64,000 nucleotides of DNA. Source: Promethearchaeota archaeon. Lineage in GTDB: Archaea > Asgardarchaeota > Lokiarchaeia > Sigyniarchaeales > SOKP01. Location: the NCBI GenBank assembly GCA_029838195.1, contig JALGVJ010000001.1, positions 96,001 through 160,000 on the forward strand, given 5' to 3'. The notes beneath the pieces were generated by a model, which was not told the origin of the DNA, did not search any database, and saw only the letters and a list, made by a program, of their open reading frames with translations. Below, in pieces: positions 1 to 64,000 of the stretch (the first letter of the stretch is position 1; every line of letters starts with the position of its first letter). Both the position numbers and the translations under genes were made by a program.

Positions 1-56
1 ATAATAATGTTATATGCCGTAATTCTTTTTTTAGAATGAGCCTTGAGCATCGAATA

Positions 57-1565
57 TCATGTTCCGGGAAGATTAAGGGAATCTTTCGATTGATCTAACC
101 CTTCTGCTATTTGATAATCTTCCATCGTTCGCTTGCTCACCATCTTAGTGTATTCTTTAATCTTCTTTTCAAGTTCGGGAGATAAACCGGGCCCTTTCTG
201 GGTTTGGAGGATCTCGTTGACTTTCAAGCGAGCTCTTTCCATCATCGTGGTACCACCTTGTCTTAACCATGCCCCCCTTCTCTGCCGATCTGCCAATTGC
301 GGCACGAATAATTCCTTTCTCGTATTTTTTGCGGTATGCCTCAAGCTTAAATAATTCTTCCCGCTTAAAGCAATTTCCTTGATCTGTTCAATGGCTAAAG
401 CCTCTTCATCCATGCGAATTCCTTCTAACCCCCGCATGACGATGCTTATCAGCTCATCATCTATAACCAGCAATTCAAACGCTTCCGAAAGAGAACTCTC
501 GTAGGTACCCGCGCATGTTATGTAATTGATTCCCGCTTGAGAAGAAAAAAATAGTGTCATGAGTCTCTCATGGCCATTCTGAATATCGAAGCATTTGGAT
601 TCCGTCACGCAGCCCGGACCCCGTGAAGGAATGCCATAAAAACGGGCTAATTGTGCCATTCCTGCCGTAATTAACCCTGTTTCAACTGAACCCCACGCCA
701 CATTTCCCGTAACAGGATCCATGGGCGCACTCATGGTAGAATAAAGAATTGGAGTACCAGAATTGATGAGTTGAGCAAGTACCACGGAGGAAAGAATTTC
801 CATGTTGGATTGGATTAACACACCTGCTAAAGTCACGGGGGCTGTAGCTCCCGCACTTGCCGCAGGCGCAATTATGAGTGGTTGATTGTATTTAGCAAAA
901 ATGAATAATCCGTTTAACATTATTCGAGTAAGATGAAGCGGACTTGTCGGATTGAAAAAACCTATCAAGCGTGGACGTTTTCTGAGTTCATCCTCTCCTC
1001 CTACAATCATGGATGTTAAATTCATCATGTCTTGACTGGCAACTCGTCCATAACATCCAAGACCGTAAGGCTTATGCGAATGTTTAGCCCATACTCTAAT
1101 GGCGTGGCAATGTAATTGCAAATAGGGGACATCATTCGGCCACACGTCAACATGACTCGCTATAATATTTTTTAAACTATCTACTATTCGAATTTGGTTA
1201 ATAGTATCTTCTAACACGCTCTTACGTACCCCTTTTTTCTTCGAAAGATCATGCATTTTAACCGGCGTGCCGACCGTGGCATGATGGATGGAATTCGTAT
1301 CAATTTTTACTTGAAAAGAACCATCGGGCCCGTATAAGGTAAAAGCATTTGGAACTTTTTTTAACTGCTCTTCCACCAAAGTTCGGGGAAATTTAATAAA
1401 AATGCTGTTTTCCCTTGTATCGGGAAGAGCTCCGTTATTAATTAATAGTTCACGAGCTTCTTCGGATTCTACTTTTACTCCCACTTCTTCTAATAAATTT
1501 AAAGTAGAGTCATGGATTACTCTTATTTCTTGTTCCGAAAGTACTTCCATTTTTTTCATCTTCAA
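57..1565 (-). CDS. Trimethylamine methyltransferase (MttB) superfamily protein, non-pyrrolysine
   Basis: 502 aa with MttB-type N-terminus (LSEQEIRVIHDSTLNLLEEVGVKV), GATAPVTLAG, GTPILY and ESKCFDIQNGHE. No in-frame TAG; Val at the Pyl-equivalent position. Confidence 0.9.
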   Translation of the reverse strand: MKMKKMEVLSEQEIRVIHDSTLNLLEEVGVKVESEEARELLINNGALPDTRENSIFIKFPRTLVEEQLKKVPNAFTLYGPDGSFQVKIDTNSIHHATVGTPVKMHDLSKKKGVRKSVLEDTINQIRIVDSLKNIIASHVDVWPNDVPYLQLHCHAIRVWAKHSHKPYGLGCYGRVASQDMMNLTSMIVGGEDELRKRPRLIGFFNPTSPLHLTRIMLNGLFIFAKYNQPLIIAPAASAGATAPVTLAGVLIQSNMEILSSVVLAQLINSGTPILYSTMSAPMDPVTGNVAWGSVETGLITAGMAQLARFYGIPSRGPGCVTESKCFDIQNGHERLMTLFFSSQAGINYITCAGTYESSLSEAFELLVIDDELISIVMRGLEGIRMDEEALAIEQIKEIALSGKNYLSLRHTAKNTRKELFVPQLADRQRRGAWLRQGGTTMMERARLKVNEILQTQKGPGLSPELEKKIKEYTKMVSKRTMEDYQIAEGLDQSKDSLNLPGT

Positions 1566-1757
1566 GAATTTTTCACCAACATGTTCGTGTTAAAAAGAGT
1601 AATTGCTCATTATCCTTGATAATATTACATGCTTCTTAAATGCTAAAAATTCCGTTTTATGTTTTCCCGAATTATTTTGAAAAAGTTTTTTTGTCAATGG
1701 AATTTAAGTGATATTAAAAATTTAATTGCTTAAAAATTGATACACGAGTTAAAAAAA

Positions 1758-2408
1758 ATGAGTCTGGAAGAAGATATTAAAACTTCTATCTTAGAATTTG
1801 ATGAAGATGGATTAAAAAAAAGGATTGAAACTGCTCTCTCCACGAAAGAAGCAGATCCGCTAACCATTCTCAAGATTATCGGGAATGTTATGACTTTAGT
1901 AGGAGATAAATTTGAAAAGGAAGAATATTTCTTGCCCGAATTAATCATGAGCGCCAATATCGTGAAATCTGCTATTGATGAAATATTGGATCCCGCTCTG
2001 AGGAACACAGGACAGAAAAAAGAATCTTTGGGCAAGGTCGTTATCGGAACCGTAGAAGGCGACGTTCATTCAATAGGAAAAGACCTCATTGCTTCTTTCT
2101 TGTTTTCCAATGGATTCGAAGTGTACAATCTGGGAGAAGAAGTGCCCGCTGAAAAATTTATTAATAAAGCAGAGGAAGTAAATGCCCATATCATTGGTCT
2201 AAGCTCCTTGCTCACGATGTCCATGGATTTCCAAAGGCAGGTCATCCAAGAATTAAAAAAGCGAGAGCTCCGAGATAAATATAAAGTAATTGTCGGTGGC
2301 AGTCCTACTTCGGAAGAATGGGCGGAGCAAATTGGCGCCGATGGATGGGCGGATGATGCTCTTGAGACCGTGGCCCTTGTTAAAAAATTATTAAATATAA
2401 ATGAATAA
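1758..2408 (+). CDS. Methyltransferase corrinoid protein (MttC/MtbC-like B12-binding)
   Basis: B12 cap domain (YFLPELIMSA), DxHxxG motif (GDVHSIGK), GLSSLLT and IGADG. The ORF is open from 1737; ATG 1758 is the likelier start. Confidence 0.92.
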   Translation: MSLEEDIKTSILEFDEDGLKKRIETALSTKEADPLTILKIIGNVMTLVGDKFEKEEYFLPELIMSANIVKSAIDEILDPALRNTGQKKESLGKVVIGTVEGDVHSIGKDLIASFLFSNGFEVYNLGEEVPAEKFINKAEEVNAHIIGLSSLLTMSMDFQRQVIQELKKRELRDKYKVIVGGSPTSEEWAEQIGADGWADDALETVALVKKLLNINE

Positions 2409-3960
2409 ATTACAAGAAAGAGAACATGTCATGAAATTCAAGCGAATAGATTTGTTTTCGAAAGATGAGATTGAAGAGATTCACGGTGCCAGCATGCAAC
2501 TTCTCTCAGAAGTGGGTATGAAAGTAGATTCTGAGGAAACACGTGTCCTCTTAGCTAAAAACGGGGCTATAGTAGATGAAAAATCTAATTTCGTGCGTTT
2601 TCCGGAATCTTTAATTAAAGAAAAACTAAAAACCGTTCCGAATTCCTTCACCTTATATGGTCCAAACGAATCATTTCATTTTGAAGTGAACACGACAAGT
2701 ACTCAATTCGGAACTATCGGTACTCCCGTAAAAATATATGACCCCCAAAGCAAAAAGGGAGTACGCAAGACCGTGATGGAAGATACCATCAAGCAGATTC
2801 GCATAGTGGACAGCTTAAAACACGTCATGGCTTCTCACGTTGATGTATGGCCAAATGATATTAATTATTTAGCCCTTCACGTGCATTGCATTTATCAATG
2901 GGCGAAAAATACGAAAAAAGCTTATGGTTTAGGATGTATTGGGAAATTAGCTTCGCAAGATATGATGAACATGGTGTCTATTGTAGCGGGAGGAGAGGAA
3001 GAAATAATTAAAAAGCCCCGCCTCATAGGGTTCATGAATCCCACATCTCCTTTACATTTGCCCCAAATCATGACGAATGGCTTTTCTATTTTCACGAAAT
3101 ATAAACAGCCAACCATTATCGCTCCCGAAGCGCTTGCAGGAACCTCTTCACCCATCACCATTGCTGGTCTCTTAGCCCAAACTAATGCTGAAATCGTGGC
3201 AAGTGTAGTTTTATCTCAAATCTATAATCCGGGAGCGCCTGTTTTTTTTGGCACGGTCTCCCACGTGACGGACATGAAAACGGGGAATTCTGCCATCGGT
3301 TCCGTTGAAACAGGGTTAATTTCCGGAGGAATTGCGCAATTAGCACGTTTTTATGGCATTCCTTCACGGGGACCTGGAGCTGTTACAGATTCTAAATTAT
3401 TAGATCTCCAAAATGGCATGGAAAGAATGCAAACGTTAATGTGGGCTGCATTGACGGGCATAAATTACGTCACGTGTGCGGGAACTTTCGAAGCAACTTT
3501 AAGTGAGGCACTGGAATTATTAGTGATTGATGATGAATTGATAGGAATGATAAAACGGGCATTAGAAGGAGTAGAGGTAAATGAAGATACGTTGGCGGTA
3601 GATTTGATAAAAAAAATTGCTTTGAGTGAAAAAAAAGGGTCGAACTTTTTAGGGGAAATGCATACCATGAAATACATGAAAAAAGAGTTATACATGGCTT
3701 CTTTATTGGATAGAAATAGGAGAAACACCTGGTATAAAAAAGGTTCTAAAGACCTCATTCAGGTGGCACGAGAAAAAGTGGAACAAATTCTTCAAACATA
3801 TGAACCTCCTGAACTAGATCCTACTATAGAGGCGAAGTTAAAAGAATATATTAAAGAGGTAGAAGCAAGAACTTTTGAATATTATAAGAAAGTAGAGGGA
3901 ATCACGTCGGGCTCGGTGTCGATAAGCGGAGTCACGGAGATCAAATCAGATGATGCATGA
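2401..3960 (+). CDS. Second MttB superfamily methyltransferase, non-pyrrolysine
   Basis: Close paralogue of 57..1565 (shared GTPVK..KGVRK, SHVDVWPND, GIPSRGPG). Overlaps the corrinoid gene by 8 nt. Confidence 0.9.
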   Translation: MNKLQEREHVMKFKRIDLFSKDEIEEIHGASMQLLSEVGMKVDSEETRVLLAKNGAIVDEKSNFVRFPESLIKEKLKTVPNSFTLYGPNESFHFEVNTTSTQFGTIGTPVKIYDPQSKKGVRKTVMEDTIKQIRIVDSLKHVMASHVDVWPNDINYLALHVHCIYQWAKNTKKAYGLGCIGKLASQDMMNMVSIVAGGEEEIIKKPRLIGFMNPTSPLHLPQIMTNGFSIFTKYKQPTIIAPEALAGTSSPITIAGLLAQTNAEIVASVVLSQIYNPGAPVFFGTVSHVTDMKTGNSAIGSVETGLISGGIAQLARFYGIPSRGPGAVTDSKLLDLQNGMERMQTLMWAALTGINYVTCAGTFEATLSEALELLVIDDELIGMIKRALEGVEVNEDTLAVDLIKKIALSEKKGSNFLGEMHTMKYMKKELYMASLLDRNRRNTWYKKGSKDLIQVAREKVEQILQTYEPPELDPTIEAKLKEYIKEVEARTFEYYKKVEGITSGSVSISGVTEIKSDDA

Positions 3961-4153
3961 AAAAGGAAAAATTAACATGTAAAAAATGCCGCAAGGATCG
4001 AATTAACGAGGAGATAAAGGGTAAAATGGAATACGTGATTTTTTCTTTTTCTATTATAAGTTAATTAATTTTTTTTTATTTGAGGGGCAAGAAAAGCGGG
4101 AAAAAATCATCCAAAAAATTAATATTAAATTGAATATTTTAGTACCTTGTAAC

Positions 4154-4648
4154 ATGTCAGTAACCGCTATTAGGCCTAAAAATTTTAAAGAAAAAATATT
4201 CTTTCGCAAGTTAAGAACGCAAGTAGACGGAAACGCTAAAATGGAATACGCACTCACTCAAATTAGGGGAGTGGGAAGAAGATTTGCTCAAGCTATAGTT
4301 AAGGTGGCAGAAATCGATCCAAGAGCACGAATAGGCACGATTTCGGAAAAAGAATTAAATCTACTCGAAGACATAATACTGAATCCTAAGGAACACGGAA
4401 TTCCTTCTTTTCTATTAAACCGCAAAAAAGATCCACGCACGGGAGAAGATTTACAAGTCGTGGGAAACCAACTGGAGATTACCGTGAAACGCGATATTGA
4501 TAAAATGAAAAGAATTAAAAGCTATAAGGGCGTTCGCCACTACTTGGGATTAAAAGTACGAGGACAGCGTACGAAAAGTACGGGAAGACACGGTCTTGTC
4601 GTGGGCGTTATAAGAAGAAAACAAAAGCAACAAAAAGGGAAAAAGTAA
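4154..4648 (+). CDS. rps13: 30S ribosomal protein uS13
   Basis: ALTQIRGVGRRFA, LNRKKDPRTGED, SYKGVRHYLGLKVRGQRTKSTGR. ATG 4154 preferred over TTG 4130. Confidence 0.97.
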   Translation: MSVTAIRPKNFKEKIFFRKLRTQVDGNAKMEYALTQIRGVGRRFAQAIVKVAEIDPRARIGTISEKELNLLEDIILNPKEHGIPSFLLNRKKDPRTGEDLQVVGNQLEITVKRDIDKMKRIKSYKGVRHYLGLKVRGQRTKSTGRHGLVVGVIRRKQKQQKGKK

Positions 4649-4661
4649 AAAGGTGATTATC

Positions 4662-5171
4662 ATGGGAGACCCAAGGAGATTAAAAAAAAAATACAAAAAA
4701 CCGAGACATCCTTTTGAAAAATCAAGAATCTTAGAAGAGCTTGAATTTTTAGGGAAATATGGATTGAGAAACAAACGCGAGTTTTGGAAAATGCGCTCGA
4801 TCTTGAGCAATTGGAGAAACATCGCACGACAGTCGAGGGCTCTGCCTAAAGAAAGAGCTATCGAAGTGCAGCAGACTTTATTAAGAAAACTTAATCGTTT
4901 AGGAATTATTGGGCCGGAAGCAGAATTTGAAGATGTCCTACTGTTGACTGTCGAAGATGTCTTAAAGAGGCGCTTACAAACGCTAGTGTATGAAAAAGGT
5001 TTAGCCAAGACTATCAATCACGCTCGTCAATTAATAGTTCACGGGCATATTCAAGTAGGAAATAAAAAAATAACCTCTCCCTCTTATTTAGTAAAATTAG
5101 AGGAAGATGATTTGATCACGTATGCGCCAAACAGTCCCTTAGCAGGGAAAAAAGTGGAAGAAGCGACATGA
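4662..5171 (+). CDS. rps4: 30S ribosomal protein uS4
   Basis: MGDP..KKKYKKPRHP, YGLRNKRE, RRLQTLV, ARQLIVHGHI. GGTGA SD-like motif at 4652. Confidence 0.97.
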   Translation: MGDPRRLKKKYKKPRHPFEKSRILEELEFLGKYGLRNKREFWKMRSILSNWRNIARQSRALPKERAIEVQQTLLRKLNRLGIIGPEAEFEDVLLLTVEDVLKRRLQTLVYEKGLAKTINHARQLIVHGHIQVGNKKITSPSYLVKLEEDDLITYAPNSPLAGKKVEEAT

Positions 5172-5184
5172 AAATTAGTAATTA

Positions 5185-5613
5185 ATGAAAAAACAATGGA
5201 GTAATATTAAAATGAGTGAAAAAACCACAAAGAATAGATGGGCTATTGTTCATATCTTTTCTTCTTATAATAATACAATTGTTACCGCAACTGACCTTTC
5301 GGGACAAGAAACCTTTTCAAAATGCTCCGGTGGCATGGTCGTTAAAGCAGATAGAGATGAGAGCAATCCTTATGCTGCCATGCAATGCGGCTTTCGTGTT
5401 GCGAATGACTTATTGGACAAAGGCATTGGAGCTGTTCACATAAAAGTCAGGGCTCCTGGAGGGAATAAATCCCAAACACCTGGACCGGGAGCTCAAGCTT
5501 GCATTCGTGCATTAGCACGAGCTGGACTTCATATTGGACGGATTGAAGAGGTAACACCCAAGTCTCATGATCATTGTCGTAGAAAAGGAGGACATCGAGG
5601 CAGGCGAGTATGA
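5185..5613 (+). CDS. rps11: 30S ribosomal protein uS11
   Basis: [43 protein letters not shown] and GRRV C-terminus. The start may be ATG 5212. Confidence 0.97.
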
Positions 5614-5893
5614 TTTATTTTTTAAAAATTTTTTATACCTCCTTTAAAATTCAATATTTTTGGAAGCGTTTCTTTTCACTGTAGTTGAAATTTTCGGGCT
5701 TGCAAGCATTCAGTTCGGAAGAAGAGAAATTATTTAGAAATAATTTTTCTTTAGAAATGCTACCAAGTAGAAGTTCATCTTAATCTTGTTAATGAATGGA
5801 AAATTTTATTAATTATTTTAGCAAAATTTACATGTTACGCTTTAATATTTTTTAATTCTATTATTTTGGTAAAATTTGGAGTATTATTTCCTT

Positions 5894-7060
5894 ATGAATT
5901 CTAAAATTAAATCGATTAAATTAACACCCGTCCATGTTCCGTTTAAACCTGCTGTAAAGAAAGCCATGGCAGAGAGCGAAGGTGGATTAGGCATGGCAAT
6001 TGGCGCTGAAGAGGCATGGTTGGGGGGAGATTTCGTTATATGTCAAATTTTTGATAACCAAGGAAACATGGGAGTGGGAGAAGTATTTTTATGGCTTCCG
6101 GAGACGGGAATATCCCCAGAACAACTCATCAGTACTATTAAATCAGGACTTTACAAGTATCTTATTGGAGAAAATCCATTTAACATTAGGAAGATAAATT
6201 ATCGCATGGACATTAATCTTGCTCGTAATGACGTGGCGAAGGGCTTGTTAGACATGGCATGTTACGATTTAATGGGACAAGTAGCAAATCTTTCTGCATG
6301 TGAGTTAATGGGAGGAAGATGTGCAGAAACGATTCCTTTGGCAGCTTTAATTCCCTTAGGTTCTCCCATGTTGATGAAAGGATTAGTTAGAAGCTACTAT
6401 AAAAAAGGATATCGCACGTTCAGGTTAAAATTGGGAAAGGGGATTCAAGATGATGTTGAGATCGTGAGTATGATTAGAAAAACTTTTGCTCATGAAATAC
6501 GGTTGCGCGTGGATTATAATCAAGCCTACACACCGGCACAAGCCATTCAAGCTATAAATGCAATTGAACCTTTTCAGATTGATTATGTCGAGCAACCCGT
6601 GAGGATTGATGATTACATTGGAATGGCTCGAGTTCAAAGAAATGTTAAAATCCCTTTATTATCTCATGAAGGCTGTTTTTCCCTTCAAGATTTCATAACG
6701 TTAGTAGAAATGGGTGCGGTAAAAGTTTTAGGTATTAATTCAGAACGGCCAGGAGGGGTTTCGAAAGCATTAGATGCGTTGATTTATGCCCGGATTAGGG
6801 GATTAGGCATCGTGCTTCATAACCAACCCTTAGGAATTTCTTCGGCCTTCCAACTACACCTTCATGCTTCTCATTATTATTCAATTGAACATGCAACCGA
6901 ATTATTCGGCCAAGAAATGCTGGAAGATGATTTAATTGTTAAACCGCTTGAAATATTTAATGGTAAAGCAAAAATACCTGAGGGACAAGGATGGGGTGTT
7001 AAGTTGGATGAGTCTGCGTTAGAGAAATATGCAGTCGCTCCTCCTGAATATTTAGAATAA
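5894..7060 (+). CDS. Enolase superfamily (mandelate racemase/muconate lactonizing enzyme) protein
   Basis: LDMACYDLMGQ capping motif, LRVDYNQ, EQP and C-terminal PEGQGWGVKLDE. Several catalytic positions are atypical (see findings). Confidence 0.88.
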   Translation: MNSKIKSIKLTPVHVPFKPAVKKAMAESEGGLGMAIGAEEAWLGGDFVICQIFDNQGNMGVGEVFLWLPETGISPEQLISTIKSGLYKYLIGENPFNIRKINYRMDINLARNDVAKGLLDMACYDLMGQVANLSACELMGGRCAETIPLAALIPLGSPMLMKGLVRSYYKKGYRTFRLKLGKGIQDDVEIVSMIRKTFAHEIRLRVDYNQAYTPAQAIQAINAIEPFQIDYVEQPVRIDDYIGMARVQRNVKIPLLSHEGCFSLQDFITLVEMGAVKVLGINSERPGGVSKALDALIYARIRGLGIVLHNQPLGISSAFQLHLHASHYYSIEHATELFGQEMLEDDLIVKPLEIFNGKAKIPEGQGWGVKLDESALEKYAVAPPEYLE

Positions 7061-7301
7061 GGGAGGAGAAAATATAGTAAATTAAAACAAAATCCAAATT
7101 AATGCATTTTCTTAATTATTTCTTCATTCTCATGGAATAAAATGATTTCATGTAAATCATTTTTCAAAATAACGTAATATAAGAAAAAATAGTACTTGTT
7201 TTTAAAATTCTTTACAAACATATAAAAAAAATTAAATTGATGAGTTTCTTTCTAAAGCATGTAAAGGATTTTTAGGAATTAAAGGGAAAAAATTATTATA
7301 A

Positions 7302-9362
7302 ATGAGTGAGAAATTGAAATTTAACTCTTTATTACAAGAGATTAAAGAAATTTACCTTTTGCTGACGGAAGGAGAACCTTCCCCTGATGATGAAATTGAA
7401 GCTCGGGAAAATTTTATTCGGTTCTTTAAAAATTTAAAACTGGTCACTTCCGATCCTAAACTTGAGATTTTAATTGATGAGTGTTTGGATAAACTAGAAA
7501 AATGGGACGTATTAGAATTATGGTTTGTTGAGGTGCCGGGTTTAAAAAAGTTAATTAAGCAAATTTTAGATCAAGCGGGCATTGAATTACCTGCTCAACA
7601 AGAACTCATTACCCCTACCCAAGAAAAGGTCGAATTTGAACCTATTAAAAAGGAGCGGGACGTGGACGTCGAGGAGGTTGTAGAAAAAATCACGGAACAA
7701 TTTACGTCTCAAATCAATGATTTAAAAAAAGAAATTGAACGGCTCCAACAAGAGCTAAAAAAAGGAGAAACACCCTCAGAGTCAATAAGAAGAGAATTAA
7801 AAGAGGAATTAAAAGAATTAAAAATAATGAAAAAAAGGGGAGAATCCCCCCCTATAAAAAAACCAAAATTATCTCCTCCTGAGATTAAATTACCTAGATT
7901 AAAAATTACGAAAACACCTCCTAAAATAGCTAGCGAAAAAGGAGAATCAGAAGATCTATTTTCTAAAAGATTAAAAAAAATACAAGATATTGCAGCTCCC
8001 TTTAAATTAGCCGTTTCGAAGGAGAAAAAAGGATCTCAAGAAGATATTCCAGCAGCCGAGGAAGAAAGTCAAAATTTACAACAAATCGATATGAGTTCGG
8101 AGAAGGAACAAGTGTTTCTGAAAGAGGATTCTGAAATTCAAGAACCAATAGAAAAAATGGTTCCTTCTCCTTCTCCTGCTTCTGAGGAAGTTGAAGATGC
8201 ACCTGAGGAAATAAATCCAGAAATATTAAAAACTCCGGAAAATATTAATACTAAAACCCAAGATTTATTAAATCTGGAAGAAACACTAAAGAAATTAGAA
8301 GAGTTAGAAAATTTAGATACTCTTGAATCAGAGAAAGAAGTTGGAGTTCCCGAGGCGGCACCAATAAATGAATTAGTTCAAAAATCTTCGGAAGATTTTC
8401 CTACTCTAGAGCTCAATGAGATTGAGGCTAAGGAAATACCAAGTATCTTGCCAGAACCCTCTCTCATTCCACCCCCTCCTCCAAAAACCGTTTCTCCTCC
8501 AGAAGAATTATCACCCGTGCCCCAAACTCCGTTTAAAGAAATAGAACATGAAGAAGATTTATCCCCAATTCCTAAAAAACCTCAAAAGGCAGCAATAAAC
8601 GTGGAGACTCCTCCAAGCAGAAAAATGCCAAAAATTTCGTTTGAAATTAAAGAAGAACCAATAGAGAGTAAACCATCAGAATCAACTCCATTTGTTGAGC
8701 CACGTTTTCCTAAAGAAAAAAAAATTCCTATCGTACCTGAAGTTATTGAAGAATCAATAGAAGCTTTCCAACCGGAAAAACCTCCTTTTATTCCAGAAAC
8801 AGAGACTGAAATCAAAACCGAAGAACCCGTGAAAAAAGAAGAACCATTAAGCCAACCATTTAATTTAATCGAATTAGGGAAGAAATTAGAATCAAAAACA
8901 GCTGAAAGTTCTAATTCTATTAAAACTACTAAGATTGATTTATTTGAAGCTTTTACATCGGTCGGAAAAAAACAAGTGAAAAAGAGCGAGAAAGGCACCG
9001 AATTTTTTAACCTTTCAAGGCAAAAGAAATTAGTCAAAGAAGAATCTAAAAGCGAACAAATTTCTCCTCCCCCTTTTTTTAAAGGTATTGGTGCGATCAA
9101 AAAAGAATCTCTTGAAGTTGATATAATTCCCATTAATATCGATGAGCTTCCCCGTGATAAAGATAAGTTATATCAAGAATTAATCGTTCATGAAGGCAAG
9201 AGATATAAACTCGAAAAGCTTTACAAAGAAGTGGAAGATAAACATGAAAGAGGAATGATAGATGATTTAGAATTTAAAAATGAGATCGGTCAATTGAAAA
9301 AGAAACTCAATCTTATTACCGAAATCATCAATGGAATAAGACAAGTTATATCAACATTATAA
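7302..9362 (+). CDS. Hypothetical protein: helical N-domain, coiled coil, long Pro/Glu-rich disordered region and C-terminal steadiness-box/SHOCT-like hairpin
   Basis: 686-aa ORF with clear compositional segmentation; C-terminal LYQEL..LE..RGMID..F pattern. Confidence 0.8.
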   Translation: MSEKLKFNSLLQEIKEIYLLLTEGEPSPDDEIEARENFIRFFKNLKLVTSDPKLEILIDECLDKLEKWDVLELWFVEVPGLKKLIKQILDQAGIELPAQQELITPTQEKVEFEPIKKERDVDVEEVVEKITEQFTSQINDLKKEIERLQQELKKGETPSESIRRELKEELKELKIMKKRGESPPIKKPKLSPPEIKLPRLKITKTPPKIASEKGESEDLFSKRLKKIQDIAAPFKLAVSKEKKGSQEDIPAAEEESQNLQQIDMSSEKEQVFLKEDSEIQEPIEKMVPSPSPASEEVEDAPEEINPEILKTPENINTKTQDLLNLEETLKKLEELENLDTLESEKEVGVPEAAPINELVQKSSEDFPTLELNEIEAKEIPSILPEPSLIPPPPPKTVSPPEELSPVPQTPFKEIEHEEDLSPIPKKPQKAAINVETPPSRKMPKISFEIKEEPIESKPSESTPFVEPRFPKEKKIPIVPEVIEESIEAFQPEKPPFIPETETEIKTEEPVKKEEPLSQPFNLIELGKKLESKTAESSNSIKTTKIDLFEAFTSVGKKQVKKSEKGTEFFNLSRQKKLVKEESKSEQISPPPFFKGIGAIKKESLEVDIIPINIDELPRDKDKLYQELIVHEGKRYKLEKLYKEVEDKHERGMIDDLEFKNEIGQLKKKLNLITEIINGIRQVISTL

Positions 9363-9466
9363 ATTAACTACTAACTAAGCCTTTTTTAGCTTGATATTAA
9401 ATTGAAAAACCTCGTTTTGATGTTGTATTTATTGAATTTAAAAGACTCTAAATACTATAATTATAC

Positions 9467-10234
9467 ATGCGGAAATTAAATTATGTAAAATTAATAGACG
9501 ATATTGCAAATTGGATAAGAGGGTATGTATTATCAGCAAATTGTCAAGGAATCGTCGTTGGAATTAGTGGCGGAATAGATTCCGCCGTAACATCTGCTCT
9601 TTCGGTTAAAGCTTTGGGAAATAAAAAAGTACTGGGAGTTGGATTACCTTGTGAATCAAATCCTCAAGACCTAGAAGATTCTAAATTAGTCGCTAATCAT
9701 CTTAAAATTCCATATCATGTTATAGATTTAACTCAAACTTATCAAAAATTTTTAGAAAGCTTTCCCGATGAAATTAAAAAAGAGCCCATGGCATTAGCAA
9801 ATATCAAACCACGCTTGAGAATGACTACCTTATACTATTTGGCTCAATCGCTCGGCTATTTGGTGGGAGGAACGGGAAATAAAACGGAATTATTGATTGG
9901 GTATTTTACTAAATATGGAGATGGAGGGGTGGATATAGAACCCATAGGAGATTTATATAAATGTGAAGTACGAGAAGTAGCAAGAATTTTAAACATCCCG
10001 GAAAAGATAATTACTAAACCACCCTCTGCTGGTTTATGGAAAGGTCAAACAGATGAGGGTGAAATAGGAATTACTTATGATGAATTAGATGAAATATTAT
10101 ATAAAATAGAACATGGATTCGATTTAGACGATCTTAATCAAGCAAACGTGGAAAAAGTAAAATTGCTGATGAAAAATTCTCAACATAAAAGAAATCTTCC
10201 TCCTACATTTAAAATAAAAATTGAATCTGGCTAA
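9467..10234 (+). CDS. nadE: NH3-dependent NAD+ synthetase
   Basis: SGGIDSA PP-loop, NIKPRLRM, GYFTKYGDGG, KPPSAGLWKGQTDE. Confidence 0.96.
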   Translation: MRKLNYVKLIDDIANWIRGYVLSANCQGIVVGISGGIDSAVTSALSVKALGNKKVLGVGLPCESNPQDLEDSKLVANHLKIPYHVIDLTQTYQKFLESFPDEIKKEPMALANIKPRLRMTTLYYLAQSLGYLVGGTGNKTELLIGYFTKYGDGGVDIEPIGDLYKCEVREVARILNIPEKIITKPPSAGLWKGQTDEGEIGITYDELDEILYKIEHGFDLDDLNQANVEKVKLLMKNSQHKRNLPPTFKIKIESG

Positions 10235-10383
10235 CTTGGAGTGTGTTTCCCATACAGGATTAACATCTGAATATTGTTTAACATAAATTTCTTTTTTATC
10301 AAATATTTATATAATTAAACTATTAAAATTATATATAATCGAACATTTTTAATAAAAAAATAATTAATTCCCATATTTTTACC

Positions 10384-10800
10384 ATGAGCGAAGAATTAAA
10401 ACAGATTATCAACTCGTCTTATGATAATGGCGTTCCGATTTGGATTTATACTCAAGATTATATTTATGGGCTCGTTCCTGCCGATCCAGAAGGAAATAGA
10501 TGGACTGAATATGTTTATACCTTTCAAGAACCCGATGAGCCCCTTGAAAAAAAAGAAAGAAATGCTGGTCTTTCTTATCAATTTCTCTTCGAAGAGGTAG
10601 AAAAAGGCGTTTCATTTTACGTGAAAGATTTAAACGTCTTAAAATTAAAAGAATTCGTTAAAACTATAGAAAACAAACCTGATCCTGAAAAGTTAAAAGC
10701 TTTAATCAATGAATTGATTACTAATGCAGGTAGTTATTCTGCAAATTTGCCCATCATTAAATCTAAAGAAGAATTAAGTATTTTAATTGAAAAGCTTTAA
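10384..10800 (+). CDS. Hypothetical protein
   Basis: 138-aa ORF with normal composition; no recognised motif. Confidence 0.7.
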   Translation: MSEELKQIINSSYDNGVPIWIYTQDYIYGLVPADPEGNRWTEYVYTFQEPDEPLEKKERNAGLSYQFLFEEVEKGVSFYVKDLNVLKLKEFVKTIENKPDPEKLKALINELITNAGSYSANLPIIKSKEELSILIEKL

Positions 10801-10812
10801 ACTTTTATTGTA

Positions 10813-11313
10813 TTAAATGTAAAGACCATCTCGTTGTGGAAATCGCTTGATAAATTCTTCATCGATTTTTTTTCTTATTACTTGAGGGATATTAGAATCT
10901 CTCTCACTGATAATCTTTTTTATGTAATTAGCATGATTTTGACTATATTTTTCTACTCCTGCCGCAATCACGTTTTGATCTTTATTAATAGGAACGACCA
11001 TTCCAAATAAACGTAATATGTCATCTTTAGTTAATGTTTTTCCGATTTTTTCATCAATATCTCGATCAATATTTCGTATTACTGTTCCCATGGACAATGC
11101 TGAATAGGGACTCAAAGCCTTAGATTTTAACCAATACATATTGGGCTTTTTATTAATGAACGTATCGGTATTTCCCCCTTCATCTGTACTTCCCACGACG
11201 CTCCAGCCTTTCGGGTCTTTATCATATTCCTTTTTCATCTTTTTAAAAATCGACTGGATCGGTTCTATCCCGTGATAACCCGCTTTTTCCTCTTCTTCTT
11301 CCTCTCTTCTCAT
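10813..11313 (-). CDS. Conserved archaeal-type hypothetical protein
   Basis: 166-aa ORF; DPKGW..G and YWLKS..SPY blocks look like a folded conserved domain. Confidence 0.7.
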   Translation of the reverse strand: MRREEEEEEKAGYHGIEPIQSIFKKMKKEYDKDPKGWSVVGSTDEGGNTDTFINKKPNMYWLKSKALSPYSALSMGTVIRNIDRDIDEKIGKTLTKDDILRLFGMVVPINKDQNVIAAGVEKYSQNHANYIKKIISERDSNIPQVIRKKIDEEFIKRFPQRDGLYI

Positions 11314-11479
11314 GGTCTCAATTATATAAAATAAATAGAACTATAAAAATTTAGAGAAATTTTTAAACAACCATGCGCTTGATTTGAATTGATTTGGTAA
11401 AAAAAGTTTTTAATAAAAATGTAATAAATTTAATCAAAAATTTCAAATATTAGAAAGGTTACATGGCATTTAATAAAAC

Positions 11480-13411
11480 ATGATAAAAAAAGAACATGAA
11501 ATTGACTTAAAAAAAATTAGTACTGCCATTCAAAATTTAATTTTTAAGCAAGATATTAGAAATATTTTTTCTTATTTGAATGAATTAGATGAGATTGAAT
11601 CAAATTTCTTGGAGAGTTATAAAAATAGGAAAAATGAGGGTGTTTTTTTTACAAATCACGAGATCTCTGAATTCTTGATAAATAGAACACTTTTGATAAT
11701 TATTAATAAATTTCTTGAAAATAAAAGATCATTACAGCCGCCTCTCCTTGAAAATTTAGACCAAGTAGAGAATTTAAATGACAAAACTAAGGTACAACTT
11801 CAAGATTTTTTACTACATCTTACCACTTGCGATCCGGCATGTGGTTCTGGAATTTTCCTTTTAAAACTTGCTGAAAGTCTCTTTAACATTATAGTGAAAT
11901 TAAATCCACGAGTTAATAGAGAGGAACTAAAAGCGAAACTGCTCTTAAATCTTCATGGATTAGACATCAATCCCTTCGCGCTAAACATGACCATTTTAAA
12001 ATTAATAAGATGGTATTATACCGGAGGAGATAAAAACAACTGCGCAAATCTTCTCTCCCCCTTAATATCTCATTTTCAAGTAGCTAATGCCATGCTAACT
12101 CCTAATTGGAGAATTTCCCTCTTTAATCAACGCTATTTTGACCTCATCACGTGTAATCCTCCTTATGGAAATATAATTAAAAATTCATTAGATAAGGAAA
12201 TCTTAAAATCTCAAAACCATTTTGTTCAAGATGTGTATTGCATTTTTCTAATGAAAGCTCTTGACTGGATCAATAATGGAATTGCCTCTTTCTTAATCCC
12301 AAAAAGTTTTCTTCTTCGCCAAAACTACATTCATTTTCGAAATCTTTTCCTTTCTCAAGCACGCCTCATTGAACTTCATGATTTAGGCTCTAAAATATTC
12401 CCCCGTGCCACTAATGAAGTACAAATCCTTATTTTTGAGAAACAAGGGGGGAAAAATAGCGATTTTAAAACGAAGATATATGATTATCCTTTAAAATTAT
12501 TAAATGTTTATTCTAATGGAGACTATGATTTCCTAAATTTTTGTTTAAATAGTGATTGTGAATTAAATTCACGTCGGAAAAAATTTCATGTTTATACGCC
12601 GCAACCGGAATGTCCTTATTGTAATTCAAAAACCGTTCCCATGAATCGTATTAGAATCAAAATGACCCCTTTTATTTCTTCAATTATCAAAAAGATTGAA
12701 ACCTTAGGCGATTTGAATTATTTAAACTTGAAAGATTTCCCCAAATTAATTCGGGGAGAAGAAGATAAGGGATTAAAAGAACTGAAAAAATATCTAAAAC
12801 AAAATACCGAATTTTCTTGTTATTTTATTGATGCGAAGCAAGATTTTTCTTATTTTCATTTAGACTTGAACAAGAGCGTGGATCTAAATAAAATCGATCC
12901 TCATTTATTAAAAGGCGATGATTTTGAATTTTATCTCCAACCTAAACTCTTGATTAAACATAATAATAGATTTCCCGAAACAATCTATACCGAACGTCCG
13001 ACATGTTTCACGTCCTCTATTTATTCTCTCTTACATGAGGATCGCAACGAATTAAAGTTCTTGTGTGCTGTTCTTAATTCCGGACTCATTCAATTTTATT
13101 GCTTGTATGGAATAAATAATCAAAAAAATACTACAATTAACTTGAATCAATACATGATACGACATTTACCCATCATTCGACCAGATCTAAATATTAAAAA
13201 TGCACTATCCTCTAATGTTTCAAGTTTGCTGGAGCTACATGATAAAACCAAGGGAAAAATAAATTCTAATATTAAAAAACTCATTCAAGAAAATGATGAT
13301 CTCATTTTTAAATTATATAATCTAACGGATGATGAAAAAAAACAAATTATTATTGCCATTACTCTTCATGTTGAATATTTCAAACAAATTTACGGGGAGA
13401 TGATCGCATGA
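11480..13411 (+). CDS. N6-adenine DNA methyltransferase, gamma class (TaqI/Eco57I-like) with C-terminal specificity domain
   Basis: Motif X (GVFFT), motif I (DPACGSGIF), motif II (GLDIN), motif IV (NPPY) and TaqI_C-like FLCAVLNS..LPI. No nuclease domain in front. Confidence 0.9.
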   Translation: MIKKEHEIDLKKISTAIQNLIFKQDIRNIFSYLNELDEIESNFLESYKNRKNEGVFFTNHEISEFLINRTLLIIINKFLENKRSLQPPLLENLDQVENLNDKTKVQLQDFLLHLTTCDPACGSGIFLLKLAESLFNIIVKLNPRVNREELKAKLLLNLHGLDINPFALNMTILKLIRWYYTGGDKNNCANLLSPLISHFQVANAMLTPNWRISLFNQRYFDLITCNPPYGNIIKNSLDKEILKSQNHFVQDVYCIFLMKALDWINNGIASFLIPKSFLLRQNYIHFRNLFLSQARLIELHDLGSKIFPRATNEVQILIFEKQGGKNSDFKTKIYDYPLKLLNVYSNGDYDFLNFCLNSDCELNSRRKKFHVYTPQPECPYCNSKTVPMNRIRIKMTPFISSIIKKIETLGDLNYLNLKDFPKLIRGEEDKGLKELKKYLKQNTEFSCYFIDAKQDFSYFHLDLNKSVDLNKIDPHLLKGDDFEFYLQPKLLIKHNNRFPETIYTERPTCFTSSIYSLLHEDRNELKFLCAVLNSGLIQFYCLYGINNQKNTTINLNQYMIRHLPIIRPDLNIKNALSSNVSSLLELHDKTKGKINSNIKKLIQENDDLIFKLYNLTDDEKKQIIIAITLHVEYFKQIYGEMIA

Positions 13412-13950
13412 AAGGGCCTTTATCTTGGGAACAATTAAAACAAACTGATTTTTATTCGTTTTTTAACTTGAGCGAAATAACTCAAGAAAAAGTCTCTGAA
13501 GGAAAGATTATAAAATATGTCAAACCAGGCGGATTTCAAGAACACATTAACTTGCGGTTTTGGATTAAAGAAGAAATAATAATAAAAGCGTTACTTGAGT
13601 TGGATAGGGCATGGATTGGAAATGCTAGTCATCTCAACCCATTTGCTAATGATATAACGAAGAGTTTTTTAAGCGCCTTGCTACCAGATGAGCTTCAAGA
13701 ATTTAAAATCGTCCTCGTTCAAAACATTTGGAACCTACGAGGTTCAGAAGATATTGTTATTTGCTTGGATGAAGTCGTGAGAAAATGGGAAGATGCTCAT
13801 CCCAAAATTAAAAAATTTCTTGACGTGTATCGTGGAATAACGGAATTTAATGAAAAAAACCTTGAAAATCTTACTCTTACCATGAGGAATCAAGTAAATG
13901 AAAAAGAAGGGAAAAACCTCTTTTTTACCATTATTACATGGCGATTATAG
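13408..13950 (+). CDS. Hypothetical protein translationally coupled to the methyltransferase
   Basis: 180-aa ORF with a 4-nt ATGA overlap with the MTase stop. Confidence 0.75.
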   Translation: MKGPLSWEQLKQTDFYSFFNLSEITQEKVSEGKIIKYVKPGGFQEHINLRFWIKEEIIIKALLELDRAWIGNASHLNPFANDITKSFLSALLPDELQEFKIVLVQNIWNLRGSEDIVICLDEVVRKWEDAHPKIKKFLDVYRGITEFNEKNLENLTLTMRNQVNEKEGKNLFFTIITWRL

Positions 13951-14048
13951 GAATATTTTCTTGTGTTCATGCTTGAACAGGTAAATTCATAAAAGAGAAT
14001 AATTTTCAAAAAGAATATGGTTAGTTATTAAAAAACGCATGAGTAAAA

Positions 14049-15092
14049 TCAATATTTACCGATTTTTTCAGTTAAGGTCTTAGCCATCCCCAAATTCCTA
14101 CAAGCCATTTCAATTGGCTCCCAAGGCCACTCACATCCCGCCGCATACATGTATTGTCCGCCTGGCTTGCCGGCTGCTATAGTTTTCGTGATTTCATCCA
14201 TCACTTCATTAATCGTATAAGTTAATGAACCTAAGATTTGTGTATTTGTATTTCCACGAATACAATGGTCTTTACCAATTTTCTCTTTAGCCATTTTTAA
14301 GTCCACTTGATAATCTAAATCAATAATATCAGCTCCCGTGCCTGAAATTAAATTTAACATGTCTCGTCCTTCCTTGTCTATTTTTGAGTTGTCTCCACAA
14401 ACATGATATAGAACAGGAACTTTTCTTTTAATGTAGGAAAATAAGTCTTGAGTGGCCTTTAAACAGCAGCGCTCGTATCTCATGGGACCTATTTGAGAGA
14501 TAGCAGAATCGCCGGCGCCGATAATATCTGCTCCCGCTTCTATTTGCATGCTCGCAAACTCTTTTTGGACGGGTAATATCCTTTCAATTAATTTTGCAAT
14601 TCTTTTATCCCAATCCGGATGTCTACACAACAATAATACATCAATTAAACCAAATAAACAGCAAATTTCAGCAAAAGGAGCTTCAATCCATCCAACGATA
14701 CATTGTTGTCCCCCTACTTTTTCGTGTAAAATCTCCACTGCTTTTACCCTATCATTCACTCTCTCGCTTTCAAGAAGATCTGGCGTTTCAATTGAGTCAA
14801 ACTCCTCAATTTTTAAATGCGTTTTCGCAATGGGAGTATTTCCTTCCCAATTTATTTCCACACCCCAAGCACTCGCTTCTCTATACGCATCCGTTGATAC
14901 GTTCACGTGGTCAATGCCAAACATTTCTGAACATTTAATTTGAGCGTTTGCGAGAATTTCGGCATTTTGACAATATTCTTGATTATAATTTACCCCGGCT
15001 AAAGAAGCTGCAAAGTGCATGATGAATGGATTGAATGGTATTTTTTCGGGAATGCCTTTAATTGCTGTTAATGTGAGTTCTAACGAATTCAT
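14049..15092 (-). CDS. Uroporphyrinogen decarboxylase family protein (MtaA/MtbA-like methylcobamide methyltransferase)
   Basis: EASAWG, GWIEAPF, QIEAGAD, Zn ligands H-x-C (YHVCG) plus AAGCE, and IRGN. Confidence 0.85.
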   Translation of the reverse strand: MNSLELTLTAIKGIPEKIPFNPFIMHFAASLAGVNYNQEYCQNAEILANAQIKCSEMFGIDHVNVSTDAYREASAWGVEINWEGNTPIAKTHLKIEEFDSIETPDLLESERVNDRVKAVEILHEKVGGQQCIVGWIEAPFAEICCLFGLIDVLLLCRHPDWDKRIAKLIERILPVQKEFASMQIEAGADIIGAGDSAISQIGPMRYERCCLKATQDLFSYIKRKVPVLYHVCGDNSKIDKEGRDMLNLISGTGADIIDLDYQVDLKMAKEKIGKDHCIRGNTNTQILGSLTYTINEVMDEITKTIAAGKPGGQYMYAAGCEWPWEPIEMACRNLGMAKTLTEKIGKY

Positions 15093-15170
15093 TGTTAATT
15101 TTTTTTTTTTAGATTCTCTTTTTCTTTATCTAAAATAATGATTAATTTTTAAGGCTCAATGGGATATTTT

Positions 15171-16199
15171 TTATTCTTTTAAAATAAAATGGAAATCACA
15201 TTCAGAATCTCCTAAACCAATAAAAGTGCTGCGTTTCAATGAGATTTTAGGATTAAACTCCTCTATAGCGGGGATAAAAAACGGAATGCACATGTCTTTA
15301 CATATGAATGCCATTTTATCCCGACGTTCTGGGTTTCTTTCCATGGCTTCGATGTAAGGGCAAGATTTTAAAACCATTAAAGCTTCATTTTTTTCATTTT
15401 TAATTATTTCGTAGTCATACCCTTCAGCCTCAAAACAAAAGAACAGAATATTTAAAAGATCTTGGAGAGTCCTATCTTGGAGTGTTAAATATTTAATCAA
15501 TCGTCTAAAATTTATTTTATAGAGAAGCTGCCACACAATTATGTCTAATTTTAAAGCTCTCTCAAAACCTAATTCGTTTTCCGTCTCAATCATCCACAAT
15601 CCGTCCAAAGTGGTGAAATTTCGCTCAAAATAAAATAGCTTATCTTCCACGGTTAGGTCTTCTTTTCTCAAGAAATTCGCTTTCGAAAGAGCTTCGGTTT
15701 GTGAGCAGGGAAATCTAAACCTACAATTAGCATCGACCTTCTCCAAAAAAATCTCTCGCTCTACTTTAATGCCGTCGTTGAATTCACGGATTACTTGTTC
15801 ATAAAATGGGAGGCACATGTCCTTACAGATTAACGGGATTTTATTTTGACGTTCTGGATTTCTTTCCATTGCAGCTTTATAAGGACATGTTAAAATATCG
15901 ACAATAATTTCTTTTCTTTGATCAAATTTAATTTCATAATCCCATCCTTCCACGCTCCAACGGAAGGTAAGAATCTTGAGTAAATCGGAAAGCGTGTTAG
16001 TTTCGATCTTTAAATATCGCTTTAACCGCCGAATAATAGCTTTCATTAATTTAATCCATACTATAAGGTCAATTTTTAATGCAGTTTCCCAATCTGACTC
16101 TTTCTCCGTTTCAATCATCCATAAACCGTCGAGCGTGAAAAAACTTCTGCTTAAATAAAATAGTTTATCCTCTTTTGTAATGTTCTTAAAATCGCTCAT
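15171..16199 (-). CDS. Tandem duplicated DUF6125-like (V4R/HNOB-type fold) protein
   Basis: Two internal repeats, each with EDKLFY..R.F.TLDGLWMIETE, CPY..AMERNPER, ICKDMC.PF and C.F.F. Confidence 0.75.
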   Translation of the reverse strand: MSDFKNITKEDKLFYLSRSFFTLDGLWMIETEKESDWETALKIDLIVWIKLMKAIIRRLKRYLKIETNTLSDLLKILTFRWSVEGWDYEIKFDQRKEIIVDILTCPYKAAMERNPERQNKIPLICKDMCLPFYEQVIREFNDGIKVEREIFLEKVDANCRFRFPCSQTEALSKANFLRKEDLTVEDKLFYFERNFTTLDGLWMIETENELGFERALKLDIIVWQLLYKINFRRLIKYLTLQDRTLQDLLNILFFCFEAEGYDYEIIKNEKNEALMVLKSCPYIEAMERNPERRDKMAFICKDMCIPFFIPAIEEFNPKISLKRSTFIGLGDSECDFHFILKE

Positions 16200-16321
16200 G
16201 TGATCGTTGGGGTAATTCTCACTTGAATTATTAAATTTGAATGAATTATAATATATAGTTTTATGGATAAAATTGAAATGGAGGATCCTTTACAATCATC
16301 AGTTTCGTGTTTGTACTCGTG

Positions 16322-17091
16322 TTATGAAAACTTATCAAAAAACCCTAAAAATTCTTTCAGCATTTTTATAAAAAAAATTTTTTCATAAAACTCCCGTGAT
16401 AAATCCATTTCTAATAATCAGCTTGTCGAACATTCATAGTTATAAGAAATAAGATTCGATCTTGATATGCTAATAATTCTTCTTTAGACGGTTGCTTTGT
16501 TTTTCTCTCTGGAAATATATTATTTGGAATAAATATCATGGCAGTATCTAAATACAAGTTTAGATAATTTTAAAAATTTTTTATATTTAAAAGCTCCCAT
16601 GTGAACGACGATTGCGTTTATATCTGGATATTTTTCTAAAAATTTAATGAAATTTTTATATCCCACATGCCGATTGCGATAAGATGCCGTACCTGCGTGA
16701 AAACATAGCCATTTTCCTTCATCCAAAACCATATCATAAATTTTGTACATATGGGCATCGTCGGGATAGAAATTTTGAACTAATAGTTGTAATTTTAATC
16801 CGTGAAAGTTCCATTCATCAAATATTTTTTGCACATATTCTTCTTTATTCTCATCATCCGGCCACACGCATCCAAACGGAATTGCCCCATCATGAGTGCA
16901 TGCTAACTCATGAGTCCAATAATTAATATATTCAGCAACTCCTTTTTTATGGGCATAATTATACGTGGTGTATTTTTTAACATTTTTTGCTTTTAAAGTT
17001 TCAATTAATTGCAAATAGCTTCAAAAATGCTCGGAGGAAATAGATGAACATGCGTATCAATGAATTGAAAGTCAAAATTCGACCATATCAA
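16322..17091 (-). pseudogene. Degraded amidohydrolase_2 family gene
   Basis: FIDTHVHLFP lies in a different frame upstream of the 16520..17014 ORF (GLKLQ, FHAGT, VHMG). NLYLDTAM, YQDRILF and FYKNAERILG follow in shifted frames. Confidence 0.8.
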
Positions 17092-17276
17092 GTAAGAAAA
17101 AAAGAGCTTTCTTTTATTACTTATCCTTATGTTTGAAAAAGCAATTCAAATTAGATCTTATTAAAAATCTCTCATGCGTGCTGAATTTTGAAAGAAAATA
17201 ATTATTAGAAAAAAAGCCTTCTCATCTTTCATTGAAATGGATAAAAAATAAAAAAATTAAGAAAAAAACCTGTAAT

Positions 17277-17432
17277 TTAATCTCTTCTGGAAAGAGAACT
17301 CAATTCGGATTTTAGCAGATCTCTTATTGCAATTCTTATTACTTCTGATCGATTAGGATAAAGATTTTTATTGACAAGTTCTTCTATTCCCTCTATATAC
17401 GCTTCCGGAATGTGGCACGTAATTAACTTCAT
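17277..17432 (-). CDS. Ribbon-helix-helix (CopG/CdrS-like) transcription regulator, 51 aa, not in the ORF track
   Basis: Manual translation MKLITCHIPEAYIEGIEELVNKNLYPNRSEVIRIAIRDLLKSELSSLSRRD; GGAGG upstream. Confidence 0.9.
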   Translation of the reverse strand: MKLITCHIPEAYIEGIEELVNKNLYPNRSEVIRIAIRDLLKSELSSLSRRD

Positions 17433-17841
17433 GAATTATCTCATTCCTCCTTTTCATTTTATTGTTTACTGTTAATTCAAAAATGTGATGATTTAGATAA
17501 ATATGATTATATTATAACGATGTTACTTCCATGATGTCATTTGGAACAAAGTCCCTATTCTCTTCTTCGAATGGATTGCTTTTTATTAATAATAACATGG
17601 CTTTTGAAAAATGGTAAAAAACTAAACATCATTTTTTTCAATCATTTAAATGAAGTTCATAGCTTCCACGGGTATTGTCGTTCTTTCACTTGATGATTTT
17701 TTCACCAAGTATGACTCTTGGGGTTATCTAATAATCAATGAGAAAGATTATCACGTTTAGGAAACAAAAAACAACATAACAATAGATTTGATAAAATCGA
17801 ACATAAAAAAAAAGTAATGGGTAAAAAAAAATAATGCAATT

Positions 17842-18843
17842 TTATTCTTTCAATTCAAGGATCGAACTAGATTTCAATCGTGGTTCCTTCTTCTTTTTTC
17901 TCATTCGATACATGATATAGATGAAAATAACGCCTATTAGCGGGATTCCAAATAAGAGAGCAATATTCAAGGCAATATCATGAGAATGCGTGCTGGTAAT
18001 TTGATAAATTACTGACCCATACACGTTTTTTACCGTAAAAGTTTCCTGCGTCCCCCGTTTTCCAAATGTGACTTCAATGAGCAAGATATCTTTTCCTAAT
18101 CTACGAAAAATCAATGTATTATCTTCCACCCTGACATTGGCGCTACATCTAAGAGCCTCTACTAAATTTGATAGATAGAGATTTGCCGGTTGAGGAATGA
18201 TCAATCCGTTTAGAACTAGATTCCATAAATATTCATCGGGAGTAAATCGGGGGAAGATTAAATTGAGAAATTTAATTAAAGGTTCACGGTTAATATCTGT
18301 TATTAAGTCATTGTAAGCCTCCAGAGCTTTAGCATGATCTGCGGGGTCCTTAAATATAGGCGTGGAATACCACGTGTAATTTGCCGTTTCATTAAAGGTG
18401 TCTTTCGTAAAAAACCATTTTGCTTGATAGACGTTCCATATTGCAAATTCCTCGTCATACGTCTCATTGATATATTCTTTATCATAATCCAAGCTTCCCA
18501 CAAGCGCCGCGAGGGCATAAGACGACTCTATACCGTAAATCATAGGTAAAAATTGTTGAAGAAATACATCATACATCCCCCATGTCCAATTAGTATAAAT
18601 CGCACGAGTCGTGACCTTGCTTTTTGCCCCGCTTTTATTACAATCCCCTTTAAACCAGTCTGTTACTGTCTTAGCCCATTTTTCTTCATCATAAGGCTGA
18701 ACTTCATAGGTTTGCGTTCCTTTAGGTATCGCAATCGAGTAAATCGAGCCTTGAGCAATCACCGGCTTGCTCATCCCTATTAAAATGAATAGCAATAAGA
18801 GGATACTTGCCATTTTTTCATTTTGAATTCGTATTTTTCTCAT
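17842..18843 (-). CDS. Secreted, C-terminally membrane-anchored hypothetical protein
   Basis: AGGAGGAG before ATG 18843, signal-peptide-like N-terminus, and a C-terminal TM helix followed by RMRKKKK. Confidence 0.75.
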   Translation of the reverse strand: MRKIRIQNEKMASILLLLFILIGMSKPVIAQGSIYSIAIPKGTQTYEVQPYDEEKWAKTVTDWFKGDCNKSGAKSKVTTRAIYTNWTWGMYDVFLQQFLPMIYGIESSYALAALVGSLDYDKEYINETYDEEFAIWNVYQAKWFFTKDTFNETANYTWYSTPIFKDPADHAKALEAYNDLITDINREPLIKFLNLIFPRFTPDEYLWNLVLNGLIIPQPANLYLSNLVEALRCSANVRVEDNTLIFRRLGKDILLIEVTFGKRGTQETFTVKNVYGSVIYQITSTHSHDIALNIALLFGIPLIGVIFIYIMYRMRKKKKEPRLKSSSILELKE

Positions 18844-18863
18844 CTTTATTCTCCTCCTTTTCT

Positions 18864-19709
18864 CTATAATTGTCTCCTCGTAAATATGATTGAAGCTAAA
18901 ATTAAACAAACAAGTGTATAAAGAAGCATAACTTGAATGCCCATCTCGATTGTAGGAACAATCCATGTTCTAACCTTGAAGGTTCCAAAAGAAATTTCAA
19001 TGTATCTATCCTCAAGTTCTGTTGGAAAATGCACCTCTAACACGTATAGAATGAGATTACTCACGTAGGAAAGATCCCACACGGGTTCCATGTCAGGATT
19101 ATAAAGCACAATGATTTGGGTTATGATGCTGTAAACAATAAACAACAGAATGATGGTAATCACGATGGTTAAATTTACGTTAGGCATGAAAGAACTAAAG
19201 AAAGTCACGAAGGCACTCACTGCTAATAAATACAGAAATGCCATTAAAAATGAAAGATAATATCGGCTAATGATGGGCGTACCATAATAATATATTGCAA
19301 TCATTCCTAATAAAAAGTAATAAACACCGAGTACACCCGTTAACAGGGTTAAATTTCCGAAGTATTTCCCAATCACGAGTTTGTATTTATTGATTTTAGG
19401 AAACACGATATATCCTGTTTTATCGCTATATTCTGCGCAAATGATGCCGGCGTAGAAAAATGCCCCTCCGAAAATGATGAACCAATTCATGAATCCCAAC
19501 CCATTTTGAAGAAAATTGTATTGATAGGATGAAATTTCGTTTTCCGGAACAATCAAGTAAGGTATCAAGCTGGATAAAATCAATATAGCAATGATGACGA
19601 TCAAAAAGACTAAAAAATGCTTTTTGTGTTTTTTTAGCTCAAATACGTACGTGTGAACAATGGGTTTTACGATATAATAGGGTGATTTTAAAATGCTTTT
19701 CATGCTCAA
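18864..19709 (-). CDS. ABC-2 type transporter permease
   Basis: About 6 TM segments, GIICAEYSDKTG..PKINKYKLVIGK signature, adjacent to the ATPase. Confidence 0.85.
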   Translation of the reverse strand: MSMKSILKSPYYIVKPIVHTYVFELKKHKKHFLVFLIVIIAILILSSLIPYLIVPENEISSYQYNFLQNGLGFMNWFIIFGGAFFYAGIICAEYSDKTGYIVFPKINKYKLVIGKYFGNLTLLTGVLGVYYFLLGMIAIYYYGTPIISRYYLSFLMAFLYLLAVSAFVTFFSSFMPNVNLTIVITIILLFIVYSIITQIIVLYNPDMEPVWDLSYVSNLILYVLEVHFPTELEDRYIEISFGTFKVRTWIVPTIEMGIQVMLLYTLVCLILASIIFTRRQL

Positions 19710-19715
19710 TTCATT

Positions 19716-20753
19716 TCACCTTTTTTTTTCATTTTCAAATCTTTCATCATCTTCTTTTATCATTTGGGAGTAGATTCCTTCTAATTGAGAGGTTCTTGGT
19801 CTTGTAAAGGACACTACTGAGAAATCCGATTCAAACTCATTAATTAAAATTTTTAATATTTCAGCCCTGACGTTTTTAGACCCTTCATAATAGATCTTAA
19901 ACACTTGTTCATTCGGCATATATTTTATGGGAATTTTCGAAACTTTAGGATCTAAATCCTTATCTAAATAAGGCTCTAAAGCCACTGTTAGCCGTTTAAT
20001 GATATTTCCAAGAAGTTCTGGTGGTATGGGTTCTAATATTTCACAATCAATTTCTTTTCGTTTAAGGGTCTTTTCTAAATTATCAATAGTATCAAAAGCA
20101 ATTATTTTCCCGCGATTAATGAGAGCTATTTTATTACATACTTCTGAAATCTCATATAATAAGTGAGATGCGACAAAGATGGTTTTTCCTTGATCCTGAA
20201 GGTATCTAATGAGTTGACGGATTTCAATTCGGGCGTTAGGATCGAGACCTGTTTGAGGCTCATCTAAAATTATGAAAGATGGGTCATGAATGATTGCTTG
20301 AGCAATTCCTAATTTTTGTTTCATTCCTTTGGAAAATTTACTAACTTTTTCATGTTTCCATTTGGTTAATTTAAACAAAAACAAGAGTTCATTAATACGC
20401 TCATCGATTTTGTTTCTAGGATAATTTCGAAGTAAAGCAAAATATCTAAGTAAATCATTAGCTGACATGTCATAAAAAGCAGGAATGTCAATTAAGAAAC
20501 CCATCTCGATGAGATTTCGAGCATTCCAATGCAAATCTTGCAACTCGCCTTGCTTATTTTTCAATAAAATTTTTCCTGAAGTAGGACGTAGTAGTTTAGC
20601 AATCATTTTAATCGTGGTAGTCTTGCCTGCACCGTTAGGGCCTACCAGACCAATGACTTCTCCTTCAAGAACCTCCAAATCAATGTTATCAACAGCCCGC
20701 AAGGCACCAAAATTTTTGGTAAGGTTTTCTAATTTTATTACGGGTACCGTCAT
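19716..20753 (-). CDS. ABC transporter ATP-binding protein
   Basis: Walker A GPNGAGKTT, signature FSKGMKQ, Walker B IILDEP, H-loop SHLL. Confidence 0.96.
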   Translation of the reverse strand: MTVPVIKLENLTKNFGALRAVDNIDLEVLEGEVIGLVGPNGAGKTTTIKMIAKLLRPTSGKILLKNKQGELQDLHWNARNLIEMGFLIDIPAFYDMSANDLLRYFALLRNYPRNKIDERINELLFLFKLTKWKHEKVSKFSKGMKQKLGIAQAIIHDPSFIILDEPQTGLDPNARIEIRQLIRYLQDQGKTIFVASHLLYEISEVCNKIALINRGKIIAFDTIDNLEKTLKRKEIDCEILEPIPPELLGNIIKRLTVALEPYLDKDLDPKVSKIPIKYMPNEQVFKIYYEGSKNVRAEILKILINEFESDFSVVSFTRPRTSQLEGIYSQMIKEDDERFENEKKR

Positions 20754-21550
20754 TGTTCTTGTTCATCCAAAATTAAATTCGTTGTTATATCAAGTTGAAG
20801 TTCAGTTCACATTTTTTAAAATCATGGGAGGCCAATTTTTATTATCTCTTATAAAAATCATCATAGAAATAAATCTTTCTTTTCTTGGGATTTCTACTCT
20901 ATGAGTTAAAAAAATATCTGTTAACAAGAAGAATAAAAGTTTCTTCTGATTTAAATATGCCGAAATTAAAGAATGAATGCAATGAAAAAAAAAGATTTCA
21001 AGATCGCATGTAACTTTCCAGAAAATATTAAGAATTAATAGAGAAGGGAATAGTTTCCAACAATGAAATGAAATACTACAATCGCAATTTTTCACGGGCT
21101 CACTTTCATGAAATTAATCCTTGAATTCTCTTGTGTTCTCTTTTAGCGTCCACGTGATGGAGATTTAAATTCAGCCCTTTTTTAAAACACTTTATTGCTC
21201 TTTAAAATTTGAGGTATTATCGTTCTGAACGCCGAGTTGCGTGTCCATTCGGAAATGCTCTTGGCATTAATTTTTTGGCTCATTATTAGCACTCTTATAA
21301 TTTCATTTTTAATTTTTAATAGAAAATAAAAGTTATAAAATTAAGATCTTGAAATGGAAAATTTATCTTTCTCAAGATTGTAATAATTTCTCCCAATTTT
21401 TTATAGTTTTTTAATAAGAGCAAAACAACATGTTCTTAAATAAAATTATACATTAATTGAAATTTCTGAAGGAGGGAAAACATACCTCTTTATTCACGAA
21501 GAACTTTATTAAATTGTGAATACAATAAATAATTAAAGATTAATGAGAAG

Positions 21551-22399
21551 TTGATGGAATTAATGAATTCCCCTCAGAAATTAAATATTCTCGTAATTAT
21601 GGCCCATCACGATGATGCTGCATTTGCGTGTGGCGGGACTTTAGCTAAATGGGCAGAACAAGGGTATGATATTTACATGATAAGTGTCACGAGTAGCGAT
21701 ATTGGAACTTTACGCTCAGATATCCCGAGTGAAGAGTTAAGAGAAATTTGCGAAAAAGAGCTTCTTGCGGCTAATGAAATTATTGGCATAAAAGAGACAA
21801 TTTTTCTCAGATATCCCGATGGGGGCTTCATAGACGGCGCAAAACTTCGAGAGCAATTAATTTTTTATGTGAGAAAGTTAAAAGCCGATAGGATTGTCAC
21901 GTTAGACCCGTGGCAGCCTTATGAAGTCCATCCTGATCACGTGATCGTGGGAAAAATGGCAGCAGAAGCAGGAGCTTTTTCCGCTTTCCCATTATTACAT
22001 CAAAAACACCTTAATAAGGGATTAATCCCTCAAGAATGCTCAGAAGTATGGTTCATGGGAACCCTTGGACATGCTCCAAATTGCTATGTTGATATTTCTT
22101 CCACTCTCGAAAAAAAAGTTTCCCATATTTTACAATTTGAATCGACCTTTACACTTCTTTCTGAGCTATTTGCTCCCGATATTGATCCGAGAAATGTAGG
22201 TTCAATTGAATTAAAGCAACTCAAAAAACTGGCACGTAGACTGCTCAATTCCTTGGCATTGACATTCGGTAAAAAAGTGAATTTAAAAGCAGCGGAAGCC
22301 TTCTATGTTCAAAAAACTCTTCCGGGACATTTTGATAATTTCATTCAAATGACGCAAGAAATGTTAGGAAACACGCCTGAACCTCCTAAAATCTGTTAA
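21551..22399 (+). CDS. PIG-L/LmbE family deacetylase
   Basis: AHHDD..GGT (canonical AHPDD), LRYPDG, HPDH, VDISSTLEKK. Confidence 0.88.
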   Translation: MMELMNSPQKLNILVIMAHHDDAAFACGGTLAKWAEQGYDIYMISVTSSDIGTLRSDIPSEELREICEKELLAANEIIGIKETIFLRYPDGGFIDGAKLREQLIFYVRKLKADRIVTLDPWQPYEVHPDHVIVGKMAAEAGAFSAFPLLHQKHLNKGLIPQECSEVWFMGTLGHAPNCYVDISSTLEKKVSHILQFESTFTLLSELFAPDIDPRNVGSIELKQLKKLARRLLNSLALTFGKKVNLKAAEAFYVQKTLPGHFDNFIQMTQEMLGNTPEPPKIC

Positions 22400-22738
22400 A
22401 GAACTTTTTAAACACGCAACAAATAGCACGTGCTTTTTTGATAACAAGGCATGAATAAAATTAAAAAAAAAGATTGATTATCTATTATTGGAGTGCTTTA
22501 AATTAGGTGCTTGGATCTTTCGCTATTCATTTGCATCTCACCCTTAGAAAAAATGAATCCGCGATTCATCATCAAATACTAAAGCACTCCACTTTTATTC
22601 ATTATATCTCCTCAATATTTGATTCTTCTGCTGATTGCACGCCTCAGCATTCGTTATTCAGCTCTTTTTTCTGTATTCTCATTGTATTGCCATTCTTCGA
22701 ATTTACTAGATTAGAAAATGAGAATCCCCTTGAAAATA

Positions 22739-23263
22739 CTAAGATTCATCGGAGGTCACGTCAATTTTTTTGGGAGGTTTTTTATCAATCTTTATTTTCA
22801 GCAGTCCATTTTTCAAAACGGATTTAATCGATTCAGGATTTGCATCAGCCGGCAAGGGTATATCTACATTAATGGGTCTTTCCCAGAAATCCATGAATCC
22901 TCTGAAAGAGCATGGAATTTTTCCTTGTTCTCTATTTTTCTGCTCCTCCCCTCCATTTTTGGGTAGCTTTGAAGCCGTGATGTTTATATTCCCGTTAATT
23001 AAGGATACTTGGACATCCTCTTTTGTAAAACCTGGCAAGGGCACCTTTATGACATAATATCCTTCAGCTTCTTCAATTTCATGCGGAATCCATCCTTCGA
23101 ACCGTTCCATGCAATCTTTTACGTGAAATATTAAACCTCCAATCATTTTAGGTATTTCTTTTCCAAAAATATGGAAAAAAGGCGGCGGTGGTGGTGGCGA
23201 ATGATGATAAGGCCACTTAAACCCGTACTTTACTCTTGAATGCGAGCCTGGTTCGCAACACAT
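22739..23263 (-). CDS. Hsp20/alpha-crystallin family small heat-shock protein
   Basis: LPGFTKEDVQV, IPLP, LKNGLLKIKI and C-terminal IDV (IXI motif). N-terminal poly-Pro. Confidence 0.9.
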   Translation of the reverse strand: MCCEPGSHSRVKYGFKWPYHHSPPPPPPFFHIFGKEIPKMIGGLIFHVKDCMERFEGWIPHEIEEAEGYYVIKVPLPGFTKEDVQVSLINGNINITASKLPKNGGEEQKNREQGKIPCSFRGFMDFWERPINVDIPLPADANPESIKSVLKNGLLKIKIDKKPPKKIDVTSDES

Positions 23264-23355
23264 TTTGTATTACATCTCTCTTTTTTCTAATTTTTTTTAT
23301 TTATTTTATTTAAATCCTTAATTTTGTTAAATCTATTATTTAATTTTTTTAATTT

Positions 23356-23967
23356 TTAAAAATTCTCAAATTCCTCATCGTCATCTACTATTTCAATATT
23401 TTTTGCATTTTTATGCCGTTCTGCTATTAATAGATCTCTGAGGCGTTCATGTTCTTCAATTTGATTTTCAATATATTCCTCCTGCTTTTTCATTCGTTTT
23501 AAGTGATTTCTAAGTTCTCTTATTCGATTTTCCACTTTTTTGATATTTTCTAACGAACAATCTGAAGCGTCAATCTTATCAAGTCTAAAAGGCGGTTTGG
23601 GGAAAGGGAAAAAGGCAATCATTTGATTGAAAAATTGGTCCTCAGGAACAGACGCCTTGACTATGGTTTTGATGTAATCGCCTAATGTTTGTAAACTAAT
23701 TTCAAGATTATTTTCAAGTATGTTTTTTAATTCTTCCTTTCCCTTAATAGTTATATTAAATAACTTCTTTTGCCGCCCTCCTTCCGTGATCTCTTTACTT
23801 GCGATAAATCCTCTCTCTTCTAACCGGTTTAATAGAGGATAAATCGTACCTGCCGACGCTTTCCAGAGATCCTTGAATTTATTATTGATCTCTTGAATTA
23901 AATCATAGCCCGTGATATCCGAACTAGTTTTTATCATGGAAAGAACTAGCACTTCCAAGCCTGACAT
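23356..23967 (-). CDS. PadR family transcriptional regulator
   Basis: TGYDLIQEI, W.ASAGTIYPLLNRLE, KKLFNITIKGKEEL, plus a C-terminal coiled coil. Confidence 0.92.
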   Translation of the reverse strand: MSGLEVLVLSMIKTSSDITGYDLIQEINNKFKDLWKASAGTIYPLLNRLEERGFIASKEITEGGRQKKLFNITIKGKEELKNILENNLEISLQTLGDYIKTIVKASVPEDQFFNQMIAFFPFPKPPFRLDKIDASDCSLENIKKVENRIRELRNHLKRMKKQEEYIENQIEEHERLRDLLIAERHKNAKNIEIVDDDEEFENF

Positions 23968-24045
23968 TTTTACATTGCGATATCCCGTGAATTTTTTTCC
24001 AAAGAACGTCTTTATTCACCGCTTCTCTTAATTTTTGATGGTGTC

Positions 24046-24137
24046 TATTCGATTCATGATATTTCAATATATCGAAAATCGAATAGCCACGTGATTATAT
24101 AGGAATTATCATATTTAAATATATCGAAAATCGAATA
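24046..24137. promoter_or_regulatory. Candidate PadR operator array: two perfect 20-bp direct repeats plus one degenerate inverted copy
   Basis: AATATATCGAAAATCGAATA at 24066-24085 and 24118-24137; inverted 14/17 match TATTCGATTCATGATAT at 24046-24062; upstream of padR-hsp20. Confidence 0.65.
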
Positions 24138-24303
24138 AAAAAAAATCCATGAGATCAGTCAGAAATCTTTTAACTATATTATAAATGATGTTCTTTCAAA
24201 ACGATACAAAAACTCTTTTGCACTTCATGATGAATTATTTAGAATCGTTAAATAATGGAAAAAAAACTTAAATTTTTTATACATGTATTTTTAAGATTTA
24301 TTT

Positions 24304-25059
24304 ATGGTAGATCCGGTTTTTATTGGAATGGTTTACGAATTGATCATAATCATTATCGGGGCTCTTTTAGTAATCCTCATTCTGAACCGTTATTTCGTAA
24401 AAAGACATGTTTTAACACTTTATTTAGTATTTATTTTTCTTTTCATGCTCATTTCCATTGTTTTCTCATGGCTTTCTAAAATTATCGTGTTGACTACGGA
24501 ACTTGATTACGTATATAATGAACCCATCCCAAATGTAAATCCTGACGTTCCATTCCCGTGGCTCCTTACCCGAATCGTGGATTTTAGAATAAGCATATTT
24601 TTCGTGGCATTAGGCGTTTTCCTTTCTTATATATTAAGAGTAAAGGTATTTGAAAAAGGATATAATTCGCTTGAGCGGGCAATTATTATTATTTTTGGAA
24701 TCTATACCTTATTTTTCACGCTCTTTATCTACGTGAGAGGTAACACCCTCTTAGACGCCATCAATTTTTTCAATATCTTGCTTTACATGTTCATGGTGTA
24801 TTTACCGTTCACGATAAATTCATTAAAAGCCTATAAAGCAGTAGAGGAACCCGGATTTAAAAGAGCTTTTGCCTCTTTAGCTTTCATGTCCGTCTCTTTC
24901 ATATTAGTACTCATTAACGTATTAATCGATAGAATTACCATTCTTTTAGGATCAAGCGGATTTACTGCCTTCTATTTCGCTGCCTGGGCATTTGTAATTA
25001 TTGGATTTACAGGAGCATATCTAGGATACATTCGCCCTTCAAGCCCTAAAAAAAGCTAA
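24304..25059 (+). CDS. Polytopic membrane protein (about 7 TM), hypothetical
   Basis: 251 aa with about seven hydrophobic segments. Confidence 0.75.
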   Translation: MVDPVFIGMVYELIIIIIGALLVILILNRYFVKRHVLTLYLVFIFLFMLISIVFSWLSKIIVLTTELDYVYNEPIPNVNPDVPFPWLLTRIVDFRISIFFVALGVFLSYILRVKVFEKGYNSLERAIIIIFGIYTLFFTLFIYVRGNTLLDAINFFNILLYMFMVYLPFTINSLKAYKAVEEPGFKRAFASLAFMSVSFILVLINVLIDRITILLGSSGFTAFYFAAWAFVIIGFTGAYLGYIRPSSPKKS

Positions 25060-25334
25060 TACACGTGATATGATTCAACAAAAATTAAAAGCATGAAATT
25101 AATCAATTAAATTCATTTATTCTTTTTTTCCAAATTTTATTCCATCTTTACATGAAATAAATCAAAAATAAAGGTTCGTGAGTAAAAATTCAATTCTATT
25201 TTTTAATAATTTTTAATAAACCATGTTTAAACAATTTAAACATCAGTTTTTTGGCAGTTTTTCTAAAAAAATAAATTTTTTTAAGAAAAAATATTATTAA
25301 TATTACAAAAATCATGTAGATATACATAGTCAAT

Positions 25335-25745
25335 ATGATTCAACGCATCTTGATTTGCGACTCGCGTGGTTACCCTTTTTATTCTCGTAAAATTGATAAT
25401 AATTTACCTGAAATAGATAAAATCCTATTAAGTGGATTCATATCTTCGATAGGTACCCTTGGGAGTGAACTATTTAATAAAAAAGTAGCTTCTATCACGT
25501 TTGGAGAAGATTTTGATAAATCTCACGTCTACGTGGTCACTCGGGAATTCTTAAGTGAGAAGAAAACGATTTATTTCGTGTTTTTCATGAAAGGGGAATG
25601 CAATACAAAGCTTGCCAAGGAAATTTCTACGACAATATTTATAGAAAGCAAAAATGAACTCAAGAAAACGGATGCGAATATAAGGATTGATAAAAAAATA
25701 GATACTATTATAGATAATCGATTTAATGGATTAAAAAACTTGTAA
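25335..25745 (+). CDS. Stand-alone longin-like (profilin-fold) domain protein
   Basis: I..I.I.DSRGYPFYSR (beta1-beta2), D.ILLSGFISSI..L..ELF helix, then V.SITF strand; typical Asgard longin pattern. Confidence 0.7.
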   Translation: MIQRILICDSRGYPFYSRKIDNNLPEIDKILLSGFISSIGTLGSELFNKKVASITFGEDFDKSHVYVVTREFLSEKKTIYFVFFMKGECNTKLAKEISTTIFIESKNELKKTDANIRIDKKIDTIIDNRFNGLKNL

Positions 25746-25876
25746 AACATCACAATTCTCTCATTTTTTTATCTTGTTTACAAGATAAAACTTTCTTTTT
25801 CTTAAAAATATTTAATGTTCATTTCATTTAGATTATAAAATAAGATTAAAAAAAAAAGTACAATGGAGTTAAGTTC

Positions 25877-26986
25877 ATGAGCTTAAATATTGGCGTGATA
25901 GGGGCGGGTTCTATTGGAACGGTGCATTTAGGGTGCTTGAAAAAAATCATCGATGAGGGAATCTTTTCTAAATACGGGAAAAAAATTAGAATAAGAGGAG
26001 TTTCAGATATAAATGAAGAAAAATTGAATCTTTTAAAGCAAAAAAATCCCTTTAACATTGATATGTTTACTACAAATCCAGAGGATTTAATTAATGCTCC
26101 TGACATTGATGTTATCTATATTGCAGTTCCTACCAAATTTCATGAAGAATTATATGTCAAGGCAGCGGAACAGGAAAAACATGTTTTCTGCGAAAAACCT
26201 CTTGCCTTTACTACTGGTGAAATCGAAAACATGATTAAAATTGAAAAGAAAAATGGAATATTTACTCAGGTCGGATTAGTTTTACGGCATTGCCCTGTTT
26301 TTCTAAAAATGAAACAAGAACTAAAAGAAAACCAAGAAATTTTAGGAAAGGAGTTGGCATTTATTTTTCGTGATATTCAAGAGTGGCCCGTAGGGTCAAG
26401 AATGCATCCCTCTATTTGGAGAAAAGACCCTGCTCTTGCCCATGCGGGCTGTTTATTTGAACATAGCATACATGACGTGGATTTATTAGAATTCTTATTT
26501 GGGGATTCGAGAAAACTTTCCAAAATACATGCCCTAATTCGATATATCTCTCCGCTTACTAAAGGTAGCTTAGAAGATGTGTCAATCATAGATTTAGAAT
26601 ATTCTGATGGTTTATCAGGAAATTTAACGAGTATTTGGAATCATGCCAGAATAGACGAGAGAAGGGTTGAGATTTATCACGAAAATGGGTACATGATACT
26701 TGATGGGTATACGGGATTTGGATTTAATGATTTTTCCTTTTTAATTAAGAGAAAGAAGCACAAGTTAAATTACGAGAAAATAACTAAAGATTATCTACAT
26801 GATAAAGGCTATACCCTTTCGAGTTTGGGACTAGGTCCCTATTTATATGAAAACATGAGTTTTTTAGAATCTATCCTTTTAGAAAAAAGGCCCTATCCCG
26901 GATTAGATATTGGTCTTCGAGCCCATCAAATCATAGAAGCAGCCTATAACTCATCCAAAATGAAGAATATCATTTCTTTTTCTTAA
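25877..26986 (+). CDS. Gfo/Idh/MocA family oxidoreductase
   Basis: IGVIGAGSIG, KHVFCEKP, GCLFEHSIHDVD. Confidence 0.93.
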   Translation: MSLNIGVIGAGSIGTVHLGCLKKIIDEGIFSKYGKKIRIRGVSDINEEKLNLLKQKNPFNIDMFTTNPEDLINAPDIDVIYIAVPTKFHEELYVKAAEQEKHVFCEKPLAFTTGEIENMIKIEKKNGIFTQVGLVLRHCPVFLKMKQELKENQEILGKELAFIFRDIQEWPVGSRMHPSIWRKDPALAHAGCLFEHSIHDVDLLEFLFGDSRKLSKIHALIRYISPLTKGSLEDVSIIDLEYSDGLSGNLTSIWNHARIDERRVEIYHENGYMILDGYTGFGFNDFSFLIKRKKHKLNYEKITKDYLHDKGYTLSSLGLGPYLYENMSFLESILLEKRPYPGLDIGLRAHQIIEAAYNSSKMKNIISFS

Positions 26987-27073
26987 GCTTTTTTTTTAAA
27001 TAATTTCTTTAAAAAGAGAGGGATCGCGATTCAATGAGGATAGTAAAAATCCCTGCGTTCTTCCTCTATCTTT

Positions 27074-27370
27074 TTATTCTTCGTGGAAAAAGTTAATGGT
27101 CCGATTAACTTTGAATTCTTTATTTTGGATCTTTTTCTTGAGCTGCTTGACACCCTCATCATTTTCTATTAAATCCAACACGCTATTATGAAGGATTAAT
27201 AGATTATCCATCACTAAATCCGAAAAGAAATTTTCTTTGGAGAGAGTGATGTCAATGATATCATGGATGCCTTTTAAGCATTCTTTAATGAGATTATAAT
27301 TTTGTATGGCTTTATCTAAATTATTCGTATTCTTTTCTTCTAAACTGAAAATATCATATATTCTCATCAA
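27074..27370 (-). CDS. Hypothetical helical protein
   Basis: 98-aa ORF filling an intergenic gap; no motif. Confidence 0.6.
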   Translation of the reverse strand: MMRIYDIFSLEEKNTNNLDKAIQNYNLIKECLKGIHDIIDITLSKENFFSDLVMDNLLILHNSVLDLIENDEGVKQLKKKIQNKEFKVNRTINFFHEE

Positions 27371-27533
27371 TTGAATAAAAAAATAAATTTCTATTAAACC
27401 ATGGGATAATAACCTAATTTTGTTGCTTTATAACGAACTTATAGATAATAATTTCGGGAAGTAAAACAATAATTTTTTAAAAGATAGGTTTTAATATACT
27501 TTCGTTCCAAAATAAATAATTCTTGTACATGAA

Positions 27534-28451
27534 TTAATCTAATTCAATGAATTGAATTTCAACTCGTTTTTTGATTCCCATTTTTTTAGCCATGCCCCTA
27601 ACATATCGTCTTGTCAAGGATTTCGATAATTCCATGAACATGACCGTGGGTAAGATGGAAATGGTTATTAAAAAAATTAACGGAAAGAAAATCATGGAAT
27701 TTACTACAATATAAAGGAAATGAGAGGTAGTAATTTCCCGATTAGTAGGTACCAAGATTCTAAAAAAGTTTAGAACCAATAAATAGTAAGAGAAAATAGT
27801 GCTTATACCCGCATAGCCCTTGAGGAAATAATAGTAGTAATTTCCTAGCGTTCTTGCTTCTAATGGCTCATCTTTATTGTTTTCCAAGATTCTACTTTTA
27901 TTGGAATAGACGATCCCGGCATCTAACAAGTACCACACGGGAGTGAATAGCGCCATGGATATTGCAATCATTGGCGTTAACAAAATGAAAAATGTAAATA
28001 AATAGATCGTGATGCTCCTCATTATTGGGTCGGGTATCACGATGAATTGATCAATATTTAATACGAGGGAAATCATGTTTTCATTGGAGGCAAAAAATAG
28101 TGAAAAGTTAATGGCCATTAAAGAAGGAAAAAACCCTCTAAAATATTTATTGAATTTATCAGATGACTTTACTTCTTCGATGCCATATTTCAAATTACGT
28201 CCTATAATCTTTTTATGGAAAAAAATATATAATGGTAAAATAATATGGCTAAGAATGGAAGTTCCAATGAAGGCTGCTAATGGCCAAAATACCACATAAA
28301 TTAAAATCAATTCAATTGCACCCTTTCCAAAAACTAACGGAGAGATATTTCTTCCGGCAAAAGGGGGTAATACGATTAAGAAAAAGAAAATAAAGAAAAT
28401 CTCATAAGCGATAAAGACAATCAGTGGTTTAATAAATTTTGAACGCATCAC
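27534..28451 (-). CDS. Polytopic membrane protein, hypothetical
   Basis: About 6 TM segments; WYLLDAGIVYSN and FLKGYAGIS blocks. Confidence 0.75.
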   Translation of the reverse strand: MMRSKFIKPLIVFIAYEIFFIFFFLIVLPPFAGRNISPLVFGKGAIELILIYVVFWPLAAFIGTSILSHIILPLYIFFHKKIIGRNLKYGIEEVKSSDKFNKYFRGFFPSLMAINFSLFFASNENMISLVLNIDQFIVIPDPIMRSITIYLFTFFILLTPMIAISMALFTPVWYLLDAGIVYSNKSRILENNKDEPLEARTLGNYYYYFLKGYAGISTIFSYYLLVLNFFRILVPTNREITTSHFLYIVVNSMIFFPLIFLITISILPTVMFMELSKSLTRRYVRGMAKKMGIKKRVEIQFIELD

Positions 28452-28555
28452 TTTCTCTCACGTTTATTTTTTTAATACAACATGTTTTTCTATTACATGG
28501 TCTTCATGATTTATAAATTTATGGTAATCATGAGGAGATCATTCCCATCACTCTT

Positions 28556-29386
28556 TTATTTTTCTCCTTTTGAACCAAACTTAATTAGCTGTGTTTCAAA
28601 TAAAAAAGGACTTTTCAATACTAAAAAGAGGAATATAAATTCAATAGAGAAAAAAATAATAATTCTTGTATCATTTGTGGTAAAGACTCGAATGGATTCA
28701 AAAAAAAATAGTAAAGCAAGTGTTATTAAAATGATTGACAAATAAGGATGGAGCAAAATGATGATCGCCAGTAATATAAGATATATAATAACCACGACAG
28801 CATTACTCATCGAAAATTTCAGAATTTCTACGATTTCAATAATTCCAATTAAGAAAATAAGGAGAAAAGGTAAGATCAAGGTTCGAACATCCTTTAATTT
28901 TCTTGTAATCAAAAGATAAATGCTGAAAAATAAAAGAGTGGTATAAAACCAACCCGCAAGGAGATCAGAAGCCGCATAACTAGAAGTTTCGAAAAAAACT
29001 TCCCACCATCCCATGTACATCGCCAAGGTTTCAATGGAAAAGCATATTACTGATGAAAAAATGGAACATGCCATCATTAATCGTAAATAATCTTGATGAG
29101 TTTTAATAAGAATTAATTTTGAACAGAGAGCATGTCCCAAGTAAAATGTAAAAATCCAACCAAAAATAATAGTAAGAGGAACATCAGCCACTCGCAAGGG
29201 CATTTGTCCAAAAGAATAATTTTTAAACCAAGTCCTATAGATTATTTCTCTAATTAATCCGAAAAGAAATCCGAATCCAAAGAAAAGCGTGGTCTCTCTC
29301 ATGCCTTGCTTTTTTAATGAATGAATGATTAAAAAGATAAATGCAATTAATACTGAAAACATGAATACTTGAAAACTATATTCCAT
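28556..29386 (-). CDS. CruF/DUF422-like (carotenoid biosynthesis family) membrane protein
   Basis: GLIRE, Y.F, DVPL.I..GW, MGWW and LAGW motifs in a multi-TM protein. Confidence 0.65.
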   Translation of the reverse strand: MEYSFQVFMFSVLIAFIFLIIHSLKKQGMRETTLFFGFGFLFGLIREIIYRTWFKNYSFGQMPLRVADVPLTIIFGWIFTFYLGHALCSKLILIKTHQDYLRLMMACSIFSSVICFSIETLAMYMGWWEVFFETSSYAASDLLAGWFYTTLLFFSIYLLITRKLKDVRTLILPFLLIFLIGIIEIVEILKFSMSNAVVVIIYLILLAIIILLHPYLSIILITLALLFFFESIRVFTTNDTRIIIFFSIEFIFLFLVLKSPFLFETQLIKFGSKGEK

Positions 29387-29561
29387 TATCCTCTTTCCCC
29401 CATTTTCTCATTTGGTAAAAAAAGTATATTATAAGGAAAATTATTAACGGAATTAACGAAATAACGATCTCAATAGCACGGGTGAGTATAAATGCAAACA
29501 TGAAGACTCCAAAATAAATAATAAGAACAAAATAGATGAAAATATCGGAATTTTCGTTCAT
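29376..29561 (-). CDS. Small 2-TM membrane protein
   Basis: 61 aa, two hydrophobic helices, 11-nt overlap with the downstream gene. Confidence 0.6.
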   Translation of the reverse strand: MNENSDIFIYFVLIIYFGVFMFAFILTRAIEIVISLIPLIIFLIIYFFYQMRKWGKEDNGI

Positions 29562-29889
29562 TCAATTTCCCTTTTAAGAATCATTTGGTATTTAATTATT
29601 ATAAAGTGACGTTTTTTTAATTAATTTTTTTAATCATTTTGCACGTACCAATTTTCAGGCTTTAAAGTATTTTCTTTCAAGAATCCATTTAGAAGAAGAT
29701 CTGGATAAACTTAATATATTCTTAAAATGGTCTTATAACGAATGAAAATTAAAATTTTAAATTAAGAAGACTTAAACTAGAATCTTTTAGCTTTAATTCA
29801 ATTAAGATGAAGTCTATAAATACAATTCCTTTTTTTCATAATAATAAAAAAGGAATGAAATGGTTATGGGATTAAAAATAGTTTATTTC

Positions 29890-30093
29890 TTATCCAATAT
29901 TAATGGAATTCTCTTCTCCTTCAGCAGAAGCGCCATACATCGTATAGGAATCTTGAATTTCCGAAAAATCTAGGGTTATTAGAGTATGACCCGCATGGTT
30001 GCGTTCAAACTCTTTGATAAGAAATAAATTTTGAGGGTCATTTGGCCTGACTAAAACGTATTCCTTGCATTTAATACATGCCCTTGCTCTCAT
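29890..30093 (-). CDS. Small putative zinc-binding protein (CxxC...HxxH)
   Basis: CIKC...HAGH; GGAGG SD upstream. Confidence 0.75.
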   Translation of the reverse strand: MRARACIKCKEYVLVRPNDPQNLFLIKEFERNHAGHTLITLDFSEIQDSYTMYGASAEGEENSINIG

Positions 30094-30347
30094 TTTTTCC
30101 CTCCTTTATGTTATATCTTTTTAGAAGATTAAAATATATTTTTTTATATAGCTTTAATTTGTAAGAAATGCCCCTATTTTTTATGCATGTAAAAATCGAG
30201 TCATGAGCTTCTAAAAGAAATTAAAACATATAAGAATAAATAATTTTTCCTTTTAAATTATTTCTTAATTTAAGTATTCACAGATTCTTGATTTCTTTTT
30301 TTCTTTTCTTTAATTATTGCTTTTTTATATAGAACTTTATTTAGAAG

Positions 30348-31784
30348 TTATGATTTTAAGGAAATTAACTTCAATTTTTTTCCTTCATCTTCCAATTTAG
30401 CTTGGAATTCCGTACTAAAACAACTTTTACATGTTAATTCTTTTTTTATTCCCAAGGATTGACTTAATCCTTGCAAGGTTTGGAATTTTAAAGAATCTGC
30501 TCCAATATATTTTCGTATTTCTTCAACATAATTTTTAACATTCATTTCTCTCATTCTACAAGCAATTAACAAGTTTCTATCGGAAAAGCTATCATTTTTC
30601 TCACAATTGTTAATGATTGGGGGAGCGCTAACTCTCACATGAACGGATTTTACACCTGCTGCTTTTAACATGGAGATGATCTCTTTTATCGTTTTTCCAC
30701 TTAAAATAGAATCATCAATTAGAATCACGTTTTTATTCCTCACAACATTTTTTATCACGTTTAATTTTTCTCTTAAATCATCAATTTTAAGCTTCCAAAC
30801 ATATCTATTCTTTATTAGACCTTCTTGATAGGGCAATTGAGCCTCCCAAGCATAGCCCATAGCAGCAGAGCGGCCAGAATCCGGCACGGGAACCACGATG
30901 GTATCTTCAAGGTCAAAAAAATCATTTTTCGCCAGCGATTTTCCAAGACGATATCGAACGTCGGCAATGGATATGCCCTCCATGATAGAATCTGGACGAG
31001 CGAAATAAATATACTCGAATAAACATGGTAATGTATTCTTAGATTTTGTTATTTGAAACGAAGATATTCCTGAAACAGGATTGATTTTTATCACTTCTCC
31101 GGGCTTGACATCTGCAATTAAACTTGCCCCTAACACGTCTAAAGCGCAAGATTCTGATGCAACGATGTAAAATTTTTTGCTTTCCAATGAAAGAATTCCA
31201 TGACAGAGTGGTTTATATCCTCCTGGGTCTCTAAAGCAGTATATATTTCCATCATTATTTAATAAAACGCCTGAATATGCTCCTTCTAAAACTTCAAAGA
31301 TTATTTTAAAGGTATCAATCATATTTTTCTTTTCATTAAATCCATAAAAAGTATCAATGAGTGTCGCTATTAATTCCACATCACTATTTCCAGTAATAAT
31401 TTTTCCCATGTCACGTAATTTTTTAATGATCGCCTCACGATTTGAAATAGTGCCATTAATTGCTATTGAAAAATCATTTTCTACGGAAGAAAAATGAAAG
31501 GGTTGAGCATCTTCTAAGGAGGTAATCCCCCTTGTTCCGTAATTCACGTGTCCAATACCGATATTTCCGGAAAATTCTTTCAATTTTTTGGGATGTAAAA
31601 CTTTTGAAACAATACCTCGGTTTTTATAAGTAAATATTTTTTCATTACAATAGGTTGAAATGCCGGTAAATAATTGACCACGATGCTGCAAGGCCATGAG
31701 TCCGTTATAAATCATGCCTGCTACGGAATAGCTGAAATCATTACAAGTTATTCCAAAAACTCCACAAGATTCTCTTTTTTCCAT
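30348..31784 (-). CDS. purF: Amidophosphoribosyltransferase-like protein (divergent PurF)
   Basis: CGVFG, QHRGQ, CLFEYIYFARPDS, VPDSG, DDSI; directly downstream of purL. Several active-site motifs are altered. Confidence 0.85.
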   Translation of the reverse strand: MEKRESCGVFGITCNDFSYSVAGMIYNGLMALQHRGQLFTGISTYCNEKIFTYKNRGIVSKVLHPKKLKEFSGNIGIGHVNYGTRGITSLEDAQPFHFSSVENDFSIAINGTISNREAIIKKLRDMGKIITGNSDVELIATLIDTFYGFNEKKNMIDTFKIIFEVLEGAYSGVLLNNDGNIYCFRDPGGYKPLCHGILSLESKKFYIVASESCALDVLGASLIADVKPGEVIKINPVSGISSFQITKSKNTLPCLFEYIYFARPDSIMEGISIADVRYRLGKSLAKNDFFDLEDTIVVPVPDSGRSAAMGYAWEAQLPYQEGLIKNRYVWKLKIDDLREKLNVIKNVVRNKNVILIDDSILSGKTIKEIISMLKAAGVKSVHVRVSAPPIINNCEKNDSFSDRNLLIACRMREMNVKNYVEEIRKYIGADSLKFQTLQGLSQSLGIKKELTCKSCFSTEFQAKLEDEGKKLKLISLKS

Positions 31785-31824
31785 TTTTTAACGATACCTT
31801 GATTGAGTATTTTAACGTGTTTAT

Positions 31825-34071
31825 TTAAATATCCATGATTTCATGAAGAGTAGACTCATGGAGATGCTTCATTTTTAATACATCCAATTCAATTTCCTTT
31901 CTTTTTTTAAGCCCTTTTATTAGGATTCGGGGCTCCGAAATGATTGAACCAATTCGCATGATTGGAACCCCGTGATCTTGAGCCATCTGCGCGATCTCCT
32001 CTCTCACTTCAGGTCTGGTTTCTATAATGAACCGTCCTGTAGATTCACTAAATAGAAATTCTTCATCATTTAATTCGATGTTCTGCGATTCAAAATCAAG
32101 CTCTGCACCGAAATTATTTTTAAAACACATTTCTGCCAAGGTAATGATGAAACCTCCTTTATTTACATCGTGATTAGCAAGAACATGTTTTTTTTCATAG
32201 AGTTCAAATAAAAATTCCCATGTTTTCTTTATTATTTGTTCATCTACTTTAGGCGGGACTCCTCCTTCTAAATCATGGATGACAGAATGATATTCGGATC
32301 CCCCTAATTCCGCTTTGGTTTCTCCGATTAAAAATATATCATTTCCCGGTTTTTTGAATGGTAAGGTCACGATATTATCCTCTCCTTCAATGAGGCCCAC
32401 GATCATCACTACCGGGGTTGGTTTAATCGCTTTTTTTGTCACCTCATCTTCATTATAAAAAGATACATTTCCTCCCACCACTGGAATCCGTAAATACTTG
32501 CAAATATCTGCCATGCCTTTAACTGCTTGAGAAAAATACCAGTATGATTCGGGAATCTCAGGGTTTCCAAAATTGCAACAATTAACCATGCCCATGGGAC
32601 GTGCTCCATTTGCAATTACATTTCCACACGTTTCCACCACGCTCTCTTTCGCACCTTCATAAGGATCTAAATAACAATGTTTAGAATTGGTGCCGACACT
32701 AATAGCTATGAATTTTTCCGTGCCGATGATTCGTAATACACCTGAATCCCCATCTCCACATTTTACAACGGATCTTATTCCTACTTCATGATCATATTGA
32801 CGATAAACCCATTCTTTACTACATATATTTTCCGAGGCAATTAATTCATAAAATACGTTCTCTATCGCACGAGTTAATTCAGGCGTTTGTTGAGAAAGTA
32901 AATCATCAAGATATGATGGTCTTCTCTCTTCCCTTTGAATTACTGGGGCATCTGAGAGAGCGGTAGATGGAACGTTTACAACTAATTTTTCACCGTCATA
33001 TATTTTAAGAACTTTACTATCATCAATTTTTCCGATTATGGCATGTGCTAATTCATATTTTTGAAAAATTTTTAACACAGTATCTAATCCTTCGGGTTTA
33101 ATGATAAATGCCATTCTCTCTTGGGATTCTGATAGCATGATTTCAAATGAATTCATTCCTGGCTCTCTCATGTAGATATTCCGTAGATTTATTTCAGCAC
33201 CCGTACCTCCATCGCCAGTCAATTCACTTAAGGCACAAGAAAGACCTCCTCCTCCCAGATCTTTTAATCCTCTAACGTATCCCGTTTTTATAGCTTCCAG
33301 CGTTGCTTCGATAATAATTTTTTTAGTAAATGGATCTCCAATTTGAACGGCGGGTCTATCTGCTTCAGACATTTCGGTTAGCGTCCTGGAAGCAAATGTA
33401 ACGCCATGGATTCCATCTCTCCCAGTAGACCCTCCCATTAATATCACAAAATCCCCCGGAAAATATGCTCTGCTGGGAGCGTGCTTGAAATCTTCAATGG
33501 TCCCTAATCCCACGCAAGCTACGTTGACTAAACAATTATTTTCAAAACTGGGATCAAATTCCACTTCTCCTCCAATAGTAGGAATTCCCGTACAGTTTCC
33601 ATAATCTGCGATGCCTCTCACGACATGCTTGAAAAGCCATTGCGAATGAGGGTTATTTTTCAAATTTCCAAATCTTAATGGATCTAAAAGCGCTATGGGA
33701 CGCACCCCCATGCATAAAATATCACGGATAATTCCACCGATTCCCGTTGCCGCTCCGTGATACGGTTCGATGGCGGAAGGATGATTATGGGATTCAATTC
33801 GAAAAGCTACGCAATATCCATCTCCTATATCAATGACTCCCGCATCTTGCCCTGGCCCGGCTAATACATGGGCATAATTTTTCTCCGCATCTTCGAAAAA
33901 CGTTAGCTTTGGTCGGGAAGATTTATAAGAGCAATGCTCGCTCCACATCACGTCAAACATTCCGAGTTCAGTTAAATTAGGCTCTCTTCCTAAAAATGTC
34001 TTGATCTGATTGACTTCATTTTCCTCAAGATTCACTTCTATTTCTTTTTCCTCAATTTTGACTTTAGGCAT
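31825..34071 (-). CDS. purL: Phosphoribosylformylglycinamidine synthase subunit PurL
   Basis: MWSEHCSYKSS, ESHNHPS, TGRDGIHG, MLSESQERM, GGNVSFYN. Confidence 0.98.
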   Translation of the reverse strand: MPKVKIEEKEIEVNLEENEVNQIKTFLGREPNLTELGMFDVMWSEHCSYKSSRPKLTFFEDAEKNYAHVLAGPGQDAGVIDIGDGYCVAFRIESHNHPSAIEPYHGAATGIGGIIRDILCMGVRPIALLDPLRFGNLKNNPHSQWLFKHVVRGIADYGNCTGIPTIGGEVEFDPSFENNCLVNVACVGLGTIEDFKHAPSRAYFPGDFVILMGGSTGRDGIHGVTFASRTLTEMSEADRPAVQIGDPFTKKIIIEATLEAIKTGYVRGLKDLGGGGLSCALSELTGDGGTGAEINLRNIYMREPGMNSFEIMLSESQERMAFIIKPEGLDTVLKIFQKYELAHAIIGKIDDSKVLKIYDGEKLVVNVPSTALSDAPVIQREERRPSYLDDLLSQQTPELTRAIENVFYELIASENICSKEWVYRQYDHEVGIRSVVKCGDGDSGVLRIIGTEKFIAISVGTNSKHCYLDPYEGAKESVVETCGNVIANGARPMGMVNCCNFGNPEIPESYWYFSQAVKGMADICKYLRIPVVGGNVSFYNEDEVTKKAIKPTPVVMIVGLIEGEDNIVTLPFKKPGNDIFLIGETKAELGGSEYHSVIHDLEGGVPPKVDEQIIKKTWEFLFELYEKKHVLANHDVNKGGFIITLAEMCFKNNFGAELDFESQNIELNDEEFLFSESTGRFIIETRPEVREEIAQMAQDHGVPIMRIGSIISEPRILIKGLKKRKEIELDVLKMKHLHESTLHEIMDI

Positions 34072-34072
34072 C

Positions 34073-34786
34073 TTAAACTCCCTTTTTTATGAATTCTATC
34101 ATTGAATCAAAAAACAAGCGACCGTGCGTGGTTGCAAAAGGAGATAAAATCTTTTCCGAAGCACGCTCAGGATGAGGCATTAATCCTAAACAATTACGTT
34201 CTAAATTACAAATACCCGCAATATATTCCAAGGAACCATTAGGATTTGCATTCTTTACCGTGTTTCCCTTTCTATCTACATATTTAAGAACAATTTGATC
34301 GTTTTCTTCTAATTCCTTTAATTGGTCTGTATAATACCGCCCCTCGCCGTGAGCAATGGGTAAATCAAGAACATCACCCCGTTTCATTAAACTAGTAAAT
34401 GCTGTATCCGTTGTTTCTATGCGGACATAGATCCATTTGCAAATGAATTTAAGACTATCATTCTGCAATAACGCTCCTGGAAGAAGTTCTGCTTCGATTA
34501 AGATTTGAAATCCATTACATATCCCTAAAACCGGTTTTTCTTCTCTTGCCATGAGTCTTACTTCTTCCATGGCAGGACTGTGAGCCGCAATGATTCCCGC
34601 TCTTAAATAATCGCCAAAAGAAAAACCACCGGGAATTACAACACCATCATATTGAGACCCTTTAAATTCATTATGCCAAACGAGATCTGCTTCGATATTA
34701 ATGACATTCTTGAGGACGTGAAGGGTATCTAAATCGCAATTAGAACCAGGAAATTGAATGACCGCAATTTTTATAGTCATGTTCAA
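34073..34786 (-). CDS. purQ: FGAM synthase glutaminase subunit PurQ
   Basis: FPGSNCD, PGGFSFGDYLRAG, GICNGFQ, MPHPER. Confidence 0.98.
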   Translation of the reverse strand: MNMTIKIAVIQFPGSNCDLDTLHVLKNVINIEADLVWHNEFKGSQYDGVVIPGGFSFGDYLRAGIIAAHSPAMEEVRLMAREEKPVLGICNGFQILIEAELLPGALLQNDSLKFICKWIYVRIETTDTAFTSLMKRGDVLDLPIAHGEGRYYTDQLKELEENDQIVLKYVDRKGNTVKNANPNGSLEYIAGICNLERNCLGLMPHPERASEKILSPFATTHGRLFFDSMIEFIKKGV

Positions 34787-35058
34787 AAATCTTGTTTAGA
34801 AATTTTTAAAATTTTTAAATCTTGAGTAACAGGATTAAAAATTCGTAATTTGTTTGCCATTTCCGTTACAATTTCAGCAGCAGTGTTCTCATCTTTAGCT
34901 CTAAGAGTAATGCGGAGATATTGTCCCGATCTCACGTTGGATACCATTTCATATCCCTTCTTTACTAACAAATCTTTTTGGATGGTTTCTCCAACGGGAT
35001 CTCGTGCTCTTTTTTTATTCTCCAAAACGATTTCTACTATAAATTGGTTACTCTCCAT
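34783..35058 (-). CDS. purS: FGAM synthase subunit PurS
   Basis: DPVGETI, VRSG and NPV; overlaps purQ by 4 nt. Confidence 0.93.
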   Translation of the reverse strand: MESNQFIVEIVLENKKRARDPVGETIQKDLLVKKGYEMVSNVRSGQYLRITLRAKDENTAAEIVTEMANKLRIFNPVTQDLKILKISKQDF

Positions 35059-35207
35059 GTATAAAAGAAAAAATGATATTCTAAATTTAATTAATTTTTA
35101 TTAACAATTAAATAATGGCTCTCTTAAATATAAAGAAAATATTTTTCACGTTAAGTTTTCATGGATTAAATGAATTGAATTCCTATTTTACGTCTTTCCC
35201 GTGATTT

Positions 35208-35321
35208 TTGCTCATTCTTCATGGAATGCGGTATTGGATGGGAGATTTATTACATTAATAATTGTTGCTCATTCTTCATGGAATGCGGTATTGGATGGGA
35301 GATTTATTACATTAATAATTG
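35208..35321. repeat. Perfect 57-bp tandem duplication (2 copies)
   Basis: TTGCTCATTCTTCATGGAATGCGGTATTGGATGGGAGATTTATTACATTAATAATTG at 35208-35264 and 35265-35321. Confidence 0.95.
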
Positions 35322-35333
35322 ATTTAATAAAGC

Positions 35334-35555
35334 TCATAAGACAATAGGAACGCCTTTCAAGAATAAACTAATTAATATCAATATTAACATGGATAATAAA
35401 GAAAACAACAAGACATATCCACTTATTTTTGGAAATTTTTTTACCTCAAGAGTCTCATATCTACCTGGTTTTAATTTAAAGAATTGTATCACGAGTAATA
35501 TAAAACCAACGAAAAGTAAAGAAATATTAGAAAAAATTATGAATTCTTCCACCAT
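35334..35555 (-). CDS. Small 2-TM membrane protein
   Basis: 73 aa with two hydrophobic helices; co-oriented downstream of purC. Confidence 0.6.
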   Translation of the reverse strand: MVEEFIIFSNISLLFVGFILLVIQFFKLKPGRYETLEVKKFPKISGYVLLFSLLSMLILILISLFLKGVPIVL

Positions 35556-35598
35556 GAGTAATAATAATTATGAATGAGATTAAAAATTTATCTACGAT

Positions 35599-36603
35599 TT
35601 ATAAATAATTTGCTTTTCTCAAATTTTCTTCGATCCTTTTTTCTACATTTGCGGGAATCGCTTGGAACGTTAACCCCGTAATTTTATTGAAACTCCTCAT
35701 GTATCTTTTCGCTAATTCGATTTTAATCTCTTCTGCTATGGGAGGTATTTCCTGATCAGGTTTAATGTCAGGAAAGATGTTGGGATATGTTTCCATGAGC
35801 CACCCTCTGAAAATTTCCTTGTCTAAAATCTCCGGTTCTTCTCCTTTGTTGAATGCCTCTTCATAAGTTTCTGCAATCCAGAATCGTGAGGAATCTTGCG
35901 TGTGAATTTCGTCAATTACCATTAATTTTCCTTCTTTTATCCCGAATTCATATTTGGTATCAACCATTATTAATCCGTTTTTTTCACAATGTGCTTGACC
36001 AAATTCAAATAATTTTAATGAAGCTTCTTCCATTTGTTCATATATCTCTTTTGATACTAATTTCCTTTTAATTATCTCTTCCTTAGAAAGATAAATGTCA
36101 TGACCCGAAGTTGCCTTAGTAGAAGGAGTTATTATTGGGGCCGGTAATTTCTCATTTTTATGTAATCCTTCAGGAAGTTCAATCCCTGATGTGTGGATTC
36201 CTTTAAGATAATTTCTCCAAGCGGTACCCGTAATGAACGCTCTAACAATGATTTCGACGGGAATGGTTTCACATTGATGTGCAACCGCAACATTGGGATC
36301 GGGTACCTCAATTAAATGATTCTGAATGATATGCCGAGTTTTTTCAAACCAAAAGGAGGAGATGCGGTTCAATAGTTCTCCTTTAAAAGGAATGGTTGTA
36401 ATGACCCGATCAAATGCCGATAACCGATCGGTTGCAATAATTATCCGCTTATCGTCATTTATATAATTATCTCTCACTTTTCCCCTATATAATGTTCCAA
36501 GGGAAGAAAAATTTGTTTCTTTCAAGGTATGATTAAGTTGTTCACGAATGGCCTCTTCAATTTTAGTATCGTTCATGCCGTTCATTTTTTTCACGTTCTC
36601 CAA
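35599..36603 (-). CDS. purC: SAICAR synthase (long type)
   Basis: YRGKVRD, ATDRLSAFD, TPSTKA, DTKYEFG, DEIHTQDSSRFW. Confidence 0.96.
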   Translation of the reverse strand: MENVKKMNGMNDTKIEEAIREQLNHTLKETNFSSLGTLYRGKVRDNYINDDKRIIIATDRLSAFDRVITTIPFKGELLNRISSFWFEKTRHIIQNHLIEVPDPNVAVAHQCETIPVEIIVRAFITGTAWRNYLKGIHTSGIELPEGLHKNEKLPAPIITPSTKATSGHDIYLSKEEIIKRKLVSKEIYEQMEEASLKLFEFGQAHCEKNGLIMVDTKYEFGIKEGKLMVIDEIHTQDSSRFWIAETYEEAFNKGEEPEILDKEIFRGWLMETYPNIFPDIKPDQEIPPIAEEIKIELAKRYMRSFNKITGLTFQAIPANVEKRIEENLRKANYL

Positions 36604-36651
36604 TTTTAAATGATTTATTTTAATAAAAATTTCTTATTAAAGAAAAAATAT

Positions 36652-37032
36652 TTATTGAGAATCCTTTTTGTAATAAATTCCTCCGTTGAATTCATCTATA
36701 GGATACTTTTTTTCGTTAATCTTCATCTTGTTTATAAATGCGTTTGTCAAATCAATATTCAATGAATTAACGAAACTAATTAAATAAATAAAAATATCTG
36801 CTACTTCATTGCATACACTCTCATAAAGCTCTTCATTTATGAGTATATCTTCTTTTAAATATTCCTTGAATAAGAATAATTCCGATAATTCTGAAACTTC
36901 AATCTGTAAAGCTTGAATAAGATTTTTCGGCGTGTGATATTTTTTCCACTCTCTCTGCGTGATGAATTGTTCTACTTTGTTCTTGAAATATATTATTGGG
37001 GTCTTTTCATCTGTTAGAAAAGATTTAGACAT
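36652..37032 (-). CDS. MazG-like nucleotide pyrophosphohydrolase (dCTPase type)
   Basis: REWKKYHTPKNL, EVSELSE, EVADIFIYL, KM..NEKKYP. Confidence 0.9.
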   Translation of the reverse strand: MSKSFLTDEKTPIIYFKNKVEQFITQREWKKYHTPKNLIQALQIEVSELSELFLFKEYLKEDILINEELYESVCNEVADIFIYLISFVNSLNIDLTNAFINKMKINEKKYPIDEFNGGIYYKKDSQ

Positions 37033-37137
37033 GGTAATTTAAAAATTATTCTTTCAAATTAATATTGGTTAATAAGTGCTTGATAATTTTCTAAAAAAAG
37101 TAATGAAGGAATCATACTTTTTAATTTAAAATAATGT

Positions 37138-37992
37138 TCATCTTTGAAGGAGTTGGCTTTTATCATGCTGAATTTTTTTAAGAAAATCACAGATAATTGG
37201 ATTTATGACGTCCGCCCTTTGAGCGGGTGCGAAATGTCCCGCCATATCAATGATTTCTAATTGTGAATTTGCAATCATTTCATGTAATTTTTCGGACATT
37301 TGCTCAGGGCTGAAATTATCTAACCGCCCTCCAATTATAAGCGTGGGACATTTTATCCCCGAAGGATCATACTCCTTTATCTCGTGAATCATCCTAAATA
37401 TTTGATCTTCAATGATCATGTAGAGATCCTCTCTCGTCATTTTAGTCCCGACTAGGGAATCTGCTAAAGACGTAACAATATAAGGTATGGTTTTATCGAG
37501 AATTTTTTCCACGCTGTTAGCTACAACCTCTAAGAAATTCATACGAATAAAATAAGGTAAGAGATTATAAAAGATATTTCGTATTACATTATCAATCATT
37601 ATATACCCTGAATTGAGCAAAATTAAGAATTTCACCCGCTCAGGATGTTTTAAACAAATTAATTGAGCGATCATCCCACCTACTAAGGAATGACCAATGA
37701 GCCCGAATTCGCCCTCCACGTGTAAATAGTCCAAAAGATCTTCCAAATCCCTTATAATTTCATGTCGTAAATTATGGGTTAGATCTAAGGTTTTTGGATG
37801 ATCACTCCTTCCATGCCCTAGAGCATCAAACAAAATGAGCCGATAATTATTTTTCAATATTTTGATTTGTTTCTTAAAAAATGCCGCTGATGAGGCGAAT
37901 CCATGAAGTAGAACAATCGTACAACTTTTCGAAAAAGGATTGATATCTTCGTAATATAATTTATAATTATCTCGGTTTTTAAAATAGGGCAT
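37138..37992 (-). CDS. Alpha/beta hydrolase
   Basis: LLHGF, DALGHGRS, GHSLVGG, PTLIIGGRLD, AGH. Confidence 0.9.
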   Translation of the reverse strand: MPYFKNRDNYKLYYEDINPFSKSCTIVLLHGFASSAAFFKKQIKILKNNYRLILFDALGHGRSDHPKTLDLTHNLRHEIIRDLEDLLDYLHVEGEFGLIGHSLVGGMIAQLICLKHPERVKFLILLNSGYIMIDNVIRNIFYNLLPYFIRMNFLEVVANSVEKILDKTIPYIVTSLADSLVGTKMTREDLYMIIEDQIFRMIHEIKEYDPSGIKCPTLIIGGRLDNFSPEQMSEKLHEMIANSQLEIIDMAGHFAPAQRADVINPIICDFLKKIQHDKSQLLQR

Positions 37993-38255
37993 TCGATTTG
38001 GAACTTAATAATCATCTAATAAAAGATAAAATAATCTATAAAAAATATATTTTTCCACTCCCTTAAAATCCTTTTAAATAAGAAAAAAAGAAAAAAATCC
38101 TTGCGAACTAACGTTCGCTTCTAATCACCAATCTTTTTTCCTTGTAAGGTTAGATTGACATTCATGGATTTGAAAAATCCATTTCCAAAGAATTTTTGGA
38201 TAAAAAAAAAATCACAAAGGAAAAAAAAAAATAAAAAAACAACATTTTTCAGGGT

Positions 38256-39650
38256 TTATTTTAATTCAAATGATTTCCGCTTTTCCTCGTGAAGTTCAAG
38301 CACTTTTTCTTTCACTTCTTTTAATCGCTCTCCTTTAAGGGGGTAATGTCTATATATTAAAATTCCAATGAACATTACAAATGAAGGAATCAGTCCAATC
38401 AAAAGTCGTATTCCTAATAATGCGGAAGGAGGTTGAACAGGATTGCCAGCCGTGAATCCTGATAGCACGAATACTATGGACATGATAATGTAAGAAAGGG
38501 AAACTGAGCCCTTGACTATGAAAGCTTGAATCCCTTGATACATGCCTTCCCTGCGAACCCCCGTGGTTATCTCGTCTTCATCTATAACGTCGGCATAAAG
38601 TGTTTGGGGCAATAAAATAACTCCCGCTAAGCCTACTCCCAGAGTAATCATGGCTACCACGAACATGATTTGATTGAATACAAATAATAAGAGAATGAAA
38701 GAAAGTCCAAATAGAAACATGGTAAACATCGTAGCTTTTACGGTTCCAATTTTCTGACTCGCCTTATACCATAATAATAACGATGGAATAGCCGTAATGA
38801 ATATAAATAGCAAGGAAAATGCAGATTCTAACTCATTCATGTTAAGGATATAGGTTGTAAAAAAGATGGCCGTGGCGGAAGCAATATAATAGGCAATGTT
38901 AATGCAAAACCACGCAAATACCACGATTCGAAAAGCATGGTTTTTCAATGTCTCCTTTAAGGCGGGAATTAAGTGCAAGGCTTGTTCTTTACTAAAGATC
39001 TCTTGTTCTTTTGTTACAAACGCACTCGTGAATATGGAAATGGCAATCACGATTCCAAGCACAATAGCCATTAAAAACCATGACATGCTAGCAGTATATC
39101 CCATTTCTCGAAAAATTCCAACTATAATTAAAGAAAACACGTAGCCTAATATTAAAGCCAAGATATCAAAAAATTCAAGGTAGCTTGCGATCTCTAATCG
39201 TTCGCCAATGTCCGTGCTTAATTCAGGATATAGTGCCCTATAAGATAAAGAGACTACCGTGAACATCCATTCAAATGCGATAATGATGAACAAAAAGTAT
39301 AGGAATATTGCCAGAGTCTCTTTAAAAGGATTCCACCATAGAAAAATAAAGGAAACAACCAAAGGAACGGTTCCAAATATGAGATAGGGTCTACGCCTGC
39401 CCCAACGAGTTCTTGTATGGTCTGAAATGTGACCCATGAGGACGTCGTTGAACATATCCCATATTCCAAGGATACCCATTGCCAAACCAATCCAGATGGG
39501 GTCAAGACCGACGATACTTGCATAAAAGAAATAGATATAAGTAGAAAAGGTCCATGTAGAAATTACCACGCCGAGATATCCAAAGCTATATCCCAATTTT
39601 GTTTTTTTAGTTAATTTTATTTCACTCATGAAAATCCTATCATCATGCAT
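38256..39650 (-). CDS. MFS transporter, GPH (glycoside-pentoside-hexuronide) family
   Basis: WDMFND..G.ISDHTRTRWGRRRPY, ADVIDEDE..TGVRREGMY, about 12 TM. Confidence 0.93.
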   Translation of the reverse strand: MHDDRIFMSEIKLTKKTKLGYSFGYLGVVISTWTFSTYIYFFYASIVGLDPIWIGLAMGILGIWDMFNDVLMGHISDHTRTRWGRRRPYLIFGTVPLVVSFIFLWWNPFKETLAIFLYFLFIIIAFEWMFTVVSLSYRALYPELSTDIGERLEIASYLEFFDILALILGYVFSLIIVGIFREMGYTASMSWFLMAIVLGIVIAISIFTSAFVTKEQEIFSKEQALHLIPALKETLKNHAFRIVVFAWFCINIAYYIASATAIFFTTYILNMNELESAFSLLFIFITAIPSLLLWYKASQKIGTVKATMFTMFLFGLSFILLLFVFNQIMFVVAMITLGVGLAGVILLPQTLYADVIDEDEITTGVRREGMYQGIQAFIVKGSVSLSYIIMSIVFVLSGFTAGNPVQPPSALLGIRLLIGLIPSFVMFIGILIYRHYPLKGERLKEVKEKVLELHEEKRKSFELK

Positions 39651-39887
39651 TAATTGAACTACATTTTAATTGTATAAAGATGAAATTATATTGTCTTTTG
39701 TAAGATTTAAATATTTTTTTTCTTGAACTCATTAAATTCATTAAACATGATTGGGGGTACCTCTTTAATTCAGAAATCTTAAATCTCAATTCGAAAAATA
39801 GAAATGAAATGTTTTTAAAAAGAATTGAGAATATAAGGAGTAAGAGGGAAATTCTGTAATAAAAAGAAAAAATCTTTAAAAAACCCT

Positions 39888-41729
39888 TTAATATATTGTT
39901 TCTCCGGTTATTCTATCGACCTTAAAATGCCTGAATTTAGCGGAAGAGCGCCCTATTTCCTCTCTTTGTCGAATTTTATTTACCACTTCTTTTGGAAAAA
40001 GAGCCCGGGCAAGGTGAAGGATCATTTCTTTTGTTTCAATACAATTGAATAGTTTTAAAGATTCTAAAGAGTAGAAGATTTCACTAATTAAATCATAATT
40101 TACAGTTTCAGAAAAATCAACAAATTCTAAATTTCTATAAATTCTTGAAATAATGGTATCAATGAAATTGAAGGATTTTAGATCTTCTAAGGTATTTCGC
40201 ATGTAATTGCAGAAAAGGACGTAATAAGTAGCTTCCGAAGAGACAATTTCATCCCTGTGTTGCCTGATTCCTTCTGGAGTGACTCTTAGCTTAATTTCTT
40301 CCACGATAGCCTTGATATGTTGGGGATTGATTTTATCGAGAAACCCTAAAATTCTATAGATTTTTAAAATAACAACTAATTGTGAAGTTTCTAATTCTTT
40401 TAAATAAGAAGATTTAAAAAATTTGGACTCAGCTTGTACTAATCTTAATAATTGCTCTTCACTTAAGTGCCATTTTATCAGCGAAGTCGATTTTAGGAAA
40501 TAATAGATGCGGTCAGTTGCTTCGATAATCGGGGCTTCAAATTCATCTATGCATTCTTCATAAAGTTCTTCTAAAAAGGATTTTACTTTTACTTCATTTA
40601 TGTTAACCCCTAAATATTTCGATAAATAAATTCCACAGAAGTATATGTCCGGATTTTTTAAAGAGATGAGCGGTATGGATATTAACCATTTATCTAAGTT
40701 ATTTTTCAAGTAGTCCTTTAATGAAGTAAAGTTAAATAAATATTCGAGATTAAAAAAATTAATGATTCTAAAGATCAAGTAATTTAATTGAAGTTTATCT
40801 TGAATATCTTCAAGATTTTCTAATTTTTCTATTTTTTCTTTATTTTCTTGAAATTTTTGGATGATTCTATCCCGAATTTGAATATATTTTTTTAAATTCT
40901 CCGTTTTTTCGGATTTTTCCATGAGTTCTTTTAATTCTATTAATTCCATTGTAAATTCAATGGGTAAATATCCGCGAGCTTTTAGATTCAAGAGAACAAA
41001 AGTAGCATTAAGATCAACTAGATAATTCAAGACTTTTTCTAAGAAGATTTCATATAAGATGGGAGCGATTTTTTTCTTGTAAAGAACGATAGGAGAAGAA
41101 ATTGTGTTGTTCTCTTCCTTTTTGATTTTCAAAAAAGGATCCATGAATCGTGTTTCGATATATTCTTCCCTAAAACCTAAAGATATAAATTCTTTTTTTA
41201 AGAAATCCAAGAAATTTCTCTCTATTTCACTAATGACTTCAGTCATGTATTGAGAATCTTTTTTCTTTTTCAATTGGGGATGGAGTTTTCGCAATTCTTG
41301 TAACTTTTTTTTTTTAACCTCCCATTTTTCCTTCTTTATCTTCCATTCTTCAATCTTATTTTCTCTCTTTAATTGCCTTATTTCTCTTCTTAAATCTCTA
41401 GGTGTTTGATGATCTTTATCAAAAATACTGGTTAAAATTTCTTTAAAATGCGGATTTTCTTTTACCGATTCAATTATATGAAAATTAAGTGTTTGAATGG
41501 ATTCATTAAAATTTTTTAGAGAATTATTATTTAATTGTTTTAACTTCTCTTTAAAAAAGTTTTTCATCTCTAAATATCTCTCACCAAAAAAACTCTTAAA
41601 TTCTTTCCAGAAATAATCATCTAAAGAAGCATAAAATAAATCAATATTATCTAAATAAAGGTCAAGTATGTTAAAAAGCCCTTGAATGAGCATAGTCATC
41701 CACGTATGTTCTAATAAAATGTAGTCCAA
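39888..41729 (-). CDS. Hypothetical helical protein, possible prenyltransferase-like alpha/alpha repeats at the C-terminus
   Basis: 613-aa ORF; repeated helices ending in Y..L (e.g. GIRQ..SSEATYYVL, SEIFYSLESLKL). Confidence 0.7.
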   Translation of the reverse strand: MDYILLEHTWMTMLIQGLFNILDLYLDNIDLFYASLDDYFWKEFKSFFGERYLEMKNFFKEKLKQLNNNSLKNFNESIQTLNFHIIESVKENPHFKEILTSIFDKDHQTPRDLRREIRQLKRENKIEEWKIKKEKWEVKKKKLQELRKLHPQLKKKKDSQYMTEVISEIERNFLDFLKKEFISLGFREEYIETRFMDPFLKIKKEENNTISSPIVLYKKKIAPILYEIFLEKVLNYLVDLNATFVLLNLKARGYLPIEFTMELIELKELMEKSEKTENLKKYIQIRDRIIQKFQENKEKIEKLENLEDIQDKLQLNYLIFRIINFFNLEYLFNFTSLKDYLKNNLDKWLISIPLISLKNPDIYFCGIYLSKYLGVNINEVKVKSFLEELYEECIDEFEAPIIEATDRIYYFLKSTSLIKWHLSEEQLLRLVQAESKFFKSSYLKELETSQLVVILKIYRILGFLDKINPQHIKAIVEEIKLRVTPEGIRQHRDEIVSSEATYYVLFCNYMRNTLEDLKSFNFIDTIISRIYRNLEFVDFSETVNYDLISEIFYSLESLKLFNCIETKEMILHLARALFPKEVVNKIRQREEIGRSSAKFRHFKVDRITGETIY

Positions 41730-42179
41730 TAACCTACAATTACTATTACAATAATATAATACATGAAATTAATAATTTATCATTACAATTTATTCAAAAT
41801 AATTTTTTTATTGATTTAGTTTTTATTAATTATTTTCATCCTTTTTATAAGCATTTATAAAAATATTTTGAAAATCTTTTAAACCTCACTTTCAAATCTA
41901 AAATTGGGACATTCCTTTCATGACATGATGATATTGGGAAAAAAAATCATTAGCTTACCATGAACTTATTTGTATATATAAAAAGAACAAGATCTCATGG
42001 TTTTCCTCTTTTCTTTTTCCAAACTCAACACGTTTTTCGGTGTTAGTAATAATCGATTTAAGCTATAAAGTTTAAAAATTAAGATTTCTTCAATTTACTT
42101 ATAATTATAAAGTTTATTTAACTAAATAGAAGAGTATTTTATCTTATTTTAAATTAGTATTATTATTTATCAAGTTAAA

Positions 42180-43610
42180 ATGACGAGTAATATATTTGGA
42201 ACTTCAGGAATTCGTCGAGTTTTTTTAAATTATAGTGAATCTGATTTAGTTTTCACACCTCAGATGGCTTTAGAAGTAGGTTTAGCCTTGGGAACATATT
42301 TAAACGGCGAGGGCACCGTAGTAATCGGAAGAGATATTCGAACCTCAGCCCTCCCAATTGAATATGCTTTAATTTCCGGAGTTATTAGCACGGGGTGTAA
42401 AGTTAAGACTTTAGGAATCGTAACGACCCCAACCTTAGCAATGTCCTTGCGATATTTAGATGCTTCTGCGGGGTGCATGATCACGGCATCTCATAACACT
42501 CCGGAATATATTGGATTGAAGATTTGGAATCCTTCTGGAATGGGCTACACCACGGAACAAGAAGAGAAAATTTCCAAGATTTATGACACTAAAGCGTTCA
42601 TAAAAAAAGAATGGAATGAGGTTGGAAAAGTTACTCCGGTTCCTGATATTAATGACATTCATATTTCCGAAATCAAATCTCGCATTGAATTTGATGGAAG
42701 CAACTTAAATGTAATTGTAGATCCTGGAAATGGCGCCGGTTGTGAAATCGTTCCTAAATTATTGGGGAGTTATAATGTAAATGTTATAACATTGAACTCC
42801 CAAATGGATGGAAAATTCCCAGGCCGGTATTCTGAACCGAATAAAGAAAATTTAAAGCAAATATCTTTATTTTTAAAAGCCTCAGATCAAGAAGATATCG
42901 GAATTGCCCTGGATGGAGATGCGGATAGAGTGATATTTCTAGATGAGGACGGGGAAATCGTTGATCCCATACGACTTTTTGCGTTAATGGCAAAATACTA
43001 TTTAGAAAAGTATAAGGGTACCAAAATCACGGAGGAAAAAATGACTGTAGTTACACCCATTAATTCCTCAAGCCTAGTTGAGGATGTATTAACGCCATTA
43101 GGATGCAAAGTATTGCGCACTGAAGTAGGGGATATAAAAGTGGCAATCGCATTAAAACAATGTGGTGGATTCGTAGGAGGTGAGAATTCCGGTACCTATA
43201 TTTGGCCAAGCACTCATTATGGACCGGATTCAATTGTCACTATCGCAAAAGTTTTACAAATGATAATTCAAACAGAAAAAACATTAAAAGAATTGTTAAA
43301 AGATATACCCAATTATCCATATTATAACACTAATCATCGATTAAAGCGGGATATTCCTTTCACTGATAACATTATCGAAAAAATCATTAAAGAGATGAAA
43401 GATGCGACAAAAGAGATGAATAATTCCATTAAAAAAATAATACGGATTGATGGAGTACGTTTTGACTTTAATGATGGATGGTTGCTAATCCGACGGTCTG
43501 GTACCAGTCCCTATCTGAGAATTTCTGGAGAATCCACTACAAATTTGGAACGATCTATCGAAATGAATACTATCGCTACGGAAAGGATGAAAAAATTAGA
43601 CCTTATTTAG
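42180..43610 (+). CDS. glmM: Phosphoglucosamine mutase / phosphohexomutase
   Basis: FGTSGIR, TASHN, DGDADR, GGENSG, RRSGT; adjacent to glmS/glmU. Confidence 0.85.
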   Translation: MTSNIFGTSGIRRVFLNYSESDLVFTPQMALEVGLALGTYLNGEGTVVIGRDIRTSALPIEYALISGVISTGCKVKTLGIVTTPTLAMSLRYLDASAGCMITASHNTPEYIGLKIWNPSGMGYTTEQEEKISKIYDTKAFIKKEWNEVGKVTPVPDINDIHISEIKSRIEFDGSNLNVIVDPGNGAGCEIVPKLLGSYNVNVITLNSQMDGKFPGRYSEPNKENLKQISLFLKASDQEDIGIALDGDADRVIFLDEDGEIVDPIRLFALMAKYYLEKYKGTKITEEKMTVVTPINSSSLVEDVLTPLGCKVLRTEVGDIKVAIALKQCGGFVGGENSGTYIWPSTHYGPDSIVTIAKVLQMIIQTEKTLKELLKDIPNYPYYNTNHRLKRDIPFTDNIIEKIIKEMKDATKEMNNSIKKIIRIDGVRFDFNDGWLLIRRSGTSPYLRISGESTTNLERSIEMNTIATERMKKLDLI

Positions 43611-43655
43611 AATCAATAGTTTACTTAAGCCTGTTCTTAATCTTATTTCTTCTCT

Positions 43656-44750
43656 TTAAATTCCTGAAATCTTAGATAAAAATTTGGGTTGATCAGGGTC
43701 CAAGTTTTTTAATTTTGCTATTTCTAATGTTAGTAAGAATACAGCTAAAATCATTAAAATGGGTTGAATGTCAGGAGACGTGTTGGGTACGGGAATGCCA
43801 TAATCTATTGGTTCGGGTATCTCATTGAAACTAGTGGATTCAAAAACGGCTAAAATTGTTGCTCTTCTCTCTTTAATTCTTTTAAGTAAATTAATTAATT
43901 TTATTTTTCTTTTATCCTCTTCATGGGGGATGATGGCTAAAATCCACGCTCGAGGATCTGCTAAAGTAATGGGGCCATGAGGAAATTCCGCTGTCGCATA
44001 GGCTTGACCAAAGATCCTCGCACCTTCTTTTAATTTAAGCGATGCTTCCATCGCAGTAGCATAATCTGGACCAGCTCCTAAAATGAAACAAAATTCTGCA
44101 AATTTAAAATAATTGGATAATCTTTTAATTCGTTTATGAAGTTTAGGAAGTAAGGTTTGAATTATTTTTGGTAAGCTTTTCAATTCATTTATTAAATTAT
44201 CATGATCTTCAAGAGAAATGGTTTTTTTTATTAAAGCGATTTCGAGCGAAAGTAAAATTAGAACCAATAATTCAGAAACATAAGTTTTAGTTGCTAAAAC
44301 ACTTTTTTCTTTATTACATTTTAAAGAAATAGCATGATCGCAAGTTTTAGCAAGAGTAGAATTTAAATCATTTGTAATTCCAATCGTTAAGCACCCAATG
44401 GATTTTGCAATTTTTATGGATTCAATGGTATCACGGGTTTCTCCACTCTGAGACAAACCAATCACGCAATCATTTTCCTGAAGAATGGGTTTTATCATGT
44501 ACTGGAATTCCATTGCATATTCCGTAAAAGTAGGTATTTTAGTTATTTTATTAAATAAATAAGCAACAGCAAATCCTGCGTTATAAGAGCTTCCCGCTCC
44601 GATTAGGTATAAGTGTTTTATATTTCTATCTGTAATTTTTCCTGCTATACTATTAATCTGCGGTAAATCATCAAGAACCCTCTGTAGGACGTGGGGAATT
44701 TCATAAATTTCTGTTTCTGTATATTCACCTAATTTTTTTGACGAGGTCAT
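43656..44750 (-). CDS. SIS-domain-only GlmS homologue (GlmD-like glucosamine-6-P deaminase/isomerase)
   Basis: GAGSS, SQSGET, ATKTY, LKLKE, HGP, PDQPKFLSK; no glutaminase domain. Confidence 0.85.
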   Translation of the reverse strand: MTSSKKLGEYTETEIYEIPHVLQRVLDDLPQINSIAGKITDRNIKHLYLIGAGSSYNAGFAVAYLFNKITKIPTFTEYAMEFQYMIKPILQENDCVIGLSQSGETRDTIESIKIAKSIGCLTIGITNDLNSTLAKTCDHAISLKCNKEKSVLATKTYVSELLVLILLSLEIALIKKTISLEDHDNLINELKSLPKIIQTLLPKLHKRIKRLSNYFKFAEFCFILGAGPDYATAMEASLKLKEGARIFGQAYATAEFPHGPITLADPRAWILAIIPHEEDKRKIKLINLLKRIKERRATILAVFESTSFNEIPEPIDYGIPVPNTSPDIQPILMILAVFLLTLEIAKLKNLDPDQPKFLSKISGI

Positions 44751-44901
44751 GAAAAAAGCCGAAAGAAAATTCGAATTCTTTGATTATATTAGTTAAATTA
44801 ATATAAAGAATTTTCACTAAAATTCATTATATTCCATGAATTAATCTAATTACTCATCTTATAAATTTTCGATCAATTAACATGTAGGACTTTTTAAGAG
44901 C

Positions 44902-46749
44902 ATGTGCGGCATTTTTGGCTTAATAACAAATCAAGAAATCGATATTGGTAAAATTACATTAGAGAGCATTAAACGATTGGAATATCGTGGTTATGACTCT
45001 TGCGGGGTCGCTACTATTACGGATGGAAAGCTTTTTATCAAAAAAGATGCGGGAAAGATTGATGAAATCCATAAAAAATTGAAATTGGACAGTTTTCCAA
45101 ATGGATCCAAATTAGCTGTAGCTCATACTCGATGGGCCACGCATGGTCCTCCTACTAAAATTAATAGCCATCCTCATGTGGATTGCTCCAATAAAATTGC
45201 GATTTGTCATAATGGTATTATTGATAATTTTATTGAATTAAAAGAAGATTTAATCTCTAAAGGACATGAATTTAAATCCGAAACCGATACTGAAGTGATT
45301 GCCCATTTAATCGAAGAATTCATGAACATGGGATTAGATTTCAAAGAAGCATCTAAAGAAGCGATGAAAAAATGTGTTGGGGGCTTTGCAATTGTCGCGT
45401 GTCACGTGGATTACCCCAATTATTTAATTGTAGTAAGAAAAGAATCGCCTTTAATCGTAGGGATTGAAGAGGGAAAAACGGCTTATTGTGCTTCCGATAT
45501 CCCTGCTTTTCTCCCTTATACACGTAAATGTTACGTGTTAAATGATAATGAAATGGCTGTATTGCGGGCTGGAGAAGTAGAATTTTATTCATTGCAAGAG
45601 GAGAAAAAAATATCAAAAGAACTCCAAGAAATAGAATGGAGCATTGATGCCGCAGAAAAAGGGGGTTATGATCATTTCATGTTAAAAGAAATTCATGAAG
45701 AACCTTTAGCTCTTCGGAAAACCTTAAAAATTCCTAAAGATGAGATTCAAAAATTTGCTAAAATTCTTGTTAATTCAGAAAAAATTTACATCACTGCCGC
45801 AGGTACCTCTTTTTATGCCTCTTTAGCTGGAAAATTTATTATCACGCGCTTTTTAGGTAAATACATTGAAGCCATTGAATGTTCCGAATTTCAAATCCAA
45901 TTGGAAGATTGCATGGAGAACAATGCTGCGGTAATTGCTGTATCCCAATCAGGTGAAACCATTGATTTAATTGAAGCCGTGCGCTGGGCAAAAGAAAAAA
46001 AGAATGCTAAAATTTTAGCCATTACAAATATCGTGGGCTCTTCTCTTACTAGATATTCTGATGAAGCCATCGTAACAAGAGCTGGCCCAGAAATTGGAGT
46101 AGCCGCAACAAAAACTTATAGCACTCAAGTGCTAACCCTCGCAATAATCGCCCTCGAAATAGCTGAAATCTTGAAATCCATTCCCGATGAAGAACTAGAA
46201 AAATATCGCAAGGCTCTAGCAAAAACCCCGGATATCGTAGAACATTTATTAAATAATGATATTAAAAAATTAAAAAAAATCGTAAGAAATCTCGAAAAAA
46301 GCCATAACTTTTTCTTTTTAGCGAGAGGAATCTCCATTGCTACCGCAAAAGAAGGCGGATTAAAGTTAAAAGAAATAGCATGCCGCTTTGTTGAAGGATA
46401 TTCCGCAGCACACGCAAAACATGGCCCCATCTCTTTAGTAAGAAAAGGGTTTCCCATCATCTTTATAGCTCCTCCGGATGAAACGTATGAACGATTAGTG
46501 GGAAACGTGATGGAATTTAAAGCAAGAGGCGGTCTAATTATTTCTGTAGTCGTTGAAAGCGATAAAATCATTTCAGAATTAAGTGATATCACGATACGTA
46601 TTGATCAACCCGCAAGTAAATATTTTAATTTGTTTACTCCCATAACATTCATTCCAGCGCTTCAACTTTTAGCCTATTTTTATGCTGTTTATGTAGGATT
46701 AAATCCGGATCAGCCTCAAAATCTTGCAAAAACCGTTACCGTTCATTAA
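44902..46749 (+). CDS. glmS: Glutamine-fructose-6-phosphate transaminase (isomerizing)
   Basis: MCGIFG, EYRGYDS, HTRWATHG, SQSGET, KHGP, NLAKTVTV. Confidence 0.97.
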   Translation: MCGIFGLITNQEIDIGKITLESIKRLEYRGYDSCGVATITDGKLFIKKDAGKIDEIHKKLKLDSFPNGSKLAVAHTRWATHGPPTKINSHPHVDCSNKIAICHNGIIDNFIELKEDLISKGHEFKSETDTEVIAHLIEEFMNMGLDFKEASKEAMKKCVGGFAIVACHVDYPNYLIVVRKESPLIVGIEEGKTAYCASDIPAFLPYTRKCYVLNDNEMAVLRAGEVEFYSLQEEKKISKELQEIEWSIDAAEKGGYDHFMLKEIHEEPLALRKTLKIPKDEIQKFAKILVNSEKIYITAAGTSFYASLAGKFIITRFLGKYIEAIECSEFQIQLEDCMENNAAVIAVSQSGETIDLIEAVRWAKEKKNAKILAITNIVGSSLTRYSDEAIVTRAGPEIGVAATKTYSTQVLTLAIIALEIAEILKSIPDEELEKYRKALAKTPDIVEHLLNNDIKKLKKIVRNLEKSHNFFFLARGISIATAKEGGLKLKEIACRFVEGYSAAHAKHGPISLVRKGFPIIFIAPPDETYERLVGNVMEFKARGGLIISVVVESDKIISELSDITIRIDQPASKYFNLFTPITFIPALQLLAYFYAVYVGLNPDQPQNLAKTVTVH

Positions 46750-46848
46750 CTCTTATAAAATGTTTCTATTTAAAATTAATAGCATGTTTAAAAACATCGT
46801 TCAAAAAAAATCCTTAAATTTGATATCGATAAATTTTGAAATATACCA

Positions 46849-48153
46849 TTAAATGAATGGATTCTTCTTTATGGTTAATCCTTCTTTAGGATCATGATAA
46901 CAGAGTGAATTTGGAGGAAGATCTTCTACGACAAGGGTATGAGCCCCAATGATCGAATTTACTCCTATTTTTTTGCCGCACATGATGCTGGCATTGATGC
47001 CCGTTTGAACTCTTGACCCGATAATAGCTCCCAATTTCCTTCTTCCTGAATCCATCACGGTTCCTTTAATGGTCATTTTAATACTTTTATTATCAAAACG
47101 AAGATTAGATATTTTTGTTCCAGCACCTAAATTTACATGGTCGCAGATGATTGAATCTCCCACGTAATTAAAATGGGGAATGTTTGTATGAGAGAATATG
47201 ATTGAATTTTTAACTTCACTCATTCCAACATGGCAATTATCCCCTATGGACGTGTTAGGCCTAATAAATGCATTAGGGCCAATTAAACAATGGTTTCCTA
47301 TATAACATGGCCCTTGAAGAGTTGTTCCGGTTTTAATCGTCGTGTCTTTCCCTATATATACATTTCCCGTTATGGAAACATTCGCTTCAATGGTTCCATG
47401 GTGTTCTCCCTTGAGATTTTTCAAAATATATTCATTTGCCTCTAATAATTGCCATGGCAAACCAATATCGCTCCAAAACTTATCTTTTATCACGTATCCT
47501 AAAATGTCTCCGGAAAATTCCTTAATTAATATTTCCATGGAATCAGTAAATTCATATTCTCCTCTAACAGATTTTTTAGTTTTCTCAATTGCCTTAAAAA
47601 TTAGGGGATCAAAAATATAAATTCCCGCGTTAGCTAAATTTCCCACATTTAATTCAAGAGTTGGTTTTTCCGTAATTTTTACTACTTTATTTTCCGAATT
47701 TAATGTTATGATTCCAAAAGCTTGGGGATTATCTACTTCTTTAAGAGAAATGAGCCCTTTTACATCATTTTTTTCGTACTCTTGGATGATTTCTTCAAAG
47801 ACTTGGGGATCCACTAATAAATCACCATACATTAGCAAGAAGGGGTCATTCCATGCGAACTCTTTAGCAAGGCGCGCCGCATGTGCAGTACCTAAATACT
47901 CTTCTTGGGTCGTATATTTAATATCTATTTCTAAGGTTTTGCTTACTTTATCAAAATAATCCTTAATGATCTCTTTTTTATATCCGACAATCAATAATAC
48001 AGTCTGGATACCCGCTTGTTTTAATCCTAAAATAGCATGTTCCAGTAAGGGTTTTCCGGCTAAAGGAATCATGGGTTTAGGAAGAGCAGAGGTAATTGGG
48101 CGAAGTCGGTTTCCTTCTCCTGCAACTAATAAGACGGCTTTATTTATTTCCAT
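46849..48153 (-). CDS. glmU: Archaeal bifunctional sugar-1-P nucleotidylyltransferase/acetyltransferase
   Basis: AGEGNRLRPIT..PKP, hexapeptide repeats, HFNYVGDSI, NLRFD, GRRKLGA. Confidence 0.92.
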   Translation of the reverse strand: MEINKAVLLVAGEGNRLRPITSALPKPMIPLAGKPLLEHAILGLKQAGIQTVLLIVGYKKEIIKDYFDKVSKTLEIDIKYTTQEEYLGTAHAARLAKEFAWNDPFLLMYGDLLVDPQVFEEIIQEYEKNDVKGLISLKEVDNPQAFGIITLNSENKVVKITEKPTLELNVGNLANAGIYIFDPLIFKAIEKTKKSVRGEYEFTDSMEILIKEFSGDILGYVIKDKFWSDIGLPWQLLEANEYILKNLKGEHHGTIEANVSITGNVYIGKDTTIKTGTTLQGPCYIGNHCLIGPNAFIRPNTSIGDNCHVGMSEVKNSIIFSHTNIPHFNYVGDSIICDHVNLGAGTKISNLRFDNKSIKMTIKGTVMDSGRRKLGAIIGSRVQTGINASIMCGKKIGVNSIIGAHTLVVEDLPPNSLCYHDPKEGLTIKKNPFI

Positions 48154-48189
48154 GAGTTTAAAAATTCAAAAAATTTAAAAAAATTTTAT

Positions 48190-49686
48190 TTATTCTACTG
48201 AATAAACTTTAAAAAAATGAGCATTCCATGGATTTAAATCAATATAGAGCCCATATGCTTGTAAATCTTCTCCTTTATATTTATAACTTTTGCCATTCAT
48301 GATATCTTCAAAAATCCAATAGTCATGCCCAAAATTGATGTTAGGGATTCTCAAGTGGCATTGCGAGGGATAAGAACTATAATTGATGACTAACAAAACG
48401 CGCTCTTTTCTTGTAAACCAAGTATAAGAAATGATGTTCTCATTAGTCCTATTAATAGTATTAATGGCTTGTGCTTCGCATGGGTTCCAATTACCACTAA
48501 TAAAAGGCTCCAAGGATAAATTCTCTAATATCAACTGATAATGCTGGTAGATGGAAGTTCTTAACGCTTCTCTCGGTTTTCTTCCTAATTGAACGGGAAT
48601 TTTAATTTGATTTCCTTCCATTTGCCCATCATGGATTAATTTGGCTCCAGGTAGAGTCAAAATAATGAACGCAGCGGCTTTTGATTTTTCTTTACCAAAT
48701 GCTTTAATTGCTCTCTGTTCATCGTGATTTTCAATGAATCGAAGAAGCTTCACTTGGTAATCCCAATCCGCCCTTAAATATTCTCTAACTGAGCTTGGTG
48801 AGTCGTGGAGCAATCGATCATATAATTTTTTATCATAAACTAAGTCAAAACCTTGTTGCATCAATTCCCATTCTGTATTCCAATAGGCTTCCGCAATAAA
48901 TTTGAAATTGGGCGTGTTTTTTCGAACCATGCTTATTATTTCACTCCAAAATTCCTTTCGGGGGCAAGATCCCGCTTTTTCTCCCCATGTCTCATGAAAA
49001 ATATTGCTCATCACGAGCATTGCCATGTCACACCGAACGCCATCACATAATTGGGCAATTTTCAAAATGGTTTTAATAGCTAATTCTCGCGCTTTTGGAG
49101 AAAAAGCATTAATTTGAACCGTGTCCGTCCAGGGTGGAAAATAAGGATCTTTTCCGTGAGCATATACCCATTCTTTTACCTTATAAAAATCATAGGGTTG
49201 AGAAATCAAATCTTCCTCTGTTCCTTGAATGAAAATTTCAGGATGGGTCAATGTCCATTCATGATCAATCGCCACATGATTAGGAACATGATCTAAAATT
49301 AAAAATAAGTGGCGGTTTTTTAGATTTTCGCGAAAGATCACCAACCCTTTATTCCCTCCCAAATTTTTATCGACATCATAAGCATGTATGGCATAGGGAG
49401 AGCCAACCACATCCCTTTCAGAATTAAAATCATTTAATGCATTTTGATACTCTTTTATTAACCCTGGATGAGAATTCGCTATGGCTTTCCCTTTTGGACT
49501 TCTCTCCCATACCCCCATGAGCCAAATGGCATCAAAATATTTGAATTTTTTATCAAAAATTTCCTCCGGAACGGTGGCTAATGTAATTGGTTGATAATAT
49601 TCCTCTGAGAGGCTGGTCAGCCACTGCCAAGCGTTTATCTCAAGGATTTTTGGTTGGAACGGCCATTTATTCTCTTTAAAACTCAT
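48190..49686 (-). CDS. GH13 alpha-amylase family glycoside hydrolase
   Basis: DHVPNH, catalytic RCDMAM / AEAYW / ENHDE. Confidence 0.92.
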   Translation of the reverse strand: MSFKENKWPFQPKILEINAWQWLTSLSEEYYQPITLATVPEEIFDKKFKYFDAIWLMGVWERSPKGKAIANSHPGLIKEYQNALNDFNSERDVVGSPYAIHAYDVDKNLGGNKGLVIFRENLKNRHLFLILDHVPNHVAIDHEWTLTHPEIFIQGTEEDLISQPYDFYKVKEWVYAHGKDPYFPPWTDTVQINAFSPKARELAIKTILKIAQLCDGVRCDMAMLVMSNIFHETWGEKAGSCPRKEFWSEIISMVRKNTPNFKFIAEAYWNTEWELMQQGFDLVYDKKLYDRLLHDSPSSVREYLRADWDYQVKLLRFIENHDEQRAIKAFGKEKSKAAAFIILTLPGAKLIHDGQMEGNQIKIPVQLGRKPREALRTSIYQHYQLILENLSLEPFISGNWNPCEAQAINTINRTNENIISYTWFTRKERVLLVINYSSYPSQCHLRIPNINFGHDYWIFEDIMNGKSYKYKGEDLQAYGLYIDLNPWNAHFFKVYSVE

Positions 49687-49955
49687 TACAATAATGAAAT
49701 GTAACCATTTTAGATTTAACTTTATTTACTAATTTAATAAAAAAGAGGTAATTTAAATTAACCTAAAGAAATTGTAGTTTCTTCGGCACACCAAGTAGAA
49801 TTTACAATCAAATTTTTGCTTTCCATACGCTTAAATCATGATTCAGCTCTTTTATTAGATGAGCTATAATTCATGAAAAAATGAATTTAAGATAAATTTA
49901 AATTTCAATTTAATTATTATAAGTATAAGAATTTTTCAAGAATGTAGAAGGAAAA

Positions 49956-50528
49956 ATGAGCGATCAAGAAAAAGAAAGCTTGCGAAAATTAATAATGCTA
50001 ATCTCTGAATTAAGAGCTAAAGATGAAGAACGCTATGAAGCCCACGTCCAATTCATGAACGAGACAATAAAAATGATTAGTGCGATCGAAAGTCAATTGA
50101 ATAAACATTGGAATACCGTCTTAGAATCTTTACGTGAATTAAACGAAAATATTAGTACAAATTTGGATTCTCTTCTTACTGGCATCAATCCTAAAGGATT
50201 AAAAGAAACTTCCAAATCTTTACAAGAAATCATGGATACCATGAATAGAAGCGTTCAATCAATGAATCTCGAGAAAGTTCTGAGTGAATTAAAATTATTG
50301 AAAAGCATGGCGCTTGGAAAAACTCCTCCCTTAAGTAGCGCTCAAGAAGTGGAACAAATTAGTGCTGGAATGGGACTCACTCCTCCCGGACTAAAAGCAC
50401 CTTCACCCACCGCTACAACCTCAACAGATGCCACTACTGAATGGGTTGACCCTCATGAAGCTAAAAAAAAGAAAGAAGAAGAGGAAGAGCCTCATTTATT
50501 AAAACCATCAGACTTCTTTGGTTCTTAA
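49956..50528 (+). CDS. Hypothetical protein: helical N-half and disordered tail ending KPSDFFGS
   Basis: 190-aa ORF; amphipathic helices to about residue 120, then a Pro/Thr/Glu-rich tail. Confidence 0.8.
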   Translation: MSDQEKESLRKLIMLISELRAKDEERYEAHVQFMNETIKMISAIESQLNKHWNTVLESLRELNENISTNLDSLLTGINPKGLKETSKSLQEIMDTMNRSVQSMNLEKVLSELKLLKSMALGKTPPLSSAQEVEQISAGMGLTPPGLKAPSPTATTSTDATTEWVDPHEAKKKKEEEEEPHLLKPSDFFGS

Positions 50529-50712
50529 TTTTAAATAGCCCTATGCCTGTATTCAATTAGGGAATCAAAATTATTTTTTATGAAAATAAATTTTCGAGCA
50601 TTCAGTTCAATTATTCATGCTTCCTGTTCTAACCTATCTCCAACCTTTTACTGATAATCCACAATTGTTCATGGTAATGCGATATGAGATCAATCAATAA
50701 TGCTCGATGAAG

Positions 50713-52059
50713 TTAAGGGAACATCTCCATGAAGGCATTTAATCTTGTTTCTAATTGTTCAATGCCTTCACCAATTTTATTAAAATTTATTACGGTCGAT
50801 GGAATTTCTAACGTATTTCTAACCTTTTGTCTAAGCATGTTATAACAATTCGAAATGGAATGGCATCCAAATAATTGATTAAATATTAAACCATCAACAT
50901 TCAATTTTTTCGCAATGCGCACGTAGGAATCCGTCAAGGTATCATTATCACAGCCAATTCCATTTGTTGAGGCATTTAATAAATATTTTGCATATTCTTC
51001 GACCGGATTACTATTTTTTGAAACATTTATTTCATCCAAGAGGCCTAAAATCTCCCAATCAGCGTATATTGTCCTTCCCCCTAATTTATATAGAATTTCC
51101 TGCGTTTTGGGATCCCATCCACCGAATACGGGGGTGACTAATATCCGAGGCATTTTTGATACATCCATTCCGATATTTTTTTTAATTCTTTCCCGCATCT
51201 CATTTACTAATTGACTAACGTTTTCAAGATAAACCTGAGCATTGGAATTAAAATCTTGAAAAGTTATTCCCATTAAAGCTAGAATCTCAGCGAAAGTTGC
51301 GGGATTACATGGATAAAAATCTGAATTACTAATTTCGTACAAAATCGTTTTATAATATCTCTTAACTTGATTTCCTATTCGAAATTGCTTATTCAAGCTA
51401 TTGTCCGTAATGATATTGCCAGTGAGCTCTTCTAATTCAGAAATCGCCTTAGAAATATTCTCCGTAAAAATTTCTAAGGTCTCATTTTGATTTCCAACAA
51501 TGCGTGGCGGAATATCAATCCATATTTGTTTGGGAACTAAGTTTTTTAACGTTTCCAAGTATTTATTAAAGGCACTACAACGAATTGCCACGTTAAAATT
51601 AGCATCGACGTTTTTCCCTTTAGATACATGCATTCCAAATAAAGATTTTATTCCATAACAGAAATCGGTTGAGATCCCACTTTCAATGCCCAAATCATAT
51701 AAAGCATTATATTTTTCATTTAAGGTGTTTATCACGTCATCCAATATAGAATCAATGAGTTTTAAAAAATCAAATTGCCTTGCATAACCAAGAAGCTTGG
51801 TTGTTATATCCCACCCAAAGAGATTTTTTGCAGAATCTAAAGCTATTAAATATTTATTTATCTTAAATTTCTCCATTCTAATTGGAAAAACAGGGACTGC
51901 TCCGGCTGCAAATATTAAATCCGAAAAAGGAAGTGCAACGGAAACTAATTTCTTTCTCTCTCTAAATTTTTTTCTCTTCAAATATTCCCGCCCAAAAAAA
52001 TCATGGGCTAGTTTTAAAACGGATGTGAAATTCACTACATCATCTGCAAATACGCTCAT
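50713..52059 (-). CDS. 2-hydroxyacyl-CoA dehydratase / benzoyl-CoA reductase family subunit
   Basis: DFCYGIK, IRCS, DIPP, VDGLI..FGCHS, TRLNAFMEM. Confidence 0.85.
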   Translation of the reverse strand: MSVFADDVVNFTSVLKLAHDFFGREYLKRKKFRERKKLVSVALPFSDLIFAAGAVPVFPIRMEKFKINKYLIALDSAKNLFGWDITTKLLGYARQFDFLKLIDSILDDVINTLNEKYNALYDLGIESGISTDFCYGIKSLFGMHVSKGKNVDANFNVAIRCSAFNKYLETLKNLVPKQIWIDIPPRIVGNQNETLEIFTENISKAISELEELTGNIITDNSLNKQFRIGNQVKRYYKTILYEISNSDFYPCNPATFAEILALMGITFQDFNSNAQVYLENVSQLVNEMRERIKKNIGMDVSKMPRILVTPVFGGWDPKTQEILYKLGGRTIYADWEILGLLDEINVSKNSNPVEEYAKYLLNASTNGIGCDNDTLTDSYVRIAKKLNVDGLIFNQLFGCHSISNCYNMLRQKVRNTLEIPSTVINFNKIGEGIEQLETRLNAFMEMFP

Positions 52060-52061
52060 GA

Positions 52062-53198
52062 TTAACTCATCTCTAAAAAAGCTTCAATTCTAGTAGATAA
52101 TTGACCCTTATTACTGCCTGAATAATCTCTTTCAATGTTTAATACCTTAATCCCCTTTTCTTGTAATTTTTCTTTAAGAAAATTTTGAAAAATGCTAATA
52201 TGATCACAAAACTTAAGGACGTGATTAATTACGATGGGTTCTCTTCCCGTCTTTTTAAAGTGCATTGCGTGTAGTTGTTCAATCCGGGCTATTCGATTTT
52301 CTAAAAAATTAGGAACTTGATGGTCATTACAGGTGTTTTTTTTAAATCGTTCAATTAATAAATCAAACGGATTACTGCTTGAATTTAATTCTTGTTCTTC
52401 GAATATCTGTGAAAAATATTGTTCCCCAATCCACGTGTCAAAATGGATGATATGTCCTCCACTATTGTTAATTAAATTGATTAAATCATCACCAATAAAA
52501 AGTGCACAACCCGTTAAAATTATATCTTTTTTATTTTCTTGAGGCTTGTTTTCAGTATTTTTAGAAGATTCGAGTAGCGTATCTAATTCTGAAGAAATTT
52601 CCGGACCATATAATAAGGCTTTCTGAAAAATTTTTAATTTTTGTTTATCATCATGGAGGACTTTATTAAGTTTTGAAAGCTTGATTTTAAACTCATTATA
52701 AATTTTTATACTTTCAAATAACTCCGTATTGGATATTACTCCTCCTTTTATTTCTTCCAATTGTTTTTTGAAATCTGTTAATGCTAAATTAAAATATTTT
52801 TGGGAATATTCTGAAGCAGTATATGAGATATAAAAATTTAAACGGGGGATATTGAAAAATTTTGTTATGATTTCGGAAGTACAAATATCCGAAACACAAT
52901 GATTTGAAACTACAAAATAATCAATTAGTTTTAAAAATCTATAACGACTTAATTCTAATTTAAATAATCCAATACACGTTTGAGCAAAACAACACGTTGA
53001 GGGGGGCAAATATTCATGACTAATATTCATCAGATCATCATTTCCCGCAAATATCAGCCGCATGGGAATAAAACCGCCCGCATGAATTAATTCTTCGGGC
53101 ATGTTATCATGTGCTATGAACGCAATGATTTTTTTTCCTTCGCTTTTTTTTTGTTCCAAGTAGCCGGCGTAGTCCGTGAGTAATTCTATGTCTTCCAT
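52062..53198 (-). CDS. 2-hydroxyacyl-CoA dehydratase family subunit
   Basis: PEELIHAGG.IP, STCCF, LKFCD, IERDY, GQLSTRIEAFLEM. Confidence 0.88.
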   Translation of the reverse strand: MEDIELLTDYAGYLEQKKSEGKKIIAFIAHDNMPEELIHAGGFIPMRLIFAGNDDLMNISHEYLPPSTCCFAQTCIGLFKLELSRYRFLKLIDYFVVSNHCVSDICTSEIITKFFNIPRLNFYISYTASEYSQKYFNLALTDFKKQLEEIKGGVISNTELFESIKIYNEFKIKLSKLNKVLHDDKQKLKIFQKALLYGPEISSELDTLLESSKNTENKPQENKKDIILTGCALFIGDDLINLINNSGGHIIHFDTWIGEQYFSQIFEEQELNSSSNPFDLLIERFKKNTCNDHQVPNFLENRIARIEQLHAMHFKKTGREPIVINHVLKFCDHISIFQNFLKEKLQEKGIKVLNIERDYSGSNKGQLSTRIEAFLEMS

Positions 53199-53373
53199 TT
53201 TTATATGAGGAAATTATTTTTTTTTTTAAAAGTTATGCCCCTCTTTATATTATGTAAATTAGTAAATTCAAGATGAGTTATTTTTCGCTTTATTAATTTT
53301 TTATAATAATAATAGATATTATTTAGAGGAAATAAGATATCTTGTTAATAAATTACGAATATTCATTTTATTA

Positions 53374-54171
53374 TTATTGCGTGTTTTTTTGAGCGATCAG
53401 TGCCGCTCCAATAGCTCCCGTGAACTGAGGTAGCTCCGGAACCACAATTTCAAATCCTAACTCCCTTTCTAAATATTTCTTTACCGCCACGTTCTTAGCA
53501 ACGCCGCCCGTGAAGACCAACTTAGGTTCGACTCCGATTCTTTTTGCCATTGCAGCTACACGACGGGCGATAGATTTATGAATGCCTGCTGCAATATTTT
53601 GCTTTGATTCCCCCCGGGCAAACAAACTAATTACTTCACTTTCGGCAAATACCGTGCAAGTAGAACTGATAGAGGAAGGATTGTTAGAACGTAGAGCTAA
53701 TGAACCTATATCCTCGATGAGGACATCTAGCGCATGAGCCATGACTTCCAAGAAGCGTCCTGTTCCCGCAGCGCATTTATCATTCATTTGGAAATCAATA
53801 ACGTTTCCCGTTTTTTGAGATATTAAAATGGCTTTTGAATCTTGCCCTCCAATATCTATGACAGAACGCACGTCAGGGAAAAAATATTGAGCTCCTCTAG
53901 CATGCGCCGTTATTTCCGTAATTCTATCATTTGCAATATCAATAGTATTTCTTCCATAGCCGGTTGACATGATATATACTTCAGATTTATTTATATTGTT
54001 CTTTTGGAGGATTTCTTCGAATAATTTCTTTCCTACTTTTTTGAAATCGTATGTAGATCGCTCAGCTTTATAATCCAATAATTTTCCATCACTAAATAAA
54101 ACGATTTTCGTAGCTAAAGACCCTATATCTAGTCCGATTGTATATGGTTTCAATTTAATCAATTTTTCCAC
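53374..54171 (-). CDS. Acyl-CoA dehydratase activase (HgdC/BadG family, ASKHA ATPase)
   Basis: GLDIGS, TGYGR, DIGGQDSK, NDKCAAGTGRFLE, STCTVFAESE, TGGVAKN. Confidence 0.95.
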   Translation of the reverse strand: MEKLIKLKPYTIGLDIGSLATKIVLFSDGKLLDYKAERSTYDFKKVGKKLFEEILQKNNINKSEVYIMSTGYGRNTIDIANDRITEITAHARGAQYFFPDVRSVIDIGGQDSKAILISQKTGNVIDFQMNDKCAAGTGRFLEVMAHALDVLIEDIGSLALRSNNPSSISSTCTVFAESEVISLFARGESKQNIAAGIHKSIARRVAAMAKRIGVEPKLVFTGGVAKNVAVKKYLERELGFEIVVPELPQFTGAIGAALIAQKNTQ

Positions 54172-54258
54172 TATTTTTTTGATATAAAAAGGTGCAAATT
54201 GTAAAAATCTTATGATTTTTTTATAAAAATATCATTCTGAAACTTTCTTCAGCCGTTC

Positions 54259-54936
54259 TTATCCTAAGAGGAGGATTGAAATTAAGATCGTGAATAAAAA
54301 AGCCCCGATCATCTGAAGGGTGGTTTTTAAGATAGAAGTTTCCGAAATTTTTCCCAGAAATACACCAAGCAATATAATGCAACTAATAATAATAAAAAAA
54401 GAGCAAAGGAAGGTCATGAATGTAGCTTCCGAGATAAAAAAAAATGGAGTTAAAGGAATCAAACCTCCTAAAAAAGGTGCTCCTCCATTTATTAATGCGA
54501 CTATTTTTCCGGCAAACGATTCTGCCCTTTCATGGAGTGTTTTTATCTCTCTATTTTTTAGTTCATTCTTAGGGAGTTTAATTCGCTTTTTGCCTCTTTG
54601 TTCTTTAGGAGTTAGCATGGCTTTTTCTACTTCTTCTTGATAATTGATTGGTGGAGTAGATTTATTTTTATTGTTCGATTCATGTTTTCCCATCGCTTTT
54701 TTTAATTCAATATGAATTTTTTTTTGCTCTGCTCTCTCAGAAAGGTAAGATCCTGAAAATCCTGAGATGAACATGGAAATGCTGGTGCCTAACCCGGTAT
54801 AAATTATTAGGCTACTATCGATAAAAGGTTCTCCCGCTTTTAGAATGATTACAAAAAATCCTAACAAGATTCCTAAAATTGTTAACATGCCGTCATAAAA
54901 GTTGTTCACGAAATACCTACGAGAAATTGGCCACAA
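54259..54936 (-). CDS. VIT1/CCC1 family membrane transporter
   Basis: RRYFVNNFYDG, SG..GSYLSERAE, GGLIPLTPF. The true start is possibly ATA 54984. Confidence 0.8.
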   Translation of the reverse strand: MWPISRRYFVNNFYDGMLTILGILLGFFVIILKAGEPFIDSSLIIYTGLGTSISMFISGFSGSYLSERAEQKKIHIELKKAMGKHESNNKNKSTPPINYQEEVEKAMLTPKEQRGKKRIKLPKNELKNREIKTLHERAESFAGKIVALINGGAPFLGGLIPLTPFFFISEATFMTFLCSFFIIISCIILLGVFLGKISETSILKTTLQMIGAFLFTILISILLLG

Positions 54937-55350
54937 GTCAGAAATTCTAGCATAAATAGAGAAATTTTTAATTAGATTTTTTATTTTTTTTCTCCTCTAA
55001 TTGATAATTGGTGTTATACTATTCCCTAAATGGTGAATAAAAGTAGAAAAGCCCATTTTAATATTTTCGTTTTTAAAATACACTATTAATATTGATCATT
55101 AGATATTATTTCAATATAAAAAATATTTTTAGAAATTAAATAAATTCCCTTCTTCATGAAACTTTTCTTGAAAGAGATTCTCTATTTAATTGAACGGAAT
55201 TCATCAAATCAAGGTTTGTCGATCACTTTTTTCAGATTCAAACCTATTTTTTAATTTTTAAACCATGAGAAATTTCTTGAAGGGATTTTTAAAGTTCTTG
55301 AAGTATTTAAATTCGATTGTAAATCATTAAACGTTAAATTTCAAGAGAAT

Positions 55351-56076
55351 TTGTTTTCTTCTCTTAAACCTATATTTTTATTTCCGCGTTCATATATATA
55401 TTTTAACCTATTAAAAATTATGGATGAAGTGCACATGAGCCAAAAAGTAAAAGATCAAATTCTCACGATGTTAATCGAGCATTCAAGAATCATATATTCC
55501 GTTATAAGTGATATGGGTGTATATTACTCCGCTTGGGCGGAGGGAAATGAATCTAACGCGAAAAACATGGAAAAAAAGAAAAATAAGTTATATTTATCGG
55601 AAGAAGATGCCGATGTTATTAAAATTAAACTCATACAAGAGTTTTCTGAAGCTGGACCCCAAGGACTTGGAAATTATATTGCTTTAATATTACGAATGGA
55701 TAATACAATCAATTATCCTTTAGAATTCATTAATATTTTGAATAAAATTCCCGTTTCGGACGAAGTGAATGATGAAATAAAAAAGCAATATAGGAATTTA
55801 ATTAACAATATTCTCGAGATGGCCGATGTCTTGAGAACAACTATTAAAGCGTTACGGGATAATAGAGCCGAGGTCTTTAAAAATACCACGAAAATCCATG
55901 AAATTGAAAATACGGTGGATGGTATTTTTAGAGAGTTTTTAGATTATCTTTATGATAAAAAAGATTTAGACATTCGGCTACTGTTAAGAATACGAGATAG
56001 CATAAAGATTTTAGAAGATTTGGCAGATAATATTCATGACATAGCGGATTTTATCAGAATTTTGATTTATCAATAA
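55351..56076 (+). CDS. DUF47/PhoU-like phosphate transport regulator
   Basis: Two repeats of E..AD / E..VD plus LEDLADNIHDIAD. The start is likely 55420 or 55435. Confidence 0.8.
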   Translation: MFSSLKPIFLFPRSYIYFNLLKIMDEVHMSQKVKDQILTMLIEHSRIIYSVISDMGVYYSAWAEGNESNAKNMEKKKNKLYLSEEDADVIKIKLIQEFSEAGPQGLGNYIALILRMDNTINYPLEFINILNKIPVSDEVNDEIKKQYRNLINNILEMADVLRTTIKALRDNRAEVFKNTTKIHEIENTVDGIFREFLDYLYDKKDLDIRLLLRIRDSIKILEDLADNIHDIADFIRILIYQ

Positions 56077-56148
56077 TTTATCGTTCATGGCTTATATCTC
56101 TCACTATTCAAGCTTCTCCTTGCTCGTTTTATTAATAGATACCAAACC

Positions 56149-56757
56149 TTATGGTTTAAACCATTCAAAAAAGTAATAACTTTTTGTGTGAGGATTAGCA
56201 ATGACGAATTTCTTGCGGACCGATGTAGCCAAGCGACCAGCTCGTACTACATCAATTGCAGAGATTTTTGTTTGACTTCTATGAACGTGAACAATAAAAT
56301 GGGAATGTTCCAAACCAGGCCCTTTCTTGTACACCACAAAATCAGCTCCGAATTTCAATCCTGGTCGAGGCACGTATCCTTTTTTTCTTAAATCTTCGTA
56401 AATCATGTATTTTTCCTCAAATTTATCGTGAATCTTCTTGGCAATTTCGTAAAACTCTTCAGGAGTTAACTCTCTTTTTTGTTTTTCATCAAAAATGGAA
56501 ATTTCTCCTCTTTTTAATAAATAATATGCCTCTATTAAAGACAGCTCACTCGGTCTATTAAAAAACTCTAAGCGTGGTTTATTTATTCCAATAGGGCTTC
56601 CAAAAAAATTCATTTTCACGTAAAGAAAAGAAGCGTGAAGGGGATTAAATACCACTACCCTTCCATTAATCAATTTTGTAGGAATCTTCTCGGGTAAATC
56701 CTCCCTCTTAATATCATCTAAATTAATCTGTGAACTATCTTTTTCTTCCCTACTCAT
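56149..56757 (-). CDS. endA: tRNA-intron endonuclease, catalytic alpha subunit
   Basis: LSLIEAYYL, GLKFGADFVVY (Tyr), GPGLEHS (His), RLATSVRK (Lys). Confidence 0.95.
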   Translation of the reverse strand: MSREEKDSSQINLDDIKREDLPEKIPTKLINGRVVVFNPLHASFLYVKMNFFGSPIGINKPRLEFFNRPSELSLIEAYYLLKRGEISIFDEKQKRELTPEEFYEIAKKIHDKFEEKYMIYEDLRKKGYVPRPGLKFGADFVVYKKGPGLEHSHFIVHVHRSQTKISAIDVVRAGRLATSVRKKFVIANPHTKSYYFFEWFKP

Positions 56758-57103
56758 TGCTTAAAAAATATTTTCGAAATGTAAAATATTTTTTCAATTT
56801 TAAGAATCCAAGAAATAAAAGCAAAAAGCATAAAGGATTATATTGGTTAAATTGAGAATCATCGGGCCTAAATTTTTTAAATAAAAGTACTCATGATAAC
56901 GTCTTTTAATTGGGCTTATATAAATACCAAGCTCGTTTTCCGGAGATTTGGGCTGAATTTATTCGATATTAGCAATAAAATTTCATTGATACTAAAATGG
57001 AAATAAAAATATTTATTAATGCTGAAAAGAAAGTCAGAGAAAATTATTTATTGTAAAAAATTTATATTTTTATAAATAATAAATTGAATATATAAATATT
57101 AAA

Positions 57104-57985
57104 ATGATTAGACAGCCCGCCGTAGCAGGCCAGTTTTATCCCTATTCGAAATCGTCTCTATTGGAGTCATTAGAAAGCTGTTTTTTGGATAAAACTTATG
57201 GTCCAGAAAAACTACCTGCCTCTCAAGATTTAAATCAAAGAACGATAATAGGAGGAATATCTCCTCATGCGGGATACATGTATTCGGGAAGCGCAGCAGC
57301 CCATACATATTTTAATCTATTCAAGGAAAAAATTCCCGATACCGTTATTATTTTTGGAACCGATCATGTGGGATATGGTAGAATTGCGTTAATGAAAGAA
57401 GGTGCTTGGGAAACCCCTTTAGGAAAGATTAATATAGATACCGATGTAAGTAATGCTATTTTAAAGCAAAGTAGTGTCATCTTAGATGACTCTTCGGCAT
57501 TTTTAAGAAGTCCTTTTTCCCATGAACATAACATTGAAGTTCAATTACCTTTCATTCAATATTGTGCGGGAAATAAAGAGGTTCAATTTATTCCCATTAA
57601 AGTTTCTACGCATGATTTCAACAAATTAGAACAGATGGCTAAAGGTATAGCCGAAGCAGTAAAAAATCTAGACAAAGATATTGTTTTTGTAGCTTCCTCC
57701 GACATGACTCATAAAGAAATAAGAAATTCAGGACCAGATTTAGAGAAATTTAAACAATTGGATAAAGCTGTAATGGATGCTTTTCTCGAATTAGATCCTG
57801 AAAAAACGTTTAAAATGGCAAGAAAGACAACTGTTTGCGGGGCTCAAACCATTACTTCTCTAATATTGACTACTAAATTACTTGGTGGTACTAAGGCGGA
57901 GGTGTTAAAATATTATACGAGTCATGATAAGACCGGTTCTCTTGGATATTGTGTCGGCTATTTTTCAGGAATCATTTTGAAATGA
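57104..57985 (+). CDS. MEMO1 / AmmeMemoRadiSam system protein B
   Basis: RQPAVAGQFYP, PHAGYMYSG, EHNIEVQLPF, SSDMTH, CG, VGY. Confidence 0.93.
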   Translation: MIRQPAVAGQFYPYSKSSLLESLESCFLDKTYGPEKLPASQDLNQRTIIGGISPHAGYMYSGSAAAHTYFNLFKEKIPDTVIIFGTDHVGYGRIALMKEGAWETPLGKINIDTDVSNAILKQSSVILDDSSAFLRSPFSHEHNIEVQLPFIQYCAGNKEVQFIPIKVSTHDFNKLEQMAKGIAEAVKNLDKDIVFVASSDMTHKEIRNSGPDLEKFKQLDKAVMDAFLELDPEKTFKMARKTTVCGAQTITSLILTTKLLGGTKAEVLKYYTSHDKTGSLGYCVGYFSGIILK

Positions 57986-58017
57986 ATTAATAATGAATAT
58001 TTAGAGGTTTATTTAAA

Positions 58018-58677
58018 ATGCCTGTTGAAAATGATGAAAACATGGATTTCATGACAGAATGGAAAAGAAAAAAAGAACAACAGCAAAATGCATTCAAGGC
58101 ACCCACGAAAAAAGGAGGAGATTCAAACGATAACACATTAGATGATGAGAAAGATTTCATGACCTTCTTTAAAAGTAAAAAAGAAAGAGAAAATAAAGGT
58201 TCTGCTATAGGAGAATTAATAAATAGGGTAAAAGAAGCAGAAGCTAAACAAAAATCACTTGAAATTCAAAATAAAGAATTAAAGAAAAAATTGGAATCAA
58301 ATCTTCAATTCATGGAAAAGGCAGAAAAACTCATTCAAACAGCAACCAGTGCAGAAGAACGATTAAGAAACGAACTTGAAACATTTAAAAAAGAAAATGA
58401 AGGGCTTAAAAAAGAATTAGGCCAAAAAACTGCGATATTGAACGAATTTGAGGATAAAATAAAAGATATAGAAATCAAGATTAAAATGTATTCCACGAAA
58501 ATCAATGAATTAACAGCAGAAAATAATGCTTTAAAGCAAATGATGGTAAAACAAGGTAAAGAAATTACTAGTAGTGAAGATGGAACTCTTGTAATTCAAT
58601 TAAAAAATGAAATTAAGGAGCTTAAAAGAATTATCGAAGAAAAAGATAAAATAATCGGAGAATTGATGAACATTTAA
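58018..58677 (+). CDS. Hypothetical coiled-coil protein
   Basis: 219 aa; duplicated N-terminal motif followed by continuous heptads. Confidence 0.75.
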   Translation: MPVENDENMDFMTEWKRKKEQQQNAFKAPTKKGGDSNDNTLDDEKDFMTFFKSKKERENKGSAIGELINRVKEAEAKQKSLEIQNKELKKKLESNLQFMEKAEKLIQTATSAEERLRNELETFKKENEGLKKELGQKTAILNEFEDKIKDIEIKIKMYSTKINELTAENNALKQMMVKQGKEITSSEDGTLVIQLKNEIKELKRIIEEKDKIIGELMNI

Positions 58678-58832
58678 AACTTTTACTATAGAAGTTAAAC
58701 GGAATAAAATATTTAACCAATAAAGATTTTTTCAAGATATAAATTGGAATCTTTTTATCATCTAATCTAACTTACTTCCCTTTCTTTAGACGATATATTT
58801 AACTCCGAATTACAAATAATGGAGAAAGTAAA

Positions 58833-59819
58833 ATGAGTCATAATGAAAAAAGGAAATTAAAAATTTTTTTCGCCGGTCATTTTGCGGTGGATACTGTTAT
58901 CCGATATAATCAAGAATTTTCACCTTCGCTTGGAGGGAGCGTGGCCTATTGTTCTTTATCCTTACAAAAATATGCGAATGATGTTGATATCGCAATCATT
59001 TCAAACCTAGGAATGGTAAATTTTGATGATAAATTATTAGAAGAATTTGGCAATGGTTCTGGAATAGATATATCGGGAATAAAAAAATTCCAAAAAAGAA
59101 ACACGAATTTCGTATTGGATTACACGAATCATTCCCGTAGCTTGACTCTACGATCAAAAAGTCCTAATCTTAAATTTAAAGACATACCAAAATCTCATAT
59201 CGAGCATCCTCCCGATGCTTTAGTATTTGTTCCTTTATGTAATGAAATTTCTCTTCAATATATTCGGAAAGCCATTCGAGCTTTTCCCAATGCTTATTTT
59301 GGAGTCGATTTACAAGGTTTTATACGCTCCTTTGATACTAAAGGAAAAGTGCAATTAATACGGGAAAAACGCTTATTAAAAAAAATGGATAGAATTATTC
59401 GATTAATCGGAGAAAGATTAATTCTAAAAGGCTCCGAAGAAGAAATGAAATTTCTCACGGGATTAAAGGATTTAAATGAAATCATGAATTACTTCCGAAA
59501 ATATAAAGGATTATTTATCATGACACTGGGAGAAAAAGGCTCTTTAATTGTAAAAGGAAATAATGACGTCATAAAAATTCCCGCTTTCAAGGCAGACAAG
59601 GTAGAAGATGAAACGGGCGCAGGAGATGTGTATTTTGCAATTTTTCTATACGAATTTCTAAACTCAGATAAATCCTGGGAAGCCATAAAAAAAGCAGGCA
59701 TGCTAGCCTCTGTAGCAGCCTCTTTTGAAGTAGAAAGGAAAGGCCCTCGCGGATTCAAGCCCAGAGAACTGGTTTTAGAGCGATTAAAGCAAAATGTAAT
59801 TATAGAAGACTCGAGTTGA
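58833..59819 (+). CDS. PfkB family carbohydrate kinase
   Basis: LGGSVAY, MTLGEKGS, DETGAGDVY. Confidence 0.92.
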   Translation: MSHNEKRKLKIFFAGHFAVDTVIRYNQEFSPSLGGSVAYCSLSLQKYANDVDIAIISNLGMVNFDDKLLEEFGNGSGIDISGIKKFQKRNTNFVLDYTNHSRSLTLRSKSPNLKFKDIPKSHIEHPPDALVFVPLCNEISLQYIRKAIRAFPNAYFGVDLQGFIRSFDTKGKVQLIREKRLLKKMDRIIRLIGERLILKGSEEEMKFLTGLKDLNEIMNYFRKYKGLFIMTLGEKGSLIVKGNNDVIKIPAFKADKVEDETGAGDVYFAIFLYEFLNSDKSWEAIKKAGMLASVAASFEVERKGPRGFKPRELVLERLKQNVIIEDSS

Positions 59820-59825
59820 TTTACC

Positions 59826-60425
59826 ATTCACATCAACACGCACCTTGCCGTTGGAATCATCATTGCTTCAATATTTCTTAATTTTTTTAAGCTCACGTTT
59901 TTTGAATTCCTTCTTATAGTACTATCTTCTTTTATATTAGATCTTGATGTATTTTTCTCTAAACTTGCCGAAAATCACAATCATCGCATGCTCATCACTC
60001 ACTCTATTATTCCAAGCCTGATTGTTTCTCTACTCGGAATTATATTTCTTTATCCCGCTTTAATTTTAGCAGGCTTTTGCTTATTTTTGCATGTATTTAT
60101 TGATACTTTTGATTGGGGAACAAATTTTTTCTTTTTCCCTAAAAAAATATGGGGTCTAAAATTTTTAATTTCTAAAGAAGAATTTTTAAATTTTAAACGA
60201 TTAATAGCGCAATATAATCATCCCGCAGCATTTTTTGATTTTAAATATTATGCCAATAAGACTTGTCTGGCAATAGAAATAATCATTTTTATTGGCATGG
60301 TATTCTCTTTATTTCTTTTTGCTCGACAATATCTTTATTTCATTTTATTCTATTTTCTTTTTCTCCTATTTCATCTCTATCGTCATTACAAGCTCAAAAA
60401 CTTACAGGAAAGGAAAACCAAATAA
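59826..60425 (+). CDS. Membrane-bound metal-dependent hydrolase (YdjM/LexA-regulated type), probable non-canonical start
   Basis: The frame is open from 59820 and reads (I)HINTHLAVG..DLD..HNHR..THS..HVFIDTFD. The first ATG (59988) lies after half of these motifs. Confidence 0.75.
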   Translation: MHINTHLAVGIIIASIFLNFFKLTFFEFLLIVLSSFILDLDVFFSKLAENHNHRMLITHSIIPSLIVSLLGIIFLYPALILAGFCLFLHVFIDTFDWGTNFFFFPKKIWGLKFLISKEEFLNFKRLIAQYNHPAAFFDFKYYANKTCLAIEIIIFIGMVFSLFLFARQYLYFILFYFLFLLFHLYRHYKLKNLQERKTK

Positions 60426-60720
60426 ATCGAGACAATTAAAAAAACATCAAAATAAAAACTAATAAAAAAAAAATTTGGTAATTATTTTCCATATTGGATG
60501 AATAATGCCTCCAAAAATGCACAAATTATTAAATAAATTAAATTTGAAATAAAACAAGGATTCTGGAATTATTTAAACTATAAAAATACTATTTAAACAA
60601 GCTCGATTCCAATTCAATTTATAAAATTGATGAAATAATATTCATGCTCAACACCGCCTCTGGCAAATCTTCAAGGAAATTAAAAAAAATTATGGGATTA
60701 AATTAAATAAAAAAAATGAA

Positions 60721-60993
60721 TTATACTTCTTCTTCCTCCTCCTCTCCTCCCTCTTCCTCCCAATCTTCATCATCTACTCTCGGAACAATGAAAAACATGA
60801 GTTGGCAAGTTCCGAGTTTCTTGAACTCCATAATGACCTTGAGCGGATGCTCTTCCTTTATGTGAAAAGCTATTTCCTCCTTTTTGTCCAAGGGAAGCAA
60901 AAGCTTATCCAAAAGCAAGAGATACTCCTTGCTAAAAAAACATTGACATTGAATTCTTTTCGGGGTGATGAGGGTTGGTTGGACATTGATATT
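60721..60993 (-). pseudogene. C-terminal remnant of a PCNA/sliding-clamp-like gene
   Basis: CFFSKEYL..EEIAFHIKEEHPLKVIMEF..LG...LMFFIVPRV plus an acidic tail; in-frame stop at 60994-60996 and no N-terminal two-thirds. Confidence 0.65.
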
Positions 60994-61103
60994 TTAACAT
61001 TTTTTTATATATTTTTATGTAAGGAAGGAATAAAAAATTTTGGGAGAGAAACAATTTTTTCTTTATTACAAATATTATTAGAGGGTATTTTTAAGTTTAT
61101 AAT

Positions 61104-61658
61104 TTAGCTTGGTTTTTTCATCAATTTGTCTGGAGGAATAGGTATCAAATCAAATACCGTCATGCCGGCCAACTTGAATTTTTCGGGATAATCGTACGCA
61201 AAACCTTGTAAGGTTGCCAAGGGATTATTTTGACACCCTTCAATGCACAAAAGCTCCTTTCCTTTTACAATTTTTACATCTTCAGGAAATTCTGGTAATA
61301 AATTCCATTCGTATTTTTCTTTAAACTCATCCAATCTTTTCCCGATAACGTTGATTTTATTCAGATCTCCTTCTCCCAATCCCCGTTCATGGGCGATTTT
61401 TAAATGTGGCACCTCATTAAGGGTTAAGCCAAACACTCTTGCTCCTACGACATCGACAGCAACAGTATCTCTTCCACCAATAAGAATATTGAACTTTTTA
61501 ACAAGTCGGTCTGCAAAAGCTGTAGGAGGGTAATGCCCATGGATGGTCCCTTCAATTCCATCGATGATTGTAATATCAGGCCGAATATATTCATAAACAT
61601 CCACGATTTTAGAGTGCAAATTGAAATTATGTGTTTTTAAATTCTCTAATCCACGCAA
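61104..61658 (-). pseudogene. 5'-truncated DUF362 family gene
   Basis: LHSKIVD..RPDITIIDG, G.D.VAVD, VPHL..A..RGLG; lacks the N-terminal KPN region and begins abruptly. Confidence 0.7.
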
Positions 61659-61765
61659 ACCAACTGCATGATTTAATCATTTATGAATGAAAAAAATTTA
61701 AATCATGATATTTTTTTATGAAAATATAATTGAAAAATACACTCACCTGGGAGGAGATAAAGAAA

Positions 61766-62242
61766 TTGTCATCAAATAGACAAGAACATAAAACAAAAGT
61801 GGGTCTAAAATTAACGGAAGTTGAATCTCAAATGATATTTAAATGTGATATGGGAAATATTAAGGTAAATGATTGCTATATTGATGAAGAACAGGATAGT
61901 GAAAGTGAAAAGATAGGACCGAATCCCTCCAGACTGCTTGCCCTTGCCGTATTGGGATGTTTAAGTGCAAGCTTTATTTTTTGCCTCAAGAAAAAAAATT
62001 TTAGAGTAGAGGATTTTGATGCTGAAGCAGAGATTATCATTAAACATAATCCTAAGGGTTTTTGGAGAGTACAACAAATCGATGTGAATATTAATCCTAA
62101 AATTGAAGACGCTAACGCCTTGAAAAGGGCAAAACAATGCTTGAAAACTCTATCTGACGATATCAGCTTTTTCGAACAATATTGCATAGTGACTCAATCA
62201 GTTAGAGAAGGAGTTAAAGTAAACGTGAATGTAAATGTTTAA
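61766..62242 (+). CDS. OsmC/Ohr family protein
   Basis: DE...GPNPSRLL..AV.GC...YCIVTQSV; GGAGGAG SD before TTG 61766. Confidence 0.88.
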   Translation: MSSNRQEHKTKVGLKLTEVESQMIFKCDMGNIKVNDCYIDEEQDSESEKIGPNPSRLLALAVLGCLSASFIFCLKKKNFRVEDFDAEAEIIIKHNPKGFWRVQQIDVNINPKIEDANALKRAKQCLKTLSDDISFFEQYCIVTQSVREGVKVNVNVNV

Positions 62243-62330
62243 CTGCCAGCTTTCTCAAATTCTTATTTTTTAGTTAATATTAAATCTTTGTTAAAAATTC
62301 TATTTGAATGAAAGGTATCCCTTAATAAAT

Positions 62331-63332
62331 TTAATCTCTAATTCCATCTTCCGTAATAGAGAAGACAGCTTCTTCTTCAGGCAAATGTGGCGCATCTACT
62401 ACGCGGGCAATTCTCTGTTCTCCTTTTCCTTTGCGTAAATATAATCGAATGGTCGATCCATGAGCAATAATATGTCCACCCGTATGTATAATGGGGTTTC
62501 CATAAAACATATCCGGCTTTGCTGATACTTGATTCGTGAACACTACCGCCAGCTCATCGTAAGACTCCGATAATCGTATTAAATCATGAATGTGACTATT
62601 GAGAAGCTGTTGCCGGTTAGCCAATGTTCCCCTTCCAATGTATTCACTACGAAAATGCGTGATTATTGAATCTACCACTAAAAGCTTGACATTTTTTTCC
62701 TCAATAAATCGCGCGGCTTCTCTAGCTAAGAGAATTTGATGATCACTATTATAAGCTCTTCCCACGATAATATTTTTCAAAACGGTATTATAATCCATGT
62801 CCCGTGCTTCAGCCATTTGAATAATTCTTTCGGGCCTAAACGTACCTTCTGTATCTATGTAGATAGCTGAGCCTTCAAGACCTCCATTTTCATGATCTAA
62901 TTGGACATTCACGCATAATTGATGTGTAATTTGCGTTTTTCCGGTTCTAAACTCTCCAAAAATCTCCGTCACGGCTCCCGTTTCTATTCCGCCACCTAAT
63001 AGTTCATCAAAATTCGCACTTCCGGTAGTAATCCTTCTTAATTGCTTCCTTTTTTCCCAAACAGCCGAAGCAGATTTAAATCCCATGCTTTCTATTTCTT
63101 GCGCTGCTTTTACCAATTTATAAGCGGTTTTCTCTCCTAATCCCACATCTTCAACTAATCTTGTTATCGGATATAACGCTAATTCCTTTATGGATGAAAT
63201 CCCCGCATCCATTAACTTTTTTTTCGTAGCATCGCCTACTCCTGGCAAATCTATTAGGCTCATAGATTTCTTCCTTTCATCCTCTTTTTGATCATCCACA
63301 GATACCTTCTCTTCATTCTTTTTTTTTGCCAT
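62331..63332 (-). CDS. radA: DNA repair and recombination protein RadA
   Basis: N-terminal HhH (LPGVG), FKSA polymerisation motif, [30 protein letters not shown]; no intein. Confidence 0.97.
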
Positions 63333-63439
63333 GTGTTTTGAATTTCACCAATTTGTTCTGTAATTAATTATAGAAAATCATTATTAAAAAAAATAGAATA
63401 TAAATAAAAATAATGGATTTAGGTTTTTTCAGCTTAAAA

Positions 63440-64000
63440 CTATTTCATTTCTTTGCCCGATCGAGTAATAACCAATAATACAATGAGGAGAATGACGCAT
63501 AGTAATAATGTCAGCACGCCCATCGCAACTGGAGCCCAAATATAAGTGAGATAGAGGAAAGCGGGAATGAACAGAGCATCAATTACTAAGATGGCCAAGA
63601 AATTTACTTCTTCTCCTTTTACTTCTGATACTAAAGGAATGATGGCTAATAGGATCAAAAGAGTTACTCCCCCACGGAAACCTAATAAATAGGTGCTATT
63701 TACCCACGATTCAATTTCAAAGGTATCCGTGTACAAGTCAGGAAAATAAAATACCCATAATTGAAACGTATTTTTCTGGAGATCAGGTCTTACTTGGTTA
63801 GCAGGGATGATAGCGGCGACAATTACTTGAACCAAGATGCCCAAAAGTAAGAAGAGGATTTGATCATCTAAATCTCTTTTTTTTCTTAACACGCCAATTA
63901 AATCCCGAATCATGCAAATATTCCATAATATTACTAATACCATGTACACGCCTAACACATCAAAACCCAATAACCATAAATAATTAACGGGCAATGTAGC
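63440..64000 (-). CDS. Polytopic membrane protein, 5' end outside the window
   Basis: Hydrophobic ORF open to the window edge. Confidence 0.65.
   Translation of the reverse strand, partial: ATLPVNYLWLLGFDVLGVYMVLVILWNICMIRDLIGVLRKKRDLDDQILFLLLGILVQVIVAAIIPANQVRPDLQKNTFQLWVFYFPDLYTDTFEIESWVNSTYLLGFRGGVTLLILLAIIPLVSEVKGEEVNFLAILVIDALFIPAFLYLTYIWAPVAMGVLTLLLCVILLIVLLVITRSGKEMK

Follow-up and report, generated by a model that had tools for sequence, protein, structure and literature searches.

A conserved Asgard-archaeal protein family ending in a steadiness-box-type helical hairpin

The window, which is the whole 64,000-nucleotide stretch of archaeal DNA analysed here, carries at 7302..9362 on the + strand an ATG-initiated open reading frame for a protein of 686 amino acids (P0001), a member of a conserved Asgard family. 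Four regions follow one another on that strand: an N-terminal four-helix bundle (aa 1-95; 7302..7586), recognised from family alignments and AF2; coiled-coil-like helices (aa 123-177; 7668..7832), from the alignment and AF2; a Glu/Lys/Pro/Ser-rich and presumably disordered linker (aa 180-611; 7839..9134), delimited by composition and by the range of lengths in the family; and a C-terminal steadiness-box (SB)-type helical hairpin (aa 612-686; 9135..9359), based on AF2 and hhalign. A preliminary description had laid out the reading frame as a helical N-domain, a coiled coil, about 430 residues of low complexity and a hairpin from nt 9168, and the ORF call, AF2 model and composition all agree with it; position 9168 is where residue 623, the L of LYQELIV, begins.

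The helices of the N-domain span residues 3-23, 28-48, 52-67 and 81-91 (pLDDT about 90; AF2 and family alignment), and the family alignments show P26, P28, D29, E31, I32, W68, D69, W74, F75 and E77 to be invariant. No Pfam family matches this domain, its fold matches generic bundles only, with ties among b562/BRIL-type structures, and a query of the protein atlas returned no usable match. Pfam found neither UEV nor UQ_con in the N-domain of any member; together with the AF2 bundle, this upholds the earlier view of a non-UEV N-domain. Neither a zinc ribbon nor a PH domain was found in the N-terminal region of P0001. We also considered, and rejected, an “inverted Vps28” in which the N-domain would correspond to Vps28-C: hhalign gave 1.3% to Asgard Vps28-C and Pfam gave no signal, VPS28 being matched by no member among the families listed. 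The Foldseek match of the N-domain to 2J9W (E about 1) falls among generic bundles.

The coiled-coil region of P0001 consists of two helices (residues 123-153 and 160-177; AF2 and family alignment) and keeps the consensus ‘VSEQFKGEIDxLKxxIExLKxEL’ across the family; Pfam returns generic coiled-coil matches alone, all under their cut-offs. The helices do not run on into the hairpin as a continuous stalk: the linker between the two measures 72-598 residues in different family members and about 430 in P0001. In P0001, Glu makes up 17.6% of residues 180-611, Lys 13.4%, Pro 13.2% and Ser 9.3%. Two conserved internal motifs, absent from the preliminary description, emerge from the family alignment. 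The first is basic and proline-rich (aa 182-200; 7845..7901, + strand), with the family consensus ‘KITPKKxVKLPPPKIKIPVIKKP’ and invariant L190, P192, I195 and P198. The second combines an acidic run with a ‘DLFxxFSSVG’ motif (aa 527-555; 8880..8966, + strand), includes invariant L547 and G555, and lies at a constant distance of about 133-149 residues before the C-terminus in the core family. Within the last 75 residues, AF2 places helices at positions 9-38 and 44-74 on either side of a turn (pLDDT 93.7), and the invariant residues of this hairpin are K620, L623, Y624, Q625, E626, L627, I628, E631, G632, R634, Y635, E638 and G651.

Homologues of P0001 numbered 44 in one search and 169 cluster representatives in another, and all named homologues come from Asgard metagenome-assembled genomes. 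Conservation of both terminal domains across Asgard genomes, put forward earlier as a check, was found in 115 proteins, which begin with the N-domain and whose hairpin ends no more than six residues from the C-terminus. Of the 40 genomes in the GTDB family to which the window belongs, 36 carry the gene as a single copy, as do three of three genomes of its order. P0001 represents a conserved, apparently undescribed Asgard-archaeal protein family. Around its gene lie ribosomal, NAD synthase and methyltransferase genes, and no ESCRT gene stands beside P0001 in the window or beside its homologues in the relatives' neighbourhoods, so the earlier placement outside any ESCRT operon is correct. An S13-S4-S11 cluster lies close to the gene in the window and in one relative; this synteny is absent at the homologue's locus in another relative. 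A further relative (G025) encodes a compact 264-aa member, a UEV-Vps23 and a Vps28 on one contig, with 13 kb and intervening metabolic genes between the member and the ESCRT-I genes.

Profile comparisons with hhalign carry the identification of the hairpin. A profile of 63 hairpins aligned with 26 authentic Asgard UEV-Vps23 SB hairpins at 95.2% (P 2.5e-8) over 64 ungapped columns, against control scores of 17.7-18.0 (about 6%) for reversed profiles and at most 18.1 for column shuffles; the family's own coiled coil and N-domain, used as further controls against the Vps23 SB, gave 0.7% and 0.4%. The same hairpin scored 84.7% against Asgard Vps28-N (reversed controls 2-3%), and the positive control, Asgard Vps23-SB against Vps28-N, scored 96.2%. 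With a narrower family profile, reversed controls rose to 35-52% versus a real value of 82%, which indicates that helical and charged composition contributes to the score, and a short charged hairpin may be convergent with the SB. The “C-terminal steadiness-box-like hairpin” of the preliminary description is nonetheless borne out by the Vps23 and Vps28 values of 95% and 85% and by their clean controls. The last 65-75 residues of P0001 count as a genuine relative of the SB, the hairpin by which the eukaryotic ESCRT-I sorting complex is held together. Authentic Asgard Vps23 proteins carry a UEV domain and align with the P0001 family over the hairpin alone; P0001 is not a Vps23 orthologue.

No Pfam model matches the hairpin at its cut-off, and that of P0001 has no match at E up to 10. 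Across the family, Vps23_core (PF09454) matches four of 43 members below cut-off (best E 0.009), and PF18822 matches 30 of 43, likewise below cut-off; Makarova et al. (2024, PMC10936438) take a PF18822 match as evidence for “CdvA coiled-coil or SB”. Authentic SB hairpins produce the same weak background of Pfam families as the hairpins of the P0001 family. The predicted fold is an antiparallel two-helix hairpin for which ESCRT-I headpiece chains and CdvA are frequent in the top Foldseek rows (E 0.4-2). Structure alone does not discriminate, because unrelated hairpins reach the same Z of 9-10 by the hundreds, among them SMC, Snf7/CHMP4B, designed hairpins and seryl-tRNA synthetase (VIA-align).

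The first hint of an SB came from an ungapped match to human TSG101, whose sequence as given in the preliminary description agrees with 6VME_B and whose nine claimed identities (positions 1, 2, 16, 28, 29, 31, 32, 36 and 43) are exact. Its ungapped BLOSUM62 score of 23 is reached by five of 20,000 shuffles, but among about 600,000 windows in the ORFs of this genome 32 do as well, and the pairwise match by itself has no significance genome-wide. The best TSG101-scoring window of the genome (score 50) is the lid of an AAA+ ATPase, which we set aside as a chance match. Chained alignments from the hairpin through the Asgard SB to TSG101 give the register proposed in the preliminary description, and the register is consistent in three independent alignments. 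Could the resemblance be accidental, that is, a generic amphipathic hairpin unrelated to the SB at the end of a low-complexity protein? The frequency of equal scores in the genome, the non-discriminating fold searches and the lack of a Pfam match at cut-off would all allow it. Against it stand the agreement in register, a profile-profile score far over the reversed, shuffled and own-coiled-coil controls, and the outcome of searching the genome with the hairpin profile, which matched three places and no more, one of them being the genome's top Vps23_core scorer (C22), 1.3 kb from Snf7. An accident of this kind, already disfavoured, is exceedingly improbable. At the level of sequence profiles, the hairpin shows a specific resemblance to the SB hairpins of Asgard UEV-Vps23 and Asgard Vps28 and, with an unchanged register, to that of human TSG101.

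The hairpin is modular, standing at the end of otherwise different Asgard proteins. Giant single-pass membrane proteins in which no Pfam domain was found end in the same hairpin, as do a small-GTPase-like fusion and a zinc-ribbon protein, and an SB-like hairpin closes the cytoplasmic domain of an Asgard OST1 (C40), a domain known to bind ribosomes and not ESCRT. Only some of the giant proteins have the basic/Pro motif, and we therefore no longer count it as a sign that they share a partner with P0001. This spread raises the question of whether the hairpin is a general SHOCT/CdvA-type tail for self-association or docking, with a role outside ESCRT such as envelope, cytoskeleton or ribosome-associated organisation. 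Beyond the variety of its carriers, such a role would fit the proximity of S13-S4-S11 here and in one relative, the want of ESCRT context, and the presence of CdvA, with its polymerising hairpin, among the best sequence and fold matches. SHOCT itself matches 18 of the 63 hairpins, in the giant-protein class, at 17-23 bits; these values never reach the cut-off of 27 and cover about 20 residues at the turn, as against 64 columns at 95% for the SB. It is also outside the 25 Pfam families most often matched in the core family, and P0001 has no SHOCT match. The generic SHOCT alternative of the preliminary description is the weaker one, the SB fitting the P0001 family better by Pfam and hhalign, with the comparisons to SHOCT and to eukaryotic Vps37 made by Pfam hmmscan only. 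Since the CdvA and SB hairpins are regarded as homologous in published work, a CdvA-like match is no argument against an SB, and the ribosomal-gene synteny fails in the second relative. Overall, we consider a general tail with a role outside ESCRT rather unlikely.

Whether P0001 is instead a core ESCRT-I subunit, a Vps37- or Vps23-like partner of Vps28 whose SB hairpin would form the headpiece with Vps28-N, was weighed against the ESCRT parts of its own genome and relatives. The C22 protein, encoded at C22:140365-142407, is a PH-type SB protein and probably the own genome's member of Znr_CC_PH_SB; a six-frame search with Vps23_core also had its best match on C22 and not on P0001. The authentic SB profile found no match in the own genome in a standard search and, with filters off, matched only the C22 and C40 proteins, P0001 not being among them. 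UEV-like ORFs of the own genome lack an SB. Canonical UEV-Vps23 was undetected in all 40 genomes of the own GTDB family, where the search matched five, all below cut-off and all on PH-type proteins. A Vps28 of roughly 215 residues is present in most genomes of that family; Vps28-N or a freestanding SB was undetected in the own genome, including by tblastn and by a family-specific HMM for Vps28, although at 96.6% assembly completeness a missing Vps28 match does not prove absence. Six family-positive genomes, 93-100% complete, likewise gave no Vps28 match at E 1e-5. Mod_r (PF07200) had no P0001 match at E up to 10, and in the own genome it matched at E 0.07 or worse, at other loci.

Several of these observations would suit a core subunit: the SB homology of the hairpin by hhalign profile, a near-universal single-copy gene in a GTDB family with Vps28 in most genomes and UEV-Vps23 in none detected, UEV-like ORFs that lack an SB, and the co-occurrence of a member, UEV-Vps23 and Vps28 on the G025 contig. 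The UEV-less layout is also similar to that of Vps37, a subunit reported as missing from Asgard archaea (Hatano et al. 2022). Set against these are a gene that never adjoins an ESCRT gene and lies 13 kb away even in G025, a linker of 72-598 residues between coiled coil and hairpin where the ESCRT-I stalk and headpiece are continuous, an own genome with P0001 in which Vps28-N went undetected, no match of P0001 to Mod_r or Vps23_core at E up to 10, and an N-domain unrelated to UEV or Vps28-C. The preliminary description had called the protein an “ESCRT-I headpiece-type subunit”. That claim is not supported: P0001 has only the hairpin in common with Vps23, its coiled coil is set apart, it has no ESCRT neighbour, Vps28-N is undetected in its genome, and the hairpin occurs on non-ESCRT proteins. 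A core ESCRT-I subunit is unlikely. More improbable still is the specific proposal that P0001 fills the place of the “missing” third headpiece subunit of ESCRT-I in Lokiarchaeial Asgard archaea, as a Vps37-like protein without a UEV that pairs with Vps28 and/or the PH-type SB protein, with the tails of the giant proteins and the GTPase plugging into the same headpiece; if it were true, SB-tailed surface proteins and a GTPase plugging into it would provide a ubiquitin-independent route into archaeal ESCRT sorting.

We propose, with moderate confidence, that P0001 is a flexible, lineage-specific Asgard adaptor or scaffold that uses its SB-type hairpin as a docking module. The hairpin would pack against one or two hairpins of the same type, docking the protein into a small helical bundle, and the N-terminal bundle and linker motifs may recruit other partners. 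The likeliest docking partners would be other proteins of the cell that bear an SB, for example the PH-type SB protein linked to ESCRT or, in genomes that have it, Vps28; docked to them, P0001 could act as an accessory of an ESCRT-I-like assembly or as another way into it. A role in ESCRT-I is plausible but unproven. The origin of eukaryotic ESCRT-I is an open question. Vps23 and Vps28, but not Vps37, have been reported from Asgard archaea. In a GTDB family where UEV-Vps23 is undetectable, a near-universal, single-copy protein with an SB hairpin becomes a candidate partner of Vps28 or of the PH-type SB protein. The occurrence of the same hairpin on OST1, on a GTPase-like fusion and on giant membrane proteins suggests that Asgard archaea use the SB generally as a plug-in docking module, which would broaden the view of what is recruited by ESCRT-I-like assemblies. 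If the hairpin merely self-associates, a new conserved Asgard family and a mobile C-terminal domain would still have been described.

Finally, we compare the family with known systems. P0001 and Vps23/TSG101 (PF09454; PDB 6VME, 2F66, 2P22) both end in an antiparallel two-helix hairpin of about 65 residues, and the turn ‘(R/K)G-x-I-D/S-x-x-x-(F/Y)’ is common to P0001 and the ESCRT-I SB; unlike Vps23/TSG101, P0001 has no UEV, no continuous stalk and nothing homologous upstream of the hairpin, and the Pfam model stays below cut-off. Like Vps37 (PF07200 Mod_r), the third eukaryotic ESCRT-I headpiece subunit, the family has no UEV, starts with helices, contains a coiled coil and carries an SB-type hairpin at its end, but P0001 has no Mod_r match and a linker parts its coiled coil from the hairpin.

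Among Asgard proteins, Znr_CC_PH_SB (asCOG cog.011556) and BAR-SB, as presented by Makarova et al. (2024, PMC10936438), likewise combine a variable N-terminal module with a terminal SB-type hairpin and are restricted to Asgard archaea; there, the SB of such multidomain proteins is proposed to dock onto ESCRT-I SB motifs. P0001 differs from them in that its N-terminal module is a four-helix bundle plus coiled coil, after which comes a very long disordered linker holding two conserved motifs, an architecture not found in the text and tables consulted, and the gene of its family, unlike cog.011556, is never within or beside an ESCRT cluster. The CdvA coiled-coil domain (PF18822; PDB 9S9G, 9S9I) is also a helical hairpin, superposing at a fold rmsd of 1.1-1.9 Å; P0001 differs from CdvA in lacking a PRC barrel and an ESCRT-III-binding tail, and the organism's ESCRT set is eukaryote-like, not Cdv. 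SHOCT (PF09851; Eberhardt et al. 2013, PMC3581485) is similarly C-terminal, has many domain partners and carries a ‘G-x-I-(T/S)-x-x-E-(F/Y)’ turn, but its 28-position model covers the turn only, whereas the helices of the P0001 family are about 30 residues each. On predicted fold and profile similarity, the hairpin is a member of the SB/CdvA-type hairpin superfamily in the sense of Makarova et al. (2024).

The ORF at 7302-9362 (+) encodes a 686-aa protein, P0001, for which AF2 on family alignments predicts an N-terminal four-helix bundle (residues 1-95, pLDDT about 90), coiled-coil-like helices at residues 123-153 and 160-177, and a two-helix hairpin formed by the last 75 residues (H9-38 and H44-74, pLDDT 93.7). 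The linker (residues 180-611) is 17.6% Glu, 13.4% Lys, 13.2% Pro and 9.3% Ser. The layout and the hairpin start at nt 9168 agree with the preliminary description, which had aligned the hairpin with the steadiness box (SB) of human TSG101; the TSG101 sequence given there is that of PDB chain 6VME_B, and all nine identities were exact on rechecking. Structure comparison of the N-domain gave matches to generic four-helix bundles only, and family comparisons showed it to be unrelated to UEV or Vps28-C.

A word-indexed protein search returned 44 P0001 homologues, and an exhaustive search with the hairpin profile matched 169 cluster representatives; named homologues all come from Asgard MAGs (Promethearchaeota, Lokiarchaeia, Hodarchaeota, and Sigynarchaeota). 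In 115 proteins both terminal domains are kept in place, the N-domain opening the chain and the hairpin ending ≤6 residues from the C-terminus; their linkers span 72-598 residues (median 295). Conservation across the family falls into five blocks: besides the N-bundle, the hairpin and the coiled coil, these are a basic/Pro motif near aa 182-200 of P0001 and a stretch near aa 527-555 that combines an acidic run with 'DLFxxFSSVG'. In a sample of 200 Asgard genomes, a single copy of the N-domain occurs in 36/40 genomes from the GTDB family to which the window belongs and 3/3 of its order; distant relatives occur in 3/21 and 1/1 genomes of two other families, and the N-domain was not found in the 135 genomes sampled from the other 23 families.

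Around the P0001 gene lie S13, S4 and S11, an enolase-superfamily gene, NAD synthase and an N6-methyltransferase, together with two small ORFs; relatives keep this neighborhood. As proposed earlier, the gene lies outside an ESCRT operon: no ESCRT gene is among its neighbors in the window or in relatives' loci. The NAD synthase (9467-10234) runs in the same direction as the P0001 ORF here and in the opposite direction in two relatives (L006 and L008) with otherwise matching gene order, which points to a local inversion.

Direct searches with the hairpin were weak. P0001's own hairpin matched nothing in Pfam even at E 10. Across the individual family members, the commonest matches were to generic helical families (FlgN 40/43, GvpG 38/43, CdvA PF18822 30/43, APG6_N 27/43), and just 4/43 matched Vps23_core. 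A PDB profile search returned YabA (E 0.02) and yeast Vps28-N (E 0.06-0.12), Foldseek placed abundant ESCRT-I headpiece chains and CdvA in its top rows at E 0.4-2, and VIA-align gave an equal Z of 9-10 to hundreds of unrelated hairpins. Such weakness is explained by the fact that even authentic Asgard SBs match TSG101 at only 23 bits (E 6.6e-4). They also carry the same weak Pfam background (APG6_N, CdvA, GvpG, SHOCT); these neighboring families are likewise listed in published work, where PF18822 matches are taken as evidence for 'CdvA coiled-coil or SB' (Makarova et al. 2024, PMC10936438).

Since these searches were weak or non-discriminating, 26 authentic Asgard SB hairpins were gathered for hhalign from UEV-coiled-coil-SB proteins of about 250 aa, in genomes with Vps23_core around or above cut-off. 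A narrow family profile (43 sequences) aligned to this reference at 82% (score 31.3), against 35-52% (23.7-25.8) for reversed controls. A broad profile of 63 hairpins from all classes reached 95.2% (P 2.5e-8, score 42.6, 64 ungapped columns), against about 6% (17.7-18.0) for reversed controls and scores of 18.1 or less in 100 column shuffles; the family's own coiled coil (0.7%, 12.3) and N-domain (0.4%, 11.8) scored far lower. Against Asgard Vps28-N the broad profile gave 84.7% (31.9; reversed 2-3%, 15-16), and the positive control, Vps23-SB versus Vps28-N, 96.2% (48.7). Chained alignments from hairpin through Asgard SB to TSG101 reproduce exactly the ungapped register proposed earlier. The pairwise TSG101 match is insufficient by itself for SB membership, because 32 of about 600,000 own-genome windows reach its score, the best of them lying in an AAA+ lid. 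For the alternative of a SHOCT hairpin, matches reach only 17-23 bits, below the 27-bit cut-off, cover ~20 residues and occur only in giant membrane proteins ending in the same hairpin; the SB-like reading is favored. From these profile comparisons, we conclude that the hairpin is a member of the SB/CdvA-type hairpin superfamily.

The hairpin is not confined to this architecture. Always C-terminal, it ends giant Asgard proteins of 850-4,301 aa (P0158, P0161, P0164, P0166-P0168, P0170, P0172-P0175, P0177, P0178, P0183, P0186) that lack Pfam domains and carry a single TM segment some 300 residues from the C-terminal end and a Pro/Ala/Lys-rich tail, several with an N-terminal signal or TM segment; their hairpin reads 'ENLYQQLVLLEQKRYKAERSLRDL..GxITDEEY..LRRKLISF'. 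Two shorter proteins likewise lead straight into the hairpin: P0071 (417 aa), which is small-GTPase-like with the motif LVGTKLDL, and P0111 (420 aa), which is Lys-rich and zinc-ribbon-like. The second-best own-genome match of the hairpin profile is a 481-aa protein (C72, L049:1492-2937 (-)) in which a globular N-terminal domain and an acidic/Pro linker precede the SB-type C-terminal hairpin 'KKFESGKLDENSY', and the cytoplasmic tail of an OST1/ribophorin-I-like membrane protein (C40:15364-17235 (+)) ends in the SB-like 'LEIRYKKGKLPSKTAYEKL'. The top VIA-align match of the P0001 hairpin is 8WHN, a structure of the MK-D1 OST1 cytoplasmic domain; this domain is homologous to the C40 tail domain and binds ribosomes (PMC11417166). 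The hairpin would thus be a general docking tail, and carrying it does not alone imply ESCRT function.

The own genome encodes Vps22, Vps25, Vps4, and Snf7 on contig C87 and a second Snf7 on C22 (138579-139052). A PH-type protein of about 570-680 aa adjoins the latter, 1.3 kb apart (C22:140365-142407 (-), loci L001 and L050), with a PH/GRAM/GLUE-like middle and a tail that reaches 26.0 bits against Vps23_core, just under the 26.8-bit cut-off. It probably belongs to the published Znr_CC_PH_SB family and is one of only three own-genome places matched by the hairpin profile and the top match there of authentic Vps23-SB and Vps28-N profiles. As for Vps28, only a 597-aa protein was found, which combines winged-helix repeats with an end resembling Vps28-C (L004, C54:55317-58589). 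In another genome (G025), a compact 264-aa family member shares a contig with UEV-Vps23 and Vps28; it is flanked by a zinc-ribbon/coiled-coil protein and a ParA/MinD-type ATPase (L096:3805-4434 (-) and 4969-5760 (+)).

Could P0001 itself be a Vps23/Vps37-like ESCRT-I subunit? Most genomes of the window's GTDB family encode a Vps28 of about 215 aa, yet no UEV-Vps23 is detectable in them, and the UEV-like ORFs of the own genome lack an SB: a 322-aa tandem UEV/E2-variant-like protein (C4, L051:426-1394 (+)) and, adjacent to it, a 145-aa ORF with a C-terminal Cys-rich finger (L051:1552-1989 (+)). Such a role is therefore conceivable, and we regard it as a plausible minority reading. However, the hairpin is the sole region common to the family and Vps23, whose UEV is absent and to which the N-domain is unrelated; the coiled coil is not continuous with the hairpin, and the neighborhood is free of ESCRT genes. 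Tblastn and a family HMM found no Vps28-N or canonical Vps28 in the own assembly, nor was Vps28 found at E 1e-5 in six family-positive genomes (93-100% complete), and in G025 UEV-Vps23 and Vps28 lie 13 kb downstream of the family member, with metabolic genes between. Of the ESCRT-I headpiece-type subunit proposed in the preliminary description, the SB-type hairpin and non-UEV N-domain stand; subunit status does not follow from the hairpin.

Diverse Asgard multidomain SB proteins have been described, with docking onto ESCRT-I proposed (Makarova et al. 2024, PMC10936438). The text and tables of that paper yielded no description of the P0001 family architecture. Because that class is already described there, the P0001 family looks like an addition to it, alike in its SB-type hairpin but with an architecture that may be new.
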